The notes beneath the pieces were generated by a model. That model was not told the DNA's origin. It ran no database searches and saw only the letters and a program-made list of their open reading frames with translations. Below, one piece after another: positions 1 through 64,000 of a stretch of DNA of 64,000 bases. The position numbers were made by a program, and so were the translations under genes. Numbering within the stretch: position 1 is the first letter of the stretch; the number at the start of each line of letters is the position of its first letter. Origin of the DNA: Patescibacteria group bacterium (GTDB taxonomy: Bacteria; Patescibacteriota; Microgenomatia; UBA8517); contig DAITMO010000001.1 of assembly GCA_036835125.1 (NCBI GenBank), forward strand, positions 609,399 through 673,398. Reading direction: 5' to 3'.

Positions 1-20460: not shown

Positions 20461-23400
20461 ATGAAGAAACTGTTGTGTTTTATCGCAACCTTCTCACTGC
20501 TAACTAACACGCTTCTTGCGCCTATATCTGTTTTGGCTGAAGAATCTCCGACTCCTGAACCAACCGAAACACCAGCAGCAGAAGAAACCATTACACCAAC
20601 AGATGATCCACTTTCAACTCCAACTACTTCACTAGATATTGTTATTACAAATGAAGCAACCCCGACACCAACACCAGAAGAGACTGTTAATGAGGCAACA
20701 CCAACTGTAACATCGGAAGACATTCCTTCTCAATCTCTAGAAAGCAATCCAACTGTCCAGGGACCTCCTGACAGTGTTTCTCTAGAACCTTCTCAAACAC
20801 CAACAATGACTCCTGAACCTTCAAATGAAAATGGAACAATAAGCGCAGTAGTATTAGAAAATGAAAAAATTGATGAATCAGTACTTAATGACTTTGATTT
20901 AGACTATACAGAAGATGGAAGTGCAACAATATCAACAGATAAACTTGATTATTCTCCAACAGATACTGCAGTAATTAGTGGGACAAGTTTTGTTGCAGGC
21001 AAAACTTATACTATTAATATAACCTCATCTGATGAACCAGCAGTTGATTTTGAGGATACACTAACTGCAAATGATGAAGGAGAAATTCTTTATTCATACA
21101 CACTTGATGGAAACTACAGACCAAACTATCAAGTTAAAGTGCTAGATGGGGAGAGAGTTGTGGCCGAAACTACGTTTTTAGATCACTATGATTTCAAAGT
21201 AGAAATTAACAATGGTGATACAACAACGGTAAATAGAAATGTTACATTGAATCTAAAATGGTGGACTGTCATATTAGATCCCACACAAGCAAGATATGCT
21301 AACGACACCACAGAAAATAATGGATGTGATAATTTGGGATCTGGTGAATGGAGTGAATGGGAAACAATAACTGAAACTGGAAATAATACAGCTACTAAGT
21401 CATGGAAAATTGTATCCGGATTAGGTACAAGAAAAGTTTGTGTTGAAACCAGACATGCTTCAATTTTTGGTCACCATACATTAAGTGGTTCTGATAAAAT
21501 TGAACGCATAGCGCCCCCAGACACAACACCTCCAACAGTTGTTTCTGTCAGCTCTGATGGACAAGTGTACAATATGTATTCTCCAAATAGTTTTGATATA
21601 AAAGCTACGTTTAGTGAAAATATTGTTAACACTCCAGAAATAAATGTTTCAGGCTTCCCTTATATTGAAAATGATTGTGGAGACAGTGATGCAACCACTT
21701 TTTGTGTTACTTATACACTTTCCCCTGGCATGGAATATCCTCTTTCTGTTGGAATTTCAGGAGCATATGATGCTGCAGGAAACGTAATGACTCCTGACAC
21801 TAGTGGTCATGTGTTTTATGTTGACAACAAGCCTCCAACTATTACTTTGATTGGCTCCTCTCCAATTGATGTAGAAGCCTTTTCTTCATATTCCGATGCT
21901 GGTGCTACAGCTTTCGATACAAAAGATGGGGATTTAACCACTTCCATAGGCACCAATAATCCTGTAGATACGTCTGCGCCGGGAACATACGCAGTTACAT
22001 ATGATGTTTCGGATGCGGCTGGAAATAATGCAACCCAGGTGACAAGGATCGTGAATGTTGTTGACACAACAGCTCCTTCTGTTCCAACCCTTGTCTACCC
22101 AAGTAATGGAGCGTTTGTCCAGCCTTCTGGGTTAATACTAGATTGGTCGGACAGTACTGATCCCAGTCTACCAATTACTTATTATTATCAATCAGCATAT
22201 AGTGCAGCAGTCGGACTTAAAAATGCGCTTAGTTCACCGATCTATACTTCTGATCTTAATATCTCGCAAATAAATGCTTCAGGATCCCAAGATAATACTT
22301 ATTATTGGCAAGTTCAGGCTTGTGATTCCCAAAGTAATTGTAGTGATTGGTCTGGACCATGGGAAGTGACTATAGATGGAACATCTCCAGTCTTGTCCTC
22401 AAAGACAGTTTTTAGCGGATGGTATAACACAAATCAAATATCGGAATTTGTCTATACCGACAATCTTAGTTCTAGTCTTTCTGGAACACCGGTAACTTGT
22501 GTTATAAACACAGAGGGAACTGATCAAACATGTTCTGTATCTCCCAATGTTTGCGATGAAGCTGGAAATTGTAATACAACAACAGTAGCGTCTAACCCCG
22601 CGAACATTGACAAGACTAATCCTGTTGTAAACATAGTCACACCAGGTGATGGTAATTATGTCAAAGGATCATCTGTCTCACTAGTGGGAAATATCATCGA
22701 AAATAATCTTTTGAGATATTATTACCAAATAAAACAGATTTCAACAGGAAACATTATTACTTCAAAAACAGTATATGCCTCATCCTTAAACAACAGTACT
22801 TTTTATACATGGGACACAACTGGAGTAAATGATGGAGAGTATTTGATTCAATTAGCTGCAAGAGATCTTGCTACAAATAGAGGGATAGAGTCTGAAGATA
22901 ACATAACTGTTTATGTTGACAACACACCTCCATCCGCTCCTACATTACTAGGAGATTCCGTTATATATATGAAGCCAGGAAATGTTACTAGATCATGGCA
23001 AGCAAGTAGTTCTGATGATGTAGAAAAATACATATATAAAAGTTTTACATCAGAATTATATGCAGAAGATCCAGATTCCAGTCCAGGTTGGAGTCCATCC
23101 CCGACCATTTCTGTTCCGGGACAGTTAACGTATAGTCGTACAGATCCAACTGGAAGCAGCGAACGCACATTTTGGTGGAGAGTTGCAGCAGTTGATATGG
23201 CTGGAAACAAAACATGGAGTAATGAAATTTATAAAGTAATTGTAGATAAAACTGCTCCAACAGGAGATTGGATTAATCCAACTAATGACTCTACTGTTTC
23301 TGGAATAGTAACACTCAACTTTGTTGCACAAGATAATCTTTCTGGAGTTAAAGATGTTGTTTACAAATACAAAGCAGTAGAGGAGACTGGTTTTAGAACA

Positions 23401-24132
23401 GATGGAAATATTTCTGGAAACTCTTGGGACACAACAGGATTAACACTAGGAGATTATATTGTAAGAGCTGAAGTTACAGATAAAGCTGGAAATGTTTCTG
23501 AATTTGATATAACAGTAGGAGTTGCTGCCGTTATCTCTTCTCAAAATGCAATAGGGGTAACAGGGGGTAACATTGTTGTTACTTGGACAACTGATAGACC
23601 AACTACAAGCAGGGTGGTCTATGATACTGTAAGCCATCCAGACCTTGGGACAGGAGATAACTATGGATATGCTTTTTCAACTATTGAAGATACAAACAAG
23701 GTAACTTCTCATTCAGTTACAATCACAGGTTTGGGCACAGGTGTTACATATTACTATCGTGTAATTTCTCATGGTTCTCCAACTGCAATTGGTGGAGAAG
23801 GATATGCAATTACGCTAACCAATGCAGGACCACCTGAGGTTTCTGGTGGAACTACTGGAGTCTTGGGTACTACTACAGGAGGACTTTTGGCAGGTGCATT
23901 TCCTCAACTTGCAATTACGAGTGGTAATGAAGAAGATGTTGAAAATGAAACTGTTGAGACAGGATCTGGAAATACTAGCCCTGAACCAGAAGTATTGGGA
24001 GCTGAAACAGAAGCTTCAGAGGGGATCGGAGGATGGATTAAAACCCACATGGGACTATCCTTGGGAATTGCCACTCTTATCGGACTAATTATCTTCTTTA
24101 TCATTAAAAAATCTAAAAAGAAAAACGAATAA
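20461..24132 (+). CDS. giant secreted/surface adhesin-like protein with Ig-like and fibronectin-III-like domains and a C-terminal TM anchor
   Basis: Signal peptide MKKLLCFIATFSLLTNTLLAPISVLA, followed by a Pro/Thr/Glu-rich linker. Repeated bacterial Ig-like modules (DTTAPSVPTL, DKTNPVVNIVTPGDG, DNTPPSAPTL, DKTAPTGDW; DGDLT...VTYDVSDAAGN). An fn3-like module (VTWTTDRPTTSRVVYDT...YYYRVISHG). C-terminus ...GGWIKTHMGLSLGIATLIGLIIFFIIKKSKKKNE is a TM helix plus basic tail. No LPXTG. Confidence 0.7.
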   Translation: MKKLLCFIATFSLLTNTLLAPISVLAEESPTPEPTETPAAEETITPTDDPLSTPTTSLDIVITNEATPTPTPEETVNEATPTVTSEDIPSQSLESNPTVQGPPDSVSLEPSQTPTMTPEPSNENGTISAVVLENEKIDESVLNDFDLDYTEDGSATISTDKLDYSPTDTAVISGTSFVAGKTYTINITSSDEPAVDFEDTLTANDEGEILYSYTLDGNYRPNYQVKVLDGERVVAETTFLDHYDFKVEINNGDTTTVNRNVTLNLKWWTVILDPTQARYANDTTENNGCDNLGSGEWSEWETITETGNNTATKSWKIVSGLGTRKVCVETRHASIFGHHTLSGSDKIERIAPPDTTPPTVVSVSSDGQVYNMYSPNSFDIKATFSENIVNTPEINVSGFPYIENDCGDSDATTFCVTYTLSPGMEYPLSVGISGAYDAAGNVMTPDTSGHVFYVDNKPPTITLIGSSPIDVEAFSSYSDAGATAFDTKDGDLTTSIGTNNPVDTSAPGTYAVTYDVSDAAGNNATQVTRIVNVVDTTAPSVPTLVYPSNGAFVQPSGLILDWSDSTDPSLPITYYYQSAYSAAVGLKNALSSPIYTSDLNISQINASGSQDNTYYWQVQACDSQSNCSDWSGPWEVTIDGTSPVLSSKTVFSGWYNTNQISEFVYTDNLSSSLSGTPVTCVINTEGTDQTCSVSPNVCDEAGNCNTTTVASNPANIDKTNPVVNIVTPGDGNYVKGSSVSLVGNIIENNLLRYYYQIKQISTGNIITSKTVYASSLNNSTFYTWDTTGVNDGEYLIQLAARDLATNRGIESEDNITVYVDNTPPSAPTLLGDSVIYMKPGNVTRSWQASSSDDVEKYIYKSFTSELYAEDPDSSPGWSPSPTISVPGQLTYSRTDPTGSSERTFWWRVAAVDMAGNKTWSNEIYKVIVDKTAPTGDWINPTNDSTVSGIVTLNFVAQDNLSGVKDVVYKYKAVEETGFRTDGNISGNSWDTTGLTLGDYIVRAEVTDKAGNVSEFDITVGVAAVISSQNAIGVTGGNIVVTWTTDRPTTSRVVYDTVSHPDLGTGDNYGYAFSTIEDTNKVTSHSVTITGLGTGVTYYYRVISHGSPTAIGGEGYAITLTNAGPPEVSGGTTGVLGTTTGGLLAGAFPQLAITSGNEEDVENETVETGSGNTSPEPEVLGAETEASEGIGGWIKTHMGLSLGIATLIGLIIFFIIKKSKKKNE

Positions 24133-24204
24133 TTAGCTTCAATTTCTTCTTTTTTTATACCTTTTGGAGCTTGCTAAGTATATCCATTTGAGCTAGAATG
24201 ATTT

Positions 24205-24221
24205 GAGGCTAAGTTAGCCTC
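24205..24221 (+). promoter_or_regulatory. perfect 8-1-8 palindrome GAGGCTAA-g-TTAGCCTC, 30 nt upstream of the gyrA start, followed by a T6 run
   Basis: Read directly from sequence. It contains the recurring TGAGGCTAA motif. It could be an operator or a partial intrinsic terminator of the adhesin gene. Confidence 0.3.
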
Positions 24222-24250
24222 GATTGCTTTTTTAATCTTTATTAATTGAT

Positions 24251-26902
24251 ATGAATACAGATATTGGAAAAATTATACCTACAGATATTACTTCAGTTTT
24301 AAGTAAATCATACGTTGATTATGCAATGAGCGTTATTGTATCCCGTGCCCTTCCTGATGTTCGTGATGGTTTAAAACCTGTTCATAGACGCATTCTATAT
24401 GCAATGCATACAATGGGACTTCATTTCAGTACTTCTGGTACAACTAAATCTGCAAAGGTTGTTGGAGAAGTTTTAGGAAAATATCATCCACATGGAGATA
24501 CTGCTGTATATGATGCTATGGTGCGTCTAGCACAAGATTTTTCAATGAGGTACCGTCTTGTACATGGACAGGGTAACTTTGGATCTGTTGATGGAGATCC
24601 AGCAGCAGCAATGAGGTACACCGAGGTCAAGCTTGCAAAACCATCAGATGCAATACTTCTTGATATAGAAAAAGACACTGTAGACTTTGTCGATACATTT
24701 GATGCCACAATGAAAGAACCGGTTTACCTTCCCTCTCTCCTTCCAAACCTTCTTCTTATGGGAAGTGAAGGAATTGCCGTTGGTATGGCTACAAAAATTC
24801 CAACTCATAATCTTACTGAGGTTGTTGATGCAGTAATTGCGGCAATTGAAATGGGACGAGTTATAAATAGTCCACAAGAAGGGGAAGAAAAAAACACACA
24901 TGAAGACCACACAGATTTTATTATTAAAAAGATTAATTTAGTTGCTGCTGGAGAGGAGAAAGAATTAACTCAAGAAGAGGTTGATCCAAGACAAATCAGT
25001 TTTGAAACAGATGCTACAATCCAAGACTTTGTTAAACTTATTCCAGGTCCAGACTTTCCTACAGGTGGAGCAATTTATGACGCTGAAAGTCTCATCGAAG
25101 TTTATTCAACAGGCCGAGGAAGGATTGTGGTTAGAGGAATTGCTGAGATAACAGAAGGGGTAAAAGGAAAACCTCAAATTGTAATAACTGAACTTCCATA
25201 TCAGGTAAACAAGGCAGAGCTGGTAGCAAAGATTGCTGAGTTGGTACGTGACAAGAAGCTTGTTGGAATAGCTGACCTTAGAGATGAATCAGATAAAGAT
25301 GGTATGAGAGTTGTTATAGACTTAAAACGAGATGCCAAGCCAAAGAGCGTATTAAATAATCTTTTTAAGCATACAAAACTTCAAACAACTTTTCCTGCAA
25401 ATTTTGTTGCCTTAGTCGATGGAACTCCTCACACATTAAACCTAAAACAAATTTTGGTTGAATATATCAAACATAGACAAAAAGTGGTCACCAGACGCAC
25501 TATTTTTGAACTAACAGAGGCAAAGAAGCGTGCACACATTTTGGAGGGCTTGAAAATCGCTTTGGATAACCTTGACGCAGTAATTAAAACTATCAGAGAA
25601 AGCAAAACTCAAGAAGAGGCAAAGGTAAATCTTATTTCAAGATTTAAACTTTCTGAAATTCAGGCGGTAGCAATACTCGATATGCAGTTAAGACGTTTAG
25701 CCGCTCTTGAGCGCGAGAAAATTGAAAAAGAGTACGAAGAGATAATGAAACTTGTGGACGCTCTAACTGCAATCTTAAAAGATCCAAAGAAGGTTCTTGA
25801 TATCATCGTTAAGGAACTAAAAGAACTTAAAGAAAAGTATGGAGATGAAAGAAAGACTAAAATTTATAAACACGCAATAGGAGAGTTTTCGGAAGAGGAT
25901 CTTGTTGCCAAAGAAGAAACTTTAATTACTGTAACTAAAACAGGTTATGTTAAAAGGCTTTCTGCAAGTGCTTATAGAGCACAAAGAAGAGGTGGTAAAG
26001 GAGTTATTGGAATGACAACAAAAGAAGAGGATGAAATAGAACACCTGGTAGATGCAACAACCCATGACACAATTCTCTTCTTTACCAATAAAGGTCGTGT
26101 TTTTGGGATAAAAGCTTGGGAAATTCCAGAAAGTAGTCGCCAAGCAAAAGGACAGGCCTTGGTAAATCTTCTTAACCTTGAACAAGGAGAGGAAATTCGT
26201 TCAATTTTACCAATGAATAAAGACTTGGGAATTAAAAATCTCATAATGGCCACCCGTACAGGAGTTATCAAAAAAACAAATATTTCAGAATTTGAAAACT
26301 TAAGAGCATCTGGGCTTATTGCAATTAAACTTAGAACCGATGATCAACTTGTTTCTGTCCATCCTACAGGAGGGGATGACCATATAATTCTTTTAACACG
26401 CGATGCAAAATCCATTCGTTTTCCAGAAGCAAATGTAAGACCAATGGGAAGGGCCACAACTGGAGTAACAGGAATAAAGCTTGAGAAAGATGATGAAATT
26501 ATTGGAATGGAAGTTTTTCCAGCAAAAGAAAATATTCCTGCAGATAAAAGAAAGAAAGTGTTCCGAGACATCTTAACAATTGCAGAAAAAGGACTTGGAA
26601 AAAGAACTCCAATTCATCTTTTCCCAGTTCAAAAAAGATCTGGTAAAGGAGTAAAAGCAGCTGTGGTGACAGACAAAACTGGCCTTCTTAAAACTGCTGT
26701 AATGGTGACTCAAAACATGGATCAAGTTGTTATAACAAGCCGTATGGGACAGGTTATAAAGCTTCCATTAAAAAATATTCCACAATTAGGACGTGCAACC
26801 CAAGGAGTTATACTTATGCGCTTTGCAGATAAAAGTGACTCTGTTGCTGCAGCGGCTACCTTGGAAAAGGGTGGAAACGATGAAGAAGAAAGTATAGAAT
26901 AA
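24251..26902 (+). CDS. gyrA: DNA gyrase subunit A
   Basis: [53 protein letters not shown], and AAMRYTE with the active-site Tyr region. Confidence 0.95.
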
Positions 26903-26906
26903 ATTT

Positions 26907-27674
26907 ATGGAAGAAAAGAAAAATATTCCTCCACAAGCTTCAAGAGTGGGTGCAGTAATAATATTTTTTATTCTTTTATTTGTTTTTGCCAAATGGGGTC
27001 CTGCAATTAATTTTTCTACCACTACACAAACAAAAGGGGAGCCTCTTGTGGTAAGTGGGGAAGGAAAAGTATATACAGCTCCTGATATAGCAAGAATTAC
27101 TCTAGGAATCACAGATTCAGGAGTATCTCTTAAAACTGTTCAGGAAAGTGTTAACAAAAAGAGTCAAACTTTAACCAATGCCATTAAAAATCTTGGGGTT
27201 GATGAAAAAGATATTAAAACAACTTCTTACAATCTTTATCCTCAATATGATTACCTGACTTCAACAACCAATAGAATTAAAGGATACCAAGTATCAACTT
27301 CATATGAGATTACTATTAGGGATGTTGATAATATCAACGATATAATTGCAGCCGCAACATTAAATGGAGCAAACATGGAAGGCTCTGTTAGTTTTGACCT
27401 GAGTGACAGTGTCAAAAAAGAGAAGCTGAACGAAGCGAGAAAGATTGCTGCCAATGAAGCAAAAGAAAAAGCTGAAGGACTTGCAAAATCAGCTGGTCTG
27501 ACTCTCGGAAAAATGATTAATATTTCAGAAAATCAAATTTCAGATATTCCAAGACCTCTTTATGCAACAAACGCTGCGGGAGCAATTGAAGATAAAGAAG
27601 CGACACTTCCAAGTATTGAGGCGGGGCAAACCGAAATAAGTGTAACTGTTAACCTCTCATACGAAATCCGTTAA
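26907..27674 (+). CDS. SIMPL/DUF541 (YggE-like) periplasmic protein
   Basis: N-terminal TM/signal, then GYQVSTSYEITIRDVDNINDIIAAATLNGANMEGSVSFDLSD...EARKIAANEAKEKAEGLAKSAGLTLGKMINISE, typical of SIMPL-domain proteins. Confidence 0.65.
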   Translation: MEEKKNIPPQASRVGAVIIFFILLFVFAKWGPAINFSTTTQTKGEPLVVSGEGKVYTAPDIARITLGITDSGVSLKTVQESVNKKSQTLTNAIKNLGVDEKDIKTTSYNLYPQYDYLTSTTNRIKGYQVSTSYEITIRDVDNINDIIAAATLNGANMEGSVSFDLSDSVKKEKLNEARKIAANEAKEKAEGLAKSAGLTLGKMINISENQISDIPRPLYATNAAGAIEDKEATLPSIEAGQTEISVTVNLSYEIR

Positions 27675-28187
27675 TTATCCAAGGAGAAGTTTATTGAAAT
27701 CATTCTGATAGAAGTAGTCGTGTGTGTTTGCATCCTTTTCAATTATCTTAATTCTTGAACCAAACTCAGACAAAAATTCCACAATCGCACTATAACTTCC
27801 AACTGGATCCTCACTATTTTGAAATACCACGACATTGTTCAAATCAACTTTCCTTAAAGCATCTTTAATAATCTCTTTATTTATTTCATTTAATCCATTT
27901 AAAGGGATTCCACAAAAAATTACTTTTCTAATCTTTTCAGGAGATTTTTGAATGAGGTAGGAAGCAGCAAGAGTACCGATAGACTTTGCAACAATATCTA
28001 CAACTCTTTTTCCAGAAATACCGTCAAGAAGGTTTGCCTTTGTTTTTGCATCAAATTTAACGCTTGGGTCATCCCAGTGTCCCCAATAAATGGGACGGAT
28101 TTCACTGTCTCCCGGAATCTGACTCGCAGTTTTTTCCAACCATTCCTTATTACTAAAAGAATATCCTGGTAAAATCAATGTAACCAT
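27675..28187 (-). CDS. small alpha/beta-hydrolase-fold protein (YdeN/RBBP9-like)
   Basis: 170 aa; nucleophile-elbow-like AKSIG and a DxxxH-type C-terminus. Weak assignment. Confidence 0.35.
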   Translation of the reverse strand: MVTLILPGYSFSNKEWLEKTASQIPGDSEIRPIYWGHWDDPSVKFDAKTKANLLDGISGKRVVDIVAKSIGTLAASYLIQKSPEKIRKVIFCGIPLNGLNEINKEIIKDALRKVDLNNVVVFQNSEDPVGSYSAIVEFLSEFGSRIKIIEKDANTHDYFYQNDFNKLLLG

Positions 28188-28221
28188 TTAAGGAACATTA
28201 TAGCAGACCTTATTGACTTAA

Positions 28222-28249
28222 TATCTTACAAATGTAGAATTATATATAT
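28222..28249 (+). promoter_or_regulatory. sigma70-like promoter TTGACT-16-TAGAAT driving the metK leader
   Basis: Hexamers read from sequence; the predicted TSS falls at the start of the riboswitch P1 strand. Confidence 0.45.
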
Positions 28250-28337
28250 ATCAAGAGAGCGGTGAGGGAATTAGCCCGTTGATCCGCCGGCAACCTTATC
28301 ATTATAGGAAGAAGGTGCCAAAGCTATTAACGATATG
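28248..28337 (+). promoter_or_regulatory. SAM-I (S-box) riboswitch in the metK 5' leader, apparently translational
   Basis: AUCAAGAGAGCGGUGAGGGAAUUAGCCCGUUGAUCCGCCGGCAACC...AAGGUGCCAAAGC matches the conserved SAM-I cores (AUCAAGAGAGG.GGAGGGA, GCCCG...CCGGCAACC, GGUGCCAA). The 3' P1 strand GAUAUG includes the metK AUG. No terminator hairpin. The P4 region is very short. Confidence 0.7.
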
Positions 28338-29393
28338 GGAAATATATTTACCAATTACTTCAAGACTTATACCGTTGAATCTGTAACAGAGGGTCATCCT
28401 GACAAAATATGTGACCAGGTTTCGGATGCCATATTAGACGAATGTCTCCTTCAGGATCCCCAAAGCAGGGTGGCTATTGAGTCTTTTGGAAGTCATGGGC
28501 TTTTTGTAATCGGGGGAGAACTAACAACACACGCAAAATTTGACACCAAACAAATTGCTGCTGGGGTTTATAAAAATATTGGTTATAAGGATAAATTAAG
28601 AATAATTACAAATATTATTAAACAATCTCCAGACATTGCTATGGGAGTAGACACTGGAGGTGCGGGTGATCAAGGAATAATGTACGGGTTTGCTACGAAC
28701 GAAACTCCAGAATATTTACCTAAAGGGGTCGCACTTGTTCATAAATTAACCCGCGGTCTTGCGAGTCTTAGACGTAACAAAAGTATTTCTTGGCTTCTAC
28801 CTGATGGAAAGGCACAAGTAACCATGCAAGGCAAAAATATTAAAACAATTTTGGTTTCAACTCAGCACAAAAAAAATATTTCCCAAAATGAAATTACCAG
28901 AGAAATTACCAACAAATTGATAAAAAGGCTAGTTGGGAACATATCTGAAATTGAAATTCTAATTAACCCCACTGGACGTTTTGAAACGGGAGGTTTTTTT
29001 GGAGATACAGGTCTAACAGGTAGAAAAATTATGGTTGATACATATGGAGGTCTTATTCCTCATGGTGGAGGATGTTTTTCGGGTAAAGACCCTACAAAAG
29101 TAGACAGAAGTGGGGCCTATATGTGTCGATTTGCCGCTAAAAACTTGGTAGCAAGGGGGTATGGAAAAAGTATTTTAGTGTCCGTTGCTTATGCAATTGG
29201 CAAAGCCGAACCATTAATGCTCACAGCAATTAATGAAAAGGGTCAAAATTTAAATTCAATTCTCAAAAAAGATTTTGATTTCAGGCCAAAGGCAATCATT
29301 GAAGAGCTCGACCTTTTAAAACCTATTTTCCAAAAATCAGCTTCATACGGTCATTTTGGAAATCCTGCTTTTCCCTGGGAAAAAATAGTTTAA
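28335..29393 (+). CDS. metK: S-adenosylmethionine synthetase
   Basis: ESVTEGHPDKICDQVSDAILD, GGAGDQGIMYGFATNETPEYLP, GGGCFSGKDPTKVDRSGAYMCR. Confidence 0.9.
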   Translation: MGNIFTNYFKTYTVESVTEGHPDKICDQVSDAILDECLLQDPQSRVAIESFGSHGLFVIGGELTTHAKFDTKQIAAGVYKNIGYKDKLRIITNIIKQSPDIAMGVDTGGAGDQGIMYGFATNETPEYLPKGVALVHKLTRGLASLRRNKSISWLLPDGKAQVTMQGKNIKTILVSTQHKKNISQNEITREITNKLIKRLVGNISEIEILINPTGRFETGGFFGDTGLTGRKIMVDTYGGLIPHGGGCFSGKDPTKVDRSGAYMCRFAAKNLVARGYGKSILVSVAYAIGKAEPLMLTAINEKGQNLNSILKKDFDFRPKAIIEELDLLKPIFQKSASYGHFGNPAFPWEKIV

Positions 29394-29396
29394 ACA

Positions 29397-30353
29397 CTAA
29401 GTTTTTCCTCCTTTTCCATGAAATGCTGAGTGGATATCGCGAAGTTGTTTATTTGTTACATGTGTATAAATTTGTGTTGTAGAAATATTTTTATGTCCAA
29501 GCATTTCCTGAACACTTCTAATGTCAGCCCCTGCCATAAGTAAGTCTGTTGCAAAACTATGGCGCATTACGTGGGGAGTCACTTCGACCGGTAGTTTCAT
29601 TTTATGGGAATACTTTTTTACCATTCTTTGAACAGATCTGACAGTTAGCCTCATTTTTTCATCAGGAGTGCCTGGAGCTGAGATTCCTTTATGGTGTATA
29701 AAAAGAGGTTTGTAATTATCGTCTCTCTCATTTAGGTACTTAATTAACCAGTCTGTGGCTCTCTGAGACATAAAGACAACGCGGGCCTTTCCACCTTTTC
29801 CAATGATTCCAAACTCACGCCTATCTAAATCCACTTTGTCACAATCAAGCTTCACAAGTTCGCTTACACGAAGTCCTGTTGAAAAAAGCATCTCAAGGAT
29901 TGCCTTGTCCCGTTTTCCTTGAATTGTTGAAAGACTGGGTGCATTTAAAAGCCTGTCTACTTGTTCGCCACTTAAGAATTTAACCTGTCTCTCTTCAACT
30001 TTCGGAATTTCAATTTTGTCAGGTGCCATAACTTGGTAATCGTTTCTGGTTAACCATTTTAAGAAACTCCTTAGGGCAATTACATGATATCCCTGAGTTC
30101 TTCTGGTCATCTGAGGCTTATTTTCACCAGGAAGATTGGAAAGATACACCCTAAAGCTTCTTACAACATCAGGATTAATATCTTTCAGTTCCTGCCTTAT
30201 ACCTTCATTACTCATCCAATTGGTAAAACGCGTTAAGTAGTGTTTGTAGTCCCGTATCGTTAGGGGAGAGGAGCCTTTCTCTATTTGGAGATATTCCAAA
30301 AACTGATCAACCTTCTTTGCTATTTCAGAAGTGTTCTTTGCAGACTCTGGCAT
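29397..30353 (-). CDS. tyrosine site-specific recombinase, XerC/XerD family
   Basis: C-terminal catalytic region HVMRHSFATDLLMAGADIRSVQEMLGHKNISTTQIYTHV (R..H..R/H..Y) and an N-terminal SAM-like domain. Confidence 0.8.
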   Translation of the reverse strand: MPESAKNTSEIAKKVDQFLEYLQIEKGSSPLTIRDYKHYLTRFTNWMSNEGIRQELKDINPDVVRSFRVYLSNLPGENKPQMTRRTQGYHVIALRSFLKWLTRNDYQVMAPDKIEIPKVEERQVKFLSGEQVDRLLNAPSLSTIQGKRDKAILEMLFSTGLRVSELVKLDCDKVDLDRREFGIIGKGGKARVVFMSQRATDWLIKYLNERDDNYKPLFIHHKGISAPGTPDEKMRLTVRSVQRMVKKYSHKMKLPVEVTPHVMRHSFATDLLMAGADIRSVQEMLGHKNISTTQIYTHVTNKQLRDIHSAFHGKGGKT

Positions 30354-30398
30354 TAATTTATATTAAACCAATAAAAATGGGGTGTCAATAATGTGCGA

Positions 30399-31157
30399 CT
30401 AAGGGTGTAGTGTACCTTTGATAGCCCTATCAAATAAATCCATTAAAGGATACATTCCTTGCTCCATACTTGGATAACGATCAATAACAATAAGCTGATC
30501 ATGACAAAAGTCAGGTTGCATTTTTCCAAATGGAACATTGACAACAAGTAGGTTTTTTATACCAGAATTCAAAGCTGTCCTTGTAAAAGTAATTGAATCA
30601 TCAACAAATACTACCCAAGGTGCCATTTTTGAAAGTCTTTCTAATTCACCAGCTTTGTAAATAGCTGTGTCTTCGTGACTAATTATTCCACCATCTTTTC
30701 TCATCAAAATATTTTCAAACAGAATAAGAGGAAGTTCACGCTTGAAGCTTTCTTCTGTAGCTTTTCGTAAATCCGGATTTCTAGCCGTTAAAACATAATT
30801 ATTTTTCTGCCCATAAAGAGAAATGGTTTTATTGACAAGTGGCTTTATATAAAGATATCTATGGGCACGTTTAATTAAATCTGCGCTGTACCATCCGTCT
30901 TCTGCATGTTCTATATCGTCATTGCTTAGATTGTTTTCTTTTGCAACTTTAGTTAAATAATTCCAACTATCATAATCATCTAAGTTTACTTTGATTCCGT
31001 GTTTAATATAAAAATCGTCAGAAACATCTTTTGCTAAATTTATCAAAGTTAAATCAGCATCATAAACAATAATTGTATTAGGGTTTCCAACAATTTCTTT
31101 AAATAGTTGTAAATTACCATTAAACAAATTTTCTAAATGATATGGCTTTCTTTCCAT
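30399..31157 (-). CDS. HAD-superfamily hydrolase (possible 5'-nucleotidase-like)
   Basis: Motif I IIVYDADLTL (DxDxT) and VVFVDDS (motif IV-like). Confidence 0.45.
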   Translation of the reverse strand: MERKPYHLENLFNGNLQLFKEIVGNPNTIIVYDADLTLINLAKDVSDDFYIKHGIKVNLDDYDSWNYLTKVAKENNLSNDDIEHAEDGWYSADLIKRAHRYLYIKPLVNKTISLYGQKNNYVLTARNPDLRKATEESFKRELPLILFENILMRKDGGIISHEDTAIYKAGELERLSKMAPWVVFVDDSITFTRTALNSGIKNLLVVNVPFGKMQPDFCHDQLIVIDRYPSMEQGMYPLMDLFDRAIKGTLHP

Positions 31158-31203
31158 AGAAGCCTTTTTAACACACTTTCTAGTCTTTTTCCATGCCTAA
31201 TTT

Positions 31204-31212
31204 GAGGCTAAA
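31204..31212 (+). repeat. TGAGGCTAA motif copy (in ATTTGAGGCTAAAACCTC)
   Basis: Same 12-mer ATTTGAGGCTAA as at 24201. Same 14-mer TGAGGCTAAAACCT as at 63536. Confidence 0.4.
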
Positions 31213-31740
31213 ACCTCACCAAATCGATTTTAACGCGTTATTGGCAAAAAGATGAATAATGCATCATCTAATCTTCCCATGTTTACGGGAAAAACAATAC
31301 AAATTATCAAAATTCTGTATTTCTATAAACATTTGCCAAAAAACAGGGGAGGGGGACAAAACGCCAAAAATTCATTCGGCTAAGTTTCGGAGGGATAGGT
31401 TTTAGAGAAAACAAAAAATAGAGGATTTTAAATAAAAAAAATAAATAATTTATGAACATCTATTAACAGAAACATTTTGAAAGGTAAAAATACTACACTA
31501 CCCTCGACAGCTTTAGATTACGTCGCAAAAGTTATATTGTGCGACTATATACAATTTACCTCCCTAAGGGTATATATATCATTATTTCTCACATAACCCT
31601 TCTAAGAGGACTGTATGAAGCCTTTATAAATAACACTAAAAATACATCTACTGTTCTCTAATAGGAAGATATAAAACAATAACCTTATTAATTACTTATC
31701 CACAATAATAAACACATTACCAATGGGAAATACACTACTC

Positions 31741-31749
31741 TGAGGCTAA
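31741..31749 (+). repeat. TGAGGCTAA motif copy
   Basis: Exact 9-mer inside the ORF-free region. Confidence 0.35.
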
Positions 31750-31969
31750 TAACTATATCAAACTATACAAATTACCCATGAATCTACACTTCGGTTTTTT
31801 TTCGAATGATTGTCAACGTCGTATTTCGTGAAAATACCTATAATATTTCGTGAAAACATAATGTCCTATAACTATAAACATATGAAATTATAGGATATGT
31901 CACTCCTCTCCTCCCCTCTTTGTGTGTCTCTATTTTTTTAGATGAAGATTATGTTTATTTTATATTTAT

Positions 31970-32740
31970 TTAGCCACCCCAATGCGTAGAAATAAACATT
32001 GCAGCAAATATAAGAATACCCACTACTAGGTGTTCCCTAATAGTTGAAGAAAAAAGCCTACCTTCGAGCTTTGCCTGGCCCAAACCTAACAGCATATAAA
32101 ACGAGGCTGTTAGAAATAGTGATCCAACAACGATTGTGACAGGCCAAAAATAAATTGCTGCCGAAAGTTCTGCAGTTAAAAGAGAAAAAATAGTTGAAAA
32201 AAATATTAACTTTTTAGTGTTATCTGAATCTAGAACCATTGACCAAAGCCCTTGTAAATAAAGAGGGAAAGATAAAATAAAAACTAAAGGAACAACATAA
32301 TAAACCTCTGTTCTAACAGACAAAACTGCATCGAAAACAAGGAAAGAAGTCAAAAGTGTGAGTACAAAACCTACTCCCCTAGCTGCACGTAATAATGCAA
32401 TCGTACGTACTGCTGCCACTGAATAAATGTTTGCTGTCAAGCAAAGAACATATATTCCCAATGCATAAAATATCACAACTGGTATTCTCGCAAAAATATT
32501 TGCAGGAAGTAAAAACCAGAAAAACCCTACTCCAAGTGTAAACATTACAGGAAGAATAAGGGTCATAAGGGTCATATTCTTTCCTAAATTCTCAAAGAGT
32601 GACCAAAAAAACAAACCAGCCGTCAGTAATCCCAAAACCCCTATTGCCCAAAATCTATTCTGATCATTTAGAAACTGAATTCCAATAAAACCGAGTGAAA
32701 GAATAAGCGAGGTTATTACAAAACGAGTACGTTTGGACAT
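31970..32740 (-). CDS. polytopic membrane protein, unknown function
   Basis: 256 aa with at least seven hydrophobic helices. Confidence 0.5.
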   Translation of the reverse strand: MSKRTRFVITSLILSLGFIGIQFLNDQNRFWAIGVLGLLTAGLFFWSLFENLGKNMTLMTLILPVMFTLGVGFFWFLLPANIFARIPVVIFYALGIYVLCLTANIYSVAAVRTIALLRAARGVGFVLTLLTSFLVFDAVLSVRTEVYYVVPLVFILSFPLYLQGLWSMVLDSDNTKKLIFFSTIFSLLTAELSAAIYFWPVTIVVGSLFLTASFYMLLGLGQAKLEGRLFSSTIREHLVVGILIFAAMFISTHWGG

Positions 32741-32771
32741 ATATATTTCAAATAAATTTCACAACAGGTAA

Positions 32772-33509
32772 TTACTGAATTTGGCTCATTACAGAATCGG
32801 GAATGTCTGCATTTGTAAATACTCTTTGGACATCATCCATGTTTTCAACCTCATCAATAAACTTCATTACTTTTTGCGCCACAGAAACATCATTTATTGA
32901 AGTTAACATCTTGGGTTTCATTTGAAGTTCCATATCCTTTACTTCAAAGCCTTGTTCCACCAATTTTTTTTGTACTTCACTAAGTTTATCAGGTGCCGTA
33001 TAAACCTCAAACTCGCTACCAACATCTTCCATATCCTCTGCTCCAGAATCAATTATTGAAAGCATTTGAGTGTCACTATCTTCATTCTTTTTAACAACCA
33101 AAAATCCTTTGTTTTCAAAATTGAAAGCAACGGAGTTTGGTCCTCCCATGCTACCCCCTGCCCTATTAAAAACATTTCCAATTTCCTGTGCAGTTCTATT
33201 TTTGTTATCTGAAGCAACTTGAATCATAACGTTTATTCCACTAGGACCAAAACCCTCATATGTTATCTCTTCAAGATTTGAGGCTTCAGTTGTAGCTTTA
33301 GCAATTGCGCGTTCTATGTTTTCTTTAGGCATTGATGCAGCCCTAGCTTTATCTATTTCAAAACGAAGTTTAAAGTTCATGTCTGGATCTGGTCCAGATT
33401 TAGCAGCAATCATTATAGATCTCGCTAATTTACTAAACAAATTTCCTTTGAGAGCATCGTTTGCTTGCTTCTGACGTTTGATTGTTGCAAAGTGGGAATG
33501 TCCGCTCAT
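32772..33509 (-). CDS. yebC: YebC/PmpR-family transcriptional regulatory protein
   Basis: MSGHSHFATIKRQKQANDALKGNLFSKLARSIMIAAKSGPDPDMNFKLRFEIDKARAASMPKENIERAI. Confidence 0.9.
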   Translation of the reverse strand: MSGHSHFATIKRQKQANDALKGNLFSKLARSIMIAAKSGPDPDMNFKLRFEIDKARAASMPKENIERAIAKATTEASNLEEITYEGFGPSGINVMIQVASDNKNRTAQEIGNVFNRAGGSMGGPNSVAFNFENKGFLVVKKNEDSDTQMLSIIDSGAEDMEDVGSEFEVYTAPDKLSEVQKKLVEQGFEVKDMELQMKPKMLTSINDVSVAQKVMKFIDEVENMDDVQRVFTNADIPDSVMSQIQ

Positions 33510-33606
33510 GAAGCTATTTTACCAAAAAATAGATCAAGATAAAAGTACCCTAAACAACTACTTGACATTGCTCCCCACCCACCTATACTCAATTACAGTT
33601 AATTAA

Positions 33607-34299
33607 ATGGACAATTCTGCCGCCCAAAATGCAATTAGTTTAGCGCTTTTAGGAAAGTGGAGTGAAGCAATTGATGCAAATCTCAAAATTCTAAAAGAAA
33701 ACTCCAATGACGTAGAAGCACTTTGCAGACTTACCCGTGCATATTCAGAAATAGGCAAAATTAAAGATGCAAAAGAAACCGCAAATAAAGTTTTAAATAT
33801 TGATCCCACGAATCAGATAGCAATTAAATTTCTAGAGAAACTAAAGCACACAAAGACCCCAGGAAAACAATCATCCAGAGTGTGTGTCGAATCCTTTTTA
33901 GAAGAGCCTGGAAAAACAAGAATGATTGAACTTGTAAACTTAGGAAACCCTGAAAACCTTGCTGGAATTGACCCTGGAGATGAGGTAAAGATTACTACTT
34001 ATTCTCATAGAGTTTCTATAACATCCTATGAGGGTAAATATTTAGGAAGACTCCCCGATGACATATCAGCAAGGCTTAAATATATGATTAAAAACGGATG
34101 CAAATATTTAGCACTAGTCAAATCAATTAGTCACAAGAGTATTACTGTATTTATTAGAGAAATTGAAAAAGGATCCAAACTTGAAGGATCAGCCTCTTTC
34201 CCTCCTGAAAAAATTGAATATGTAAGCTTCACTCCACCTGAGCTTGTACACAAAGACACTCCAGACGTTGAATCAATTGAAGAGTCGGCTGAAGAATAA
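33607..34299 (+). CDS. TPR-repeat protein
   Basis: N-terminal half has TPR-like helical repeats (ALLGKWSEAIDANLKILKEN...ALCRLTRAYSEIGKIKDAKETANKVLNIDPTN). Confidence 0.4.
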   Translation: MDNSAAQNAISLALLGKWSEAIDANLKILKENSNDVEALCRLTRAYSEIGKIKDAKETANKVLNIDPTNQIAIKFLEKLKHTKTPGKQSSRVCVESFLEEPGKTRMIELVNLGNPENLAGIDPGDEVKITTYSHRVSITSYEGKYLGRLPDDISARLKYMIKNGCKYLALVKSISHKSITVFIREIEKGSKLEGSASFPPEKIEYVSFTPPELVHKDTPDVESIEESAEE

Positions 34300-35226
34300 C
34301 TAGAATCTTTCTGCAAACTTTTTGCCAATTCTTATATCCAAATCAAAAGGAGAATCTTTTCTCTCTATCCTGCATGAAAAAAGCTCTGAAATTTTCTTTA
34401 TCATATTTAAATCTTTTCCTTGGATAACACAGTCAGTGTCGTGAGAAGAACCTCTGTTTATTGAAACTACCTTTCCCCCTATTACCTGAATTATTTCTCC
34501 AAGTTTTTCAGATATACCTACAGTTCCAGTTTCATCAGAAATATTAACTCTCAAAAGTTTATTCTCTATTTCATTATCCGAAAAATAAACCGTAAGTCTT
34601 TGAGAAATCGGTCCATCTATCCAGCAGCCAAGTTGGCCATCTTTCAACTTTCCACAAGATAAAAACTTGCTTTCTTTTAAATCAATTTTTGATTTTCCCA
34701 ATTCAGATACTTTTGAGGCAAAAGTCATAATTCTAAGTCTATCTCCAAAATGAATATTTGTACGTCCTGGAAAGAAAACAAAGCTAAGCCTATTTTTTAA
34801 ACTTCCATCTAGAAGTCCTGGATCCTTTCCTGTCCATAAAGTAATTGGAAAAAGAAAATTTTGGGTAACAGTTTCTGAAAGAAGATTTCCTCCTAAGTTT
34901 TCATTTATACCAAGCTGCCAAACATTTTTAATTCTTAAAGCGCCAAAATTCCTTGCAACATCAACTTCAGTTTCTCCCGGAATTACAAAAGTTGTTAATT
35001 CAGTCAATCTTGGATCCATTACAACAATTTCGACATTGTCAGCTGATGGATATGCAAATGCTACTTTGTTTACTCCGTCCCAAACATGAGTATTAAGTTT
35101 AACAATAAAAAAAACTGTGGCTATCAAAAAGGCTGGTAAAGTGATCTTCCATGACAGAAATCTTATGTTCTCTTTTTTCTTTTTTGATTTTCTTTCACTA
35201 AAAGCTTTTCTTCGAGCAGATTTCAT
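34300..35226 (-). CDS. LytR-CpsA-Psr (LCP) family cell-envelope protein
   Basis: Basic N-terminus, single TM helix, then ...IVVMDPRLTELTTFVIPGETEVDVARNFGALRIKNVWQLGINENLGG, resembling the LCP core. Confidence 0.45.
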   Translation of the reverse strand: MKSARRKAFSERKSKKKKENIRFLSWKITLPAFLIATVFFIVKLNTHVWDGVNKVAFAYPSADNVEIVVMDPRLTELTTFVIPGETEVDVARNFGALRIKNVWQLGINENLGGNLLSETVTQNFLFPITLWTGKDPGLLDGSLKNRLSFVFFPGRTNIHFGDRLRIMTFASKVSELGKSKIDLKESKFLSCGKLKDGQLGCWIDGPISQRLTVYFSDNEIENKLLRVNISDETGTVGISEKLGEIIQVIGGKVVSINRGSSHDTDCVIQGKDLNMIKKISELFSCRIERKDSPFDLDIRIGKKFAERF

Positions 35227-35242
35227 TTTTTTATTGTATTAT

Positions 35243-36901
35243 CTAGCTTAATCCTCTAAAAATAATTTTAGGCCAATGGTTCTTTATTTGATCTACAAGA
35301 TATGCACCCGATACTTTTTCGGGAAGTATTACATAGTCAGCTCCCAATTCTTTTAATATTTCTACATGGTTTTTATCTTCAGCTCTCATTACAACTTTTG
35401 CATCTGACTTACTTTTTCTTATTTCAGTAAGAAGAATCTCATTGTCCTCTAGTGCTGGTGCTGTTGAAATAATAAGCTTGGTGTTTGGAAGATCCAAGCT
35501 TTCTATTACGTCGGGGTCCCCCACATCTCCATAGATTACATTTATTCCTTTTTCTTCAAGTTCTTTAACAACATGTGGATTAAAGTCCATTACAACCAAA
35601 GGAATGCTTTCGTGAGTCAAGTATTCAACAATGGGCCTACCTATTCTATCTGCACCAACAATAACAACATGGTCTAGCAACCCCTCTTGGCTTTTTATCT
35701 CCATATAATGCTTCCCTTTCTTTCTTTCTATCAAACGAATGAGGGGTAATACAAAATGATAGAGTTTTCTACTTTGGTAAATCAGAATTGATGAAGAAAT
35801 TATAGAAATTACTCCAACTGTTGCCATAACAGACACTGCCATTGACGACACAATTCCGTAGTTTTGTCCTACAACCAAAACAATTAAAGAAAATTCAGAA
35901 ATCTGGGAAAGATTAAGTGCAGTCAAATAAAGAGTGTGCTTTCTAAAACCAAAACGACTTAATAAAAGTGTATAAATTAAAGGTTTAATAACTAATGCAT
36001 AAGCAGAAAATATTGCTATTGCCCATGCACCATCAATTAGATAATCAAACTTAATTTGGGAACCAAGATATACGAAAAAAAGAGTCAAAAAAAAGTCTCT
36101 TAATGGTTTAATTTTACCCTGAATCTGAAAATGATATGGGGAGGAAGCCAAAGCAACTCCTGCCAAGAAGGCCCCTATCTCAACAGAAAATCCTGCAAGC
36201 ATTGAAAGGGATGTAAATATAAAGCACCAAGTAATTGAGGTAAAAAACAATAGCTCAGTTGACTTTGCTACCTTGTCAAACAGTTTTGGTAGTAAGTATT
36301 TTGCTAGTATAAACGCAAGAAGAAATAGTCCCACTCCTTTTAATACTAAAGCCAAAAGGGGCCAGCTATTTTGTAAACCCAAATTTAAAGCTGATGCACT
36401 TACCGATACAACCATCAAACAAACAATTGCTACAACGTCTTCGACTAGAAGCATTCCAATTGAAAGTTTGCCATGGAGGGAAGCCATATCTCTATGCTCT
36501 ATAAGCATTTTTATAACCACTACTGTTGAAGAAAATGCTAATCCCAAACCAATGAAAACCCCTTCTCTATCACCAAATCCTAACGCTCTTGAAATTACAA
36601 AACCTAGAAATGTAGAAATTATCACCTGCCCTAATGCTGTTAGTATTATTGGTAAACCTAATGATTTAACTTCCTTTAAATCAAGCTCCATTCCAATCAG
36701 AAAAAGAACGAAGGCAATGCCAATTTCAGGCAAAACGTGTAAAACCATTGAATCCCCTGTTCTAAAAACTGAAAAGGCAGAAATCGCAACTCCTGCTAAA
36801 AGGTATGAAACGATTAAGGGAAGCTTCAGCTTAAGAGCAATTAGTCCCAAGACTGAGGAAACTGAAAGGATGATTGCAAACTGGACAAAGATATTTTCCA
36901 T
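35243..36901 (-). CDS. CPA2 cation:proton antiporter with C-terminal RCK/TrkA-N domain (KefB/KefC-like)
   Basis: About 12 TM helices, then VVIVGADRIGRPIVEYLTHESIPLVVMD (Rossmann GxGxxG). Confidence 0.8.
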   Translation of the reverse strand: MENIFVQFAIILSVSSVLGLIALKLKLPLIVSYLLAGVAISAFSVFRTGDSMVLHVLPEIGIAFVLFLIGMELDLKEVKSLGLPIILTALGQVIISTFLGFVISRALGFGDREGVFIGLGLAFSSTVVVIKMLIEHRDMASLHGKLSIGMLLVEDVVAIVCLMVVSVSASALNLGLQNSWPLLALVLKGVGLFLLAFILAKYLLPKLFDKVAKSTELLFFTSITWCFIFTSLSMLAGFSVEIGAFLAGVALASSPYHFQIQGKIKPLRDFFLTLFFVYLGSQIKFDYLIDGAWAIAIFSAYALVIKPLIYTLLLSRFGFRKHTLYLTALNLSQISEFSLIVLVVGQNYGIVSSMAVSVMATVGVISIISSSILIYQSRKLYHFVLPLIRLIERKKGKHYMEIKSQEGLLDHVVIVGADRIGRPIVEYLTHESIPLVVMDFNPHVVKELEEKGINVIYGDVGDPDVIESLDLPNTKLIISTAPALEDNEILLTEIRKSKSDAKVVMRAEDKNHVEILKELGADYVILPEKVSGAYLVDQIKNHWPKIIFRGLS

Positions 36902-36994
36902 GTATTTTTCAGTTTAGAGTCTATAAACTCCTCTGTAAAGTACTTTTAGGTTTAAATTTAGAAATTGATATAAGGATACAAATAAAAAAATAAA

Positions 36995-38011
36995 TTACCA
37001 CAAATTAATTATTCCTTTATGAAGCAAATATTCAACATAGATAAATCCTACATAGATAAGAAAAAGTACAAGTCCTTCAATTCTTGAAATCGTGTTTTTT
37101 GTGCGGGCAAAATAGAAAAATAGAACAAGTGCTAAAACAAGGAAAATTAAGCTTATTGCATAACTATTTGTTAGTATTATCTTTTCTTTGTATATTAGTG
37201 TTAATAAGCCAAATATAAAAGTATTAAATGCAGCTGATCCTACATAATCTCCAAATGCAATTTGATGATTACGCATAAAAATAGTTCTAGCAGCTAAAGA
37301 TAATTCGGGCAAATTTGTACCAAATGAAACAACTATCAAACTAAGAAGAAATGGAGAAATGTTTAAAGCTTCTGAAAAATAATGTGTTTGTTCAACTGCA
37401 AAACGGCTTGAAATAAAAATTAGAGCAACACCAAAAAGAATTCTAAGTAAACTCTTTCCTATCCCCACTTTGTATTTATCCTTTACTTTTTCAATGTGTT
37501 CAATGACTTTATCTTTACTCTGTACTCCAACTACCAAAAAACCAAAAATAATTAAAGACAATATTCCATCAAATTTACTTACAACTCCATCCATTACCAT
37601 AATTGCAGGAAGAGCAATGGTTACAAGTGATGCAGGAAGGTTAAAACCTTGAAGCTCTGCTGAAATTCTAATCGATTTTCCAAATATTGCAATTATAGGA
37701 ATTAAAAGCATAAAAAGAATCATTGAAGCTCCAATTAAGTTGCCTACAAAAATTTCAGGGTCATTCTCCATAACAGAATTAAGACCAACAGAAAATTCAC
37801 TAACTGAAGTAAATGCTCCAAGAACCAAAAATGAAACAATAAAAGAAGAAATCTTAAAAGAACTAGACATTCTCTCAACTGCTTTTATAACAAAACCTGA
37901 CCCAACCCAAATACCTATAAAAGATAATATATAAATTAAAATGTGGACAGCCATTTTAGTATAAAACCATTTTACCAGAGAAAATGAAGAGTATCGAGCT
38001 ATAAGCTTCAA
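36995..38011 (-). CDS. Ca2+/Na+ antiporter (CaCA family, YrbG-like)
   Basis: Two alpha-repeat halves, including GTNLPELSLAARTI. Confidence 0.7.
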   Translation of the reverse strand: MKLIARYSSFSLVKWFYTKMAVHILIYILSFIGIWVGSGFVIKAVERMSSSFKISSFIVSFLVLGAFTSVSEFSVGLNSVMENDPEIFVGNLIGASMILFMLLIPIIAIFGKSIRISAELQGFNLPASLVTIALPAIMVMDGVVSKFDGILSLIIFGFLVVGVQSKDKVIEHIEKVKDKYKVGIGKSLLRILFGVALIFISSRFAVEQTHYFSEALNISPFLLSLIVVSFGTNLPELSLAARTIFMRNHQIAFGDYVGSAAFNTFIFGLLTLIYKEKIILTNSYAISLIFLVLALVLFFYFARTKNTISRIEGLVLFLIYVGFIYVEYLLHKGIINLW

Positions 38012-38712
38012 ACTCTACGAATAATTATTAAAACGTTTTCCAAATCCTCGGGAAGGTTTGATGAAAACTCAATAGACTTATTGGTAAAAGGATGGATAAA
38101 TTTAATTGATGCTGCATGTAAAAAAAGCCTTGGACACCACTTTCTATCATTTCTTGCAGTTTTTCTTCCTGCATAGAATTCGTCAGAAACTATTGCGTGT
38201 CCTATGTGTTTACAATGAATTCTAATTTGATGTGTTCTTCCTGTCTTTGGATGAAATTCAACTAAAGAGTGCCCTGCATTATTCCCTGGGAAAAACTCAA
38301 GAACTTTATAAAAAGTTTGAGAAGCACGTCCCCCTGCAACTACCCCGAACCTATCCCTTCTCCAAGGAAGGCGCCCTACTGAAACGTTAATTTCCCCTTC
38401 AGCTGGAGTTAGTTTCCCATGAACTAATGCAACATATGTTTTTTCTACTTCCCTAGCCTTAAACTCTGCCTGAAGCTTATCAAAGGCTTCTTTGGTTTTT
38501 GCAACAATCATTACTCCACTAGTTTCTTTATCAAGCCTATGAACTATTCCATGACGGGAGTCTGTGTCATTAACTAATAGATAATCGAATTTTCTAAGCC
38601 AAGTTTGTAGAACAGGTTGATTTTTGGTTGTAGTAGCCTCATTTACAATCCAACCTGCAGGTTTTTCAATTACAAACAGTGAATCATCTTCATATATAAT
38701 TTTGGGTTCCAT
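38008..38712 (-). CDS. RluA-family pseudouridine synthase
   Basis: HRLDKETSGVMIVAKT catalytic motif; 234 aa, no S4 domain. Confidence 0.8.
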   Translation of the reverse strand: MEPKIIYEDDSLFVIEKPAGWIVNEATTTKNQPVLQTWLRKFDYLLVNDTDSRHGIVHRLDKETSGVMIVAKTKEAFDKLQAEFKAREVEKTYVALVHGKLTPAEGEINVSVGRLPWRRDRFGVVAGGRASQTFYKVLEFFPGNNAGHSLVEFHPKTGRTHQIRIHCKHIGHAIVSDEFYAGRKTARNDRKWCPRLFLHAASIKFIHPFTNKSIEFSSNLPEDLENVLIIIRRV

Positions 38713-38735
38713 ACCTATATTCTATCAGATGAAGT

Positions 38736-39137
38736 TTATTTTTCTCTTTTAGCTGCATCTTTTGCGCATAATGTAGCAGTGGGATCAATCATGAGGCGTT
38801 TTGTATCAATAAGTTCTCCACATTCTTCACAGATACCATACTTCCCAATTTTTATTCTGGTTAATGCTTTTCTTACATTAATTATGTTTTTGTTTATTTC
38901 TTTTCCTATTGCTGAAGTTCTTGCGTGGCCAAACTGCTCATCCGCTTCTGCATCAGGAGAAGCATTATCATTTACTCTGTCACTATTGGCAAAAGGATCC
39001 TCTTTTGATATTTCTTTTTTTCTTTTTTCCAATGTATGAAGTTTTGCTGACAAAAAATCTGAGATAGGTTTTAATACACTGGCAGGAAAAGTTAATGTAT
39101 GATTTTCCTTTTTTGCTTCTTTCTTTGTATTTTTCAT
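38736..39137 (-). CDS. DksA/TraR-family zinc-finger protein
   Basis: C-terminal GICEECGELIDTKRLMIDPTATLCAKD (CxxC...C) with an N-terminal coiled-coil-like acidic region. Confidence 0.5.
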   Translation of the reverse strand: MKNTKKEAKKENHTLTFPASVLKPISDFLSAKLHTLEKRKKEISKEDPFANSDRVNDNASPDAEADEQFGHARTSAIGKEINKNIINVRKALTRIKIGKYGICEECGELIDTKRLMIDPTATLCAKDAAKREK

Positions 39138-39138
39138 A

Positions 39139-39738
39139 TTATTTGCTTCTCCCTAAATATACTAAAAGTCCAACGAGTATTAAGAATACAGAGCCAGATA
39201 GTACAATGTCAATGGTACCAGTAAAAGATACCACAGAAATTCCAAATCCCGCAACAATACTTCTTATCATAAAGAAAACAGCACCAGACAATAGACCAGC
39301 AAATCCTATTCTTCCAGATTTATACCAATTGAAAGATTTGTAGTTTAGGTCTAACCAATAGGAAATGAAAATTAATACAAGTGTTCCTACAAAACCCAAA
39401 AACGAGTAAAGAGAAGAGTTGATTACTGAGTCTTTAAAAAACATTAAAGAGATCATTGGTAAACCTGCCAAAATTATCGCTTCAAGTGTCTCAAAAAGTC
39501 TAAGTTTAAATTTAAAAAACATTAACAAAAAACCAATTAATATTCCTAACATAGATAACCAAAAGAAATATGATGGTAAAAATATCTTTGCAACAACTAA
39601 CCCTAGAGCGTTACCCAAAAGAACGGTTGTCGAAACCTGAAAAATAATATCTGAAGAATAGTCATCTCTTAATCTTTTCCAAAAAACATAGAGGAAAAGT
39701 AAGACACCAGTAATTCCTAAAAGAATACTTAGTAACAT
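39139..39738 (-). CDS. polytopic membrane protein, unknown function
   Basis: 199 aa, mostly hydrophobic helices. Confidence 0.4.
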   Translation of the reverse strand: MLLSILLGITGVLLFLYVFWKRLRDDYSSDIIFQVSTTVLLGNALGLVVAKIFLPSYFFWLSMLGILIGFLLMFFKFKLRLFETLEAIILAGLPMISLMFFKDSVINSSLYSFLGFVGTLVLIFISYWLDLNYKSFNWYKSGRIGFAGLLSGAVFFMIRSIVAGFGISVVSFTGTIDIVLSGSVFLILVGLLVYLGRSK

Positions 39739-39791
39739 ACTAAGATTATAATTCAGTAAGCGCTCAAAGTCAGCACCTTATTTGACCTCTT

Positions 39792-40280
39792 TTGGTTACT
39801 TTTGATATGATTAGTCTCACAATGCTTGAAACTCCTCATGTTTTTGTTGGGGCTGCGATTGCAACAAAAATTCCAAACCCCTGGGTTGCCATTCCTTTAG
39901 CTTTTATGAGCCACTTTGCATTGGAGATGGTTCCCCATTGGAACCCACACTTAAATACTGAAACTGAAAAATATGGACATATAACAAAAAGGAGTACGAT
40001 CGTAACTGCAGCTGATTCAACTTTCGCTCTCCTTTCAGGATCATTCATTGCATACCAATCACTCCCCGATTGGAAGCATGCACTAACTATTTTCTTTGCT
40101 TGTTTTGCCTCAATATTACCTGACCTTATGGAGTGCCCTTATTTCTTTTTAAATATAAAGTGGAAAATTATTGAAAAATGGATTAGTTTTCAAAAATCAA
40201 TCCAAAATGATGTTGCTATAATCCCAGGGGTTTTCACTCAGCTTCTAACTATCATTGGTGCAATTCTCTGGATAAAATAG
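39792..40280 (+). CDS. hypothetical membrane protein (His-rich, possible metal-dependent hydrolase-like)
   Basis: 162 aa with hydrophobic segments and conserved-looking His residues. Weak. Confidence 0.3.
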   Translation: MVTFDMISLTMLETPHVFVGAAIATKIPNPWVAIPLAFMSHFALEMVPHWNPHLNTETEKYGHITKRSTIVTAADSTFALLSGSFIAYQSLPDWKHALTIFFACFASILPDLMECPYFFLNIKWKIIEKWISFQKSIQNDVAIIPGVFTQLLTIIGAILWIK

Positions 40281-40326
40281 TTTAATTATTCAGCATTTAG
40301 CCTTGATTCATGGTAGAATATCGTAT

Positions 40327-40411
40327 GGCCGAGTGGCGGAATGGTAGACGCGCACGACTCAAAATCGTGTTGGGGTAATACTCAGTGAGAGTTCGAGTCT
40401 CTCCTTGGCCA
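40327..40411 (+). tRNA. tRNA-Leu(CAA), type II with long variable arm
   Basis: Acceptor GGCCGAG/CTTGGCC (one G-T pair). Anticodon stem CACGA/TCGTG with loop CTCAAAA (anticodon CAA). Long variable arm. T-arm GAGAG-TTCGAGT-CTCTC. Discriminator A; CCA not encoded. Confidence 0.8.
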
Positions 40412-40413
40412 CT

Positions 40414-41742
40414 TTACTTTTCAGTGTGTTTTGTTTCCCTTGAATAAAACCTAATTCTATCTCCCTTAAAATGAAGTGGAACACTTCTTAATGGACCATT
40501 TCTGTGCTTGCTTATATCAAGCATTATGTTTTCACTGTTTTCATCATCTTCTCTCCATAAAAACATTACAACGTCAGCGTCTTGTTCTATGCTTCCAGAT
40601 TCACGAAGATCTGCAAGTTGTGGTTTTTTGCCTCCTCTTGTTTCTACTGCACGAGATAACTGGGAAAGAACTACAACAGGAATCTTAAGCTCACGTGCTA
40701 AATTCTTCATTCCCTGGGAAATTTCAGAAACCTCTTGGACCCTATTTTCTAGATTCCTTGACCTGGCAAGTTGTAAATAATCAACAACCAAAAGATCAAG
40801 TCCACTTTCAACCTGAAGACGTCTTGCTTTTGTTCTCATTTCAAGAACTGATAGTGCAGGAGTGTCATCAATAAAAAGAGGTGCTTCAGCAAGAACTCCC
40901 ATTGCGTCGCTGAGTTTACTAAAATCATCTTCTGAAAGTTTTCCAGTCTTTAGCCTCCAAGCATCAATATCTGCTTGAGCAACAAGAAGTCTATCAACAA
41001 GCTCTTCCCTGCTCATTTCAAGCGAAAAGAATCCAACGGGGCGTTTTAATTCCACAGCCACATATTGGGCAATGTTCATTGCCAATGTTGTCTTTCCAAC
41101 ACCAGGTCTGGCTGCCAAAATAAGTAAATTGGATTGCTGAAGTCCGGCTAGTGCATCATCTAAATCTTTGAACCCTGTAGGAACACCTCTTACCCCACCT
41201 CCACTTTTATGAAGTTCGTCAAGTCTGTCAAAACTTTCTGCCAAAGTATCTTTTACAGAAGTAAACGCTTTACTTAGCGATTTTTGACTCAATGAAAATA
41301 TTGCACTTTCTGCTTTATCTAAAACATCACTTGCTCCAAGTCCTTCATCAAGAGAGACATCAACAAGTTTAGAAGCCACAGACATTAAGGCCCTTTTTGT
41401 TGCAGTATCTTTTACGATTCTTCCATAATGTTCAACATGGGCCGCAGTTGGAACCTTGTTTGCAAGTTCTACCAAAAAAGATGAGGACCCAATATCTTTA
41501 AATGCTTTATTTTTCTTTAATCTATCTGTAACCGTTAAAACATCAATTGGAATTCTTTCCTCATAAAGATCAATACAAGCTTTATATACTTCACGTAGTC
41601 TTTCGTCATAAAAATCGTCTTCTGACAAAAACTCTGCAACTGCAATAACAGCGTCGCGATCTATAAGCATAGCTCCAAGAACTGATTCCTCAGCTTCCTG
41701 GGAGTGCGGTGGAACTCTTAAATTGGATTGATTTACTGCCAT
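40414..41742 (-). CDS. dnaB: replicative DNA helicase DnaB
   Basis: N-terminal PPHSQEAEESVLGAMLID, Walker A ARPGVGKTTLAMNIAQY; 442 aa. Confidence 0.9.
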   Translation of the reverse strand: MAVNQSNLRVPPHSQEAEESVLGAMLIDRDAVIAVAEFLSEDDFYDERLREVYKACIDLYEERIPIDVLTVTDRLKKNKAFKDIGSSSFLVELANKVPTAAHVEHYGRIVKDTATKRALMSVASKLVDVSLDEGLGASDVLDKAESAIFSLSQKSLSKAFTSVKDTLAESFDRLDELHKSGGGVRGVPTGFKDLDDALAGLQQSNLLILAARPGVGKTTLAMNIAQYVAVELKRPVGFFSLEMSREELVDRLLVAQADIDAWRLKTGKLSEDDFSKLSDAMGVLAEAPLFIDDTPALSVLEMRTKARRLQVESGLDLLVVDYLQLARSRNLENRVQEVSEISQGMKNLARELKIPVVVLSQLSRAVETRGGKKPQLADLRESGSIEQDADVVMFLWREDDENSENIMLDISKHRNGPLRSVPLHFKGDRIRFYSRETKHTEK

Positions 41743-41789
41743 TTAAATTGACTTATACTACTCCTCGGCAGTTTGTAAAGGAGATATAA

Positions 41790-42443
41790 TTATTTTCTTT
41801 CTAGAACAATTACTTTGGCTGTTTGTTCTTCAGAAATATCCTCTCTTTTAATTGTAAATTTAGGTAACACCTCTACGGTTTTTCCTATTTCCTTTAAAAA
41901 CATTTCTTTTGATTCAAGCTCACCAAACTCAGATTCGTTTATCCCTTCATCTTTATAGTGCATTGGAATAATAAAATAGGGATCAATTTTGCCTACAACC
42001 TCAACTGCTTCTTTTGGACTAAGTGTGAATCTACCGCCAACAGGAATCATTAGAATATCAATAGCTCCCATTTCGCTTACAAAATCATCATCTAGAATGT
42101 GTCCCAAATCTCCTAAATGGGCAATTTTAAGACCATCCGCCTCAAAAATATATATTGTATTCTTACCTCTTTCTTCTCCATTTTTGGAATCATGGAATGA
42201 TGAATATCCCATTATTGAGACCCCACCAACCTCATATTCACCTGGTCCTTCAATCACCTTTTTTATGCCGCTTATTTTTTCTATACAATTGTGATCTTTG
42301 TGTTTATGGGAGATTGTGACAATATCAGCATCAGTTGTAGGATATTTAAAACCAACTATTTTGGAATCAAATGGATCGGTTATTACTGTTGCCGTCTTTG
42401 TTTTTATTTTAAATGCTGAATGACCTAAATATGTAATGTCCAT
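41790..42443 (-). CDS. MBL-fold metallo-hydrolase
   Basis: ITYLGHSAFKI...TDPFD and TISHKHKDHN (HxHxDH-type). Confidence 0.7.
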   Translation of the reverse strand: MDITYLGHSAFKIKTKTATVITDPFDSKIVGFKYPTTDADIVTISHKHKDHNCIEKISGIKKVIEGPGEYEVGGVSIMGYSSFHDSKNGEERGKNTIYIFEADGLKIAHLGDLGHILDDDFVSEMGAIDILMIPVGGRFTLSPKEAVEVVGKIDPYFIIPMHYKDEGINESEFGELESKEMFLKEIGKTVEVLPKFTIKREDISEEQTAKVIVLERK

Positions 42444-42556
42444 GGTTTAACTCTATCGCACTCTAACAAATCTAGCAAAATGAATCAATACCCTACTTAT
42501 AAAAAACTTGACTACAGGCTTAACTTACTCTATATTGGGGACTTGCATAAAAGAGA

Positions 42557-43576
42557 ATGAGAAAAGAACTACTTTGGGCAGGAATTATAGGTATTAGTTT
42601 TGGACTTATAATTGGGTTTGGTGTTTGGAGAGTTAAATCAAAAATTTCACAAAAGAATATTTTAGCTCCATCACCCACTCCACAAGCAAATTTAAAAGGA
42701 CAACTTAAAATTGCACTTAATAAACCTGAGGATTATAGTGTTACAACAGAAAGTGTTATTACAGTATCTGGTATCACTAAAAGTTCTTCGTGGGTAGTTG
42801 CCTCCAATGAAACTAACGACTTTATTACTAAAGCAGGAAATGATGGAACTTTCTTACTTGATGTAGACCTAAAATCAGGGGTAAATATCTTAAAGGTTAC
42901 TTCTCTTAATAATCAATCAGAAACTTCTACTGAAAAGGTGCTTGTTGTCTATTCTCCATCTTTTCAAACATCAACCCCTTCCCCAACTTCTGACTCTAAA
43001 TCTTTTGAAGCATCCAGTGAATCAGACATTGATAAAGCTGTTGCACTAAAGGTTGCTCAAGTTGGAAACAACCCAAAAGCATACATTGGAACTGTTACAG
43101 ATATAACCGACACTACAATTCAAATAAAAAGTATGAATAGTCAAATTCAACAAATTGAAACAGGAAATAATGATGTGAACGTTGTTGACTCCAAAGGCAC
43201 TACCACAAAGATTGTAAAACTAACCGATATTGCAATCGGAGATTTTATTGTAGCCATGGGATATGTTGACGGAGATGAAGTATTAGACGTTCAAAGAATT
43301 CTTATTACAAATACATTGACAGAAACACAAATTACTACTTCTATTAAGAAAGTAGTTAAGGAAGGAACAAAATCCATTGAAGTGATAGAAACTGATGGAT
43401 CAACTCAAACAATAACTCCTGGCAAAAATACTGAAATTTATAGCTATTTAGAAGGAAAAACAACATCTATCAAATTGTCTTCCATCACTGAAAATGAGTA
43501 TGTAATTGTAGTTTCCGATACGACAGGTACCCCATCTATAACAAGGTCAATTTTCGATATTGGACAAGTTAACTAA
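42557..43576 (+). CDS. membrane-anchored extracytoplasmic protein, unknown function
   Basis: N-terminal TM anchor (LLWAGIIGISFGLIIGFGVW), then a Ser/Thr/Pro-rich linker and beta-rich domains. Confidence 0.45.
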   Translation: MRKELLWAGIIGISFGLIIGFGVWRVKSKISQKNILAPSPTPQANLKGQLKIALNKPEDYSVTTESVITVSGITKSSSWVVASNETNDFITKAGNDGTFLLDVDLKSGVNILKVTSLNNQSETSTEKVLVVYSPSFQTSTPSPTSDSKSFEASSESDIDKAVALKVAQVGNNPKAYIGTVTDITDTTIQIKSMNSQIQQIETGNNDVNVVDSKGTTTKIVKLTDIAIGDFIVAMGYVDGDEVLDVQRILITNTLTETQITTSIKKVVKEGTKSIEVIETDGSTQTITPGKNTEIYSYLEGKTTSIKLSSITENEYVIVVSDTTGTPSITRSIFDIGQVN

Positions 43577-43585
43577 TAAAAAGCT

Positions 43586-43613
43586 TGACAAAGGAAAATA
43601 ACATACTATAATA
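43586..43613 (+). promoter_or_regulatory. consensus sigma70 promoter TTGACA-16-TATAAT
   Basis: Exact consensus hexamers at 43586-43591 and 43608-43613. Confidence 0.55.
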
Positions 43614-43805
43614 CCCTTTTGTGCCTAAAGTCTTTCGCTCCTTGTCCCGATATGTTTCGGGACAATGAAGGGAAGATTTTTAAAAGTAAATAATATACAA
43701 TAAGGAAGACTAATTTAATAAACCGCCAATACCGTCAGTCACGCGACGGAAGGGCCCGCCAAATACGGGACGCAGATAAGCGTAAAAATCAAAGATCGAT
43801 AATAC

Positions 43806-43829
43806 AGGGAACCGAAAGGTTCCTTTTTT
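43806..43829 (+). terminator. intrinsic terminator-like hairpin GGAACC-GAAA-GGTTCC followed by TTTTTTG, inside the leader of the HisRS-like gene
   Basis: Read from sequence. It lies 55 nt upstream of ATG 43884 and about 190 nt downstream of the consensus promoter, which suggests an attenuator or riboswitch-type leader, or a separate ~200-nt sRNA. Confidence 0.5.
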
Positions 43830-43883
43830 GTTGGTTAAAGACTATTATTAATAGTAAGTATTAGTAGAAATATAAAAAAATAT

Positions 43884-44792
43884 ATGCAAAAAGGTCCAGT
43901 TACACCAAAAGGGTTTGGGGACATACTCCCAACGGAGGCTGCTAAAAGGCGTTTTATGTTTAACGCTATTGCCCCAATTCTTGAAAAAAATGGGTTTGTT
44001 CCATTGGAAACTCCAACTATCGAGTTTGCAGAAACTCTACTTGGAAAATATGGGGAAGATGAAAAACTTATTTATAAATTTGAAGATAAGGGAGGAAGAA
44101 AACTTGCTTTAAGGTACGACCTCACTGTTCCCCTAGCCCGCTTCGTTTCAAATAATCTTGGACTTCTTACCCCAACATTTAGTAGATATCAGATTGGACA
44201 AGTTTTCAGAGGAGACAATCCACAAAAAGGAAGGAAAAGAGAGTTTACACAATTTGATTTTGATACAGTAGGATCAATCGATGCCTCAGAAGATATAAAA
44301 GTTATTGCAGCCGCAATTGAAGCAGCTCGAGCAATTGGACTAAAGGATGCAATCATACAAATAAACGACCGCACAATCTTTGATGAAATTGGTTTTTCAA
44401 AAGAAGCAGTTGTAGCGATTGATAAAATTGACAAAATTGGGAAAGAGGAAGTCCTCAAACTTTTAAAGGAAATTGATCCAAAAGGTGCTGAAGTAAACTT
44501 TAAAAAACTTGAGAATCCAATAATCCCTGAAAGACTTTCTAAAATCTTAGAAGGTTTAAAGTTAAAAGGATTAAAAGATGGAGTCGATTATGTTTTCAAT
44601 CCATACCTTGCTAGAGGTTTAAATTACTATACCTCAACCGTACTAGAGCTAAAATTAGATAAAACTCCAGGAGGTCTTTCCATTGGTGGTGGTGGACGCT
44701 ATGACAACCTAATTGGAATGTTTGCAGGGCGCGATATTCCCGCAATCGGTTTTTCCTTTGGAATAGATCGTATACTAGATTTACTTCCTTAA
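43884..44792 (+). CDS. histidyl-tRNA synthetase-like catalytic core (HisRS/HisZ-like) lacking an anticodon-binding domain
   Basis: Class II motifs: KLALRYDLTVPLARF, FRGDNPQKGRKREFTQFDFD (motif 2), GGGRYDNL...GFSFGIDRIL (motif 3). Only 302 aa. Confidence 0.7.
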   Translation: MQKGPVTPKGFGDILPTEAAKRRFMFNAIAPILEKNGFVPLETPTIEFAETLLGKYGEDEKLIYKFEDKGGRKLALRYDLTVPLARFVSNNLGLLTPTFSRYQIGQVFRGDNPQKGRKREFTQFDFDTVGSIDASEDIKVIAAAIEAARAIGLKDAIIQINDRTIFDEIGFSKEAVVAIDKIDKIGKEEVLKLLKEIDPKGAEVNFKKLENPIIPERLSKILEGLKLKGLKDGVDYVFNPYLARGLNYYTSTVLELKLDKTPGGLSIGGGGRYDNLIGMFAGRDIPAIGFSFGIDRILDLLP

Positions 44793-44838
44793 CACCCACC
44801 CATTCTATTCATGGTCCACTACATGTTACTATTTATGT

Positions 44839-45753
44839 ATGAATCCTGCTCGTAAGCGTGCTTATATTGAGCTTTTAATAGTTGCTGCTATCTGGGGAAT
44901 TGCTGCTCCAATCATTAAACATACCCTTGGAGGTTTCTCTCCTGCGGTGTTTTTAACATACAGACTTTTCCTTTCGGCGGTTGCTGCAATCATAATTTTT
45001 TCAATTACTGGTATAAAATTCCCAAAAAACAGAAAGGTACTTCTGGTAACTATTTTGAATGGTTTCCTTTTAACAACTGTTTCTTTAGGATTACTATTCT
45101 TTGGTTTGAACAAAACAACATCTATTGATTCAAATCTAATTTCAGCAATGGGTCCAATCTTAATTGCAATTGCAGGTGTGTTTTTCTTGAAAGAACGCAT
45201 CACAAAAAGGGAAAGCATTGGGATTTTAATTGCCCTTACCGGAACCTTTGTAACAATTGCTGAACCTGTGTTAAGCGGTCACGTTCATTTTGCGGGACTT
45301 CAAGGAAACCTGTTAATTTTTATCTCATTAATTGTCGGAACAATTACTGCAATATTAGCAAAGGTAGTTCTGAGAAATGATGTTGATGCAAGTTTTGCAT
45401 CAAATTCAGCTTTCATTGTGGGATTTTTAACAATTCTTCCATTTTCCATCTCTGAGATTGTGAATTCTAATTTTGAGGTCATTACTAAGGTTCCATTCTC
45501 TTTTCACTTAGGAGTAATTTATATGGCCCTTCTTTCAGGAACTTTAGCCTATCTTTTGTGGCATAGGGCTGAAAAAACCATAGAGGTTGGCGAAGTAAAC
45601 TTGATTGGATATCTTTACCCTGTATTTGGTACCCCACTTTCAATTTTTTGGTTAAAGGAAAAAATTGGACTTCCCTTCATAATAGGATCCATCCTTATTG
45701 TTGTTGGAGTATTCTTGGCTGAATATAAAAAACGCTTTAAAATAAAAAAGTAG
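44839..45753 (+). CDS. EamA/DMT-family transporter
   Basis: Ten predicted TM helices in two EamA-like halves. Confidence 0.7.
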   Translation: MNPARKRAYIELLIVAAIWGIAAPIIKHTLGGFSPAVFLTYRLFLSAVAAIIIFSITGIKFPKNRKVLLVTILNGFLLTTVSLGLLFFGLNKTTSIDSNLISAMGPILIAIAGVFFLKERITKRESIGILIALTGTFVTIAEPVLSGHVHFAGLQGNLLIFISLIVGTITAILAKVVLRNDVDASFASNSAFIVGFLTILPFSISEIVNSNFEVITKVPFSFHLGVIYMALLSGTLAYLLWHRAEKTIEVGEVNLIGYLYPVFGTPLSIFWLKEKIGLPFIIGSILIVVGVFLAEYKKRFKIKK

Positions 45754-45817
45754 GCCAAACTTCTAACAAACGAGTTGGTATTGCTGATCCTAACCAAAAA
45801 TGCTAAAATTCACTGTT

Positions 45818-46132
45818 ATGAAAGCAGCAATTCATCCAAAATGGTTTGTCGAGGCAACAGTAACCTGTGCTTGTGGCAATGTGTTTACAACAGGCGCAAG
45901 CGTTCCTGAACTCCATGTAGATGTGTGTTCAGCTTGCCACCCATTTTATACAGGACAAATGAAGTTTGTTGATACTGCAGGGCGCGTTGACGCTTTCAAG
46001 GCTAAAATGCAGGGAGCTACAAAACATGTAAGTAAAACTGAAAAAAGAAGACTCAAAGAAGCAAAAAGACAAGAAGAAGAAGCTTCTCGACCAGAAACGC
46101 TTAACGAACTTCGTTCTACAGATACCAAATAG
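45818..46132 (+). CDS. rpmE: 50S ribosomal protein L31
   Basis: [28 protein letters not shown]...[27 protein letters not shown], with a Lys/Glu-rich C-terminal extension. Confidence 0.85.
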
Positions 46133-46164
46133 GAAGCTAAATGTAGCTTGATACTACCTATCAT

Positions 46165-46887
46165 TTGCTACATACTACAATCATGAATCCACAAAATCAG
46201 ACTGTTTATTTAGAAATTAGGGGTGCTACAGGAGGAGATGAAGCAAAGCTATGGGGAGCCGACCTTCTTCGTATGTATATACGCTACGCAGTAAAGAAAA
46301 ACTGGAAAACAGCACTTGTTTCTGAAAATACCCTAAAAATTTCAGGTTTTGGTGTATATGACAACCTAAAAAATGAATCAGGAGTTCATAGAGTTCAAAG
46401 GGTCCCAACTACTGAAAAAAGAGGTAGAATTCATACATCAACTGCAACTGTTGTAGTTCTTCCTGAAGTTAGAGATACCGATATACAAATTAATCCAAAC
46501 GACCTGGATTGGCAATTCACTACTGGAGGTGGTCATGGAGGACAAAATGTAAATAAAGTTGCGACAGCTGTCAGACTCACTCATAGACCCACCGGTATCG
46601 TCGTACAAGCCCGCGAGGAGAGGTTTCAAGAGCAAAATAGACAAATAGCCCTTTCCCTTCTAAGAAGCCGCCTTTGGGAGCATCAAGAGGCTGAAAAAAT
46701 GAGAACAATTGCAGGTTATAGAAGTGTAATTGGGCGAGGAATGAGATCTGAAAAAATTAGAACCTACAATTTTCCTCAAGACAGAGTAACTGATCATAGA
46801 ATTGGGAAAAGCTGGGGAAAACTTGAACTAATTGTTGATGGGGATTTAGAACGAGTCATCGAACTAACCAAAAACATTGAAGCTTAA
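46165..46887 (+). CDS. prfA: class I peptide chain release factor, RF1-like, lacking N-terminal domain 1
   Basis: Begins at the domain-2 motif YLEIRGATGGDEAKLW. GVHRVQRVPTTEKRGRIHTS has a PxT-type tripeptide (PTT). GGQ motif in TTGGGHGGQNVNKVATAVRLTH. 240 aa versus about 360 for canonical RF1. Confidence 0.75.
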   Translation: MLHTTIMNPQNQTVYLEIRGATGGDEAKLWGADLLRMYIRYAVKKNWKTALVSENTLKISGFGVYDNLKNESGVHRVQRVPTTEKRGRIHTSTATVVVLPEVRDTDIQINPNDLDWQFTTGGGHGGQNVNKVATAVRLTHRPTGIVVQAREERFQEQNRQIALSLLRSRLWEHQEAEKMRTIAGYRSVIGRGMRSEKIRTYNFPQDRVTDHRIGKSWGKLELIVDGDLERVIELTKNIEA

Positions 46888-48116
46888 TTAAAAAATTTGA
46901 TTGCCTCAATTAATTGATCATCATTAGATCCATCAGTTGGGTTTGATACTTCAATGTCAGGAATAATTCCTTCTTTATGAACCCACGTTCCTTTAGGTGT
47001 TAACCATTTTGCAGTTGTGACATGAATCCCACTTCCCCCTGTCATATCAATGGGTTCTTGAATAGTTCCTTTGCCAAAGCTTTTATCTCCAACTAGTTTT
47101 ATTCCTAAAGTATCCCTCAATGCCCCTGAAAGAATCTCTGAGGCTGACGCACTTCCTTTATTTATCAAAACAACTGTTTTATATTTAGAAAGTCTTGGTA
47201 AGCTTTCCGATTTATATTCTTCTTTTGACCCATCACCGTTTTCTTGAACAACAACAACTGAACCGTTTGGTACAAAGTCTCCTGCCAGCTCAACCGCCGA
47301 CTGCATGTAGCCTCCTGGATTATTTCGAAGATCAATTATTATTCCTTTTGTATTTTTTGTCATAATCTCAGAAACAGCTTTATTCCATTCACTTTTTGTT
47401 TCTGCTCCAAATTCACTTACCTGGATACGGGCAATGTCTGAACCTTCTCCTACCCATGACAATGTTACTGAGTGAATATTAATTTTCTCGCGTGTAAGCT
47501 CAACAACAATGGGCTCGGAAGCACCATCTCTAAGAAGAGTTAGTGTGACCTTTGTCCCTTCAGCGCCACGAATATAGGTAACAGCCTCATTTGAACTGAT
47601 TGTAGTACTATCAATATCAACATTTTTATTTTTATCTGTAATTTTTACTATATAATCCCCAGGCATTATTCCTGCTTTTGCTGCAGGAGTGTCAGAAAGT
47701 GGAGCAATTACTGCTAGCTGACCATCTCTATAGCCAATCTCAATTCCTACACCACCAAAAGAACCATTTAAATTTTCATTAACTACTTTATTTTGAGAAG
47801 GAGATAGAAATGCGGTGTATGGGTCCCCCACTGATGAAACCATTCCTTGAATTGCCCCATAAATCATTTGAGAAGGAATGAGTTTTGTTTTGTCATAGTA
47901 TTTTTCTGCCAAAAGATCCCATGTTTGCCAAAAAAGAGTCATATCAACGTTTTTATCTATTGGAGTAGCTCGATTAATAGAAATGTTTAAAGCTTTTGAA
48001 ATCTCAACTCTATATCCATTAACTCCCAAAAAATAACCACCGGAAAATACTCCCGCCAAAATAAAAACGGAGATTAATATCTTTCTAACTTTGATGAAAT
48101 CAAGCTTCACACGCAT
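46884..48116 (-). CDS. ctpA: C-terminal processing protease (S41, CtpA/Prc)
   Basis: N-terminal TM, PDZ domain, and S41 catalytic region ...NKGSASASEILSGAL. Confidence 0.85.
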   Translation of the reverse strand: MRVKLDFIKVRKILISVFILAGVFSGGYFLGVNGYRVEISKALNISINRATPIDKNVDMTLFWQTWDLLAEKYYDKTKLIPSQMIYGAIQGMVSSVGDPYTAFLSPSQNKVVNENLNGSFGGVGIEIGYRDGQLAVIAPLSDTPAAKAGIMPGDYIVKITDKNKNVDIDSTTISSNEAVTYIRGAEGTKVTLTLLRDGASEPIVVELTREKINIHSVTLSWVGEGSDIARIQVSEFGAETKSEWNKAVSEIMTKNTKGIIIDLRNNPGGYMQSAVELAGDFVPNGSVVVVQENGDGSKEEYKSESLPRLSKYKTVVLINKGSASASEILSGALRDTLGIKLVGDKSFGKGTIQEPIDMTGGSGIHVTTAKWLTPKGTWVHKEGIIPDIEVSNPTDGSNDDQLIEAIKFFN

Positions 48117-48169
48117 ACCCTACATATTAACGTGTGAATAGATTTCTCTCAATACTTAAAATGAATGAA

Positions 48170-48427
48170 TTATTTTACTGAAGGGACAAAGGGAAGTAGA
48201 GCCAGGTGTCTTGCTCTTTTTATTGCAAGAGATATTCTTCTTTGATGTTTTGCGCAAATTCCAGTTCTACTTTTCCCTTGAATTTTTGCTCTATCATTCA
48301 AGTATTTACTTAAAACATCAACATCTTTGTAATCTGGAGTTGTCTTTGTTTTACAAAAAGGACAATTCTTTGGAACTACAATTTCTATTATTTTTCTTCT
48401 TTTTTTTGTATCTTTTTTCTTTGCCAT
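48170..48427 (-). CDS. rpsR: 30S ribosomal protein S18
   Basis: YKDVDVLSKYLNDRAKIQGKSRTGICAKHQRRISLAIKRARHLALLPF. Confidence 0.9.
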   Translation of the reverse strand: MAKKKDTKKRRKIIEIVVPKNCPFCKTKTTPDYKDVDVLSKYLNDRAKIQGKSRTGICAKHQRRISLAIKRARHLALLPFVPSVK

Positions 48428-48464
48428 AATATATTTCTTCTAATAACTATTTTTTTATTATTTA

Positions 48465-48947
48465 TCAGAAAGGAATATCTTCTTCCCCAACTTCTTCAAC
48501 TGGCTCTTCAACTTTCTCTTCTTTCTTGGACTTAGATTTTGTTTTTACTTCTTTTTCCTCTGGAGGAACTTGAGATTCCATTTCTGGAATATCAATTGAT
48601 TCTCCACTGTCTTCTTTCTTGTCTAATATGACCATGTCATTAATCACTACTTCAGTTCTTTGTTTTTGAGTTCCATCTTGTCCTTGCCAAGACCTCGTTG
48701 AGAGTCTTCCTTCAACATATACTTTTCTTCCCTTTTTCAAAAGCTGAGCACAAATTTCTCCAAGTTTGTTCCATGCAACAATGTTATGAAAATCTGCTTC
48801 ATCCTTTTTTTCTCCGCTTTCTGTTGTCCAACTTCTATTGGTAGCAACACCAAAGGTGCAAACTGCAGTTCCAGCAGGAGTGTAGCGCATTTCAGGATCC
48901 CTTGTGAGGTTCCCTATAAGCATTACTTTGTTTAAGGATTTTGCCAT
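48465..48947 (-). CDS. ssb: single-stranded DNA-binding protein
   Basis: OB-fold MLIGNLTRDPEMRYTPAGTAVCTFGVATNRSW and an acidic C-terminal tip ...EEDIPF. Confidence 0.9.
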   Translation of the reverse strand: MAKSLNKVMLIGNLTRDPEMRYTPAGTAVCTFGVATNRSWTTESGEKKDEADFHNIVAWNKLGEICAQLLKKGRKVYVEGRLSTRSWQGQDGTQKQRTEVVINDMVILDKKEDSGESIDIPEMESQVPPEEKEVKTKSKSKKEEKVEEPVEEVGEEDIPF

Positions 48948-48950
48948 TTT

Positions 48951-49238
48951 TTATTTCTCTTTGTTTATTAATAAGTACCTAATTATATCAGCATCTGTTC
49001 TTAATTTTTCGTTTAGTGTCTTTGCTCCCTTAGGATCAAGCTCAATCTCAAAATAAAGATAGGCCCCTGTTCCACTCTTTCCAATTTTATATGCAAGCTC
49101 TTTAACTCCCCAATCTTTAGATTCTTTGATTGAACCTTTCAATATTGTAAGAACTTTTTCTAAAGTTTCAGTAGCCTTTTTCTTTCCAGCAACCCCTGCC
49201 TTGCCATCAAGAACTATTGTTAATTCATATTTATTCAT
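48951..49238 (-). CDS. rpsF: 30S ribosomal protein S6
   Basis: MNKYELTIVLD...GAYLYFEIELD; classic rpsF-ssb-rpsR order. Confidence 0.85.
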   Translation of the reverse strand: MNKYELTIVLDGKAGVAGKKKATETLEKVLTILKGSIKESKDWGVKELAYKIGKSGTGAYLYFEIELDPKGAKTLNEKLRTDADIIRYLLINKEK

Positions 49239-49246
49239 CGCCTGTA

Positions 49247-49275
49247 ATTATAAAGTAGAAATGATTTTTTGGCAA
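49247..49275 (-). promoter_or_regulatory. promoter for rpsF-ssb-rpsR: TTGCCA-17-TATAAT (minus sense), -10 box ending 8 nt before the ATG (near-leaderless)
   Basis: Reverse complements of plus 49270-49275 and 49247-49252, with a 17-nt spacer. Confidence 0.45.
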
Positions 49276-49283
49276 TTAGGAGC

Positions 49284-49292
49284 TGAGGCTAA
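49284..49292 (+). repeat. TGAGGCTAA motif copy inside hairpin GGAGC-TGAGGCTAA-GCTCC (ychF stop / rpsF upstream)
   Basis: Exact 9-mer flanked by a 5-bp inverted repeat. Confidence 0.35.
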
Positions 49293-50392
49293 GCTCCAAT
49301 CTTGAATTCCACCACATCTCCATCCTGCATTATGTAGTCGCGTCCCTCACTTCTAACTTTTCCTTCGTCCCTACAAGCTTTCCATCCACCAATAGAAACA
49401 AAATCGTTAAAGGAAACAACATCTGCTTTAATAAATTTCTTTATAAAATCAGTGTGAATTACACCGGCTGCTTCTTGTGCACTTATCCCCGCTTTTATGG
49501 TCCATGCTCTCACTTCTTTTTCCCCTGCAGTTAAGAATGTTGCAAGGCCAAGAGTTGAAAATGCTTTTTGAATTAACCTCTCTAAACCTGATTTTTCAAT
49601 TCCCAAATCCTGCATATAGACTTTTTGATCACCCTCCGAGAGTTCTGAAAGTTCACTCTCTGTCTTGGCACAAATTATTACAACTTGACCCGGATTAAGT
49701 TTTAGTTTCTCTGCATATTCTATCTCCAACTCACTACTTCTTTTTAAATCTCCTTCATCAACATTCAAGACAATCAAAATTGGCCTTGCTGTTAAAAGAC
49801 CAAGTTGTTTAATAATGTTCTTTTCTTCATCTGTTAAATCTAAACTTCTAACCATTTCATTTTTCTCAAGTGAAGTTTTAATTTTTTGAACAATCTGCCA
49901 CCACTTTATCAGTTCTTTATCTGGAGTATTCCCCGGATCTTTTTGTTTTTCTAAAGTTTGAAGATCGGAAAGAGCTAGTTCAGTTTCCAATACTTCAAAA
50001 TCAGCAACTGGCTCTTTCACCCCCTGTTTAACAACATCCGGATCGGTAAATCCTCGAAGAACATAACAAATTGCAGAAGTTTCCCTAATATGACTTAAGA
50101 ATTTGTTTCCAAGTCCCTCACCTTTACTTGCCCCTGCAATTAAGCCCGCAATATCGACAAATTCAACAGTTGCAGGGACCTCTGGGGGAAGATTTCCCAT
50201 ATTTTCGGATTTTTTAGTAACTTCTGCTAATTTTGATAATCTTGAGTCTGGTACAGGAACTACACCTATATTTGGTTCAATTGTAGCAAAAGGAAAGTTT
50301 GCCACATAAGCCTGTTGTTTTTTTAAAAGCGCATTAAAAAGTGTGGACTTCCCCACATTTGGCAAACCAACAATTCCTACAGATAAACTCAT
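49289..50392 (-). CDS. ychF: ribosome-binding ATPase YchF (Obg-family GTPase)
   Basis: GIVGLPNVGKSTLFNALLK and a C-terminal TGS domain. Confidence 0.9.
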   Translation of the reverse strand: MSLSVGIVGLPNVGKSTLFNALLKKQQAYVANFPFATIEPNIGVVPVPDSRLSKLAEVTKKSENMGNLPPEVPATVEFVDIAGLIAGASKGEGLGNKFLSHIRETSAICYVLRGFTDPDVVKQGVKEPVADFEVLETELALSDLQTLEKQKDPGNTPDKELIKWWQIVQKIKTSLEKNEMVRSLDLTDEEKNIIKQLGLLTARPILIVLNVDEGDLKRSSELEIEYAEKLKLNPGQVVIICAKTESELSELSEGDQKVYMQDLGIEKSGLERLIQKAFSTLGLATFLTAGEKEVRAWTIKAGISAQEAAGVIHTDFIKKFIKADVVSFNDFVSIGGWKACRDEGKVRSEGRDYIMQDGDVVEFKIGA

Positions 50393-50472
50393 GAAGCTAT
50401 TTTAACACAAGTACAAGATTTACATTAAAATCAACAGTTGATTTTTAAACTGTTTTCAGACAGAATTTTTGC

Positions 50473-50823
50473 ATGGCAACTAAGTATAAGGAATATTATG
50501 AAAATATGATTGAGGAAAATAAAGAACTTTTTGATGAGTTTACAAAAGCTCATTTTGAATATTCTATAGATGAAGATAAAAACCAGGAAGGTTTTAACAA
50601 GATTGGTAAAAAAGTATTGGATGTAATTCATGAATGGGAAAATAGACTTTGTAAAACTTCTGAAGGTGCAGGTTTTGGAAACTACACAGTTAATCTTGCT
50701 GAAAAGTTTCAAGCTGAAATTAAAAGCCACTTTCCCCTAATTGATCATGTTGGAATAATCGTGACAAAAAGGAATATTTCTCCAACAAACAATTTTTCAC
50801 TTAAGAAAATAAAACTGAATTAA
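50473..50823 (+). CDS. hypothetical protein
   Basis: 116 aa with no recognisable motif. Confidence 0.3.
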   Translation: MATKYKEYYENMIEENKELFDEFTKAHFEYSIDEDKNQEGFNKIGKKVLDVIHEWENRLCKTSEGAGFGNYTVNLAEKFQAEIKSHFPLIDHVGIIVTKRNISPTNNFSLKKIKLN

Positions 50824-51422
50824 AGAACAAGAAGTATTGACCCAATAATTATTAAGGCCCCAACTCCTGCCCCTACAAATGTGGGCCAATTCGTCCCTGT
50901 TACTGGAATTACCGGAGTTGCACTAGGTGTTGCAGATTTTGTGGTCTTTGGTGTTGCACTAGCAGTCGCTGTTGCACTTGCACTGGGAGTTGCACTAGCA
51001 GTCGCCTCAACTGTCGGTGTTGGAGTTGGAGATGTGCATGCTGTTAAATTTGTAGTCCAAGCGGCACCCAATGATGGACAACAATATTTAGTGGATCCAC
51101 AAATAGCAGTCGTACCAACATTTGCAATTGTTGAACAACTAATTTCTTGAGGTGCGTCACCAGAGGTTGCAGAATAACAACTTCTAAGTAGGGATGTTTG
51201 ACCTGCTACAGGACAAGCTTCCGCTGCCGGACAAACTAGTGCAGCTGCTGCTTTTTCTCTAATATCCTGTTGTTGTTTGACAAGATATACCCCAACAGCA
51301 ACGCTTACTCCCAAAAATACTACAGCTAGTGCCCCAACAATCAAACCTGTTTTACTATTTTTACCTGACTTTGAGGTAGTAACTACACTAAAATTTGCTT
51401 GATTATTGTTACCTTGTTGCAT
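50820..51422 (-). CDS. small Cys-rich membrane/surface protein with Thr/Ala/Ser/Pro linker and C-terminal hydrophobic segment
   Basis: N-terminal TM helix. The Cys-rich block has 10 Cys. Linker TPTPTPTVEATASATPSASATATASATP. C-terminus ...VIPVTGTNWPTFVGAGVGALIIIGSILLVL has an [LI]PxTG-like IPVTG followed by a hydrophobic tail. Confidence 0.45.
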   Translation of the reverse strand: MQQGNNNQANFSVVTTSKSGKNSKTGLIVGALAVVFLGVSVAVGVYLVKQQQDIREKAAAALVCPAAEACPVAGQTSLLRSCYSATSGDAPQEISCSTIANVGTTAICGSTKYCCPSLGAAWTTNLTACTSPTPTPTVEATASATPSASATATASATPKTTKSATPSATPVIPVTGTNWPTFVGAGVGALIIIGSILLVL

Positions 51423-51464
51423 AAATTAATGATAGCGGAAAAAAAGACACACGTAAACAATTTA

Positions 51465-52868
51465 CTAACTAACCTGGTTATCTGATACTAAGAAACCAGC
51501 TTTTATTATTTCATCCCTTATTTTGTCAGCTTCTTCATATTTTCCTTGGCTTCTTAGATTCTGCCTTTTGTCCATTAATATTTTAATATCATCCGGAATC
51601 TGTTTATTAAGAACTAAATTTTCAGACAACTTCAATCCAAGTATTTCATCAAAGCTTATTACAAGATCATATTTATCATTTGACGGAATATTACTCCCAA
51701 GCATGGACCACATTACTGCTAAAGCTTTAGGGGTATTTAAATCATCACTAACTGCAAGCATAAAATCGTTCCTAAACATTTCTATCTTTTGATCTTTCTC
51801 CTCTGAAAGAGTTGTTCTTTCAGTGTTTAGTTTAAGACTTGATACTAAAGATCTAAGTTTATTTAAGGCGTTTTGAGAAGCAGATAAACTCTCCCATGTA
51901 AAATTCAGGGGATCACGATAATGTGCTCCAAGATAAAGGTAGCGTAAAGCCAGTGGGTCAAATCCCTTCTTCTCTATATCAGCAACTGTATAAAAATTCC
52001 CTAAAGATTTACTCATCTTTTTACCATCAACCATTAAAAATGCCGTATGAAGCCAGTACTTGGCAAATGGTTTCTTGCCTGTTCCTGCTTCACTTTGTGC
52101 AATTTCATTTGGATGGTGAATACTAATGTGATCTTCTCCCCCAGTATGAATATCAAATTGTTCACCAAGATATTTCATACTCATTGCAGAGCATTCAATA
52201 TGCCACCCTGGAAATCCATCTCCCCATGGGGAATCCCAATGCATTGTGTGGTCAGAAAATCTCCCAATTCTTTTAAACCAAAGAGTAAAGTCGGCAGGAT
52301 GCTTTTTATACTCCCCTGTTTTAACTTCACTTCTCACTGCTACTTGTTTGTCTTCCAATTTTTGTCCAAAAGACTTTCCATATTCAGAAAACTTTGTGAC
52401 ATCAAAATAAACCGCTTCGGGTGTGTCATAACCATATCCATTTTCAAGTATCTTTTTAATTAGATTTATTTGATCTTCTATGTGATCTGTAGCTTTACAA
52501 ATAACATCAGGGCGAATGATATTAAGCTTATCCATTGACTCATAGAAGTTCTTTGTATAGTATTCAGCAATTTCCCAAACCGTTTTTCCATACTTGAAAG
52601 CTCCTTTTTCCATCTTATCCTCACCTTCATCCGCATCACTTGCTAAATGCCCTACATCAGTAACATTTTGAACATGTTTAACTTTGTAGCCACTTGTCGT
52701 AAGAACTCTTTTTAAAACATCATCAATGACATACTTTCTGCCATGTCCAATATGTGCAAAGTCATATACGGTCATTCCACAGGTATACATTCCAACATTT
52801 GGAGGAGTAATTGGAAGAAACTTTTCTTTTTGCCTACTTAATGTGTTTGTAAGATATATGTCAGCCAC
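51465..52868 (-). CDS. cysS: cysteinyl-tRNA synthetase
   Basis: Class I HIGH (FAHIGHGR) and KMSKS motifs, plus the Zn-binding Cys in TCGMT. Confidence 0.9.
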   Translation of the reverse strand: MADIYLTNTLSRQKEKFLPITPPNVGMYTCGMTVYDFAHIGHGRKYVIDDVLKRVLTTSGYKVKHVQNVTDVGHLASDADEGEDKMEKGAFKYGKTVWEIAEYYTKNFYESMDKLNIIRPDVICKATDHIEDQINLIKKILENGYGYDTPEAVYFDVTKFSEYGKSFGQKLEDKQVAVRSEVKTGEYKKHPADFTLWFKRIGRFSDHTMHWDSPWGDGFPGWHIECSAMSMKYLGEQFDIHTGGEDHISIHHPNEIAQSEAGTGKKPFAKYWLHTAFLMVDGKKMSKSLGNFYTVADIEKKGFDPLALRYLYLGAHYRDPLNFTWESLSASQNALNKLRSLVSSLKLNTERTTLSEEKDQKIEMFRNDFMLAVSDDLNTPKALAVMWSMLGSNIPSNDKYDLVISFDEILGLKLSENLVLNKQIPDDIKILMDKRQNLRSQGKYEEADKIRDEIIKAGFLVSDNQVS

Positions 52869-53289
52869 GATTTATTATATCAGAAGGTTCTATGCGTTTG
52901 ACTCCCAATTTATCAAAATCCTTGTCATATGACAAAATTACTAATTCTTTATTCTGAACTTCATATATTGAAGCAATCAATACATCAATAAATTTAACCG
53001 AATTTTTCTTGTACATGTCCAGGGCTTTTAAGTAAGAATATCTATCTTTAATTTCTAGATTTGGAATATTTAAAATACTTCTGACAGCGTCAGTCACTTT
53101 ATCTTTGGAAAAATTATAAAATGATCCCAATGTCCAAACAATTTCAGAAATTACAATACCCGAAGTAACAGCAGATATTTTTCCTTTTTTTATTTTTTCA
53201 AATAAAACCAAACATTCAGTTAACATTTTTGGGTTATCACCAGTAAAGACACGCAGAAATACATTTGTATCAATGAAATATTTTTTCAT
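52861..53289 (-). CDS. vapC: PIN-domain toxin VapC
   Basis: FIDTNVFL with the N-terminal acidic residue and ...SYDKDFDKLG in the C-terminal acidic cluster. Confidence 0.7.
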   Translation of the reverse strand: MKKYFIDTNVFLRVFTGDNPKMLTECLVLFEKIKKGKISAVTSGIVISEIVWTLGSFYNFSKDKVTDAVRSILNIPNLEIKDRYSYLKALDMYKKNSVKFIDVLIASIYEVQNKELVILSYDKDFDKLGVKRIEPSDIINRG

Positions 53290-53531
53290 TAAAATCTTTT
53301 ATAATTTCTCTCTATTTGTTTTCTAGCCTCAACTATACCTAATGCTCCTTTTGGAAGCTTAAACATACCAGCCATATCTGAAATATCAGGACCAACTGGT
53401 TCGATTTTGACACTTCCGTCGGAAACTGAAACCAATACTTTAGAATTTGGAGAAATACTAACTTTATCTCTCATCTTTTTAGGAAGTGTTACCTGTCCTT
53501 TTTGTGTTACTGTTGCTAATTGTGCTTCCAT
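53289..53531 (-). CDS. vapB: AbrB/SpoVT-type antitoxin VapB
   Basis: KGQVTLPKKMRDKVSISPNSKVLVSV...GSVKIEPV is a looped-hinge helix fold motif. It overlaps vapC by 1 nt. Confidence 0.6.
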   Translation of the reverse strand: MEAQLATVTQKGQVTLPKKMRDKVSISPNSKVLVSVSDGSVKIEPVGPDISDMAGMFKLPKGALGIVEARKQIERNYKRF

Positions 53532-53577
53532 ATAAGTAATATTATTTCAAAAGTAATACTTTGTCAATAGTATTACT

Positions 53578-54120
53578 CTATCCACTTGGAGGAACTGGTT
53601 TTTCTACTCTGGTTTGTTGTTTTTCTGCTTCGTGCTTCTGTCCTGCACCAAACCTACGACTTGGTTTAGAGCTAACTGATGGTACTTCCTGAACTGAAGA
53701 TTGAAACTCAGCTTGTTGTTTTTGAAACTTAACCGCTTCCATCTGTGCTTTTAAAACTTGCTTTTGTTCCATCGAAAGCTCGGGGTAATCCTCCAGTGGA
53801 ATTTCTATGCCTTCCGAGATTTTTGCTTGAAGATCTTTAAACAAATCACCCTTTCTAATATCCTCTATTTCATTCTGAAGTGCTTGCATTCTTCTTTCAG
53901 AAAAAGCTTTATCTTTTACCTTTTGTTGTTCAGTTTCCTGTAAACTTGGTTCTACTTGATTTTTTGGTGTTTGATTTTCCAAAGGCTTTGAAGTTTCTTG
54001 TCCTGTTACTTGCTCTCTTGCATCTTTTAAAATTTCTATTGGTTCTTCCGCAACCTGCCTTGCTATTTTTTGAGCAAGGTCAACTGCACTTTGTCCTGTT
54101 TGTTTGGCAGTATTGTTCAT
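53578..54120 (-). CDS. hypothetical coiled-coil protein (Gln/Glu/Lys-rich)
   Basis: 180 aa, low complexity; last gene of the dnaX-ybaB-recR operon. Confidence 0.35.
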   Translation of the reverse strand: MNNTAKQTGQSAVDLAQKIARQVAEEPIEILKDAREQVTGQETSKPLENQTPKNQVEPSLQETEQQKVKDKAFSERRMQALQNEIEDIRKGDLFKDLQAKISEGIEIPLEDYPELSMEQKQVLKAQMEAVKFQKQQAEFQSSVQEVPSVSSKPSRRFGAGQKHEAEKQQTRVEKPVPPSG

Positions 54121-54127
54121 GTTTTTT

Positions 54128-54730
54128 TTAGAGCTCGCGTCTTCCTTCTATCGCTTGCGTAAGAGTTGTTTCATCTGCATATTCCAAATCAGCCCCTGTT
54201 GGAATTCCCATACCAAGTCTTGTTACTTTTAACTTTTCATTTTTTGCTTTTATTTGCTTTGTTAGATACATTGCAGTTGCCTCTCCCTCCATCGTCGGGT
54301 TTGTGGCAATTATTACTTCTTTAATTAACTTATCACCTGATCTACCAACCAAATCATCTATATATATTTCATCAGGACCGATATTCTCTAAAGGATTAAT
54401 GGCTCCATGAAGTACATGATATATTCCTTTGAATCTCCCTGTTCTTTCAAATGCCAGAACGTCCAAAGGTTGCTCTACTACCAAAATTATTGAATGATCA
54501 CGGTTTGGGTCTCTACAAATATGACAAGGGTCTGTTTCGTTTACATTTTTACATATTGAGCAAAGTTTTGTGTCTTTTTTTAAATTTTTTAAATTATCTG
54601 AAAAATCATCTAATTGAGATTGTGGAACATGAAGCAAATAGTATGTTAATCTTTGAGCACTCTTTGGTCCCACGCCAGGAAGTTTTTGAAAAGATTCAAT
54701 AAGGGCCGCAATTGGTCGAGCAACTTTCAT
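54128..54730 (-). CDS. recR: recombination protein RecR
   Basis: PGVGPKSAQRL (HhH), C4 zinc finger CSICKNV...CHICRD, and a Toprim domain. Confidence 0.9.
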   Translation of the reverse strand: MKVARPIAALIESFQKLPGVGPKSAQRLTYYLLHVPQSQLDDFSDNLKNLKKDTKLCSICKNVNETDPCHICRDPNRDHSIILVVEQPLDVLAFERTGRFKGIYHVLHGAINPLENIGPDEIYIDDLVGRSGDKLIKEVIIATNPTMEGEATAMYLTKQIKAKNEKLKVTRLGMGIPTGADLEYADETTLTQAIEGRREL

Positions 54731-54749
54731 ACTGTCATTCTAACTGAAG

Positions 54750-55028
54750 TTACTTTCCTAGTCCACCCAGAAGTCCACCCAAGCCTCCACCCATTTCCAT
54801 CATCTTTTTAGCCGATTCCTTTTGAACGTCTTTCATTAAATCATTTATCAAATCGGTTAGTTCTTTTAAGTCTTCATCACCCTTTTTGATATAGCGGATT
54901 TTTTGGTCCCCTGTAACAGAAACCGTATAACCATGTTTCTCCACAGTTTTAATAATTTTTTCTAGTTCTTTTTGCAGCTCTTTTGCTTGTCGCTGCATAT
55001 TTGCTAAGTCTTTTATTTTGTCAAACAT
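54750..55028 (-). CDS. ybaB: nucleoid-associated protein YbaB/EbfC
   Basis: MFDKIKDLANMQRQAKELQKELEKI...VTGDQKI..., a conserved architecture. Confidence 0.85.
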   Translation of the reverse strand: MFDKIKDLANMQRQAKELQKELEKIIKTVEKHGYTVSVTGDQKIRYIKKGDEDLKELTDLINDLMKDVQKESAKKMMEMGGGLGGLLGGLGK

Positions 55029-55065
55029 ATTTATTTTTATTGAAAGCTTTGCTCACCAAGCATTT

Positions 55066-56622
55066 CTAATTACTAAACAACTCTTCCGCTGCCTTGATTA
55101 TATCTTGATCTTTTCCTTCAGTCAAAACTACATCAACTTTTGCTTCTTCAACCACCTTTTTTGGTGGTGGATCAACCAAAATACAACAAACTTTTGTTGG
55201 AGATTTAAAAACTTTCCCAATAATTTCCTCTAATATTTTTCTATGCTTTGCTTCCTCAATCCTCTCTTTATGAAATTTATAATAAACACCTAAAGTTAGG
55301 GCTTTCCCATTGTATGAAACTGGTTTTGAAGCGCGAAGTAATGCTTCCATTGAAGCATTAATAGGTTTAACTAGGGAAAGTATATTTTTCCAGACTTCAT
55401 TATCAACACCCAAATCACCAATCAAATCCTGTCCTGTAACAAGTGTTTGACTAATAACTTCGTTGGAATCTTTCGTAACTATATCTTCTACTTTAGTTTC
55501 AGGGGTAGGAGCGGTGGCTAATACTTTTGGGGGTGTTGGATCTTTTTCTTTAATTTCTTTCTCTTCAACTACTTCTTTTTCCCCACCCTCAACATCTTTT
55601 TCCCCACACCATTTCATTACAGCAAGTTCTAAAGATAACTCCTCAATAGGGCTTTCTCCTACCTCACCATATGCTTTATTTAATAGTTCTATTAAGGTAA
55701 CAAGCTCCTTTTTTGAAAGGTCATTAACAATAGATTCCCCAATCCCTACTTTAGACAATAATTCCATTCTTAGCTTTTTAACAAGAGATTCTATAAAACT
55801 TTCAACACTCACTCCTTTTGAGTCTAGCGTACCAATTTCTTTTAAAAGTCTTGTCAAATTTCTATCAATTAATAGTTTGATAAAACCGTCCAAATCATAT
55901 GATTTATTTTTAAAAAGGAATTCTGACAAACCTTCAACCGTCAATTCTTTTTCTTCAGATACCAACTGTTCAAGTATTTTAATTGCATCTCTAAATGCTC
56001 CATCTGCTGCCTCAGCAATAAGTTTTAATCCATCTTCTTCAATTTTTATCTTTTCCCCTTCCGCTACTCTTTTTAGAGATCTAACAATTTCAGGAATGCT
56101 TGCCTTTTTAAACTGAATTAAAGTAGCACGCGATCTAATAGTCTCAATTAATTTTTCAGGATTAGTGGTCGCAAGTATAAAATAAACGTGGGCAGGAGGT
56201 TCTTCTAAAGTTTTTAATAGTGCATTTTCAGCTTCAGTTGTGAGCATATGAACTTCATCAATTATGTAGATTTTGTTTCTTCCCGAGACTGGAGAAAGCT
56301 TTACTGCATCCCGTAAAACTCTAACATCATCAATTCCCCGATGGCTTGCTGCATCCATTTCAACAACATCAAGATTGTTCCCGTTGGTTATTCCCAAACA
56401 CTCTTTACATTTATCACAAGGTTTTCCATTTTTTAAATCCTCACAATTAAGAATCTTGGCCAGTATTCTTGCCGCCGAAGTTTTCCCTGTGCCCTTAGGT
56501 CCTGCAAATAAAAATGCATGGGGAATATTTTTTCCACTAACTATTTTTTTTAATGACTCGCTTACCAAAACTTCATCCAACTCATCTAAATTTTTGGGTC
56601 GGTACTTGAGGTATAAAGTCAT
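55066..56622 (-). CDS. dnaX: DNA polymerase III subunit gamma/tau
   Basis: YRPKNLDELDEV..., Walker A GPKGTGKTSAARILAKILNC, a Zn module CDKCKEC, and the SRC region. Confidence 0.9.
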   Translation of the reverse strand: MTLYLKYRPKNLDELDEVLVSESLKKIVSGKNIPHAFLFAGPKGTGKTSAARILAKILNCEDLKNGKPCDKCKECLGITNGNNLDVVEMDAASHRGIDDVRVLRDAVKLSPVSGRNKIYIIDEVHMLTTEAENALLKTLEEPPAHVYFILATTNPEKLIETIRSRATLIQFKKASIPEIVRSLKRVAEGEKIKIEEDGLKLIAEAADGAFRDAIKILEQLVSEEKELTVEGLSEFLFKNKSYDLDGFIKLLIDRNLTRLLKEIGTLDSKGVSVESFIESLVKKLRMELLSKVGIGESIVNDLSKKELVTLIELLNKAYGEVGESPIEELSLELAVMKWCGEKDVEGGEKEVVEEKEIKEKDPTPPKVLATAPTPETKVEDIVTKDSNEVISQTLVTGQDLIGDLGVDNEVWKNILSLVKPINASMEALLRASKPVSYNGKALTLGVYYKFHKERIEEAKHRKILEEIIGKVFKSPTKVCCILVDPPPKKVVEEAKVDVVLTEGKDQDIIKAAEELFSN

Positions 56623-56695
56623 ATAGGTTACTTACCAATTTACAATCTTTTCACAGTTTTTCAATTACTAAAACTATGTCAAAAAAAACACCATT

Positions 56696-57085
56696 TTACT
56701 CTTTATGGTGTATTCCCATAAGATGAAGTCCTCCGTGCTCAATTAATTCGTATATTCTCTCATCTATCAAAACATTTTCGGAAACCGCCTCTTTTACAGC
56801 TAAGGGGTAACAAACTATTATCTCCCCTAAGTTAATTGGACTGCCAGGCGGATAAACGAAACCCCCTTTTTCTTCTTCTGGAACAAATGATAGAACATTA
56901 TGAAGTTTCCTGTCTTTCAAATATTTCTTCCCAATTTCCATCATTTTTTTCTCCCCAACAATAGCAACAGACACTTCCGCATCTGATACTATCCCATGAT
57001 CAGCAAAAAACTTTACCAACTTCTTTTTAATGACAGGGATGGCAACAGGATAATTGGATTGTTTTGTAATAATTACCTTGATCAT
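56696..57085 (-). CDS. ybeY: endoribonuclease YbeY
   Basis: HGGLHLMGIHH (H-x3-H-x5-H zinc motif). Confidence 0.8.
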   Translation of the reverse strand: MIKVIITKQSNYPVAIPVIKKKLVKFFADHGIVSDAEVSVAIVGEKKMMEIGKKYLKDRKLHNVLSFVPEEEKGGFVYPPGSPINLGEIIVCYPLAVKEAVSENVLIDERIYELIEHGGLHLMGIHHKE

Positions 57086-57103
57086 TTTTGTTTATGAGGT
57101 GAA

Positions 57104-57541
57104 TTAACCAAGCTTACTTTTAACCATTTGTGCCACTTTCCCTCCATCTGCATTAGGAGCTTTTCCTTTTACAAACCCAATGACTTTACCCATGTCCTGC
57201 ATACCTGTTGGTTTAATAATGTTCATTGCTTCATCAACAATTTTGGTTAAATCCTCATCACTCATTTCAGGAGGTAAAAACTCTTGTAAAATTACAAGTT
57301 CTACTTTTTCTTTTTCAGAAAGATCAGGTCGATCAGCCTTATCATATGCCTCTATAGAATCTCTCCTTTGTTTAACCTCTCGTCTAACTACAGCAAGCTC
57401 TTCCTCTTCAGTTAAATCGTGTTGTTTTGCAATTTTTTCATAGTTAAAAGCAGATGAAAGAAGTCTTAGGGTTGAAGTCTTTACTTCATCGTGCGCTTTC
57501 ATTGCCTCTGCAATTTTTTGTTGTAAATCCTGAGTTATCAT
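57104..57541 (-). CDS. GatB/YqeY-domain protein
   Basis: MITQDLQQKIAEAMKAHDEVKTSTLRLL...VVRREVKQRRDSIEAY. Confidence 0.75.
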   Translation of the reverse strand: MITQDLQQKIAEAMKAHDEVKTSTLRLLSSAFNYEKIAKQHDLTEEEELAVVRREVKQRRDSIEAYDKADRPDLSEKEKVELVILQEFLPPEMSDEDLTKIVDEAMNIIKPTGMQDMGKVIGFVKGKAPNADGGKVAQMVKSKLG

Positions 57542-57891
57542 GTATATGATTTTATCTCGCCTGCCAACAAATGCAAATGAACATGCATTACTTCTTGATA
57601 TCTACCTCCATTAAAACACAGACGATAACCATCTAATAAATTCTTTTCTTTTATAAGACGTTGTGCTACTTTTGTCATACCAAAGATTTCATTGTTAATA
57701 TCTAAAAATGTTTCTGTGTGTTTTTTGGGAACAATTAGCCAATGAATATCTGCAACCGGCTGATTGCTTGGAAAAACTAAAAAATCATCATCTTCATAAA
57801 TGGCTTCCCCGGGAATTTCATTTTTGACAATCTTGCAAAAAACACAATCTTCCATGAATTTTATACTAGGTCGAATATTAAAGAAGATCAA
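57538..57891 (-). CDS. HIT-family (histidine triad) hydrolase
   Basis: CVFCKI... and HVHLHLL (HxHxHxx). The true start may be the internal Met at 57855. Confidence 0.8.
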   Translation of the reverse strand: MIFFNIRPSIKFMEDCVFCKIVKNEIPGEAIYEDDDFLVFPSNQPVADIHWLIVPKKHTETFLDINNEIFGMTKVAQRLIKEKNLLDGYRLCFNGGRYQEVMHVHLHLLAGEIKSYT

Positions 57892-57905
57892 GTATTAAGA
57901 AAAAA

Positions 57906-58190
57906 TTACTTTTGTCCACTTTCGAGAATTTCTTTTAAAGTTTTCCCCCCGTCAACCTTAATAGCTGCATGACAAACGACACTACATAATCCATCGGCAA
58001 TTAAATTTACACATCTTCGCTGTTCGCTACAAGCAAAATGTGGACTGTCACAATTGCCTTCGTCATCTAGATGAAAACAAACTTGCGAAACTTGAGTAGC
58101 CGGAAGATATTCATCATGTTTGCCTTTAGGAGGAAGAAAATCTATAACTTCCGTTAGTAAATTAATCCCTTCAAGCGATTCCCTGCCCAT
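57906..58190 (-). CDS. hypothetical Cys-rich protein
   Basis: 94 aa with 7 Cys and no assignable family. Confidence 0.3.
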   Translation of the reverse strand: MGRESLEGINLLTEVIDFLPPKGKHDEYLPATQVSQVCFHLDDEGNCDSPHFACSEQRRCVNLIADGLCSVVCHAAIKVDGGKTLKEILESGQK

Positions 58191-58270
58191 GACGCCAATT
58201 ATAAATCACAATTTCAAAAAGTCAACAAGCCTGAAGTAAACCTAATTATTGTTTTGCAGAGTTATATGTT

Positions 58271-59500
58271 TCAAGGTAAAAGCCTTTTGTTTATTTCTTC
58301 TAAACTCAAAAGTTCGTTCTTCTTGGAATCTCTCTCTTTCCACTCAATTCTATCTCCATTACGCTCCGAAATTACTAATCTAAGTGGAATTCCAATGAGG
58401 TCTGCATCTGCAAATTTTTCTCCTGCTGGAACATTTCTGTCATCCCACAGGGTGTCAACCCCAATGTCTTTTAATTTATTATAAATTTCTTCTCCCTTTC
58501 TCCCTGGAAGTTCAACTAGGTGAACATCAAATGGAGCAATTGCTTTGTTCCAAATAATTCCATGATCATCATGTGACACTTCCACCCATGTTCCCATAAC
58601 TCTGGTAGGGCCTATTCCATAACTTGCAAACCATACTGGTTTTTTAAGTCCCTTTTCATCTGTAAAGTAGACTCTCATGCGCTCTGCATACCAAGTACCA
58701 AGTGGAAAAATATTTCCAACCTCCACTGTTTTATCTAATTTTTCTATTTTTCCCTTCTTGCAAACTGGACATAAATCTTCCTCTTTTCCATCATATATTT
58801 CCTTATTTACAGCAAAATTACACTTATCACATGCATAAACAATATCCTCTCCATTTGCGTTTAATACTTGAAATTCGTGCGTATGCTTTTCGGTAAATAC
58901 TCCTCCACTAGCCTCAACCACCTTAAAATCAAACCCAATTCTCTTAAAGATCTTTATATAAGCTTCTTTTATTTTCTCGTAGTACCCCATCATGTCTTCT
59001 TCATTTACATGAGCTGAGTAAAGATCCTTCATCAAAAACTCCCTGCCTCTTAAGATTCCAGAACGTGCTCTTGGTTCATTTCTAAACTTTGTAGAAAACT
59101 GGTAAATTGAAACAGGTAAATCTTGGTAGCTTTTAATGTTTTTACGAAGAAGGTCCATCACAATTTCTTCATGAGTAAAAGAAAGTACATAATCTTTTTT
59201 CCTTGTATCAGTTAGCTTGTACATTATCTCGTCCGCTTTATCCCAACGCCCAGTTTCTGCCCAAATTTCTTTTGGGTGAAGAAGTGGCATTGCAAGCTCT
59301 AATCCTCCAACAGCGTTTATCTCTTCCCTTATAATATTATTTATTTTTGTAACAACTTTTAAACCCAAAGGAAGTAAAGTAAAACTACCACTCATAAGCT
59401 GATCTATAAATCCTCCACGAACCAAAAGTTTATGATTAATGCTCTCAGCATCTTTTGGCGCTTCTCTTCTAGTTTTTGGAAATAGTTCTGATTGCCTCAT
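58271..59500 (-). CDS. proS: prolyl-tRNA synthetase, minimal form
   Basis: SFTLLPLGLKV (motif 1), FRNEPRARSGILRGREFLMKDLYS (motif 2), an inserted CDKC...CPVCKKG zinc ribbon, and a C-terminal anticodon-binding-like GIPLRLVISERNGD. 409 aa with no editing domain. Confidence 0.75.
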   Translation of the reverse strand: MRQSELFPKTRREAPKDAESINHKLLVRGGFIDQLMSGSFTLLPLGLKVVTKINNIIREEINAVGGLELAMPLLHPKEIWAETGRWDKADEIMYKLTDTRKKDYVLSFTHEEIVMDLLRKNIKSYQDLPVSIYQFSTKFRNEPRARSGILRGREFLMKDLYSAHVNEEDMMGYYEKIKEAYIKIFKRIGFDFKVVEASGGVFTEKHTHEFQVLNANGEDIVYACDKCNFAVNKEIYDGKEEDLCPVCKKGKIEKLDKTVEVGNIFPLGTWYAERMRVYFTDEKGLKKPVWFASYGIGPTRVMGTWVEVSHDDHGIIWNKAIAPFDVHLVELPGRKGEEIYNKLKDIGVDTLWDDRNVPAGEKFADADLIGIPLRLVISERNGDRIEWKERDSKKNELLSLEEINKRLLP

Positions 59501-59515
59501 AATAAGCCTATTGTA

Positions 59516-60619
59516 TCATTTCCCCATGGAGTTAAGAAAACCTTCAATTCCTTTAAATATAATTAATTTTTTAATATCTCCAATTGTTACAGCCAAAAGA
59601 AGAGCTATTAAAAGGTAAAAACCTATACTATTGATTATTGCCTCAGTTTTTTGAGAAACCTTTTTTCTTGTAACTGCCTCAATCCCAATAAAAAGAAGGC
59701 GTCCTCCATCAAGTGCGGGAAGGGGAAGAATATTAAGAACTGCCAAATTAATTGATAATATTCCTATCACATTTACTAAAAGAATCGGGTCTTTAGTTTT
59801 TAATATTTCATAAATAATTGCAAATATTCCAACAGGACCAGAAATTTCTGTCGGAATTCTACCTTGTGAAGTATCCATAGCTATTCCAAAAAGTCCTTGT
59901 GTGACGGTTCCTATCCATCTAAACGAATTTTCAAACCCGTAATAAATTCCATAAAAAGGTCTCTGCCAAACGGGAGGATAGAAAAGCTCCATTGTGGTTA
60001 TCGTGACCCCAACAGGCCCTTCACCTTCCGGAGGATTCTCACGAGGTGAAACGTTTACTGTCAAGGTTTTATCTTCTCTTAAAAGTTCATAGGAAACCTT
60101 ATTTCCCTTAAATTCAGAAGTTTTTGAAATGAATAAATCTGAATCGGAAACCTCAACTTTATCAACTTTTGTAATAATATCTCCAACAACTATTCCTGCT
60201 TTTTCAGCAGGAGAACCAGCTGCCACATCAACCACTTTAATTCTTCCTGTATCCTTTGGAATTCCTGAAAATGAATAAACGATGGCAAATGCTACTATTG
60301 CTAAAACAAAATTCATTATTACTCCAGCAACAATTACTAATGCTCTTTTACCTTTGCTTTTATGAAGGAATGACCTTCTAATGTTTGTTTCTTCTGTCTC
60401 TTCTTGCTCACCATGAAGCCTAACAAATCCACCAAAAGGTAGTGCATTAATTGAATAGATTGTCTCCCCTACTTTTTTACCCCAAATTCTCGGAGGTATT
60501 CCAAAACCAAATTCTTCAACTTTTATTCCACACTTTTTAGCTGTAAAAAAATGCCCTAATTCATGAACAAGGATAAGGACAGAAAGAACTAAAATAAAAA
60601 TTAAAATAGAAGCTAGCAT
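59516..60619 (-). CDS. rseP: RIP metalloprotease RseP (site-2 protease, M50)
   Basis: LVHELGHFFTAK (HExxH), a PDZ domain, and the LDGG motif. Confidence 0.85.
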   Translation of the reverse strand: MLASILIFILVLSVLILVHELGHFFTAKKCGIKVEEFGFGIPPRIWGKKVGETIYSINALPFGGFVRLHGEQEETEETNIRRSFLHKSKGKRALVIVAGVIMNFVLAIVAFAIVYSFSGIPKDTGRIKVVDVAAGSPAEKAGIVVGDIITKVDKVEVSDSDLFISKTSEFKGNKVSYELLREDKTLTVNVSPRENPPEGEGPVGVTITTMELFYPPVWQRPFYGIYYGFENSFRWIGTVTQGLFGIAMDTSQGRIPTEISGPVGIFAIIYEILKTKDPILLVNVIGILSINLAVLNILPLPALDGGRLLFIGIEAVTRKKVSQKTEAIINSIGFYLLIALLLAVTIGDIKKLIIFKGIEGFLNSMGK

Positions 60620-60679
60620 GGTAAAAGTATATAGTATTTTGTATATTGAATGTAGTGTCAGAAAAGATATTATAGAAAT

Positions 60680-60931
60680 ATGCTTACAAAAAGTGATGTA
60701 AAAATTATTGGTGATTTATTTGATGAGAAATTTGACAAGAAATTCGATGAAAAGTTCGATAAGAAATTCGAATCAGCATTCAAAAAACACACAGCACCTA
60801 TTAAAGAAGATATTAGTCAAATCAGAAAAGATCAGAAAGCTATTATTAGATTTTTCGACCGTGAGTATCTAAATCTTCGCAAGCGCGTTGAAAGAATTGA
60901 AACATTTTTGAAGCTTCCTGCCGTAAATTAA
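60680..60931 (+). CDS. hypothetical small protein with KFDEKFDKKFDEKFDKKFE repeats
   Basis: 83 aa with an internal tetrapeptide/hexapeptide repeat. Confidence 0.3.
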   Translation: MLTKSDVKIIGDLFDEKFDKKFDEKFDKKFESAFKKHTAPIKEDISQIRKDQKAIIRFFDREYLNLRKRVERIETFLKLPAVN

Positions 60932-61485
60932 ATTTGCAAGAGTTCTGCTTTCTTTTTCTCACCTATGGAATCAATCATTCCAATAAATTCATCCGTAATC
61001 TCTTGAAGTTTTTTCTCAAATCCAAACTTATCATCTTCTGTAATTTCCTTCTTCTCAAAGCCATCCTTAATGTTTTTCATTTCATCAGCCCTAACTTGTC
61101 TAACTGCAACCTTTCCGTTTTCAAGTTTTCCAGATAAAAGCTTTACATATTTTTCCCTATCCTCTGTTGTCATTGGAGGAATAACAATTCTTAATATTTC
61201 TCCATCAATTGAAGGGTTTAAACCAATATTTGCTTCGAGTATTCCCTTTCTAATATCCCCAATAATAGATTTATCCCAAGGGTTTATCACTATCTGGGCT
61301 GAATCTGGAGCAGTAATCGTTGCCAATTCCATCACTTTCAATCTTTGAGTTCCTCCATAAGCAGGACAAACAATATTCTCTACCAATGAGGGTGTGGCTC
61401 TTCCAGTTCTAATACCGGCAATATCAGAAGCTATAACGTCAAGTGTTAATTGCATCTTGGAGCGTATTGAAGTTTCGTCCATCAA
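60928..61485 (-). CDS. frr: ribosome recycling factor
   Basis: Full-length RRF architecture (...GIRTGRATPSLVENI...LNPSIDGEILRIVIPPMTTEDREKYVK). Confidence 0.9.
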   Translation of the reverse strand: MMDETSIRSKMQLTLDVIASDIAGIRTGRATPSLVENIVCPAYGGTQRLKVMELATITAPDSAQIVINPWDKSIIGDIRKGILEANIGLNPSIDGEILRIVIPPMTTEDREKYVKLLSGKLENGKVAVRQVRADEMKNIKDGFEKKEITEDDKFGFEKKLQEITDEFIGMIDSIGEKKKAELLQI

Positions 61486-61497
61486 TTTAATTATATA

Positions 61498-61953
61498 TTA
61501 TTTTATTCCTAGTTCAATTCTCTCAACTCTTCCAAGTTTTACATTCTCACCAGTTTTTGCTTTAAGTTCTTTAACTAAGTCTTCAACTTTTTTACTTCCA
61601 TCTTTAACAAAATCCTGTTTTTCAAAGTCCTTGTCTCCCATACTTGCTACCTGCATCGCCAAGTCTTTTCCTGTTTCCTGAAAAAGATCTGTTTTAGCAA
61701 CAAAGTCCGTCTCACAAAGAAGCTCTACCAAACCAACAACTTTACCTGTGTGATGTGCATATATAAAAATTCTACCCTCGGATGTTTCCCTACCTTCTCT
61801 CTTCTCAGCTTTTTCAAATCCTTCCTTTTTTAAGACCTCTAAAGCTTTCTTTTCATCTCCCCCAACTTCTTCTAACACCTCACGAATTCTAATAATAGCA
61901 ACACCAGTTTCTTCACGAAGTTTTTTGATAAGATCAATATCTATTTTTGCCAT
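61498..61953 (-). CDS. tsf: elongation factor Ts, short form
   Basis: N-terminal UBA-like LIKKLREETGVAI...IREVLEEVGGDEKKALEVLKK, plus one core domain; 151 aa. Confidence 0.8.
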   Translation of the reverse strand: MAKIDIDLIKKLREETGVAIIRIREVLEEVGGDEKKALEVLKKEGFEKAEKREGRETSEGRIFIYAHHTGKVVGLVELLCETDFVAKTDLFQETGKDLAMQVASMGDKDFEKQDFVKDGSKKVEDLVKELKAKTGENVKLGRVERIELGIK

Positions 61954-62634
61954 TTATTTTTGAGAAATAGATTCCACAACTAATTTTAGTATATAGTCTA
62001 GTGCACGAAGAGCATCATCATTCATTGGGATTGGATAATCGATTCCATCTGGGTCTGCGTTTGTGTCCACTATTCCAACAACTGGAATCTTTTTTGCTTT
62101 TGCCTCACGAACTGCAGAATTTTCCCTTTTGGTATCAATTACAAAAAGAACATCAGGAGTTGAGTTCAAAGATTTCATTCCACCAAAGAATTTTTCAAGT
62201 CTATCAATTTCACGATCAATTAAAAGCCTTTCTTTCTTTGTATGTTTTGCGTATGCTCCCGAGACCATTCCTTCTTTCATTTCTTCCATTTTCTTAATAG
62301 AACGCTTCATTTGTTCAAAGTTGGAAATAGTTCCTCCAAGCCATCTTTCGTTTACATAGGCAATACCTTTTTCTTCACAATATTCAGCCACCTTGTCTTT
62401 AATTTGTTTTTTCGTTCCTAATACAAGAATTTTCTTTCCTTCTTTTGCGGATTTGGACAAAAATTCTAAAGCTTCCTCAATCATAGGTTTTGTCTTGGTT
62501 AAATCAAAAATATGAACTCCACCTTCAGAGCCATAGATATACTCCTCCATTTTAGGATTCCAACGCTTGGTTTGATGACCAAAATGAGCTCCCGCATCAA
62601 CCAATTCTTCAAGTGATATGTTTATTTTTGCCAT
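61954..62634 (-). CDS. rpsB: 30S ribosomal protein S2
   Basis: LVDAGAHFGHQTKRWNPKM.... Confidence 0.9.
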   Translation of the reverse strand: MAKINISLEELVDAGAHFGHQTKRWNPKMEEYIYGSEGGVHIFDLTKTKPMIEEALEFLSKSAKEGKKILVLGTKKQIKDKVAEYCEEKGIAYVNERWLGGTISNFEQMKRSIKKMEEMKEGMVSGAYAKHTKKERLLIDREIDRLEKFFGGMKSLNSTPDVLFVIDTKRENSAVREAKAKKIPVVGIVDTNADPDGIDYPIPMNDDALRALDYILKLVVESISQK

Positions 62635-62714
62635 TTTAGTGACCTTTTGTTCCCTTAACCGTCCATAGATTTAGTAAGAACCAGGGAACTCAAATCTATG
62701 TGTATGTGGCTATT

Positions 62715-63530
62715 TTAACAGGCTTCAACTAAATTTTCAAGAAGACATGCAATTGTTACAGGTCCCACCCCACCAGGAACAGGTGTAAAAAAGACTGATT
62801 TATCTTGTGCCACAGGACTAAAATCAGCTTTAGGAGAACCCACATCAATTAAAATTACCCCATCTTTAACCATATCTCCCATTATTAAACTGGGATGCCC
62901 TGTTGCACTTATTACAATATCTGCCAGAACAGTATGTTTCCCTAAATCTTTAGTTTTTTTGTTACATTCAATAACTTCATATCCTTCAACCTTAAGTTCT
63001 TTAACTAATGAGCTTCCAACCATTCCAGTTGAGCCAACTACAGCAACAATTCCTTTCTTCATAATTTTAAGTTCATGTTCAGCAGTATGAAGAATATCAA
63101 TTGCAGCCTTACTTGTTGGATGGAGAAAATTACTGTCCTTTTTAAGGCCATCAACATCTTTTTTGGAGTCAATAACATCAAGTATTTCTTTTTTATGATT
63201 TCCAAGTTCTCCAGGAATTGGAAGCTGAACCATAACACCTTGAATATTTGCATCCGTGTTAAGAGAATCTATCAACATAAAAACTTCTTCAAGCTTCACT
63301 GATTCTGGAAGGTAATATGGATCAAGTTCAGCACCAAGTGTTTCTGCGGCTTTCTTCTTCAAACCTACATAAAGACGACTTGCTGGATCATTCCCTATTA
63401 AAATAGATGCCAAATGAGGAACAATTCCACGAGATCTGAGACCATTAACTACAATTTTAAGTTCTTCTTTTTTTGTTTCAGCAAAGGACCTCCCGTCAAA
63501 AACAATTGTCTTCATGCGCATATTATACAA
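62715..63530 (-). CDS. folD: bifunctional methylenetetrahydrofolate dehydrogenase/cyclohydrolase
   Basis: GRSFAETKKEEL...PHLASILIGNDPASRLYVGLKKKA, plus a Rossmann fold. The real start is probably an internal Met (MKTIVFDG, 63515). Confidence 0.9.
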   Translation of the reverse strand: MYNMRMKTIVFDGRSFAETKKEELKIVVNGLRSRGIVPHLASILIGNDPASRLYVGLKKKAAETLGAELDPYYLPESVKLEEVFMLIDSLNTDANIQGVMVQLPIPGELGNHKKEILDVIDSKKDVDGLKKDSNFLHPTSKAAIDILHTAEHELKIMKKGIVAVVGSTGMVGSSLVKELKVEGYEVIECNKKTKDLGKHTVLADIVISATGHPSLIMGDMVKDGVILIDVGSPKADFSPVAQDKSVFFTPVPGGVGPVTIACLLENLVEAC

Positions 63531-63535
63531 CAGCC

Positions 63536-63544
63536 TGAGGCTAA
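63536..63544 (+). repeat. TGAGGCTAA motif copy in the 17-nt folD-glyA intergenic spacer
   Basis: Exact 9-mer; 14-mer identity with the 31204 copy. Confidence 0.35.
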
Positions 63545-63547
63545 AAC

Positions 63548-64000
63548 CTATGGGGTTGGGAATTCTCTACAAAGTCCCTTCACTTCCAGCAAAATTCCTT
63601 TTAAAAACTTATCTTTTGCGATTTTTGTACGAAATGCTTTCATAAACTCTCCTCTTTTTTCTTTTTCCACCGGAAGTTTATCTTCTTTTACATGATTGGT
63701 AACTTTTAAAATTAATCCAGCAATTTTTTTCATTTCTTTTTCCTTCATCCCACGAGATGTAAGTCCTGGAGTTCCAAGACGAATGCCGGATGGATAGAAA
63801 GGAGGGGCTATATCATTAGGAACAGAATTACGATTTACAACAATTCCAGCCTTTTCAAGAGCTTCTGCTACCACATTTCCAGAAAGTCCGATGGGACGCA
63901 AATCGACAACCATTAAATGACATTCCGTACCTCCGGTCACAAGAGTAAGCCCCCCCTCAGAAAGTTCACTTGCCAAACATTTTGCATTTTTAACAATTTG
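63548..64000 (-). CDS. glyA: serine hydroxymethyltransferase, C-terminal part (5' end outside window)
   Basis: ...LVTGGTECHLMVVDL...PFYPSGIRLGTPGLTSRGMKE. The frame is open to the window edge. Confidence 0.85.
   Translation of the reverse strand, partial: QIVKNAKCLASELSEGGLTLVTGGTECHLMVVDLRPIGLSGNVVAEALEKAGIVVNRNSVPNDIAPPFYPSGIRLGTPGLTSRGMKEKEMKKIAGLILKVTNHVKEDKLPVEKEKRGEFMKAFRTKIAKDKFLKGILLEVKGLCREFPTP

Follow-up and report, generated by a model that had tools for sequence, protein, structure and literature searches.

The nonamer TGAGGCTAA, which reads TTAGCCTCA on the opposite strand, is a real, conserved and promoter-associated cis-element of a fairly ordinary general kind, distinguished by its enrichment, its intergenic placement, its proximity to predicted promoters and its conservation at orthologous sites. 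Judging from the sequence, we tentatively read TTAGCCTCA as an operator or half-operator for a putative lineage-specific DNA-binding regulator, a function that we prefer while regarding it as quite possible rather than probable.

Source of the DNA and Sampling of Relatives

The window, i.e., the whole stretch of 64 kb that was analyzed, lies on a metagenome contig of 285 kb (ENA ERZ724080 NODE_43; also MAG GCA_964443015.1) and originated from a CPR/Patescibacteria bacterium with a G+C content of about 35%, and its nearest GyrA and YchF relatives were labelled Woesebacteria or Microgenomates. Other assemblies of the same organism were 99.96–100% identical, and no structural variation was found among the assemblies from the ERZ724080-83 and SRR3330210/11 samples. 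Related sequences were collected as 80 metagenome loci found by a scan with the neighbouring DUF5656 protein and were then dereplicated; the folD and rpsF sites of relatives were reached through FolD and YchF homologue look-ups.

Enrichment and Placement of the Word

Six exact copies of TGAGGCTAA were found on the two strands of the window, five of them in intergenic DNA on the plus strand (starts 24204, 31203, 31741, 49284 and 63536, each an exact match) and one in coding DNA on the minus strand. Those flanked by minus-strand genes are given below as TTAGCCTCA.

24204..24212, plus strand: TGAGGCTAA, left arm of the gyrA inverted repeat, exact match starting 4 nt past the -10 box TAGAAT
29645..29653, minus strand: sixth exact copy, inside the xerC/D-like ORF 29397-30353 (frame M-R-L-T)
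31203..31211, minus strand: TTAGCCTCA, "class II" copy, directly past the invariant TTAAAATCGATTTGGTGAGG
31741..31749, minus strand: TTAGCCTCA, "class I" copy, 2 nt past the invariant extended -10 TGATATAGT
49284..49292, minus strand: TTAGCCTCA at rpsF, overlapping the ychF stop (T-TAG), 8 nt upstream of the -35
63536..63544, minus strand: TTAGCCTCA at folD, 3 nt past the glyA stop and 8 nt ahead of TATAAT

The preliminary description had reported the five intergenic copies, and this recurrence was confirmed, with the copy at 29645 as an addition; the positions 24204, 31741, 49284 and 63536 were correct, whereas 31204 should read 31203. The 12-mer ATTTGAGGCTAA and the 14-mer TGAGGCTAAAACCT, each described as common to two copies, are real, as are the gyrA palindrome and the GGAGC..GCTCC hairpin. 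Identity between the window copies ended after 9–14 nt, terminal repeats and target duplications were not found around them, and the usable core of the word is TAGCYTCR. The copy at 29645 is judged to be a chance coding occurrence, since it lies in frame within the xerC/D-like ORF.

According to the shuffled windows, 0.62 copies were expected against the six observed, and none of the 100 shuffles reached six; TGAGGCTAA was the top over-represented 9-mer of the window (Poisson p = 5e-7, order-2 Markov model). An equally extreme best 9-mer occurred in 3.3% of the simulated sequences, so that the count alone is borderline after multiple testing. The enrichment is made solid by placement: intergenic DNA, defined by the gene calls of the source contig (ENA ERZ724080 NODE_43), constitutes 6.9% of the window and holds five of the six copies (binomial p = 8.7e-6), which bears out the intergenic clustering noted earlier. 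It should be noted that the copy at 49284 runs into the end of ychF by 4 nt, stop codon included. No further copies were found in the flanking 9 kb on either side of the window (~81 kb of genome covered).

In the dereplicated relatives (693 kb), 25 exact copies were observed versus 3.5 expected, and in the relatives taken together with the window and loci L001-L004, 28 of 35 copies lay in the 14% of the sequence called intergenic. The word was kept, with changing flanks, at the orthologous gyrA, folD and rpsF sites and at both sites of the noncoding element described below, and this orthologous conservation places all five sites under constraint. Thus, the look into related genomes that had been suggested at the outset revealed a word that is enriched, found at orthologous sites and not confined to the window. 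A DNA uptake sequence was rejected, as the density of the word is too low (the window has about one copy in 13 kb, the relatives one in 28 kb) and the copies are almost all intergenic; DNA uptake sequences occur at about one copy per kb, are abundant inside genes and often form terminator pairs.

Promoter Context and Orientation

Of the 48 genes with their own upstream region, 22 had a -10-like hexamer whose end lay 6 or 7 nt ahead of the start codon, and one had an SD-like sequence. With -10 boxes peaking 6–7 nt before the starts, most genes look leaderless and the intergenic DNA is largely promoter, so that positions relative to the start codon are effectively positions relative to the promoter. 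This promoter architecture, which appears to be leaderless and SD-poor, is a by-product of the analysis. Consensus -35/-10 predictions (for background on bacterial core promoters, see PMC12641261) placed all five intergenic copies within about -55 to +25 of a predicted promoter. At rpsF and the HAD-like gene, the word precedes the -35; at folD and in the tRNA-Leu variant, it falls within the spacer; and at gyrA and the noncoding element, it coincides with the predicted start site. Related words were also found directly past TAAAAT, namely, AGCTTC at ychF and yebC and AGCCAC at rpsB. A Shine-Dalgarno or anti-SD role of the word was rejected because of the rarity of SD-like sequences and a distance to the start codon that varies from 4 to 45 nt; a -35 or -10 element of a fixed promoter class was rejected because the distances to the -10 are inconsistent.

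Four of the intergenic copies are flanked by minus-strand genes and read TTAGCCTCA on the sense strand of those genes, and the sole copy among plus-strand genes is the gyrA palindrome, which also carries TTAGCCTC on the plus strand (24214-24221); every copy is therefore TTAGCCTCA in the sense of the downstream gene. Consequently, the statement that the word lies on the plus strand whatever the gene direction is literally true but misleading, as its orientation tracks the downstream gene. In the relatives, the word at the class II position was inverted relative to the neighbouring block in L105, L114, L127, L140, L159 and L166, and in two inverted relatives it lay 3 nt ahead of a perfect extended -10, as TGAGGCTAA-N3-TGTATAAT. 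The occurrence of both orientations relative to the promoter fits a DNA site better than an RNA signal. Replication-linked strand bias (Chi, KOPS-like) was rejected, as the orientation follows the genes, the copies concerned are intergenic only and their density is low.

The gyrA Leader

The gyrA site differs from the others in that the word is present there in two arms, within the following features.

24133..24141, plus strand: variant TTAGCTTCA, directly past the stop of the 1223-aa gene
24171..24199, plus strand: predicted gyrA promoter TTGCTA-17-TAGAAT (consensus prediction)
24203..24233, plus strand: terminator-like hairpin and T-rich tail at the predicted 5' end of the gyrA leader
24214..24221, plus strand: TTAGCCTC(g), right arm, sense-strand word, 29 nt ahead of the gyrA ATG

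The palindrome of the window is TGAGGCTAA-g-TTAGCCTCg, and the hairpin that it forms was the only terminator-like call in the region (0.0 expected in shuffles), with a predicted RNA fold of -11.7 kcal/mol (z = -2.8); the gyrA hairpin of L101 reached -13.9 kcal/mol (z = -4.4), its stem extending to 15 pairs with a U-tract. Only the gyrA copy folded better than shuffles, the other three of the four copies folded having a z of about -1. In nine relatives, the gyrA promoter was TTGCTt-17-TA(A/G)AAT, followed 4–5 nt downstream of the -10 by TGAGGCT, a variable loop of 4–5 nt and TAGCCTC(A/G), then by a T-rich stretch, with the gyrA ATG 4–30 nt later. The loop and tail varied among relatives and the right arm was kept; it persisted where the left arm was decayed (L139, L160 and L162) or absent (L003). 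In L003, the word lay 7 nt ahead of the -10, with a TTGCTG hexamer 17 nt upstream of that -10.

The gyrA dyad can be described as a 19-bp palindrome, TGAGGCTR-N3-YAGCCTCR, with half-site centres about 11 bp apart and a gap of 3 nt between the 8-bp cores, reduced to 2 nt in L160 and L162, the copies at other sites being single. Substitutions in its arms (A to G) kept the RNA pairing and were G-U compatible on the sense strand. The C-to-T variant of the word found at 24133 recurred at orthologous sites in relatives. The gene upstream of gyrA was co-directional in the window and in L101, L114, L160 and L162; a divergent ORF was called at this place in L121 and L124, and the hairpin was kept. This divergent ORF had no Pfam match and is a putative gene; should it be real, termination of an upstream gene is excluded as the role of the conserved hairpin in these two relatives.

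The rpsF, folD, HAD-Like and tRNA-Leu Sites

The predicted rpsF promoter, TTGCCA-17-TATAAT, has 11 of 12 consensus matches, and its copy of the word was intact where the YchF of the relative was 96% or 90% identical and had been lost where the identity was 81%. At folD, relatives with 73–74% FolD identity carried TAG-gtt-TTAGC(C/T)TCA-N8-TATAAT-N6-8-ATG, in which the 8-nt distance to TATAAT was fixed and the spacer sequence differed. The folD site of L182 had undergone a two-sided change, from AGCC/GGCT to AGCT/AGCT, that kept the AGCY-UCA-RGCU pairing. The folD-glyA spacer had earlier been given as 17 nt, a figure that depends on a TTG start; with the ATG located 6 nt past TATAAT, the spacer is 32 nt.

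The class II word ends 45 nt ahead of the ATG of the HAD-like gene (30399-31157) and lies 9 nt upstream of a weaker predicted -35. The distance of exactly 45 nt to the ATG is the same at rpsF; among relatives, however, the class II word was separated from the downstream start codon by 28 to 62 nt, and the common position at about -50 may therefore be a coincidence. A further candidate site was found at a tRNA gene.

40297..40305, plus strand: two-mismatch variant TTAGCCTTG at tRNA-Leu(CAA), 8 nt ahead of TAGAAT

The TAGAAT box ends 7 nt before tRNA-Leu(CAA), a geometry identical to that of the folD site, and a good -35 hexamer is absent from both promoters; the membership of TTAGCCTTG is tentative because of its two mismatches. 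In the local folds, the word forms the 3' arm of the gyrA hairpin, lies in the loop at rpsF and makes up the 5' arm at folD, and this difference in hairpin register from site to site argues against a common RNA structure. No terminator-like calls were obtained at 49284, at 63536 or at either copy beside the noncoding element. An upstream stop codon is touched by the copies at ychF and glyA, by the word past the gene upstream of gyrA in L003 and by the variant at 24133.

The Noncoding Element between the DUF5656 and HAD-Like Genes

The class I and class II copies flank a conserved noncoding element, which lies in a 0.8-kb gap between the DUF5656 gene and the HAD-like gene; it starts beside the class I copy and ends about 35 nt before the class II copy.

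31245..31760, minus strand: conserved noncoding element of about 0.5 kb, candidate structured RNA, recognized by block order and spacing
31844-31856 and 31822-31834: two TTTTCACGAAATA repeats, 22 bp apart
31752-31760: extended -10 TGATATAGT
31696-31704: invariant TGTGGATAA, identical to the DnaA-box consensus
31522-31545: hairpin GTCGCA..TGCGAC (CCGAGT..ACTCGG instead in three relatives)
31245-31268: hairpin, then T-tract
31214-31233: invariant block

The order and spacing of the blocks were conserved in about 70 relatives, and the class I position, aligned in 25 relatives, read YYAGCYTCA or YCAGGCAYGAA. Two hairpins of the element covaried, with 92% of cells paired and 6 of 10 pairs changing on both sides, and none of 500 shuffles reached this covariation score. 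The element is a candidate structured RNA of about 0.5 kb; no Rfam match was found for it in the window, L003 or L166 at gathering or permissive thresholds. Pairing of the 5' word with the 3' UGAGG block in a closing helix was rejected as weak, given mismatches in several relatives and only one double compensation, and an alternative pairing of RYYAG with UUGGU revealed one-sided changes only. An oriC at this locus was also rejected, as there is a single invariant DnaA box and no cluster, and nearby gene orientation and GC skew converge rather than diverge.

Functional Readings of the Word

The operator reading is preferred since it covers all the placements and both orientations and since the sequence is kept rather than the pairing. 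The preliminary description had proposed the half-site of an operator, which is consistent with the promoter placement, the orthologous sites, the two orientations and the 19-bp gyrA repeat; the argument from orientation that accompanied it did not hold. A putative regulator conserved in this branch of Woesebacteria would have as its target set gyrA, rpsF-ssb-rpsR, folD, the HAD-type nucleotidase-like gene beside xer, the noncoding element and possibly tRNA-Leu, with ychF and yebC as possible further targets. We infer that a protein binds, and likewise the sign of regulation at each site. A dimer on the 19-bp gyrA palindrome, which covers the predicted start, would act as a repressor; folD and the tRNA-Leu variant have one copy each, filling the spacer at its upstream end, 8 nt ahead of the -10; and at rpsF and the HAD-like gene, a protein bound to a single copy at about -50 could activate. 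A dimeric regulator would not usually be expected to use single 9-bp sites that have no partner half-site, and most copies are of this kind. The operator is a tentative reading for this reason and because the regulator is putative and the promoters are all predicted. No DNA-binding domain was found in the neighbouring hypothetical proteins, and the adjacent 252-aa gene was rejected as the regulator because it is HAD-like.

The main rival of the operator is a role at the RNA level, which we consider somewhat unlikely, with the word serving as the 3' arm of a leader hairpin, as a processing or termination signal after stop codons, or as a target for pairing with a UGAGG RNA. A hairpin arm, as at gyrA and the HAD-like gene, would stabilise mRNA or attenuate transcription, and the invariant block UUUGGUGAGGU beside the noncoding element is a possible pairing partner. 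All five window copies lie in the sense of the flanking genes, the gyrA hairpin is stable, with its 5' end at the predicted start and a T-rich tract behind it, the word follows UGAGG at the class II site, and several copies touch upstream stops, as listed above. The G-U compatible variation of the gyrA arms and the two-sided change at the folD site of L182 are substitutions that preserve pairing, and at those two sites they favour constraint on the RNA. However, at rpsF, folD and the HAD-like gene, the predicted promoter is downstream of the word, which would be transcribed there only via read-through; six relatives carry the word inverted at class II; the hairpin register differs everywhere and 3/4 copies fold no better than shuffles; the right arm at gyrA persists in L003 and L139 without its pairing partner; and the pairing of the 5' word with the UGAGG block is mismatched in several relatives, with one clear double compensation. 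In a further, unlikely reading, the word would be the mark of a small regulon of replication, nucleotide and translation genes that is conserved throughout this branch of Woesebacteria and wired to an undescribed structured RNA of ~0.5 kb between DUF5656 and xer. Such an RNA would start at one copy of the word, and the invariant block AAAAUCGAUUUGGUGAGG just past its terminator-like hairpin, with a UGAGG complementary to the word, perhaps together with the RNA, might control the same genes by pairing or by titration of a factor. It is rather improbable that the palindrome at gyrA does no more than terminate transcription of the 1223-aa gene ahead of it, as a plain intrinsic terminator, and that the other copies are unrelated short matches, kept only through the constraint on intergenic DNA in compact genomes. 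The gyrA hairpin is the sole terminator-like call there, the upstream gene is co-directional in the window and four relatives, and the stem of L101 extends to 15 pairs with a U-tract; against this, L121 and L124, in which the ORF called upstream runs divergently, retain the hairpin, transcription from the promoter immediately preceding the hairpin would run into it, and the exact 9-mer at four other conserved sites and its excess in the relatives (25 vs 3.5) are left unexplained.

A core-promoter feature read by RNA polymerase itself, which could be an upstream promoter element or a sequence favoured as discriminator or around the start, is likewise unlikely. It would account for the shared TGnTAAAAT-AGCTTC-ATG of ychF and yebC and the TAAAAT-AGCCACA of rpsB, for TAAAATAGCTTCA at ychF being kept in L177 and L178 despite a changed distance to the ATG, for TATAAT-TAGCTTCG at yebC in L155, L156, L160 and L162, and for the class I copy 2 nt past an extended -10; but there are three or more locations with respect to the -10 at which the exact word is found (about -50, the spacer and +1 to +20), and no single polymerase contact explains them all, most promoters of the window are without it, and most yebC promoters in relatives have unrelated discriminators. 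It is very improbable that DnaA, or a protein resembling it, acts as a transcription factor on replication-related genes by binding the word as a divergent 9-mer of the DnaA-box type. An asymmetric 9-bp word matching TTATCCACA at 7 of 9 positions, targets related to replication and nucleotides (gyrA, ssb, folD and the nucleotidase-like gene) and the perfect consensus TGTGGATAA, invariant in 25 of 25 aligned relatives ~45 nt from the class I copy, are consistent with it. However, positions 4 and 7, where the word departs from the consensus, are critical in characterised DnaA boxes, the invariance of the canonical box points to a DnaA that reads the canonical sequence in this lineage, and canonical boxes with one mismatch are neither in excess nor clustered in the window (22 vs 21.7 expected). 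It is hardly credible that the word is a miniature repeat of a mobile kind or the core site at which the adjacent Xer-like tyrosine recombinase acts: a xerC/D-like gene does lie 0.85 kb off, and direct 9-bp copies 538 bp apart do flank the noncoding element in the window, but in L106 the word is present only at class II and in other relatives only at class I, six relatives have it inverted, the copies are unlike beyond 9–14 nt at positions that are orthologous and fixed, and the assemblies compared above are free of structural variation. The miniature-repeat alternative of the preliminary description thus fails, since there is nothing common beyond 9–14 nt, no terminal repeats or target duplications surround the word, and the orthologous positions are fixed; REP/MITE repeats have an extended unit of 20–200 nt with terminal repeats and are scattered at non-orthologous sites. 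An Xer att/dif core was rejected on the same lines, as conservation of the class I word does not go together with that of the class II word, inverted words occur, and assemblies do not vary; att/dif sequences consist of a conserved pair of sites flanking an element or of a single ~28-bp site with two arms.

Comparison with Known Systems

As a putative operator, the word resembles the LexA, Fur and DnaA-box regulons in being a short sequence in the promoters of a small, functionally related gene set, used in either orientation, palindromic at one target and kept across genera. It differs from them in that its reader is putative, its copies are mostly single 9-bp sites that match no described box, and its targets mix replication, nucleotide and translation genes. 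Identity with the DnaA box TTATNCACA was rejected, as the word matches it at 7 of 9 positions and canonical boxes do not cluster.

CIRCE, the operator of HrcA (TTAGCACTC-N9-GAGTGCTAA), is located upstream of chaperone genes. The half-site of the word likewise begins with TTAGC and ends with CTC, the CIRCE arm minus one A equals TTAGCCTC, and both sequences occur as inverted repeats near start sites. However, the gyrA arms are everted (TGAGGCTAA-N1-TTAGCCTC) with a gap of 1–3 nt instead of N9, the targets are gyrA and others rather than chaperone genes, and single copies predominate; on the basis of arm order, gap and targets, identity with the CIRCE/HrcA operator was rejected.

The position of the word 7–8 nt upstream of the -10 at folD, the tRNA-Leu variant and gyrA of L003 is similar to that of operators of the Pho-box type, which replace the -35 ~10 nt upstream of the -10, whereas a single 9-bp copy is present here instead of two direct repeats and the other copies are placed quite differently. 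With intrinsic terminators and ompA-type 5' stabilisers, the gyrA hairpin shares a stem of 8–9 pairs, a following T-rich stretch and a location at the 5' end of the predicted leader; in contrast to these structures, it forms in only one of the five copies, its arm sequence is conserved and not just the pairing, and it persists where the upstream ORF as called is divergent. A survey of the literature on the word, DUF5656, regulation in this lineage and leaderless or structured RNAs in CPR yielded nothing specific.

Significance

To our knowledge, almost nothing is known about gene regulation in the uncultured CPR/Patescibacteria. If the word reflects only a local sequence preference, the finding is that of an ordinary regulatory motif. 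The by-products of the analysis, i.e., the apparently structured 0.5-kb element absent from Rfam and the apparently leaderless architecture, may matter more than the word itself. A conserved promoter word linking gyrA, ssb, folate and nucleotide genes would provide a first handle on a regulon in CPR.

Conserved Noncoding Element and Adjacent Repeats

The features identified in and around the noncoding element, which lies between the DUF5656 gene and the HAD-like gene, were as follows:

31245–31760, minus strand: conserved noncoding element of ~0.5 kb, 3′ of the DUF5656 gene
31214–31233, minus strand: nearly invariant 20-nt block, sense TTAAAATCGATTTGGTGAGG, adjoining the class II copy, i.e., the copy of the promoter-associated nine-base motif preceding the HAD-like gene
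31822–31834 and 31844–31856, minus strand: direct repeats, sense TTTTCACGAAATA, 22 bp apart, upstream of the promoter of the element
31522–31545 and 30385–30394: second recurrent word, GTCGCACAAT, also found 5′ of the xerC/D-like gene (xer) in the related loci L001, L003, and L004
31696–31704, plus strand: perfect DnaA-box consensus, TTATCCACA

The order and spacing of blocks within the noncoding element were identical across ~70 related loci, and compensatory changes were revealed in two of its hairpins, one of which was followed by a T-tract. The element had no match in Rfam at any threshold and is considered a candidate for a new structured RNA. The word GTCGCACAAT was located in a hairpin of this element, and in several genomes it also lay immediately 5′ of the −35 box in the xer promoter.

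The two TTTTCACGAAATA repeats, which resemble iterons or a site for a regulator, were accompanied 5′ of the element's promoter by forward and inverted copies of CCTATAAT. Among 8-mers, TTTTCACG ranked first for intergenic enrichment in the related loci. The 20-nt block contained the perfect palindrome AAATCGATTT as well as UGAGG, which is complementary to the nine-base motif. The DnaA-box consensus was unchanged in all 25 aligned relatives, with variable flanks; no clustering of DnaA boxes was detected within the window.

Proteins Encoded in the Window

The gene following the class II copy encoded an unannotated protein:

30399–31157, minus strand: 252-aa HAD-like protein

This protein carried the invariant DxD, T, K, DD pattern of HAD phosphatases, and the Pfam family NT5C (deoxyribonucleotidase) was assigned to one of its homologues. 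Matches of GyrA (24251–26902) to family models were split into two stretches, and the gap at approximately residues 200–252 suggests an insertion. An intein was found in DnaB of the related locus L177 (18651–21104), whereas DnaB of the window had none; the 870-aa DnaB ORF of locus L144 (592–3204) matched the latter in two separated stretches and probably also contains an intein.

Orientation Switch and Putative Transcription Starts

At 28245–28339, 5′ of metK, a match to the SAM-I riboswitch family of Rfam (RF00162, 57 bits) identified a riboswitch of this type. The metK and xer-like genes are convergent and 3 nt apart, and at this point (~28000–29400) both GC skew and gene orientation switch from plus to minus, a pattern expected near a replication terminus. 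The switch, at which a Xer recombinase gene lies, is only a hint of a terminus, because GC skew tracks the gene strand elsewhere in the window too.

A box was also found before a tRNA gene:

40314–40327: TAGAAT box region of tRNA-Leu(CAA)

The end of this box is 7 nt from the mature 5′ end (9–13 nt in two relatives), and thus the first nucleotide of the primary transcript may coincide with the mature end or adjoin it. Of the 48 genes across the whole window whose upstream regions were analyzed, 22 had a −10-like box ending 6–7 nt 5′ of the start codon and one had an SD-like sequence; the mRNAs of this Woesebacteria genome appear to be mostly leaderless.

What the first reader, a model, noticed from the sequence alone, without database searches (positions are those of the whole stretch)
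31158..31969. 812-nt ORF-free AT-rich island next to an Xer-family recombinase: candidate ncRNA, regulatory or origin/dif-like region
In an otherwise tightly packed genome this region has no ORF above 60 aa on either strand. It contains a perfect DnaA box TTATCCACA (31696-31704), a stem-loop GTCGCA-N12-TGCGAC (31521-31544) and a palindromic hairpin CCTATAA-N16-TTATAGG. It also has a tandem ATTTCGTGAAAA repeat, two TGAGGCTAA copies, and purine/pyrimidine tracts GGGGAGGGGGA (31343) and CCTCTCCTCCCCTC (31905) that could pair over about 560 nt. It lies 0.8 kb from a tyrosine recombinase gene. I could not recognise tmRNA, RNase P, SRP or 6S signatures by eye. Only one DnaA box is present and dnaA is not nearby, so calling it oriC would be speculative.
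Basis: seen in the sequence. Interest (0 to 1): 0.5.

Follow-up and report, generated by a model that had tools for sequence, protein, structure and literature searches.

The report
Conserved Xer recombination-site island in Woesebacteria
The gene-free island is a deeply conserved non-coding locus of Woesebacteria/Microgenomates whose "stem-loop" is most likely the 28-bp dif-type target site of the neighbouring Xer recombinase, while the roughly 550 conserved bases around it remain unexplained.

Summary
The island is not decayed spacer. The same 780-1014-nt gap follows the DUF5656 gene in 20 related loci, with long invariant blocks and a 597-632-nt core.

The noted stem-loop has dif architecture: an 11-bp arm, a 6-bp centre and an 11-bp arm (31520-31547). 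It co-varies with the recombinase. Loci carrying a different Xer-like gene (31% identity) carry a different 11+6+11 palindrome. Two near-identical genomes (L021, L022) differ only in the site-bearing segment and the recombinase gene. Each recombinase gene also has a half-site of its own palindrome in its promoter region.

Genes converge, and local cumulative GC skew peaks, about 2 kb away. This fits a terminus, not an origin.

No Rfam family matches. Covariation tests gave no significant support for a structured RNA.

Still unexplained:
- the 5' module, which contains an invariant DnaA box, two GTTTTCACGAA boxes and two TGATA repeats;
- a spacer of about 151 nt between the DnaA box and the site that varies in sequence but not in length;
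- a LAGLIDADG ORF that replaces this spacer in one lineage.

The parts
31158..31969 (-). The whole conserved non-coding island between the DUF5656 gene (31970-32740, minus) and the NT5C-like HAD nucleotidase gene (30399-31157, minus). Orientation is that of the flanking genes.
   Evidence: No ORF above 50 aa. The same gap of 780-1014 nt follows DUF5656 in the Woesebacteria loci L016, L018, L020-L023, L058, L059, L063 and L066-L068 (L060: 1166 nt including the ORF), and the same motif order recurs in the more distant loci L028, L029, L036, L041, L043 and L049.
31520..31547 (.). 28-bp dif-type candidate recombination site. Plus strand: ACGTCGCAAAA | GTTATA | TTGTGCGACTA. Minus strand: TAGTCGCACAA | TATAAC | TTTTGCGACGT. 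Two 11-bp arms (31520-31530 and 31537-31547) flank a 6-bp centre (31531-31536).
   Evidence: Dyad matches are 8/11. The same site is present in 15 loci, including distant ones. It is replaced by ACCGAGTATAA|TAACCC|TTACACTCGGT (dyad 9-10/11) exactly where the downstream recombinase is of another type. The architecture matches the published definition of dif (PMC2958812, PMC5357621).
30390..30399 (-). Half-site GTCGCACATT, identical to the left arm of the 28-bp site. It overlaps the NT5C stop codon and sits 1 nt upstream of the -35 hexamer of the xer promoter-like site.
   Evidence: GTCGCACAWT occurs exactly only twice in the 64 kb, here and in the full site. An equivalent half-site followed by TTGACA lies upstream of main-type xer in the Woesebacteria main-type loci and L029; in L028, L036 and L041 the half-site (GTCGTACAAT) lies just before the xer start codon. 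The TTGACA arrangement also lies upstream of the main-family paralogue in the alternative loci L022 and L059.
30360..30388 (-). Promoter-like site TTGACA-17-TAATAT in front of xer (start codon at 30353).
   Evidence: The consensus scan scores it 10 of 12.
29397..30353 (-). Xer-family tyrosine recombinase gene (318 aa), proposed to act on the 28-bp site.
   Evidence: Pfam Phage_integrase plus SAM-like N-terminal domain. NCBIfam scores are XerC 257.6, XerD 257.1 and XerA_Arch 236 (cut-off 220). It is 77-86% identical across Woesebacteria, compared with 43-48% for the NT5C neighbour.
31696..31704 (+). Perfect DnaA-box 9-mer TTATCCACA (minus strand TGTGGATAA), invariant or near-invariant in all 20 loci. 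Its role is unknown.
   Evidence: It is the only exact copy in the window, and no second box lies in the island.
31822..31857 (-). Two GTTTTCACGAA boxes 22 bp apart with a conserved TTATAGG between them. The boxes are kept in every locus, whichever recombinase type is present. Role unknown.
31751..31770 (-). Two TGATAYA-type direct repeats with a 10-nt period (minus strand TTGTATAGTT TGATATAGTT).
31548..31695 (-). Spacer between the DnaA box and the site. Its sequence is not conserved (28-44% identity) but its length is: 147-157 nt in 13 of 17 loci, measured from the DnaA-box end to just inside the site.
   Evidence: In L060/L061 the spacer is replaced by a 165-aa LAGLIDADG_1 ORF.
31910..31916 (-). 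GGGGAGG on the minus strand, at the 5' edge of the conserved core. It is complementary to CCTCCCC, which lies about 565 nt downstream.
   Evidence: All six counted pairs are kept in 13 sequences. The only variants are G.U, and there is no compensatory change.
31346..31352 (-). CCTCCCC on the minus strand, at the 3' edge of the conserved core.
31246..31289 (-). Two hairpins in the tail: CCCGT-AAAC-ATGGG (31276-31289), and GATGA-N8-TCATC followed by TTTTT (31246-31268). The second looks like an intrinsic terminator for minus-strand transcripts.
   Evidence: In the named structure 81.8% of cells pair, against 22-58% in slid controls, but this is not above partner shuffles.

Best explanation
The island carries the DNA target site of the neighbouring Xer-family tyrosine recombinase. 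The site is a 28-bp dif-type sequence at 31520-31547, with two 11-bp arms in imperfect inverted repeat around a 6-bp centre.

Inferred mechanism, by analogy with XerCD/dif, XerA/dif, XerS/difSL and XerH/difH:
- Two recombinase monomers bind the two arms on each sister chromosome.
- They synapse and exchange strands across the 6-bp centre, converting chromosome dimers to monomers near the replication terminus.
- A copy of one arm sits beside the -35 hexamer of the xer promoter, so the recombinase probably also represses its own gene.

What is shown: the site architecture, its deep conservation, its replacement together with the recombinase type, and the promoter half-sites.

What is inferred: binding, cleavage, dimer resolution, autoregulation and terminus location.

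The remaining roughly 550 conserved bases are part of the same conserved unit, but their function is not established. They comprise the 5' module with the DnaA box and two pairs of direct repeats, the fixed-length spacer, and the 3' blocks. My preferred guess is accessory or regulatory DNA that is also transcribed through to a terminator-like hairpin.
For: 1. Architecture. The site is 11+6+11 with 8/11 dyad matches. It is the same in 15 loci, down to Microgenomates whose Xer is only 54-60% identical. This matches the dif definition used in PMC2958812 and PMC5357621.

2. Similarity to E. coli dif. By my own gapless count, 15-16 of 28 positions match E. coli dif (sequence quoted in PMC3025954). 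Archaeal dif shares 14/28 with the bacterial consensus (PMC2958812).

3. Co-variation with the recombinase.
- L022, L059, L067, L068 and L043 carry a different palindrome, AC(C/T)GAGTATAA-N6-TTACACTC(G/A)GT, with 9-10/11 dyad matches.
- These are exactly the loci whose first downstream recombinase is only 31% identical to the window's Xer.

4. Mosaic pair L021 and L022.
- They are 93-95% identical at the nucleotide level through yebC, DUF5656, the first 285 nt of the island, and the NT5C gene.
- They have no blastn similarity in the 428-nt site-bearing segment or in the recombinase region.

5. Promoter half-sites.
- GTCGCACAWT followed by TTGACA lies upstream of main-type xer in the Woesebacteria main-type loci and L029; in the distant loci L028, L036 and L041 the half-site lies just before the xer start codon.
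- AAACTGAGTATAAT|ATG lies directly upstream of the alternative recombinase.
- GTCGCACAWT occurs only at these two places in the 64 kb.

6. The recombinase is Xer-like by NCBIfam and passes the XerA cut-off.

7. Position. Genes converge at 29.4 kb and local cumulative GC skew peaks at 29-30 kb, about 2 kb from the site.
Against: - No experiment supports binding or cleavage.
- Terminus location rests on a 64-kb window that also has a second strand and skew switch at 13.9 kb. The skew could simply follow the coding strand.
- Copy number per genome is unknown.
- The alternative-type loci may represent only two or three independent lineages.
- Inner-arm palindromy at dif positions 7-12 and 17-22 is 4 pairs, at rather than above the threshold used by Kono et al. 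(PMC3025954).
- A dif site needs only about 30 bp, so this explanation leaves more than 90% of the conserved island unexplained.
- In alternative-type loci the main-family paralogue persists with its promoter half-site but without a full main-type site in the island.
Confidence: 0.68

Rival explanations
1. The island encodes a large structured non-coding RNA of about 600-690 nt on the minus strand. It would be transcribed from an A/T-rich -10-like element just upstream of the conserved GACAC, closed by GGGGAGG/CCUCCCC pairing, and ended at the hairpin plus U-run at 31246-31268. The palindrome could then be an RNA hairpin, or a DNA site that lies inside the RNA gene. This rival is not mutually exclusive with the dif reading.
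For: - Core length is nearly constant at 597-632 nt in 13 Woesebacteria loci.
- There are many invariant blocks next to weakly conserved proteins.
- The variable spacer keeps its length.
- A gapless alifold of four spacers with 28-44% identity scores better than circularly shifted controls (5/300 shifts as good).
- MFE z-scores for the island are -2.0 (minus strand) and -2.9 (plus strand).
- All single changes in the GGGGAG/CUCCCC pairing, and several in the hairpins, are G.U-compatible on this strand.
- A terminator-like hairpin lies downstream, and there is usually none between DUF5656 and the island.
- A LAGLIDADG_1 ORF sits inside the island in L060/L061, and such genes usually live in introns of RNA or protein genes.
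Against: - No Rfam family matches, even at E<=10, and ARAGORN finds no tmRNA or tRNA.
- The RNAalifold covariation term is only -0.67 kcal/mol.
- Pair counts on the two best hairpins are not above partner shuffles: 81.8% paired against 83.4% shuffled.
- The in-register signal in the spacer is about as strong on the opposite strand (11/300).
- The one striking 'compensatory' stem swap is explained by recombinase co-variation and promoter half-sites.
- Direct repeats at 10- and 22-bp periods, and a perfect DnaA box, look like protein-binding DNA.
Confidence: 0.25
2. The conserved flanks are accessory sequences of the recombination site, as in the plasmid sites cer and psi. Proteins bound to the 5' module (GTTTTCACGAA boxes, TGATA repeats, DnaA box) would wrap DNA at a fixed distance from the core. 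This would impose resolution selectivity without FtsK.
For: - A conserved module of repeated boxes is separated from the core by a spacer that is conserved in length but not in sequence.
- The 5' module is retained whichever recombinase or site type is present.
- cer and psi have about 180 bp of accessory DNA on one side of a 28-30-bp core (PMC5357621).
- Archaeal dif sites are also surrounded by conserved flanking sequence (PMC2958812).
Against: - The accessory region would be about 435 bp, more than twice that of cer or psi.
- Spacer outliers of +32, +35, +45 and about +390 bp are not whole helical turns.
- No accessory protein is identified.
- Nothing here tests topology.
Confidence: 0.2
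3. The island is the chromosomal replication origin (oriC): a DnaA box, an AT-rich unwinding stretch and iteron-like repeats.
For: - A perfect DnaA box is invariant in 20 loci.
- There is a conserved T/A-rich stretch.
- Two families of direct repeats are present.
Against: - There is only one box in the island. Matches with at most 1 mismatch across the window equal chance (22 found, 21.7 expected).
- No dnaA or dnaN is among the ORFs tested near the 13.9-kb strand switch.
- More than 30 kb of genes to the right, and about 15 kb to the left, point towards the island rather than away from it. Local cumulative GC skew has a maximum, not a minimum.
Confidence: 0.04

Closest known systems
XerS/difSL (streptococci, lactococci) and XerH/difH (Helicobacter, Campylobacter) single-recombinase modules
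   Same: - The Xer-type recombinase gene is genetically linked to its own site as one module (PMC5357621).
- The arms are close to a true inverted repeat, as expected when one protein binds both arms.
   Different: - The recombinase here is 318 aa and scores far below the XerS model cut-off (151.7 against 267).
- The centre is 6 bp, not the 11 bp of difSL.
- The site lies 0.2-1.2 kb from the gene, with 0-2 genes in between, and sits inside a roughly 600-bp conserved island.
- The promoter half-sites are, to my knowledge, not a described feature of those systems.
XerA/dif of archaea
   Same: - The window's recombinase passes the NCBIfam XerA_Arch cut-off (236 against 220).
- The site is 11+6+11 with nearly symmetric arms and conserved flanking sequence. 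It shares about half its positions with bacterial dif (PMC2958812).
   Different: - This is a bacterial (CPR) host.
- In Thermococcales dif is not next to xerA (PMC2958812), whereas here it is linked.
- The related recombinases in L022 (recB), L029 and L041 fall just below the XerA cut-off (214-217).
XerCD/dif of E. coli and CodV-RipX/dif of B. subtilis
   Same: - 28 bp, with 11-bp arms and a 6-bp centre, in non-coding DNA near a skew and gene-orientation switch.
- The inner arms and centre resemble CGCATAA TGTATA TTATG.
   Different: - Only one recombinase gene is seen beside the site in main-type loci.
- The outer arms are symmetric.
- HMM scores are below the XerC and XerD equivalog cut-offs.
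cer and psi plasmid resolution sites with accessory sequences
   Same: A core Xer site sits in a much longer conserved non-coding unit.
   Different: - This one is chromosomal.
- The flank is longer and lies on both sides of the core.
- There are no recognisable ArgR, PepA or ArcA sites, and nothing about topology was tested.
OLE RNA with its membrane-protein partner OapA (recalled from memory, used only as a lead)
   Same: A non-coding unit of about 600 nt lies next to a very highly conserved small membrane-protein gene. DUF5656 is 70-99% identical in more than 120 clusters.
   Different: - There is no match to the Rfam OLE model or to any other family.
- There is no significant covariation.
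- DUF5656 has no hit among solved structures.

Membership tests
dif (Xer chromosome-dimer resolution site) | Two arms of about 11 bp in imperfect inverted repeat, separated by a 6-8-bp central region | tested here: met
   The site is 11+6+11. Dyad matches are 8/11 in most main-type sites (range 6-9/11) and 9-10/11 in the alternative type. The definition is taken from PMC2958812 and PMC5357621.
dif (Xer chromosome-dimer resolution site) | Lies in non-coding DNA and is conserved among related genomes | tested here: met
   The same site is in the same intergenic island in 15 loci, and the alternative version is in 5.
dif (Xer chromosome-dimer resolution site) | A cognate Xer-family tyrosine recombinase is encoded in the genome | tested here: met
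   Site type tracks recombinase type.
dif (Xer chromosome-dimer resolution site) | Located at the replication terminus, at the GC-skew shift point | tested here: inconclusive
   A local cumulative-skew maximum and gene convergence lie at 29-30 kb, about 2 kb from the site. However, only 64 kb is visible, there is a second switch at 13.9 kb, and the skew may follow the coding strand.
dif (Xer chromosome-dimer resolution site) | One functional copy per chromosome | not testable with these tools
   The full site is unique in the 64-kb window. The whole genome was not available.
dif (Xer chromosome-dimer resolution site) | Palindromy at positions 7-12 and 17-22, with more than four complementary pairs (criterion of Kono et al., PMC3025954) | tested here: inconclusive
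   Four of six pairs by my count on the main site, so at the threshold rather than above it. Symmetry is stronger in the outer arms.
dif (Xer chromosome-dimer resolution site) | The recombinase binds the arms and cleaves at the borders of the centre | not testable with these tools
   Needs EMSA, suicide-substrate or plasmid-resolution assays.
XerS/difSL module | XerS-type recombinase (about 356 aa) and a 31-bp site with an 11-bp centre | tested here: not met
   The XerS model scores 151.7 against a cut-off of 267. The protein is 318 aa and the centre is 6 bp. The GTTTTCACGAA double box resembles difSL arms superficially, but it does not change with recombinase type.
oriC | A cluster of DnaA boxes with an AT-rich unwinding element | tested here: not met
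   There is one perfect box and no other box with at most 1 mismatch in the island. The window-wide count equals chance.
oriC | Cumulative GC-skew minimum, with genes diverging from the site | tested here: not met
   There is a local maximum and the genes converge.
Any Rfam family (tmRNA, RNase P, 6S, SRP, OLE, GOLLD, ROOL, HEARO, group I/II introns and others) | A match to the family covariance model | tested here: not met
   Nothing reaches gathering score in the window. Nothing credible appears at E<=10 in the island, or at E<=1 in L021, L029, L036 and L060. ARAGORN finds nothing.
Structured non-coding RNA (generic) | Base pairs supported by compensatory changes beyond controls | tested here: inconclusive
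   The RNAalifold covariation term is -0.67. The two tail hairpins are not above partner shuffles. The in-register spacer signal is present on both strands. Only 13-20 sequences were available.

The most novel reading that the evidence does not exclude
The island is more than a dif site. On this reading it is a roughly 600-nt functional unit common to Microgenomates and always placed after the highly conserved membrane-protein gene DUF5656. It would be either a new large structured RNA that contains or overlaps the Xer site, or a new accessory nucleoprotein scaffold (DnaA box plus two repeat families at a fixed distance from the core) that controls chromosome-dimer resolution. In addition, interchangeable recombinase/site pairs may capture gene cassettes between the full site and the promoter half-site.
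Probability: 0.3. Interest if true: 0.78.

Novelty: new variant of a known kind. Interest (0 to 1): 0.56.

Why it matters
Chromosome-dimer resolution has not, as far as the searched literature shows, been described for the Candidate Phyla Radiation. Here a candidate site, its recombinase and a likely autoregulatory half-site can all be read directly from sequence.

Two alternative recombinase/site pairs occupy the same locus. This gives a natural specificity-swap experiment.

The surrounding roughly 550 conserved bases are an unusually large and constrained non-coding unit for 0.8-1-Mb genomes. They include an invariant DnaA box and a spacer that varies in sequence but not in length. If they prove to be an accessory scaffold or an RNA, that would add a new way of organising Xer recombination. 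If not, the site is still a useful terminus marker for checking CPR genome assemblies.

Tried and rejected
1. Known RNA families. Rfam at gathering and at permissive thresholds on the window and four relatives gave nothing. ARAGORN gave nothing.

2. tmRNA-like tag. UAUAGUC|GCA followed by a short frame ending in a conserved UAA looked like a resume codon. I rejected this because L058 has an in-frame stop after two codons, L059 lacks the stop, there is no T-arm, and there is no G3.U70 pair.

3. tRNA gene split by a group I intron, as in the Patescibacteria preprint 10.1101/2025.07.03.662931. There is a 7-bp terminal helix and a D-arm-like hairpin. However, there is no T-arm, no group I hit, and in L060 there is no room for a ribozyme core beside the ORF.

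4. The variable spacer as a decayed homing-endonuclease gene. tblastn of the L060 LAGLIDADG protein against all islands found nothing.

5. The GTTTTCACGAA double box as a difSL-like site. The arms are direct repeats, and the box is unchanged when the recombinase type changes.

6. RNA hairpin covariation. By eye the palindrome and the two tail hairpins looked compensatory. The formal count is not above shuffles, and the palindrome swap tracks the recombinase instead.

7. My error. The single metagenome scan used 13 N instead of the true 12 N between the boxes. By luck it still returned six distant members that do have 13-nt spacing.

8. The viral-contig scan for the palindrome gave 0 hits.

9. 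The search of solved structures with DUF5656 gave 0 hits.

10. Literature search for DUF5656 found 0 papers.

Full report
**The observation.** Positions 31158-31969 lie between two minus-strand genes. One is a DUF5656 membrane-protein gene (31970-32740). The other is a 252-aa HAD-type protein whose relative P0009 hits Pfam NT5C weakly (30399-31157). A Xer-type tyrosine recombinase gene follows at 29397-30353. The longest ORF inside the gap is 50 aa. Two coordinates are slightly off: the stem-loop is at 31522-31545, and GGGGAGGGGGA is at 31346-31356. GC is 0.30-0.31 against 0.35-0.39 nearby.

**It is not spacer.** Exact-protein look-ups showed that the organism was assembled repeatedly from one sample series. 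Relatives were reached in three ways: through homologues of the NT5C-like protein, through a genome-collection scan that names the group as Candidatus Woesebacteria, and through homologues of DUF5656.

- All of them keep a gap of 780-1014 nt after DUF5656 (1166 nt in L060, where an ORF has been inserted).
- Alignments show long invariant blocks, although the flanking NT5C-like protein is only 43-48% identical.
- From 22 nt before GGGGAGG to 12 nt after CTCCCC the core measures 597-632 nt in 13 loci.
- My one metagenome scan was mis-specified, with 13 instead of 12 N between the two boxes. It still returned six more distant Microgenomates loci with the same order of motifs after a DUF5656 gene.

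**Known RNAs are excluded.** Rfam 15 finds only a tRNA and a SAM riboswitch in the window. It finds nothing credible in the island or in four relatives at permissive thresholds. ARAGORN finds nothing. I considered and rejected a tmRNA-like tag, an intron-split tRNA and a decayed homing-endonuclease gene.

**The turning point.** At first the stem-loop looked like a textbook compensatory RNA hairpin. GTCGCA...TGCGAC is replaced by CCGAGT...ACTCGG in L022, L059, L067 and L068, and some loci show apparent wobble intermediates. Read as DNA, it has exactly the architecture of a dif site.

- The main site is TAGTCGCACAA | T(A/G)TAAC | TTTTGCGACGT, that is 11+6+11, with 8/11 dyad matches.
- The alternative version is ACCGAGTATAA | TAACCC | TTACACTCGGT, again 11+6+11, with 9-10/11 dyad matches.
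- This is the definition of dif used in the literature (PMC2958812, PMC5357621).
- By my gapless count, 15-16 of 28 positions match E. coli dif as quoted in PMC3025954. Archaeal dif shares 14 of 28 positions with the bacterial consensus (PMC2958812).

**Three independent lines tie the palindrome to the recombinase.**

1. Loci with the main site have, as their first downstream recombinase, a protein 54-100% identical to the window's Xer. Loci with the alternative site (L022, L059, L067, L068 and the distant L043) have a Xer-like protein only 31% identical.
2. L021 and L022 are 93-95% identical at the nucleotide level across yebC, DUF5656, the first 285 nt of the island, and the NT5C gene. They have no detectable similarity in the 428-nt site-bearing part of the island or in the recombinase region. 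The site and the enzyme were therefore replaced together around a conserved gene.
3. Each recombinase gene carries a half-site of its own palindrome in its promoter region.
   - GTCGCACAWT lies immediately before a TTGACA -35 hexamer upstream of main-type xer in the Woesebacteria main-type loci and L029, and upstream of the main-family paralogue in alternative loci. In the distant loci L028, L036 and L041 the half-site lies just before the xer start codon.
   - In the window this half-site is at 30390-30399, next to TTGACA-17-TAATAT at 30388-30360.
   - AAACTGAGTATAAT lies directly before the start codon of the alternative recombinase.
   - GTCGCACAWT occurs exactly only at these two places in the 64 kb.

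The recombinase scores as Xer by NCBIfam: XerC 257.6, XerD 257.1, and XerA_Arch 236 against a cut-off of 220.

**Position.** Genes from 13.9 to 29.4 kb are mostly on the plus strand, and genes from 29.4 to 64 kb are almost all on the minus strand. Local cumulative GC skew peaks at 29-30 kb. This is the pattern of a terminus and the opposite of an origin. The caveats are that the window also has a switch at 13.9 kb and that the skew may simply follow the coding strand. No dnaA or dnaN is among the ORFs tested near the 13.9-kb switch. DnaA-box-like 9-mers are no more frequent in the window than chance.

**Is there also an RNA?** Arguments for:

- The core length is constant.
- The DnaA-box-to-site spacer is 147-157 nt in 13 of 17 loci although it cannot be aligned by sequence.
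- A 6-bp GGGGAG/CUCCCC terminal pairing shows only G.U variants.
- A terminator-like hairpin with a U-run lies at 31246-31268.
- A 165-aa LAGLIDADG_1 ORF replaces the spacer in L060/L061.

Arguments against:

- The RNAalifold covariation term is -0.67 kcal/mol.
- A formal count on the two best hairpins is not above partner shuffles: 81.8% of cells pair, against 83.4% when shuffled.
- The in-register signal in the spacer is about equal on both strands (5/300 and 11/300 circular shifts as good).
- Direct repeats at 10- and 22-bp periods, plus a perfect DnaA box, look like protein-binding DNA.

I therefore rate a structured RNA at about 0.25. It is compatible with the dif reading rather than an alternative to it.

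**What remains unexplained.**

- The 5' module: GGGGAGG, CCTATAAT, two GTTTTCACGAA boxes, two TGATAYA repeats and the invariant TTATCCACA. It is kept whichever recombinase is present.
- The fixed-length spacer.
- The 3' blocks TCCGAA...CCGAA...CTCCCC.

A cer/psi-like accessory region is an attractive analogy (PMC5357621), but it is untested.

**Verdict.** The finding is real and the island is functional. This is a new variant of a known kind: a Xer/site module in CPR bacteria, embedded in an unusually large conserved non-coding unit.

Noticed in passing
L021 against L022 (L021 2466-2893 and 3744-4600): Two otherwise 93-95% identical genomes differ by coupled replacement of two segments. One is the site-bearing 428 nt of the island. 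The other is the recombinase region: one xer gene in L021, against recombinase A, a 147-aa ORF and recombinase B in L022. The NT5C gene between the two segments stays 94.7% identical.
   Followed up: yes
L018 5645, 6772 and 7778; also window 30390-30399: The gene content between the full site and xer varies by lineage: the NT5C-like gene alone; NT5C plus a 314-aa gene in L018; a C39-peptidase-like gene in L036 and L041; nothing in L028 and L029. In L018 the extra 314-aa gene is flanked by direct copies of GTCGCACAATC. This looks like Xer-mediated cassette insertion, as in dif modules or IMEX elements.
   Followed up: partly
L060/L061 4074-4571; L060/L061 xer; L016 gyrA: Homing-endonuclease genes are active in these genomes. 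A LAGLIDADG_1 ORF sits inside the island, an intein with LAGLIDADG_3 sits inside the Xer recombinase gene, and an intein sits in gyrA of the 89%-identity relative.
   Followed up: partly
window 31970-32740 (minus strand): The DUF5656 membrane protein is exceptionally conserved: 70-99% identity and exactly 255-257 aa in more than 120 clusters, with 1,501 homologues. It has no annotated function, no solved relative and no paper in the library.
   Followed up: partly
window 28245-28339 (plus strand): A SAM riboswitch (Rfam RF00162, 57.4 bits) lies directly upstream of metK (28335-29393). The same arrangement is seen in L021.
   Followed up: no
L026, L031/L032/L054/L056, L035, L038/L047, L052, L055: The mis-spaced metagenome pattern also hit unrelated contigs that carry tandem arrays of 23-24-bp repeats, each containing GTTTTCACGAA. 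Some also have DnaA-box-like TTGTCCAC or TTATCCACA nearby. These are iteron-like arrays of unknown origin, and the hits may partly be a product of the search design.
   Followed up: no
L008, L009, L013, L014, L015 (same organism as the window): Several low-coverage assemblies of this organism break inside the island.
   Followed up: no
window 30353-30388 (minus strand): The xer start codon lies only about 6 nt after the -10-like TAATAT, and no Shine-Dalgarno sequence is visible. The mRNA may therefore be leaderless or nearly so.
   Followed up: no
window 31850-31905 and relatives (minus strand, just after CCTATAAT): CCTATAAT is invariant and lies exactly 17 nt after GGGGAG in Woesebacteria loci, so it could be a -10 element. 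In distant loci the GGGGAG-to-CATAAT distance is 41-44 nt, so a fixed -35/-10 pairing does not hold.
   Followed up: partly

Follow-up and report, generated by a model that had tools for sequence, protein, structure and literature searches.

Evidence that the leader RNA of a short hisS gene in Microgenomates descends from a tRNA-His-specific T-box riboswitch

In the 64,000-nt stretch of DNA that was analysed (the window), a gene resembling histidyl-tRNA synthetase (HisRS) lies behind a perfect promoter, a structured leader and an intrinsic terminator. This arrangement raises two questions: what does the gene encode, and what does the RNA ahead of it do? The promoter, hairpins, terminator and 302-aa gene of the first-pass annotation are all present, to within 1-4 nt of the positions given there, and the locus is organized as follows.

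43585-43612, + strand: promoter P1, with TTGACA (43585-43590), a 16-nt spacer and TATAAT (43607-43612), 12/12 consensus positions
43627-43681, + strand: hairpin A, followed by U5; fold of -27.3 kcal/mol
43682-43713, + strand: AT-rich linker, differing in length and sequence between species in alignments
43714-43799, + strand: T-box decoding module with Stem I, Stem II and the IIA/B pseudoknot (model R1)
43796-43829, + strand: invariant block UCGAUAAUAC and terminator T1, AGGGAACC-GAAA-GGUUCCUU, with U6
43830-43883, + strand: spacer between T1 and hisS, 54 nt to the ATG
43884-44792, + strand: hisS, a 302-aa histidyl-tRNA synthetase catalytic core whose C-terminus lies directly past motif 3

The 302-aa product matches Pfam tRNA-synt_His (PF13393; E = 4.4e-40) and contains no HGTP_anticodon domain. 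The absence of an anticodon-binding domain had been proposed before, as had the EamA gene that follows; its start is at 44839, which leaves a gap of 46 nt and not 47. Two identities had been offered for such a protein, a minimal HisRS and HisZ (TIGR00443), the regulator of short-form HisG, whose catalytic fold is HisRS-like and which also lacks an anticodon-binding domain. Only the first of these stood. The protein scored 281.3 bits against NCBIfam hisS (TIGR00442; cut-off 286.75) and 144 bits against hisZ, far under the cut-off of 271.65. Unlike HisZ, it retains HisRS-specific catalytic and histidine-binding motifs (LRYDLTVP, GRKREFTQFD, ARGLNYYT and GGGGRYD align to solved HisRS structures), and true HisRS enzymes are its best solved relatives. 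The search for hisG or a second hisS, suggested in the first-pass annotation, found neither within the 64-kb window, nor does the window hold a HisG of the short form as a partner for HisZ. Where relatives have hisG, it is a long-form gene that includes a HisG_C domain. Long-form HisG works without HisZ. The product is a real HisRS without an anticodon-binding domain and not HisZ.

The combined alternative, in which HisZ comes with a histidine riboswitch or with leader-peptide attenuation of histidine biosynthesis, would accommodate the missing domain and the hisG, hisE and hisI genes that lie near the element in some relatives. Nevertheless, we consider it very improbable, on account of the protein evidence above and of the RNA itself: there is no leader ORF with His codons (the sole plus-strand small ORF, 43619-43693, encodes 24 aa without His), and the leader carries a specifier for tRNA-His and, in relatives, the UGGG bulge of a T-box, as described below.

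The short enzyme is no peculiarity of this genome. Among 156 complete loci, 129 encode a HisRS of 289-310 aa and 27 one of 395-420 aa, and a large Microgenomates clade therefore normally has the form without an anticodon-binding domain (129/156). A split enzyme was considered and rejected, as no separate anticodon-binding-domain gene was found in the flanks of any short hisS. In the window, a weak anticodon-domain match at 58295-58489 turned out to be part of ProRS, the sole other window protein with an HGTP-type anticodon-binding domain. The whole clade thus appears to rely on HisRS without this domain.

Upstream of the gene, the perfect TTGACA-16-TATAAT promoter that had been noted is confirmed as P1. 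It is the sole 12/12 match of the promoter scan in 40000-48000; however, promoter-like sites overall are not enriched in that interval (19 observed, 23.5 expected), so that the scan by itself is weak proof of P1. At the matching position of related loci TTGACA-N16/17-TATAAT is invariant, and none of the species compared has lost its consensus promoter. From spacing only, the P1 transcript is predicted to start near 43619-43620. The leader is strongly structured: 43614-43835 folds at -67.8 kcal/mol (shuffles -47.5 +/- 4.3; z = -4.69; 0/200 shuffles as good), with GTCCCG at 43644-49 paired with CGGGAC at 43658-63. The terminator scan gave the T1 stem at 43806-43825 with 8 pairs, a GAAA loop and T6 to 43829, and its fold is -11.6 kcal/mol. 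This is the terminator that had been placed ahead of the ATG at 43806-43829, at a distance of 54 nt instead of 55.

Between T1 and the hisS start codon (43830-43883), no Shine-Dalgarno sequence was found, and hisS has no -10 box at -12, the usual arrangement in this genome (16/66 window genes). Shine-Dalgarno sequences are rare in the window in general (4/66 genes) and leaderless promoters are common. Candidates for a promoter between T1 and the ATG were limited to a weak TATTAT at 43843 and TATAAA at 43871, and were rejected. Compared to the related loci L168, L169 and L007, the spacer carries about 20 nt extra. Without a good promoter directly ahead of it, the window hisS probably obtains its mRNA by read-through of T1.

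Rfam, the check that had been recommended for this leader, was run on 43500-43950 and returned no family, neither at the gathering threshold nor at E <= 10. However, covariance model R1, built from a seed of 19 relatives with the window left out, found 43714-43799 at 49.1 bits (E = 1.7e-8). The parts of this module are the following.

43723-24 with 43752-53, + strand: Stem I lower helix
43732-36 (CCGTC) with 43745-49 (GACGG), + strand: Stem I upper helix
43737-44, + strand: Stem I loop, AGUCACGC
43740-43742, + strand: specifier CAC (His codon) in the Stem I loop, with purine G next at 43743
43755-58 with 43766-69, + strand: Stem II, loop CCAAAUA
43771-73 with 43780-82, + strand: Stem IIA
43783-87, + strand: A-rich UAAAA
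43775-77 (GAU) with 43788-90 (AUC), + strand: pseudoknot strand IIB, strands read from the sequence

The specifier can pair with the GUG anticodon of tRNA-His and is invariant in 27/27 members. Its surroundings, AGUCACG, do not vary across the 19-sequence seed; L093 has AGCCACG and L133 AUUCACG. Over 20 distinct sequences, in an alignment that was fitted to the model, 94.8% of cells are paired, 13/15 module pairs show double-sided changes, and the covariation score is 0.80 compared to <=0.17 with slid partners. Covariation is seen in Stem I, Stem II and IIA. The pseudoknot was supported by swapping: complementarity of >=4 bp was found for 69% of own loop/tail pairs and for 17% of swapped pairs, and the IIB strand is complementary in all members via many different sequences. 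In the window and all relatives, the upper Stem I helix is 4-5 bp with a loop of 8-9 nt, and the distal Stem I platform (double T-loop) for the tRNA elbow is absent. GCGUAA or CCGUAA stands where the Rfam T-box model has CCGUUA, and no S-turn is recognisable in Stem II. By-eye comparison with SRP RNA, 6S RNA, RNase P RNA, tmRNA, a tRNA-like fold and small pseudoknot riboswitches (preQ1, SAM-II) gave no fit, and lost its relevance in view of the T-box features of the relatives. A tRNA-His mimic for HisRS autoregulation was rejected as well, as the hairpin A loops vary and contain no GUG.

What a complete element looks like can be read from 15 relatives, which carry a canonical discriminator of AAGAG-Stem III-AA, helix A1, the bulge UGGGACC and helix A2. 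In these full-length relatives (n = 15), A1 is AGGA/UCCU, the 7-nt bulge is invariant, and A2 forms 6-8 of 8 pairs, with G.U as the terminal pair by the bulge; the AAGAG-Stem III-AA purine string is readable in most of them, in some with small variants. All these are defining features of the T-box discriminator (PMC7583486). In the four full-length relatives that were folded, stability favours the competing terminator by 5-18 kcal/mol, and in 14/15 an extra T1 hairpin buries the bulge. Genes for tRNA-His(GUG) adjoin the element in L011, L025 and L098; UGGG complements the C73 discriminator of these adjoining tRNAs, whose genes also encode G-1. Members of the family precede hisS, tRNA-His, hisG, hisE, hisI, an M20 peptidase and an AstE-like deacylase. 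With Rfam RF00230, L093 gives an alignment at 2714-2937 with E = 3.1e-6 and 34.2 bits, far below the gathering score of 93, and L061 gives none; the Rfam T-box model thus misses the Microgenomates elements at its gathering score. Relaxed UGGNACC scans for other T-boxes in the window and all loci hit coding sequence only.

In the window, neither the UGGN-ACC bulge nor Stem III nor helices A1 and A2 were found in 43578-43883. The two hairpins that flank the module are homologous to parts of the full-length element. Alignment and motif search relate hairpin A to the main terminator of full-length T-boxes; in relatives, the 5' arm CCUCUCGUUCCUU of this terminator type pairs with T-box sequence. 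In the window, hairpin A sits 5' of the decoding module. The counterpart of T1 in the full-length relatives is the homologous hairpin in which UGGGACC is buried. L133 represents an intermediate form in discriminator loss. With the discriminator deleted and the parts rearranged, the window copy is at most a putative switch. A permuted antiterminator, in which CUUUCG of the hairpin A 5' arm would pair with CGAAAG of the T1 region (duplex -11.8 kcal/mol), was rejected: the complementarity is lost in L013, L015 and L007, and the pairing is therefore taken as chance. More generally, mutually exclusive antiterminator and terminator folds can be drawn from hairpin A-T1 pairings in the window, but they are not conserved in sister species, and a search for conserved alternative partners of T1 gave none; in the relatives with the full element, such a switch is present. 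On the basis of the sequence comparisons, descent of the ~210-nt P1-driven RNA from a transcriptional tRNA-His-specific T-box riboswitch of Microgenomates (CPR bacteria) is well supported, and so is the conclusion that the window RNA keeps an intact decoding module and has lost the discriminator (Stem III, A1, the UGGN-ACC bulge and A2). The attenuator or riboswitch layout of the first-pass annotation was therefore right in kind, as T-box descent; a histidine-binding riboswitch and a leader-peptide attenuator can be dropped, and an independent RNA of ~200 nt remains a live rival.

With moderate confidence, we propose that this T-box-derived leader attenuates hisS in cis and has kept its ability to bind tRNA-His. 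T1 would stop most P1 transcripts, and the fraction reading through would serve as hisS mRNA. The module may still bind the anticodon arm of tRNA-His. Any effect of the tRNA on termination would have to work without the usual antiterminator; potentially, the tRNA 3' end C73-C74-C75 competes for GGG at the T1 foot. The leader has probably lost some or all of its ability to sense tRNA charging. Several observations speak against a cis attenuator. The discriminator, which is essential for sensing and switching (PMC7583486), is missing in 43578-43883, and T1 has no conserved alternative partner. Most cut-down relatives have a good leaderless hisS promoter, TGnTAnnnT-N6-ATG, between T1 and the ATG, so that their hisS needs no read-through. 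Its -10 box lies exactly 6 nt 5' of the ATG in L168, L020, L015, L095 and L133 and 7 nt in L169 and L007; in four of these species it is TGn-extended, which is the genome's usual leaderless layout. In addition, the linker of L169 contains a second TTGACA-N17-AATAAT, a separate promoter ahead of the module, and in some sister species the module is wholly gone and hairpin A alone is kept.

The same leaderless boxes and the L169 promoter directly ahead of the module would suit a stand-alone sRNA of ~210 nt, running from P1 to T1, in which a domesticated decoding module binds tRNA-His in trans and hisS is transcribed separately. Such an RNA might act as a sponge, chaperone or sensor. It would also be in line with the consensus promoter and strong terminator that the unit possesses, with the retention of structure after discriminator loss, and with the near-invariance of T1 and the 10 nt 5' of it, which exceeds the needs of a plain terminator: the UCGAUAAUAC/T1 block is near-identical in 9 species with such a T1, in comparison to 64-74% identity of hisS DNA (five compared). 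SreA and SreB of Listeria, terminated SAM riboswitch transcripts, are riboswitch-derived small RNAs. Like them, a sensor domain that ends in a terminator and is produced in quantity from a dedicated promoter could work in trans here; unlike them, the parent element senses a tRNA and not a metabolite, and trans action is hypothetical. However, in the loci examined, which were chosen by hisS, the cut-down unit always lies directly 5' of hisS or a hisS-containing operon and never elsewhere, neither the window hisS nor the ORF-hisS operon of L013, which is preceded by the same element type, has a promoter of its own, and no trans target is known. We treat the stand-alone sRNA as a tentative possibility.

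Alternatively, the T-box might have become useless after the shift to leaderless mRNAs and now be a decaying relic, a constitutive leaky terminator without sensing. The patchwork among the relatives, in which full-length forms occur next to others that combine the module with T1 or with hairpin A, or have hairpin A alone, would be expected from decay, as would the deletion of the discriminator, the eroded U-run of hairpin A in the A-plus-module forms (window included) and the near absence of Shine-Dalgarno sequences next to common leaderless promoters. A relic would not be expected to keep a perfect consensus promoter in every species, or compensatory changes that preserve Stem I, Stem II and the pseudoknot in the cut-down group, together with hairpin A (L169, L007). 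In the cut-down loci without discriminator (n = 7), again in an alignment fitted to the model, 92.6% of cells are paired and 7/15 pairs are doubly changed. Leader RNA identity is 68-83%, above that of the adjoining hisS DNA (64-74%) in four of five species. To judge by these patterns of change, the cut-down group remains under purifying selection, and simple decay appears unlikely. It is tempting to speculate, although we consider it improbable, that the discriminator-less module is not a broken switch but a new type of tRNA-binding RNA, either an antiterminator-free tRNA-His attenuator or a stand-alone partner of HisRS; in the latter version, the GUG-specific module would, for example, recruit or proofread tRNA-His for an enzyme without an anticodon-binding domain.

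Compared with known systems, the family resembles canonical T-boxes (RF00230, including Firmicutes hisS leaders) in its position ahead of an aminoacyl-tRNA synthetase gene and in a specifier, CAC, for the cognate amino acid. The full-length relatives share with them the Stem III purine string, A1, UGGN-ACC, A2 with G.U and the competing terminator, but they have no long Stem I and, in 14/15, an extra T1. The window copy departs further, as it has no discriminator, a terminator hairpin 5' of the module and no Rfam match. Related in architecture are the actinobacterial translational ileS T-boxes of Nocardia farcinica and Mycobacterium tuberculosis (6UFM, 6UFG; PMC7583486), which have an ultrashort Stem I without elbow platform, decode the tRNA by a Stem I and Stem II domain, and contain a compact IIA/B pseudoknot with an F-box-like CCGUCA (CCGUAA or GCGUAA in Microgenomates). 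However, the ileS T-boxes retain the discriminator, which the window copy has lost, and hide the Shine-Dalgarno sequence to control translation (PMC7583486). By contrast, intrinsic terminators close the Microgenomates elements, so that these would act on transcription. According to a review, transcriptional T-boxes cannot do without a long Stem I (PMC7583486), which makes the combination of an ultrashort Stem I with transcription terminators unexpected. Stem II differs as well: in Microgenomates it is a hairpin of 5 bp whose loop is rich in A, in the ileS T-boxes a long stem with S-turn.

T-box riboswitches are regarded as mainly a system of Firmicutes and Actinobacteria. In the literature, no paper was found that links T-boxes to CPR, Patescibacteria or Microgenomates, and the T-box lineage of Microgenomates appears to be undescribed so far. 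The relatives form a natural series from the full T-box via a decoding module with one terminator to the terminator hairpin alone. The cut-down group allows testing of what a lone T-box decoding module can do, and of how riboswitches decay or get reused as a lineage turns to leaderless mRNAs.

The 302-aa ORF downstream of the leader (43884-44792) was matched by Pfam tRNA-synt_His (4.4e-40) and by NCBIfam hisS, where its 281.3 bits fall slightly short of the cut-off (286.75), an effect of the absent C-terminus. The protein ends right after motif 3, and the full-length relative encoded at L061, one of the related loci gathered via hisS, aligns to it only over residues 6-292 of its 396 aa. Among solved structures the closest are those of true HisRS enzymes, and the protein aligns with them at the HisRS-specific motifs. 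The first-pass annotation had proposed either HisZ or a minimal HisRS. HisZ was rejected, since its model gave only 144 bits (cut-off 272), the HisRS motifs are kept and neither hisG nor a second hisS, the genes suggested as a check, is present within the window. The other option was borne out: judged from its sequence, the ORF encodes the catalytic core of HisRS. No gene for a separate anticodon-binding domain was found near hisS, and among the other synthetases of the window only ProRS has an HGTP-type domain. The relatives are Woesebacteria and other Microgenomates; of 156 complete related loci, 129 encode a short HisRS (289-310 aa) and 27 a full one (395-420 aa, identity at most 53%); none encodes an intermediate length. 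Identical copies of the protein were found on metagenome contigs that reach 285 kb and have a gene content typical of CPR. ProRS (58271-59500, minus strand) is a second trimmed synthetase within the window: it has just 409 aa and is hit by the bacterial-type model in two separate stretches, as would fit a lost editing insertion. A peptide chain release factor of just 240 aa (46165-46887, plus strand) aligns with the PCRF profile starting at its position 99, and with the RF-1 domain; the N-terminal domain appears to be missing, a shortening shared with relatives in Woesebacteria.

Features of the hisS leader in the window
43577-43883: intergenic gap between the gene of a 339-aa protein and the 302-aa ORF
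43585-43612: perfect promoter TTGACA-16-TATAAT, the sole 12/12 match in a scan of 8 kb
43627-43681: long hairpin A, from folding
43714-43799: predicted T-box decoding module, part of module B (about 43714-43830), from the R1 match
43806-43825: stem of terminator T1, then T6 up to 43829

The gap also holds several short hairpins, and the upstream 339-aa protein has a membrane-anchored appearance at its N-terminus. The leader transcript has a predicted fold much better than shuffled controls (z = -4.69). Promoter, hairpins and terminator of the first-pass annotation were all recovered to within a few bases; the Rfam search that it had advised matched no family, even at E <= 10.

Alignment with the related loci resolved the gap into hairpin A and module B. 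Depending on the species, hisS is preceded by the promoter and hairpin A, the promoter and module B, or both modules, and in L011 and L025 module B is followed by hairpin A and then a tRNA-His(GUG) gene. The window-type layout is shared by L167, L168, L169, L007 and L013, and by L015 and L095 in the alignable parts; in L020 and L133 hairpin A is missing. In motif searches module B turned out to be the 5' portion of a conserved RNA (about 200-300 nt) with AAGGAUGGGACCGCGGGAGG at its end; at most loci this end is followed by a short hairpin with a U-run and then by hairpin A with its own U-run. A tiny promoter-terminator unit (consensus promoter, about 20 nt, hairpin A, U6) is kept in about 10 species (L008 3133-3183, L009 5920-5970, L010 3135-3185, L012 5921-5971, L014 5914-5966; also L090-L092, L096 and L097); in the first five, the unit is followed by an extended -10 box and then by the start codon of hisS.

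The covariance model R1, seeded with 19 relatives to the exclusion of the window, found 27 distinct loci and matched the window at 43714-43799 (49.1 bits, E = 1.7e-8). The module consists of four nested helices and a pseudoknot. Stem I (3-bp lower and 4-5-bp upper helix) carries an 8-9-nt loop, consensus AGUCACG, in which the His codon CAC and a following G are always present; Stem II has 5 bp and the loop CCAAAUA or CAAAAU; helix IIA is followed by UAAAA, and strand IIB pairs back into the IIA loop. Of the alignment cells 94.8% are paired, and both sides change in 13 of the 15 pairs; as the sequences were aligned on the model, these counts lean towards the structure. The covariation score was 0.80, against at most 0.17 for slid controls, and 0/500 shuffles scored as high. 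All members have complementary pseudoknot strands, built from many different sequences (GUUG/CAAC, GUUUC/GAAAC, AUCU/AGAU, GCCAA/UUGGC, GAU/AUC), and pairs of at least 4 bp form in 69% of own loop/tail combinations versus 17% of swapped ones. Thus, the 5' part of the element is a predicted tRNA-His decoding module.

The T-box discriminator comprises a 7-nt bulge with UGGN at its A1-side edge, then ACC, together with the purine string RRRxG-Stem III-AA and an A2 helix whose terminal pair is G.U (PMC7583486). The full-length Microgenomates elements share these features. At 15 loci the 5' arm of hairpin A (CCUCUCGU-UCCU) has a possible pairing partner in AGGA-UGGGACC-GCGGGAGG, giving helix A1 (4/4 pairs), the invariant bulge UGGGACC and helix A2 (6-8 of 8 pairs, G.U beside the bulge). 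AAGAG-Stem III-AA or a close variant lies upstream in most of the 15 sequences, and the competing terminator, hairpin A, was 5-18 kcal/mol more stable at the four loci folded. The Rfam T-box model matched L093 2714-2937 with 34.2 bits (E = 3.1e-6), well short of the gathering score (93), and placed Stem III, T-box sequence and F-box at independently assigned sites; it had no match in L061 and, at the gathering threshold, none in 12 loci. From these features, the full-length element is a putative T-box.

Genes preceded by the full-length element
L093, L122: hisS
L011, L025, L098: tRNA-His
L041, L034, L154: long-form hisG, hisE, hisI
L011, L126: M20 peptidase and GNAT-like protein
L123: AstE/AspA-like deacylase

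The UGGG of the bulge fits the discriminator base C73 of adjacent tRNA-His genes, which also encode G-1. The CAC specifier, the bulge and the downstream genes point to tRNA-His as the ligand. The his genes behind these elements (L154 573-2278, L034 5052-5929, L041 4488-5405) are only long-form hisG, hisE and hisI, which cover steps one to three of histidine synthesis, and the flanks showed none of the later his genes. The M20 peptidase, GNAT-like protein and deacylase found behind His T-box elements (L011 4238-5967, L126 1000-2765, L123 1234-1911, L013 250-930) may serve to free histidine bound in peptides or in acylated form.

Judged by the discriminator, the window copy does not qualify as a T-box, because Stem III, the UGGN bulge and the A1 and A2 helices are all absent from its leader; its decoding module is an unambiguous member. 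Hairpin A, the main terminator in full-length relatives, sits 5' of the module with an eroded U-run, and the pseudoknot is followed by a near-invariant block, UCGAUAAUAC-AGGGAACCGAAAGGUUCC-U6. T1 is homologous to the short hairpin GGGACC-GCGGGA-GGUCC with U6 of full-length relatives, which buries the T-box bulge in 14/15 of them, and L133 has an intermediate form (CGAUAAUACAGGAUGGACCGC...GCGGUCC-U6). Another reduced form with the same decoding module (L047 5816-5990, L054 5807-5990, L166 146-320) continues with a hairpin bearing UGGU(A) in its loop and a different terminator (GACCCGUAAGGGUC, then U7), and the canonical bulge is absent. The window RNA is very probably a T-box-derived element that reads tRNA-His.

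Seven discriminator-less loci keep 92.6% of cells paired, with double changes in 7/15 pairs and a covarying pseudoknot. Across such loci hairpin A shows compensatory changes, the consensus promoter is retained everywhere, and RNA identity (68-83%) is higher than that of hisS DNA (64-74%) in four of five species. We count these observations as evidence for function of the cut-down form, and consider a decaying relic, in which T1 would be a constitutive leaky terminator, rather improbable. Potentially, the RNA still acts in cis as an attenuator, with the hisS level set by partial read-through of T1; we give this reading close to an even chance. Any effect of the tRNA on T1 would have to operate without the canonical antiterminator; conceivably, C73-C74-C75 at the 3' end of the tRNA compete for GGG at the T1 foot.

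Three observations count against a classical switch: across the loci T1 has no alternative partner that is conserved, gene starts in this genome point to leaderless mRNAs, and most sister species have a leaderless-type promoter between T1 and the hisS ATG. Shine-Dalgarno motifs are rare in the window (4/66 genes), and a TAnnnT -10 box begins at exactly -12 from the ATG in 16/66 genes (background about 2-3 per position), seven of the 16 with a TGn extension, which implies leaderless mRNAs (for instance EamA, start 44839, and minus-strand starts 28187, 33509 and 50392). Leaderless mRNAs seem, from these counts, a major expression mode in this organism. In the window and in L167, 20 nt are inserted between T1 and the ATG and a good promoter is lacking there, and at L013 a cut-down-type element heads an ORF-hisS operon without its own promoter. 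A second promoter-like site in L169 (about 1290-1330, TTGACA-N17-AATAAT), between hairpin A and the decoding module, suggests that each of the two can be transcribed as a unit of its own. That the RNA is a domesticated small RNA which stands alone and binds tRNA-His, akin to the independent sRNA of about 200 nt once proposed here, is on balance unlikely. A SAM-I riboswitch (28245-28339, plus strand; 57.4 bits, above the gathering score) just upstream of metK (28335-29393), an ordinary arrangement for the S-adenosylmethionine synthetase gene, shows riboswitch control in this small genome.

A text search found no papers tying T-boxes to CPR, Patescibacteria or Microgenomates, an absence that is not proof of novelty; the T-box database draws mainly on Firmicutes and Actinobacteria (10.1101/2020.06.17.157016). 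The architecture of the module resembles that of the ultrashort-Stem-I T-boxes of Actinobacteria; however, those act on translation, whereas the Microgenomates elements terminate in intrinsic terminators. In summary, comparative sequence evidence indicates that the Microgenomates family combines an ultrashort Stem I with two terminators in a transcriptional T-box, and that it includes conserved derivatives without the discriminator.

Follow-up and report, generated by a model that had tools for sequence, protein, structure and literature searches.

A probable housekeeping release factor 1 without domain 1 in a Woesebacteria-like Microgenomates bacterium (CPR/Patescibacteria)

The 64,000-nucleotide stretch of DNA analysed here (hereafter the window) contains a gene for a peptide chain release factor that, judged by its sequence, is an RF1 and not an RF2, PrfH or ArfB, and from which domain 1 is wholly absent. 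With a probability of roughly 0.8, this protein represents the housekeeping RF1 of a Woesebacteria-like Microgenomates bacterium (CPR/Patescibacteria), reduced to domains 2, 3 and 4, and it would be the sole RF1 of the genome. Domain 1, which is helical and contacts the L11/L7-L12 stalk region and RF3, is regarded as belonging to the standard make-up of class-I release factors in bacteria, the handle for both of these partners. The catalytic activity of the short factor, its specificity for UAA and UAG and its independence of RF3 are predictions drawn from the amino acid sequence.

The prfA gene (46183..46887, forward strand) encodes a protein of 234 amino acids and ends with a TAA stop codon. 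It is preceded on the same strand by rpmE (45800..46132, stop codon TAG), encoding ribosomal protein L31 of 110 amino acids with a Lys/Glu-rich C-terminal tail (Pfam PF01197, E=1.9e-26, and NCBIfam L31 equivalogs), and the two genes are separated by a spacer of 50 nt (46133..46182). The initial annotation had described an open reading frame beginning 32 nt after the rpmE stop codon; this mechanically called frame (46165..46887, forward strand), with its 32-nt gap to a TTG at 46165, is indeed present, but the TTG is the less likely initiation site. Translation almost certainly starts at the ATG at 46183, 50 nt from the rpmE stop, because in the orthologues from 69 loci a methionine is mostly found 6-9 residues ahead of the YLEIRGATGGDEAK motif and the sequence 5' of it is not conserved. 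The neighbours of prfA in the window are rpmE, EamA, an S41 peptidase and S18-SSB. The L31 gene is located directly upstream of the short RF1 gene in most of the best 80 species loci, either overlapping it or separated from it by 0-130 nt, as well as in L081-L091 and L289-L291. The gene order rpmE-prfA is also known from other bacteria; in the present analysis it was seen in CPR loci only.

The stop-codon recognition region, which comprises the N-terminal part of domain 2/4 (46195..46452, forward strand), begins with the YLEIRGATGGDEA motif of helix alpha-5 and matches only the C-terminal half of the PCRF family (PF03462, positions 99-194 of 194, E=7e-34). The peptidyl-tRNA hydrolase domain 3 (46474..46800, forward strand) is complete (PF00472, RF-1, positions 2-116 of 116, E=4.3e-35). 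The NCBIfam prfA models align from position 111 of 361 (TIGR00019, 300.6 bits) and from position 102 of 347 (NF001859, 308.9 bits) to near their ends, compared with 191.7 bits for prfB, 63.8 bits for prfH and 46.5 bits for ArfB, which upholds the earlier assignment to RF1. Both prfA scores are below the curated equivalog cut-offs (423.25 and 400, respectively) because domain 1 is missing, and by this criterion the protein is formally no prfA equivalog. RF2 (PrfB) carries SPF where the window protein carries PTT, and the prfB score falls short of the cut-off of 370 (TIGR00020). The prfH score is far from its cut-off of 166.65, no RtcB gene is found in the neighbourhood and the decoding loop is of the RF1 type. 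For ArfB/ICT1, with a cut-off of 100, only a stretch of 35 residues (105-139) is matched, and the PCRF half-domain is present.

The best matches among solved structures are RF1 proteins, namely those of Thermotoga maritima (residues 87-318), Streptococcus mutans and Escherichia coli (residues 109-342), with a best E-value of 7e-69; the sequences of RF1 chains in the PDB score 205-235 bits and those of RF2 chains 109-135 bits. Compared with canonical RF1 (PrfA; TIGR00019/PRK00591) of E. coli, T. thermophilus and T. maritima, domains 2, 3 and 4 align collinearly at 44-52% identity, and the GGQ motif, the PxT tripeptide, the Q/I-H-T decoding residues and the GxGGxE tip of helix alpha-5 are conserved; the window protein differs in lacking domain 1 (about 105-110 amino acids) and a 10-residue loop of domain 2, and in scoring below the equivalog cut-offs. 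A structure predicted with AF2 at moderate confidence (pLDDT 69.7) shows the long helix alpha-7 and the GGQ domain in addition to the beta-sheet of RF1 domain 2/4 and its helix alpha-5. It is closest to compact, non-accommodated forms of RF1, namely the free proteins 1rq0 and 1zbt, the PrmC-bound 2b3t and the pre-accommodated ribosomal 6orl, with a TM-score of about 0.6.

In a column-by-column alignment, residue 5 of the window protein stands opposite residue 107 of E. coli RF1, and the match to the E. coli protein begins at residue 107-109, so that about 105-110 N-terminal residues are absent, in agreement with the approximately 110 noted initially. The single internal difference is the 10-residue deletion between S47 and E48 (46321..46326, forward strand), which corresponds to residues 151-160 of E. 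coli RF1 in a hairpin loop of domain 2; the deletion is common to the short form P0126 and is not found in the Parcubacteria short form P0143. The GGQ motif, described as intact in the initial annotation, is formed by G119-G120-Q121 (46537-46545), aligned with G233-G234-Q235 of E. coli, and is also present in all 80 species loci inspected. The spacer downstream of rpmE has no room to encode domain 1, and a separate gene for it was not found either. Six domain-1 queries, one from E. coli, one from a canonical representative and the other four from intermediate CPR forms, were compared by phmmer with six-frame open reading frames of at least 25 amino acids from the window and from 88 CPR loci; they matched nothing but the N-terminal parts of the RF1 genes of intermediate length. 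Domain 1 is thus not encoded upstream, as had been supposed. The window and the same 88 loci contained no second class-I release factor gene. The Lys/Glu-rich tail of L31 was considered as a captured remnant of domain 1 and rejected, having no similarity to the domain-1 queries.

The decoding loop Q72-R-V-P75-T76-T77-E78 ... I83-H84-T85-S86 (46396..46440, forward strand) was mapped on E. coli RF1. Residues Q72, P75, T76, T77, E78, I83, H84 and T85 correspond to Q185, P188, A189, T190, E191, I196, H197 and T198 of the E. coli protein, and in RF2 the discriminating columns are occupied by V, S, P, F, D and R. Within the family, P75, T77, E78, I83, T85 and S86 are invariant among 39 members, as are residues R13 through A21. 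The established structural knowledge of RF1 decoding links RF1-type residues to specificity for UAA and UAG. Given these structures, and because all of the discriminating residues are of the RF1 type, the window protein should read UAA and UAG. The tripeptide PTT (46405-46413) was initially set against the usual PAT or PVT of RF1, and an altered specificity was named as the alternative to an RF2 encoded elsewhere. Neither an unusual tripeptide nor an altered specificity is supported: the middle residue of PxT in 77 representatives of full-length RF1 is E in 26, A in 14, V in 10, K in 10, Q in 8, S in 4 and T in 2, with others found once each, and it is V, T, I, S, A, E or another residue within the short family, in which the outer two positions of the tripeptide and Q72, I83, H84 and T85 do not vary. 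PTT itself, which occurs in two of the 77, is thus ordinary, the middle position being free to vary in full-length RF1 as well, and nothing among the specificity-setting residues points away from RF1.

The 66 non-overlapping open reading frames of at least 100 amino acids in the window end with TAA (39), TAG (15) or TGA (12), and the frame encoding SSB ends in the canonical ...DIPF immediately before a TGA. TGA is therefore in use as a stop codon, as recognised initially, and since it terminates 12 of the 66 genes an RF2 is expected elsewhere in the genome; this separate factor would read UGA. Pfam annotation of 72 of the approximately 75 candidate frames revealed no RF2, RF3 or PrmC in the window, and none was found within 10 kb on either side of the short prfA at the Microgenomates and Parcubacteria loci. 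The absence of RF2 from the sampled CPR sequence means little, because only prfA neighbourhoods were covered. No SecA was encoded in these loci, and hence no secA-prfB neighbourhood was present there. A scan of IMG/VR with an RF1/RF2 alignment returned phage and host RF2 proteins; one candidate 'short RF2' (L123) was rejected, the gene being cut by a junction between actinophage and host. Scanning metagenomes for an AT-rich SPFD...RRHT coding pattern yielded 120 genuine RF2 loci, none of them recognisably from CPR, and the arrangement prfA-prmC ... secA-prfB of L268/L282, considered as a CPR RF2 locus, was found to lie on a Bacillota-like contig and rejected.

The short form is well conserved. 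The best 120 protein clusters listed as closest to the window protein all contain 224-244 amino acids at 80-98% identity; their sources are assemblies from NCBI, JGI, ENA and Logan, with several located on contigs of 0.75-1.08 Mb, and where names are given these are Woesebacteria, Microgenomates or Patescibacteria. A scan of one genome per GTDB species matched 283 related stretches. The best 80 loci among these were inspected, and GGQ together with the PxT tripeptide is present in all 80. In 69 listed loci no helical N-terminal segment precedes the RF1 motif. By the best 120 clusters and the best 80 of the 283 stretches, the short form is shared by related species and protein clusters numbering well above a hundred. 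The mean column identity in an alignment of 39 members is 83%, and the functional residues are invariant. In comparison with the nearest species, pN is 0.10-0.12 and pS is saturated at about 0.78, and dN/dS is 0.04-0.07 where dS could be computed; the short prfA is under strong purifying selection. Among 150 representative RF1 sequences, two apparent architectures (P0121 and P0124) were rejected as chimeric assemblies or assemblies with duplicated segments, and most representatives of 327-422 amino acids that look short at the N-terminus are either fragments or proteins fused by read-through to PrmC or ABC domains.

Domain 1 was lost stepwise within CPR, and probably more than once, because basal relatives retain remnants of it and a second short family exists in Parcubacteria. 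In the more distant Microgenomates loci L069-L077 and L080, from Amesbacteria and other metagenome-assembled genomes, 58-92 residues stand ahead of the conserved motif. By composition this segment is predicted to be helical; it aligns to TIGR00019 from position 58, and its homology to the C-terminal helices of domain 1 in E. coli is recognisable (L070, E=7e-4). A stub of 23 residues is found in P0122 and L079, and in a large Woesebacteria clade that includes the window protein only 6-9 residues precede the motif. In a rough neighbour-joining tree of domains 2-4 the intermediate forms are basal to this clade. Apparently independent complete losses are placed near the intermediates (L072 of Gottesmanbacteria, and P0125), and further short forms, P0126 (232 amino acids) and P0143 (242 amino acids), branch elsewhere in the tree. 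When P0143 served as the query of a database search, another large family of short RF1, of 231-246 amino acids, came to light in Parcubacteria, with named members from Candidatus Portnoybacteria and some proteins of about 300 amino acids. This family resembles the window protein in the loss of domain 1, in the adjacency of rpmE and prfA and in size. It is nevertheless a separate sequence family (about 52% identity) in which P0143 keeps the domain-2 loop that is missing from the window protein, and an independent loss in Parcubacteria is suggested because its branch stands apart from the Microgenomates clade in the rough tree. At five of six Parcubacteria-type loci (L081-L083, L290 and L291) the called rpmE overlaps the prfA start by 4 nt, and in L289 it ends at the base where prfA starts.

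Several other explanations of the short gene were considered. Metagenome assemblies do contain errors, as is evident from the chimeric P0121 and P0124 and from the fusions and fragments among the short representatives, and a frameshift, an indel or an assembly break could have removed the 5' part of a normal prfA or left a pseudogene. The initial annotation had itself named an indel, or relatives with a full-length RF1 at this position, as what would overturn its interpretation. The short form proved to be conserved in every close relative; none of these has a full-length gene at the locus, and the most distant Microgenomates keep only a shortened remnant of domain 1. The same architecture recurs in all of the best 120 clusters and at 80 of 80 species loci, in independent projects and on closed chromosomes. 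With rpmE ending 0-130 nt upstream, there is no upstream sequence from which a longer gene could be restored, and dN/dS is below 0.07. N-terminal shortening is no general artefact of such assemblies either, because in the control set of 120 AT-rich metagenome RF2 loci every RF2 whose N-terminus lies inside the contig is full length. The short RF1 is no assembly error, and an artefact or pseudogene has next to no probability. A role as an accessory or rescue factor alongside a canonical full-length RF1 encoded elsewhere in the genome has a slim chance of being correct. It is suggested by the fact that the natural class-I release factor homologues without domain 1 known so far, PrfH and ArfB/ICT1, are rescue factors. 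PrfH (RF-H; TIGR03072) resembles the window protein in combining a recognition-like domain with GGQ in the absence of domain 1; it differs in being an accessory factor with a divergent recognition motif that is always paired with RtcB, which has no gene near the short prfA, where the decoding loop is of the RF1 type. ArfB (YaeJ) and mitochondrial ICT1 likewise act without domain 1 through a homologous GGQ domain 3, but they also lack the codon-recognition domain and occupy the empty mRNA channel with a basic C-terminal tail. Scores of 300 bits against prfA, 64 against prfH and 47 against ArfB, together with the rpmE-prfA arrangement of the locus, speak against such a paralogue, as does the lack of a second release factor gene in about 0.68 Mb of CPR sequence around prfA; orthologues of intermediate length at this locus mark the gene as a direct descendant of prfA.

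Domain 1 might instead be supplied in trans, by a small protein encoded elsewhere that joins the factor or the ribosome. According to the passages of PMC1586002 dealing with it, domain 1 is structurally independent, flexibly attached and helical, which would suit such a split, and the search was confined to the window and, in relatives, to flanks of 3-10 kb around the gene. The domain-1 queries never matched a separate frame in the window or the 88 CPR loci, however, and the gradual shortening (from 110 to 58-92, 23 and 0 residues) indicates decay and not fission; a split factor is accordingly very unlikely. An extended specificity, in which the short RF1 reads UGA as well or serves as the single class-I release factor of a lineage without RF2, could be proposed on the grounds that TGA is a real stop codon and that no RF2 was found in the sampled CPR sequence. 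Against it, the positions that distinguish RF1 from RF2 are of the RF1 type and invariant in the family (T77, Q72 and I83), variation is confined to the middle of PxT, which is just as variable in ordinary RF1, and the TAG:TGA ratio of 15:12 resembles that of an organism with two factors, which makes this explanation extremely improbable. The most far-reaching reading would make the short RF1 the sole, 'omnipotent' class-I release factor, serving all three stop codons including UGA without RF2 and RF3; in a milder version, two whole CPR classes would have RF3-independent and stalk-independent termination with co-adapted changes in L11 and the GTPase centre. It too is given very little probability.

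As a housekeeping RF1, the short protein would enter the ribosomal A site and read UAA or UAG by means of the PxT/Q/I-H-T decoding loop and the conserved tip of helix alpha-5. Domain 3 would then swing its GGQ loop into the peptidyl-transferase centre and promote hydrolysis of the peptidyl-tRNA, like canonical RF1. RF3-assisted recycling should be impossible because domain 1, the contact to RF3 and the L11/L7-L12 stalk, is absent; the factor may therefore leave the ribosome spontaneously or during recycling by RRF and EF-G, and one may speculate that loss of the stalk-contacting domain itself hastens spontaneous dissociation. The window also encodes RRF (60928-61485). This cycle is proposed because E. 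coli RF1 and RF2 engineered to lack domain 1, which have the same architecture of domains 2-4, appear to behave in this way: as cited in passages of PMC1586002 (from Mora, Zavialov, Ehrenberg & Buckingham 2003), deletion of domain 1 leaves codon specificity unchanged and release in vitro is kept. The truncated E. coli RF1 works in vivo, and stimulation of nucleotide exchange on RF3 is abolished (Mora et al. 2003, cited in the same passages of PMC1586002). The E. coli deletion is a laboratory form in a host that contains RF3 and is accompanied by slow growth, as described there (PMC1586002), whereas the window form is natural, conserved and long evolved in two CPR classes. In passages of Baranov et al. 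2006 (PMC1586002), prfC is described as non-essential and as missing from small genomes. A reviewer comment in the same article mentions earlier work in which ribosomes lacking L11 did not support the activity of E. coli RF1 (PMC1586002); loss of the domain that contacts L11 may therefore be costly or need compensating changes.

No description of a housekeeping RF1 without domain 1 in CPR was found in the searchable literature, most subscription journals being outside this scope. A term search gave no mention of it in a review of release factor evolution (PMC6514570), papers on CPR ribosomes (PMC9297842 and PMC12641178), a review of Patescibacteria and the Codetta paper. The short RF1 is a natural variant of a known factor, widespread and mechanistically interpretable, and not a new kind of system. 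It amounts to a repetition in nature of the laboratory deletion of domain 1, in a housekeeping RF1 kept under strong selection, with 283 related stretches matched (the best 80 inspected), a second occurrence in Parcubacteria and intermediate stages still alive. It thereby offers a natural system for asking what domain 1 does in cells, how RF1 is recycled without RF3 and whether the stalk or the GTPase centre co-evolves with the factor. There are also consequences for annotation. Short RF1 goes by inconsistent names in databases ('peptide chain release factor 1', 'PCRF domain-containing protein', 'release factor-like protein' and 'hypothetical protein'), and because of these names and of scores below the curated prfA cut-offs, marker-gene and annotation pipelines may overlook such proteins or annotate them incompletely; a missed short RF1 could make CPR genomes seem to lack RF1 and depress their completeness estimates.

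The window is otherwise a typical segment of a CPR chromosome, with a GC content of 35.5%, a type IV pilus cluster, gyrBA and an S2-Tsf-RRF cluster. The initial annotation had related the loss of domain 1 to a streamlined translation apparatus, which is borne out as a pattern and not as a mechanism. The short RF1 is a further example of domain pruning in the translation apparatus of CPR, alongside the EF-Ts and HisRS encoded in the same window. EF-Ts is of half size, with 151 amino acids (positions 1-144 of 293 in TIGR00116). HisRS, with 302 amino acids (301 in relatives), lacks the anticodon-binding domain (positions 2-312 of 406 in TIGR00442), and ProRS, with 409 amino acids, is without the insertion (editing) domain.

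Amesbacteria-like Microgenomates relatives of the window (loci L069-L077 and L080) encode, at approximately positions 2785-3765 of each locus, an RF1 that retains a helical domain 1 remnant of 58-92 aa, and its alignment with the prfA model TIGR00019 begins at position 58. In the representative protein P0122 and at locus L079, domain 1 is reduced to a 23-aa stub. The RF1 proteins carrying the remnant or the stub are living intermediates of domain 1 loss. A separate, second family of RF1 without domain 1 (the P0143 family, 231-246 aa) is found in Parcubacteria/Portnoybacteria, where prfA lies at approximately 10001-10729 in L081-L083 and L289-L291 and its start is overlapped by the rpmE stop. 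The members of this family contain the domain-2 loop, unlike the window RF1, from which it is missing.

The L31 gene upstream of prfA in the window (rpmE, 45800-46132, plus strand) codes for a protein of 110 aa, in which the L31 models stop at approximately residue 74. The remaining 36-40 or so residues form a tail rich in Lys and Glu that does not resemble domain 1 of RF1. L31 comprises 101 aa in relatives and 69-88 aa in Parcubacteria.

Homologues of class-I release factors without domain 1 are also encoded by IMG/VR contigs classed as viral (L133-L141, GC 35-65%), each of which carries, at approximately 5947-6696, a 248-aa family member with GGQ and with 'QRCPP[SN]ER' in place of the RF1 'QRVPxTE'. 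In L146-L153 and L164, the motif 'RIPPTE' is present in RF-like ORFs that are shorter (165-175 aa). The seemingly domain-1-less RF2 at 5959-6714 of L123, an 8.8-kb IMG/VR contig (SPF motif, GC 55%), is an artefact; the gene is severed at the junction of actinophage structural genes with host DNA.

The 'long' RF1 representatives P0121 and P0124 (477 and 481 aa) carry an internal segment in exact duplicate and are chimeras of assembly or gene call; several representatives of 327-422 aa are N-terminal fragments reading through into PrmC or ABC-ATPase sequence. Many GTDB records with Microgenomates-type prfA (TPA_asm MAGs), including L002, L003, L009 and L012, bear the title 'uncultured Gammaproteobacteria bacterium'; both RF1 sequence and synteny place them in the Microgenomates, so that the submitted names look wrong. 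A Bacillota-like metagenome contig (L268, 1502-10507) contains prfA-prmC and, 7 kb away, secA-prfB-uvrB, an arrangement which illustrates the neighbourhoods to be sought in CPR genomes.

EF-Ts of the window (tsf, 61498-61953, minus strand, 151 aa) aligns with no more than positions 1-144 of 293 of the tsf model, its N-terminal half, with a score under the cut-off; the EF-Ts adjoining S2 in the Parcubacteria loci L081-L083 and L289-L291 comprises 131-150 aa. The sole HisRS-like gene of the window (43884-44792, plus strand, 302 aa) matches positions 2-312 of 406 of the hisS model with 281 bits, slightly below the cut-off, while HisZ models give lower scores. With the match confined to this region, the enzyme possesses the catalytic core and lacks the C-terminal anticodon-binding domain. 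An orthologue of 301 aa occupies the same location in the relatives L085-L088, upstream of EamA-rpmE-prfA. ProRS (58271-59500, minus strand, 409 aa) aligns with bacterial ProRS models of 559-568 aa in two separated stretches, and the insertion (editing) domain is therefore absent; the protein is similar to NF008979, the short 'exception' type.

A type IV pilus-like cluster (4523-13903, minus strand) comprises five or six pilin-like genes with methylation motifs at the N-termini, a prepilin peptidase, one T2SS-F platform protein and two T2SS-E ATPases. The window also encodes an AbiEii-type nucleotidyltransferase toxin (135-761, plus strand), a XerC/D-like tyrosine recombinase (29397-30353, minus strand) and a PIN-domain protein (52861-53289, minus strand) whose gene overlaps the cysS start by a few bases.
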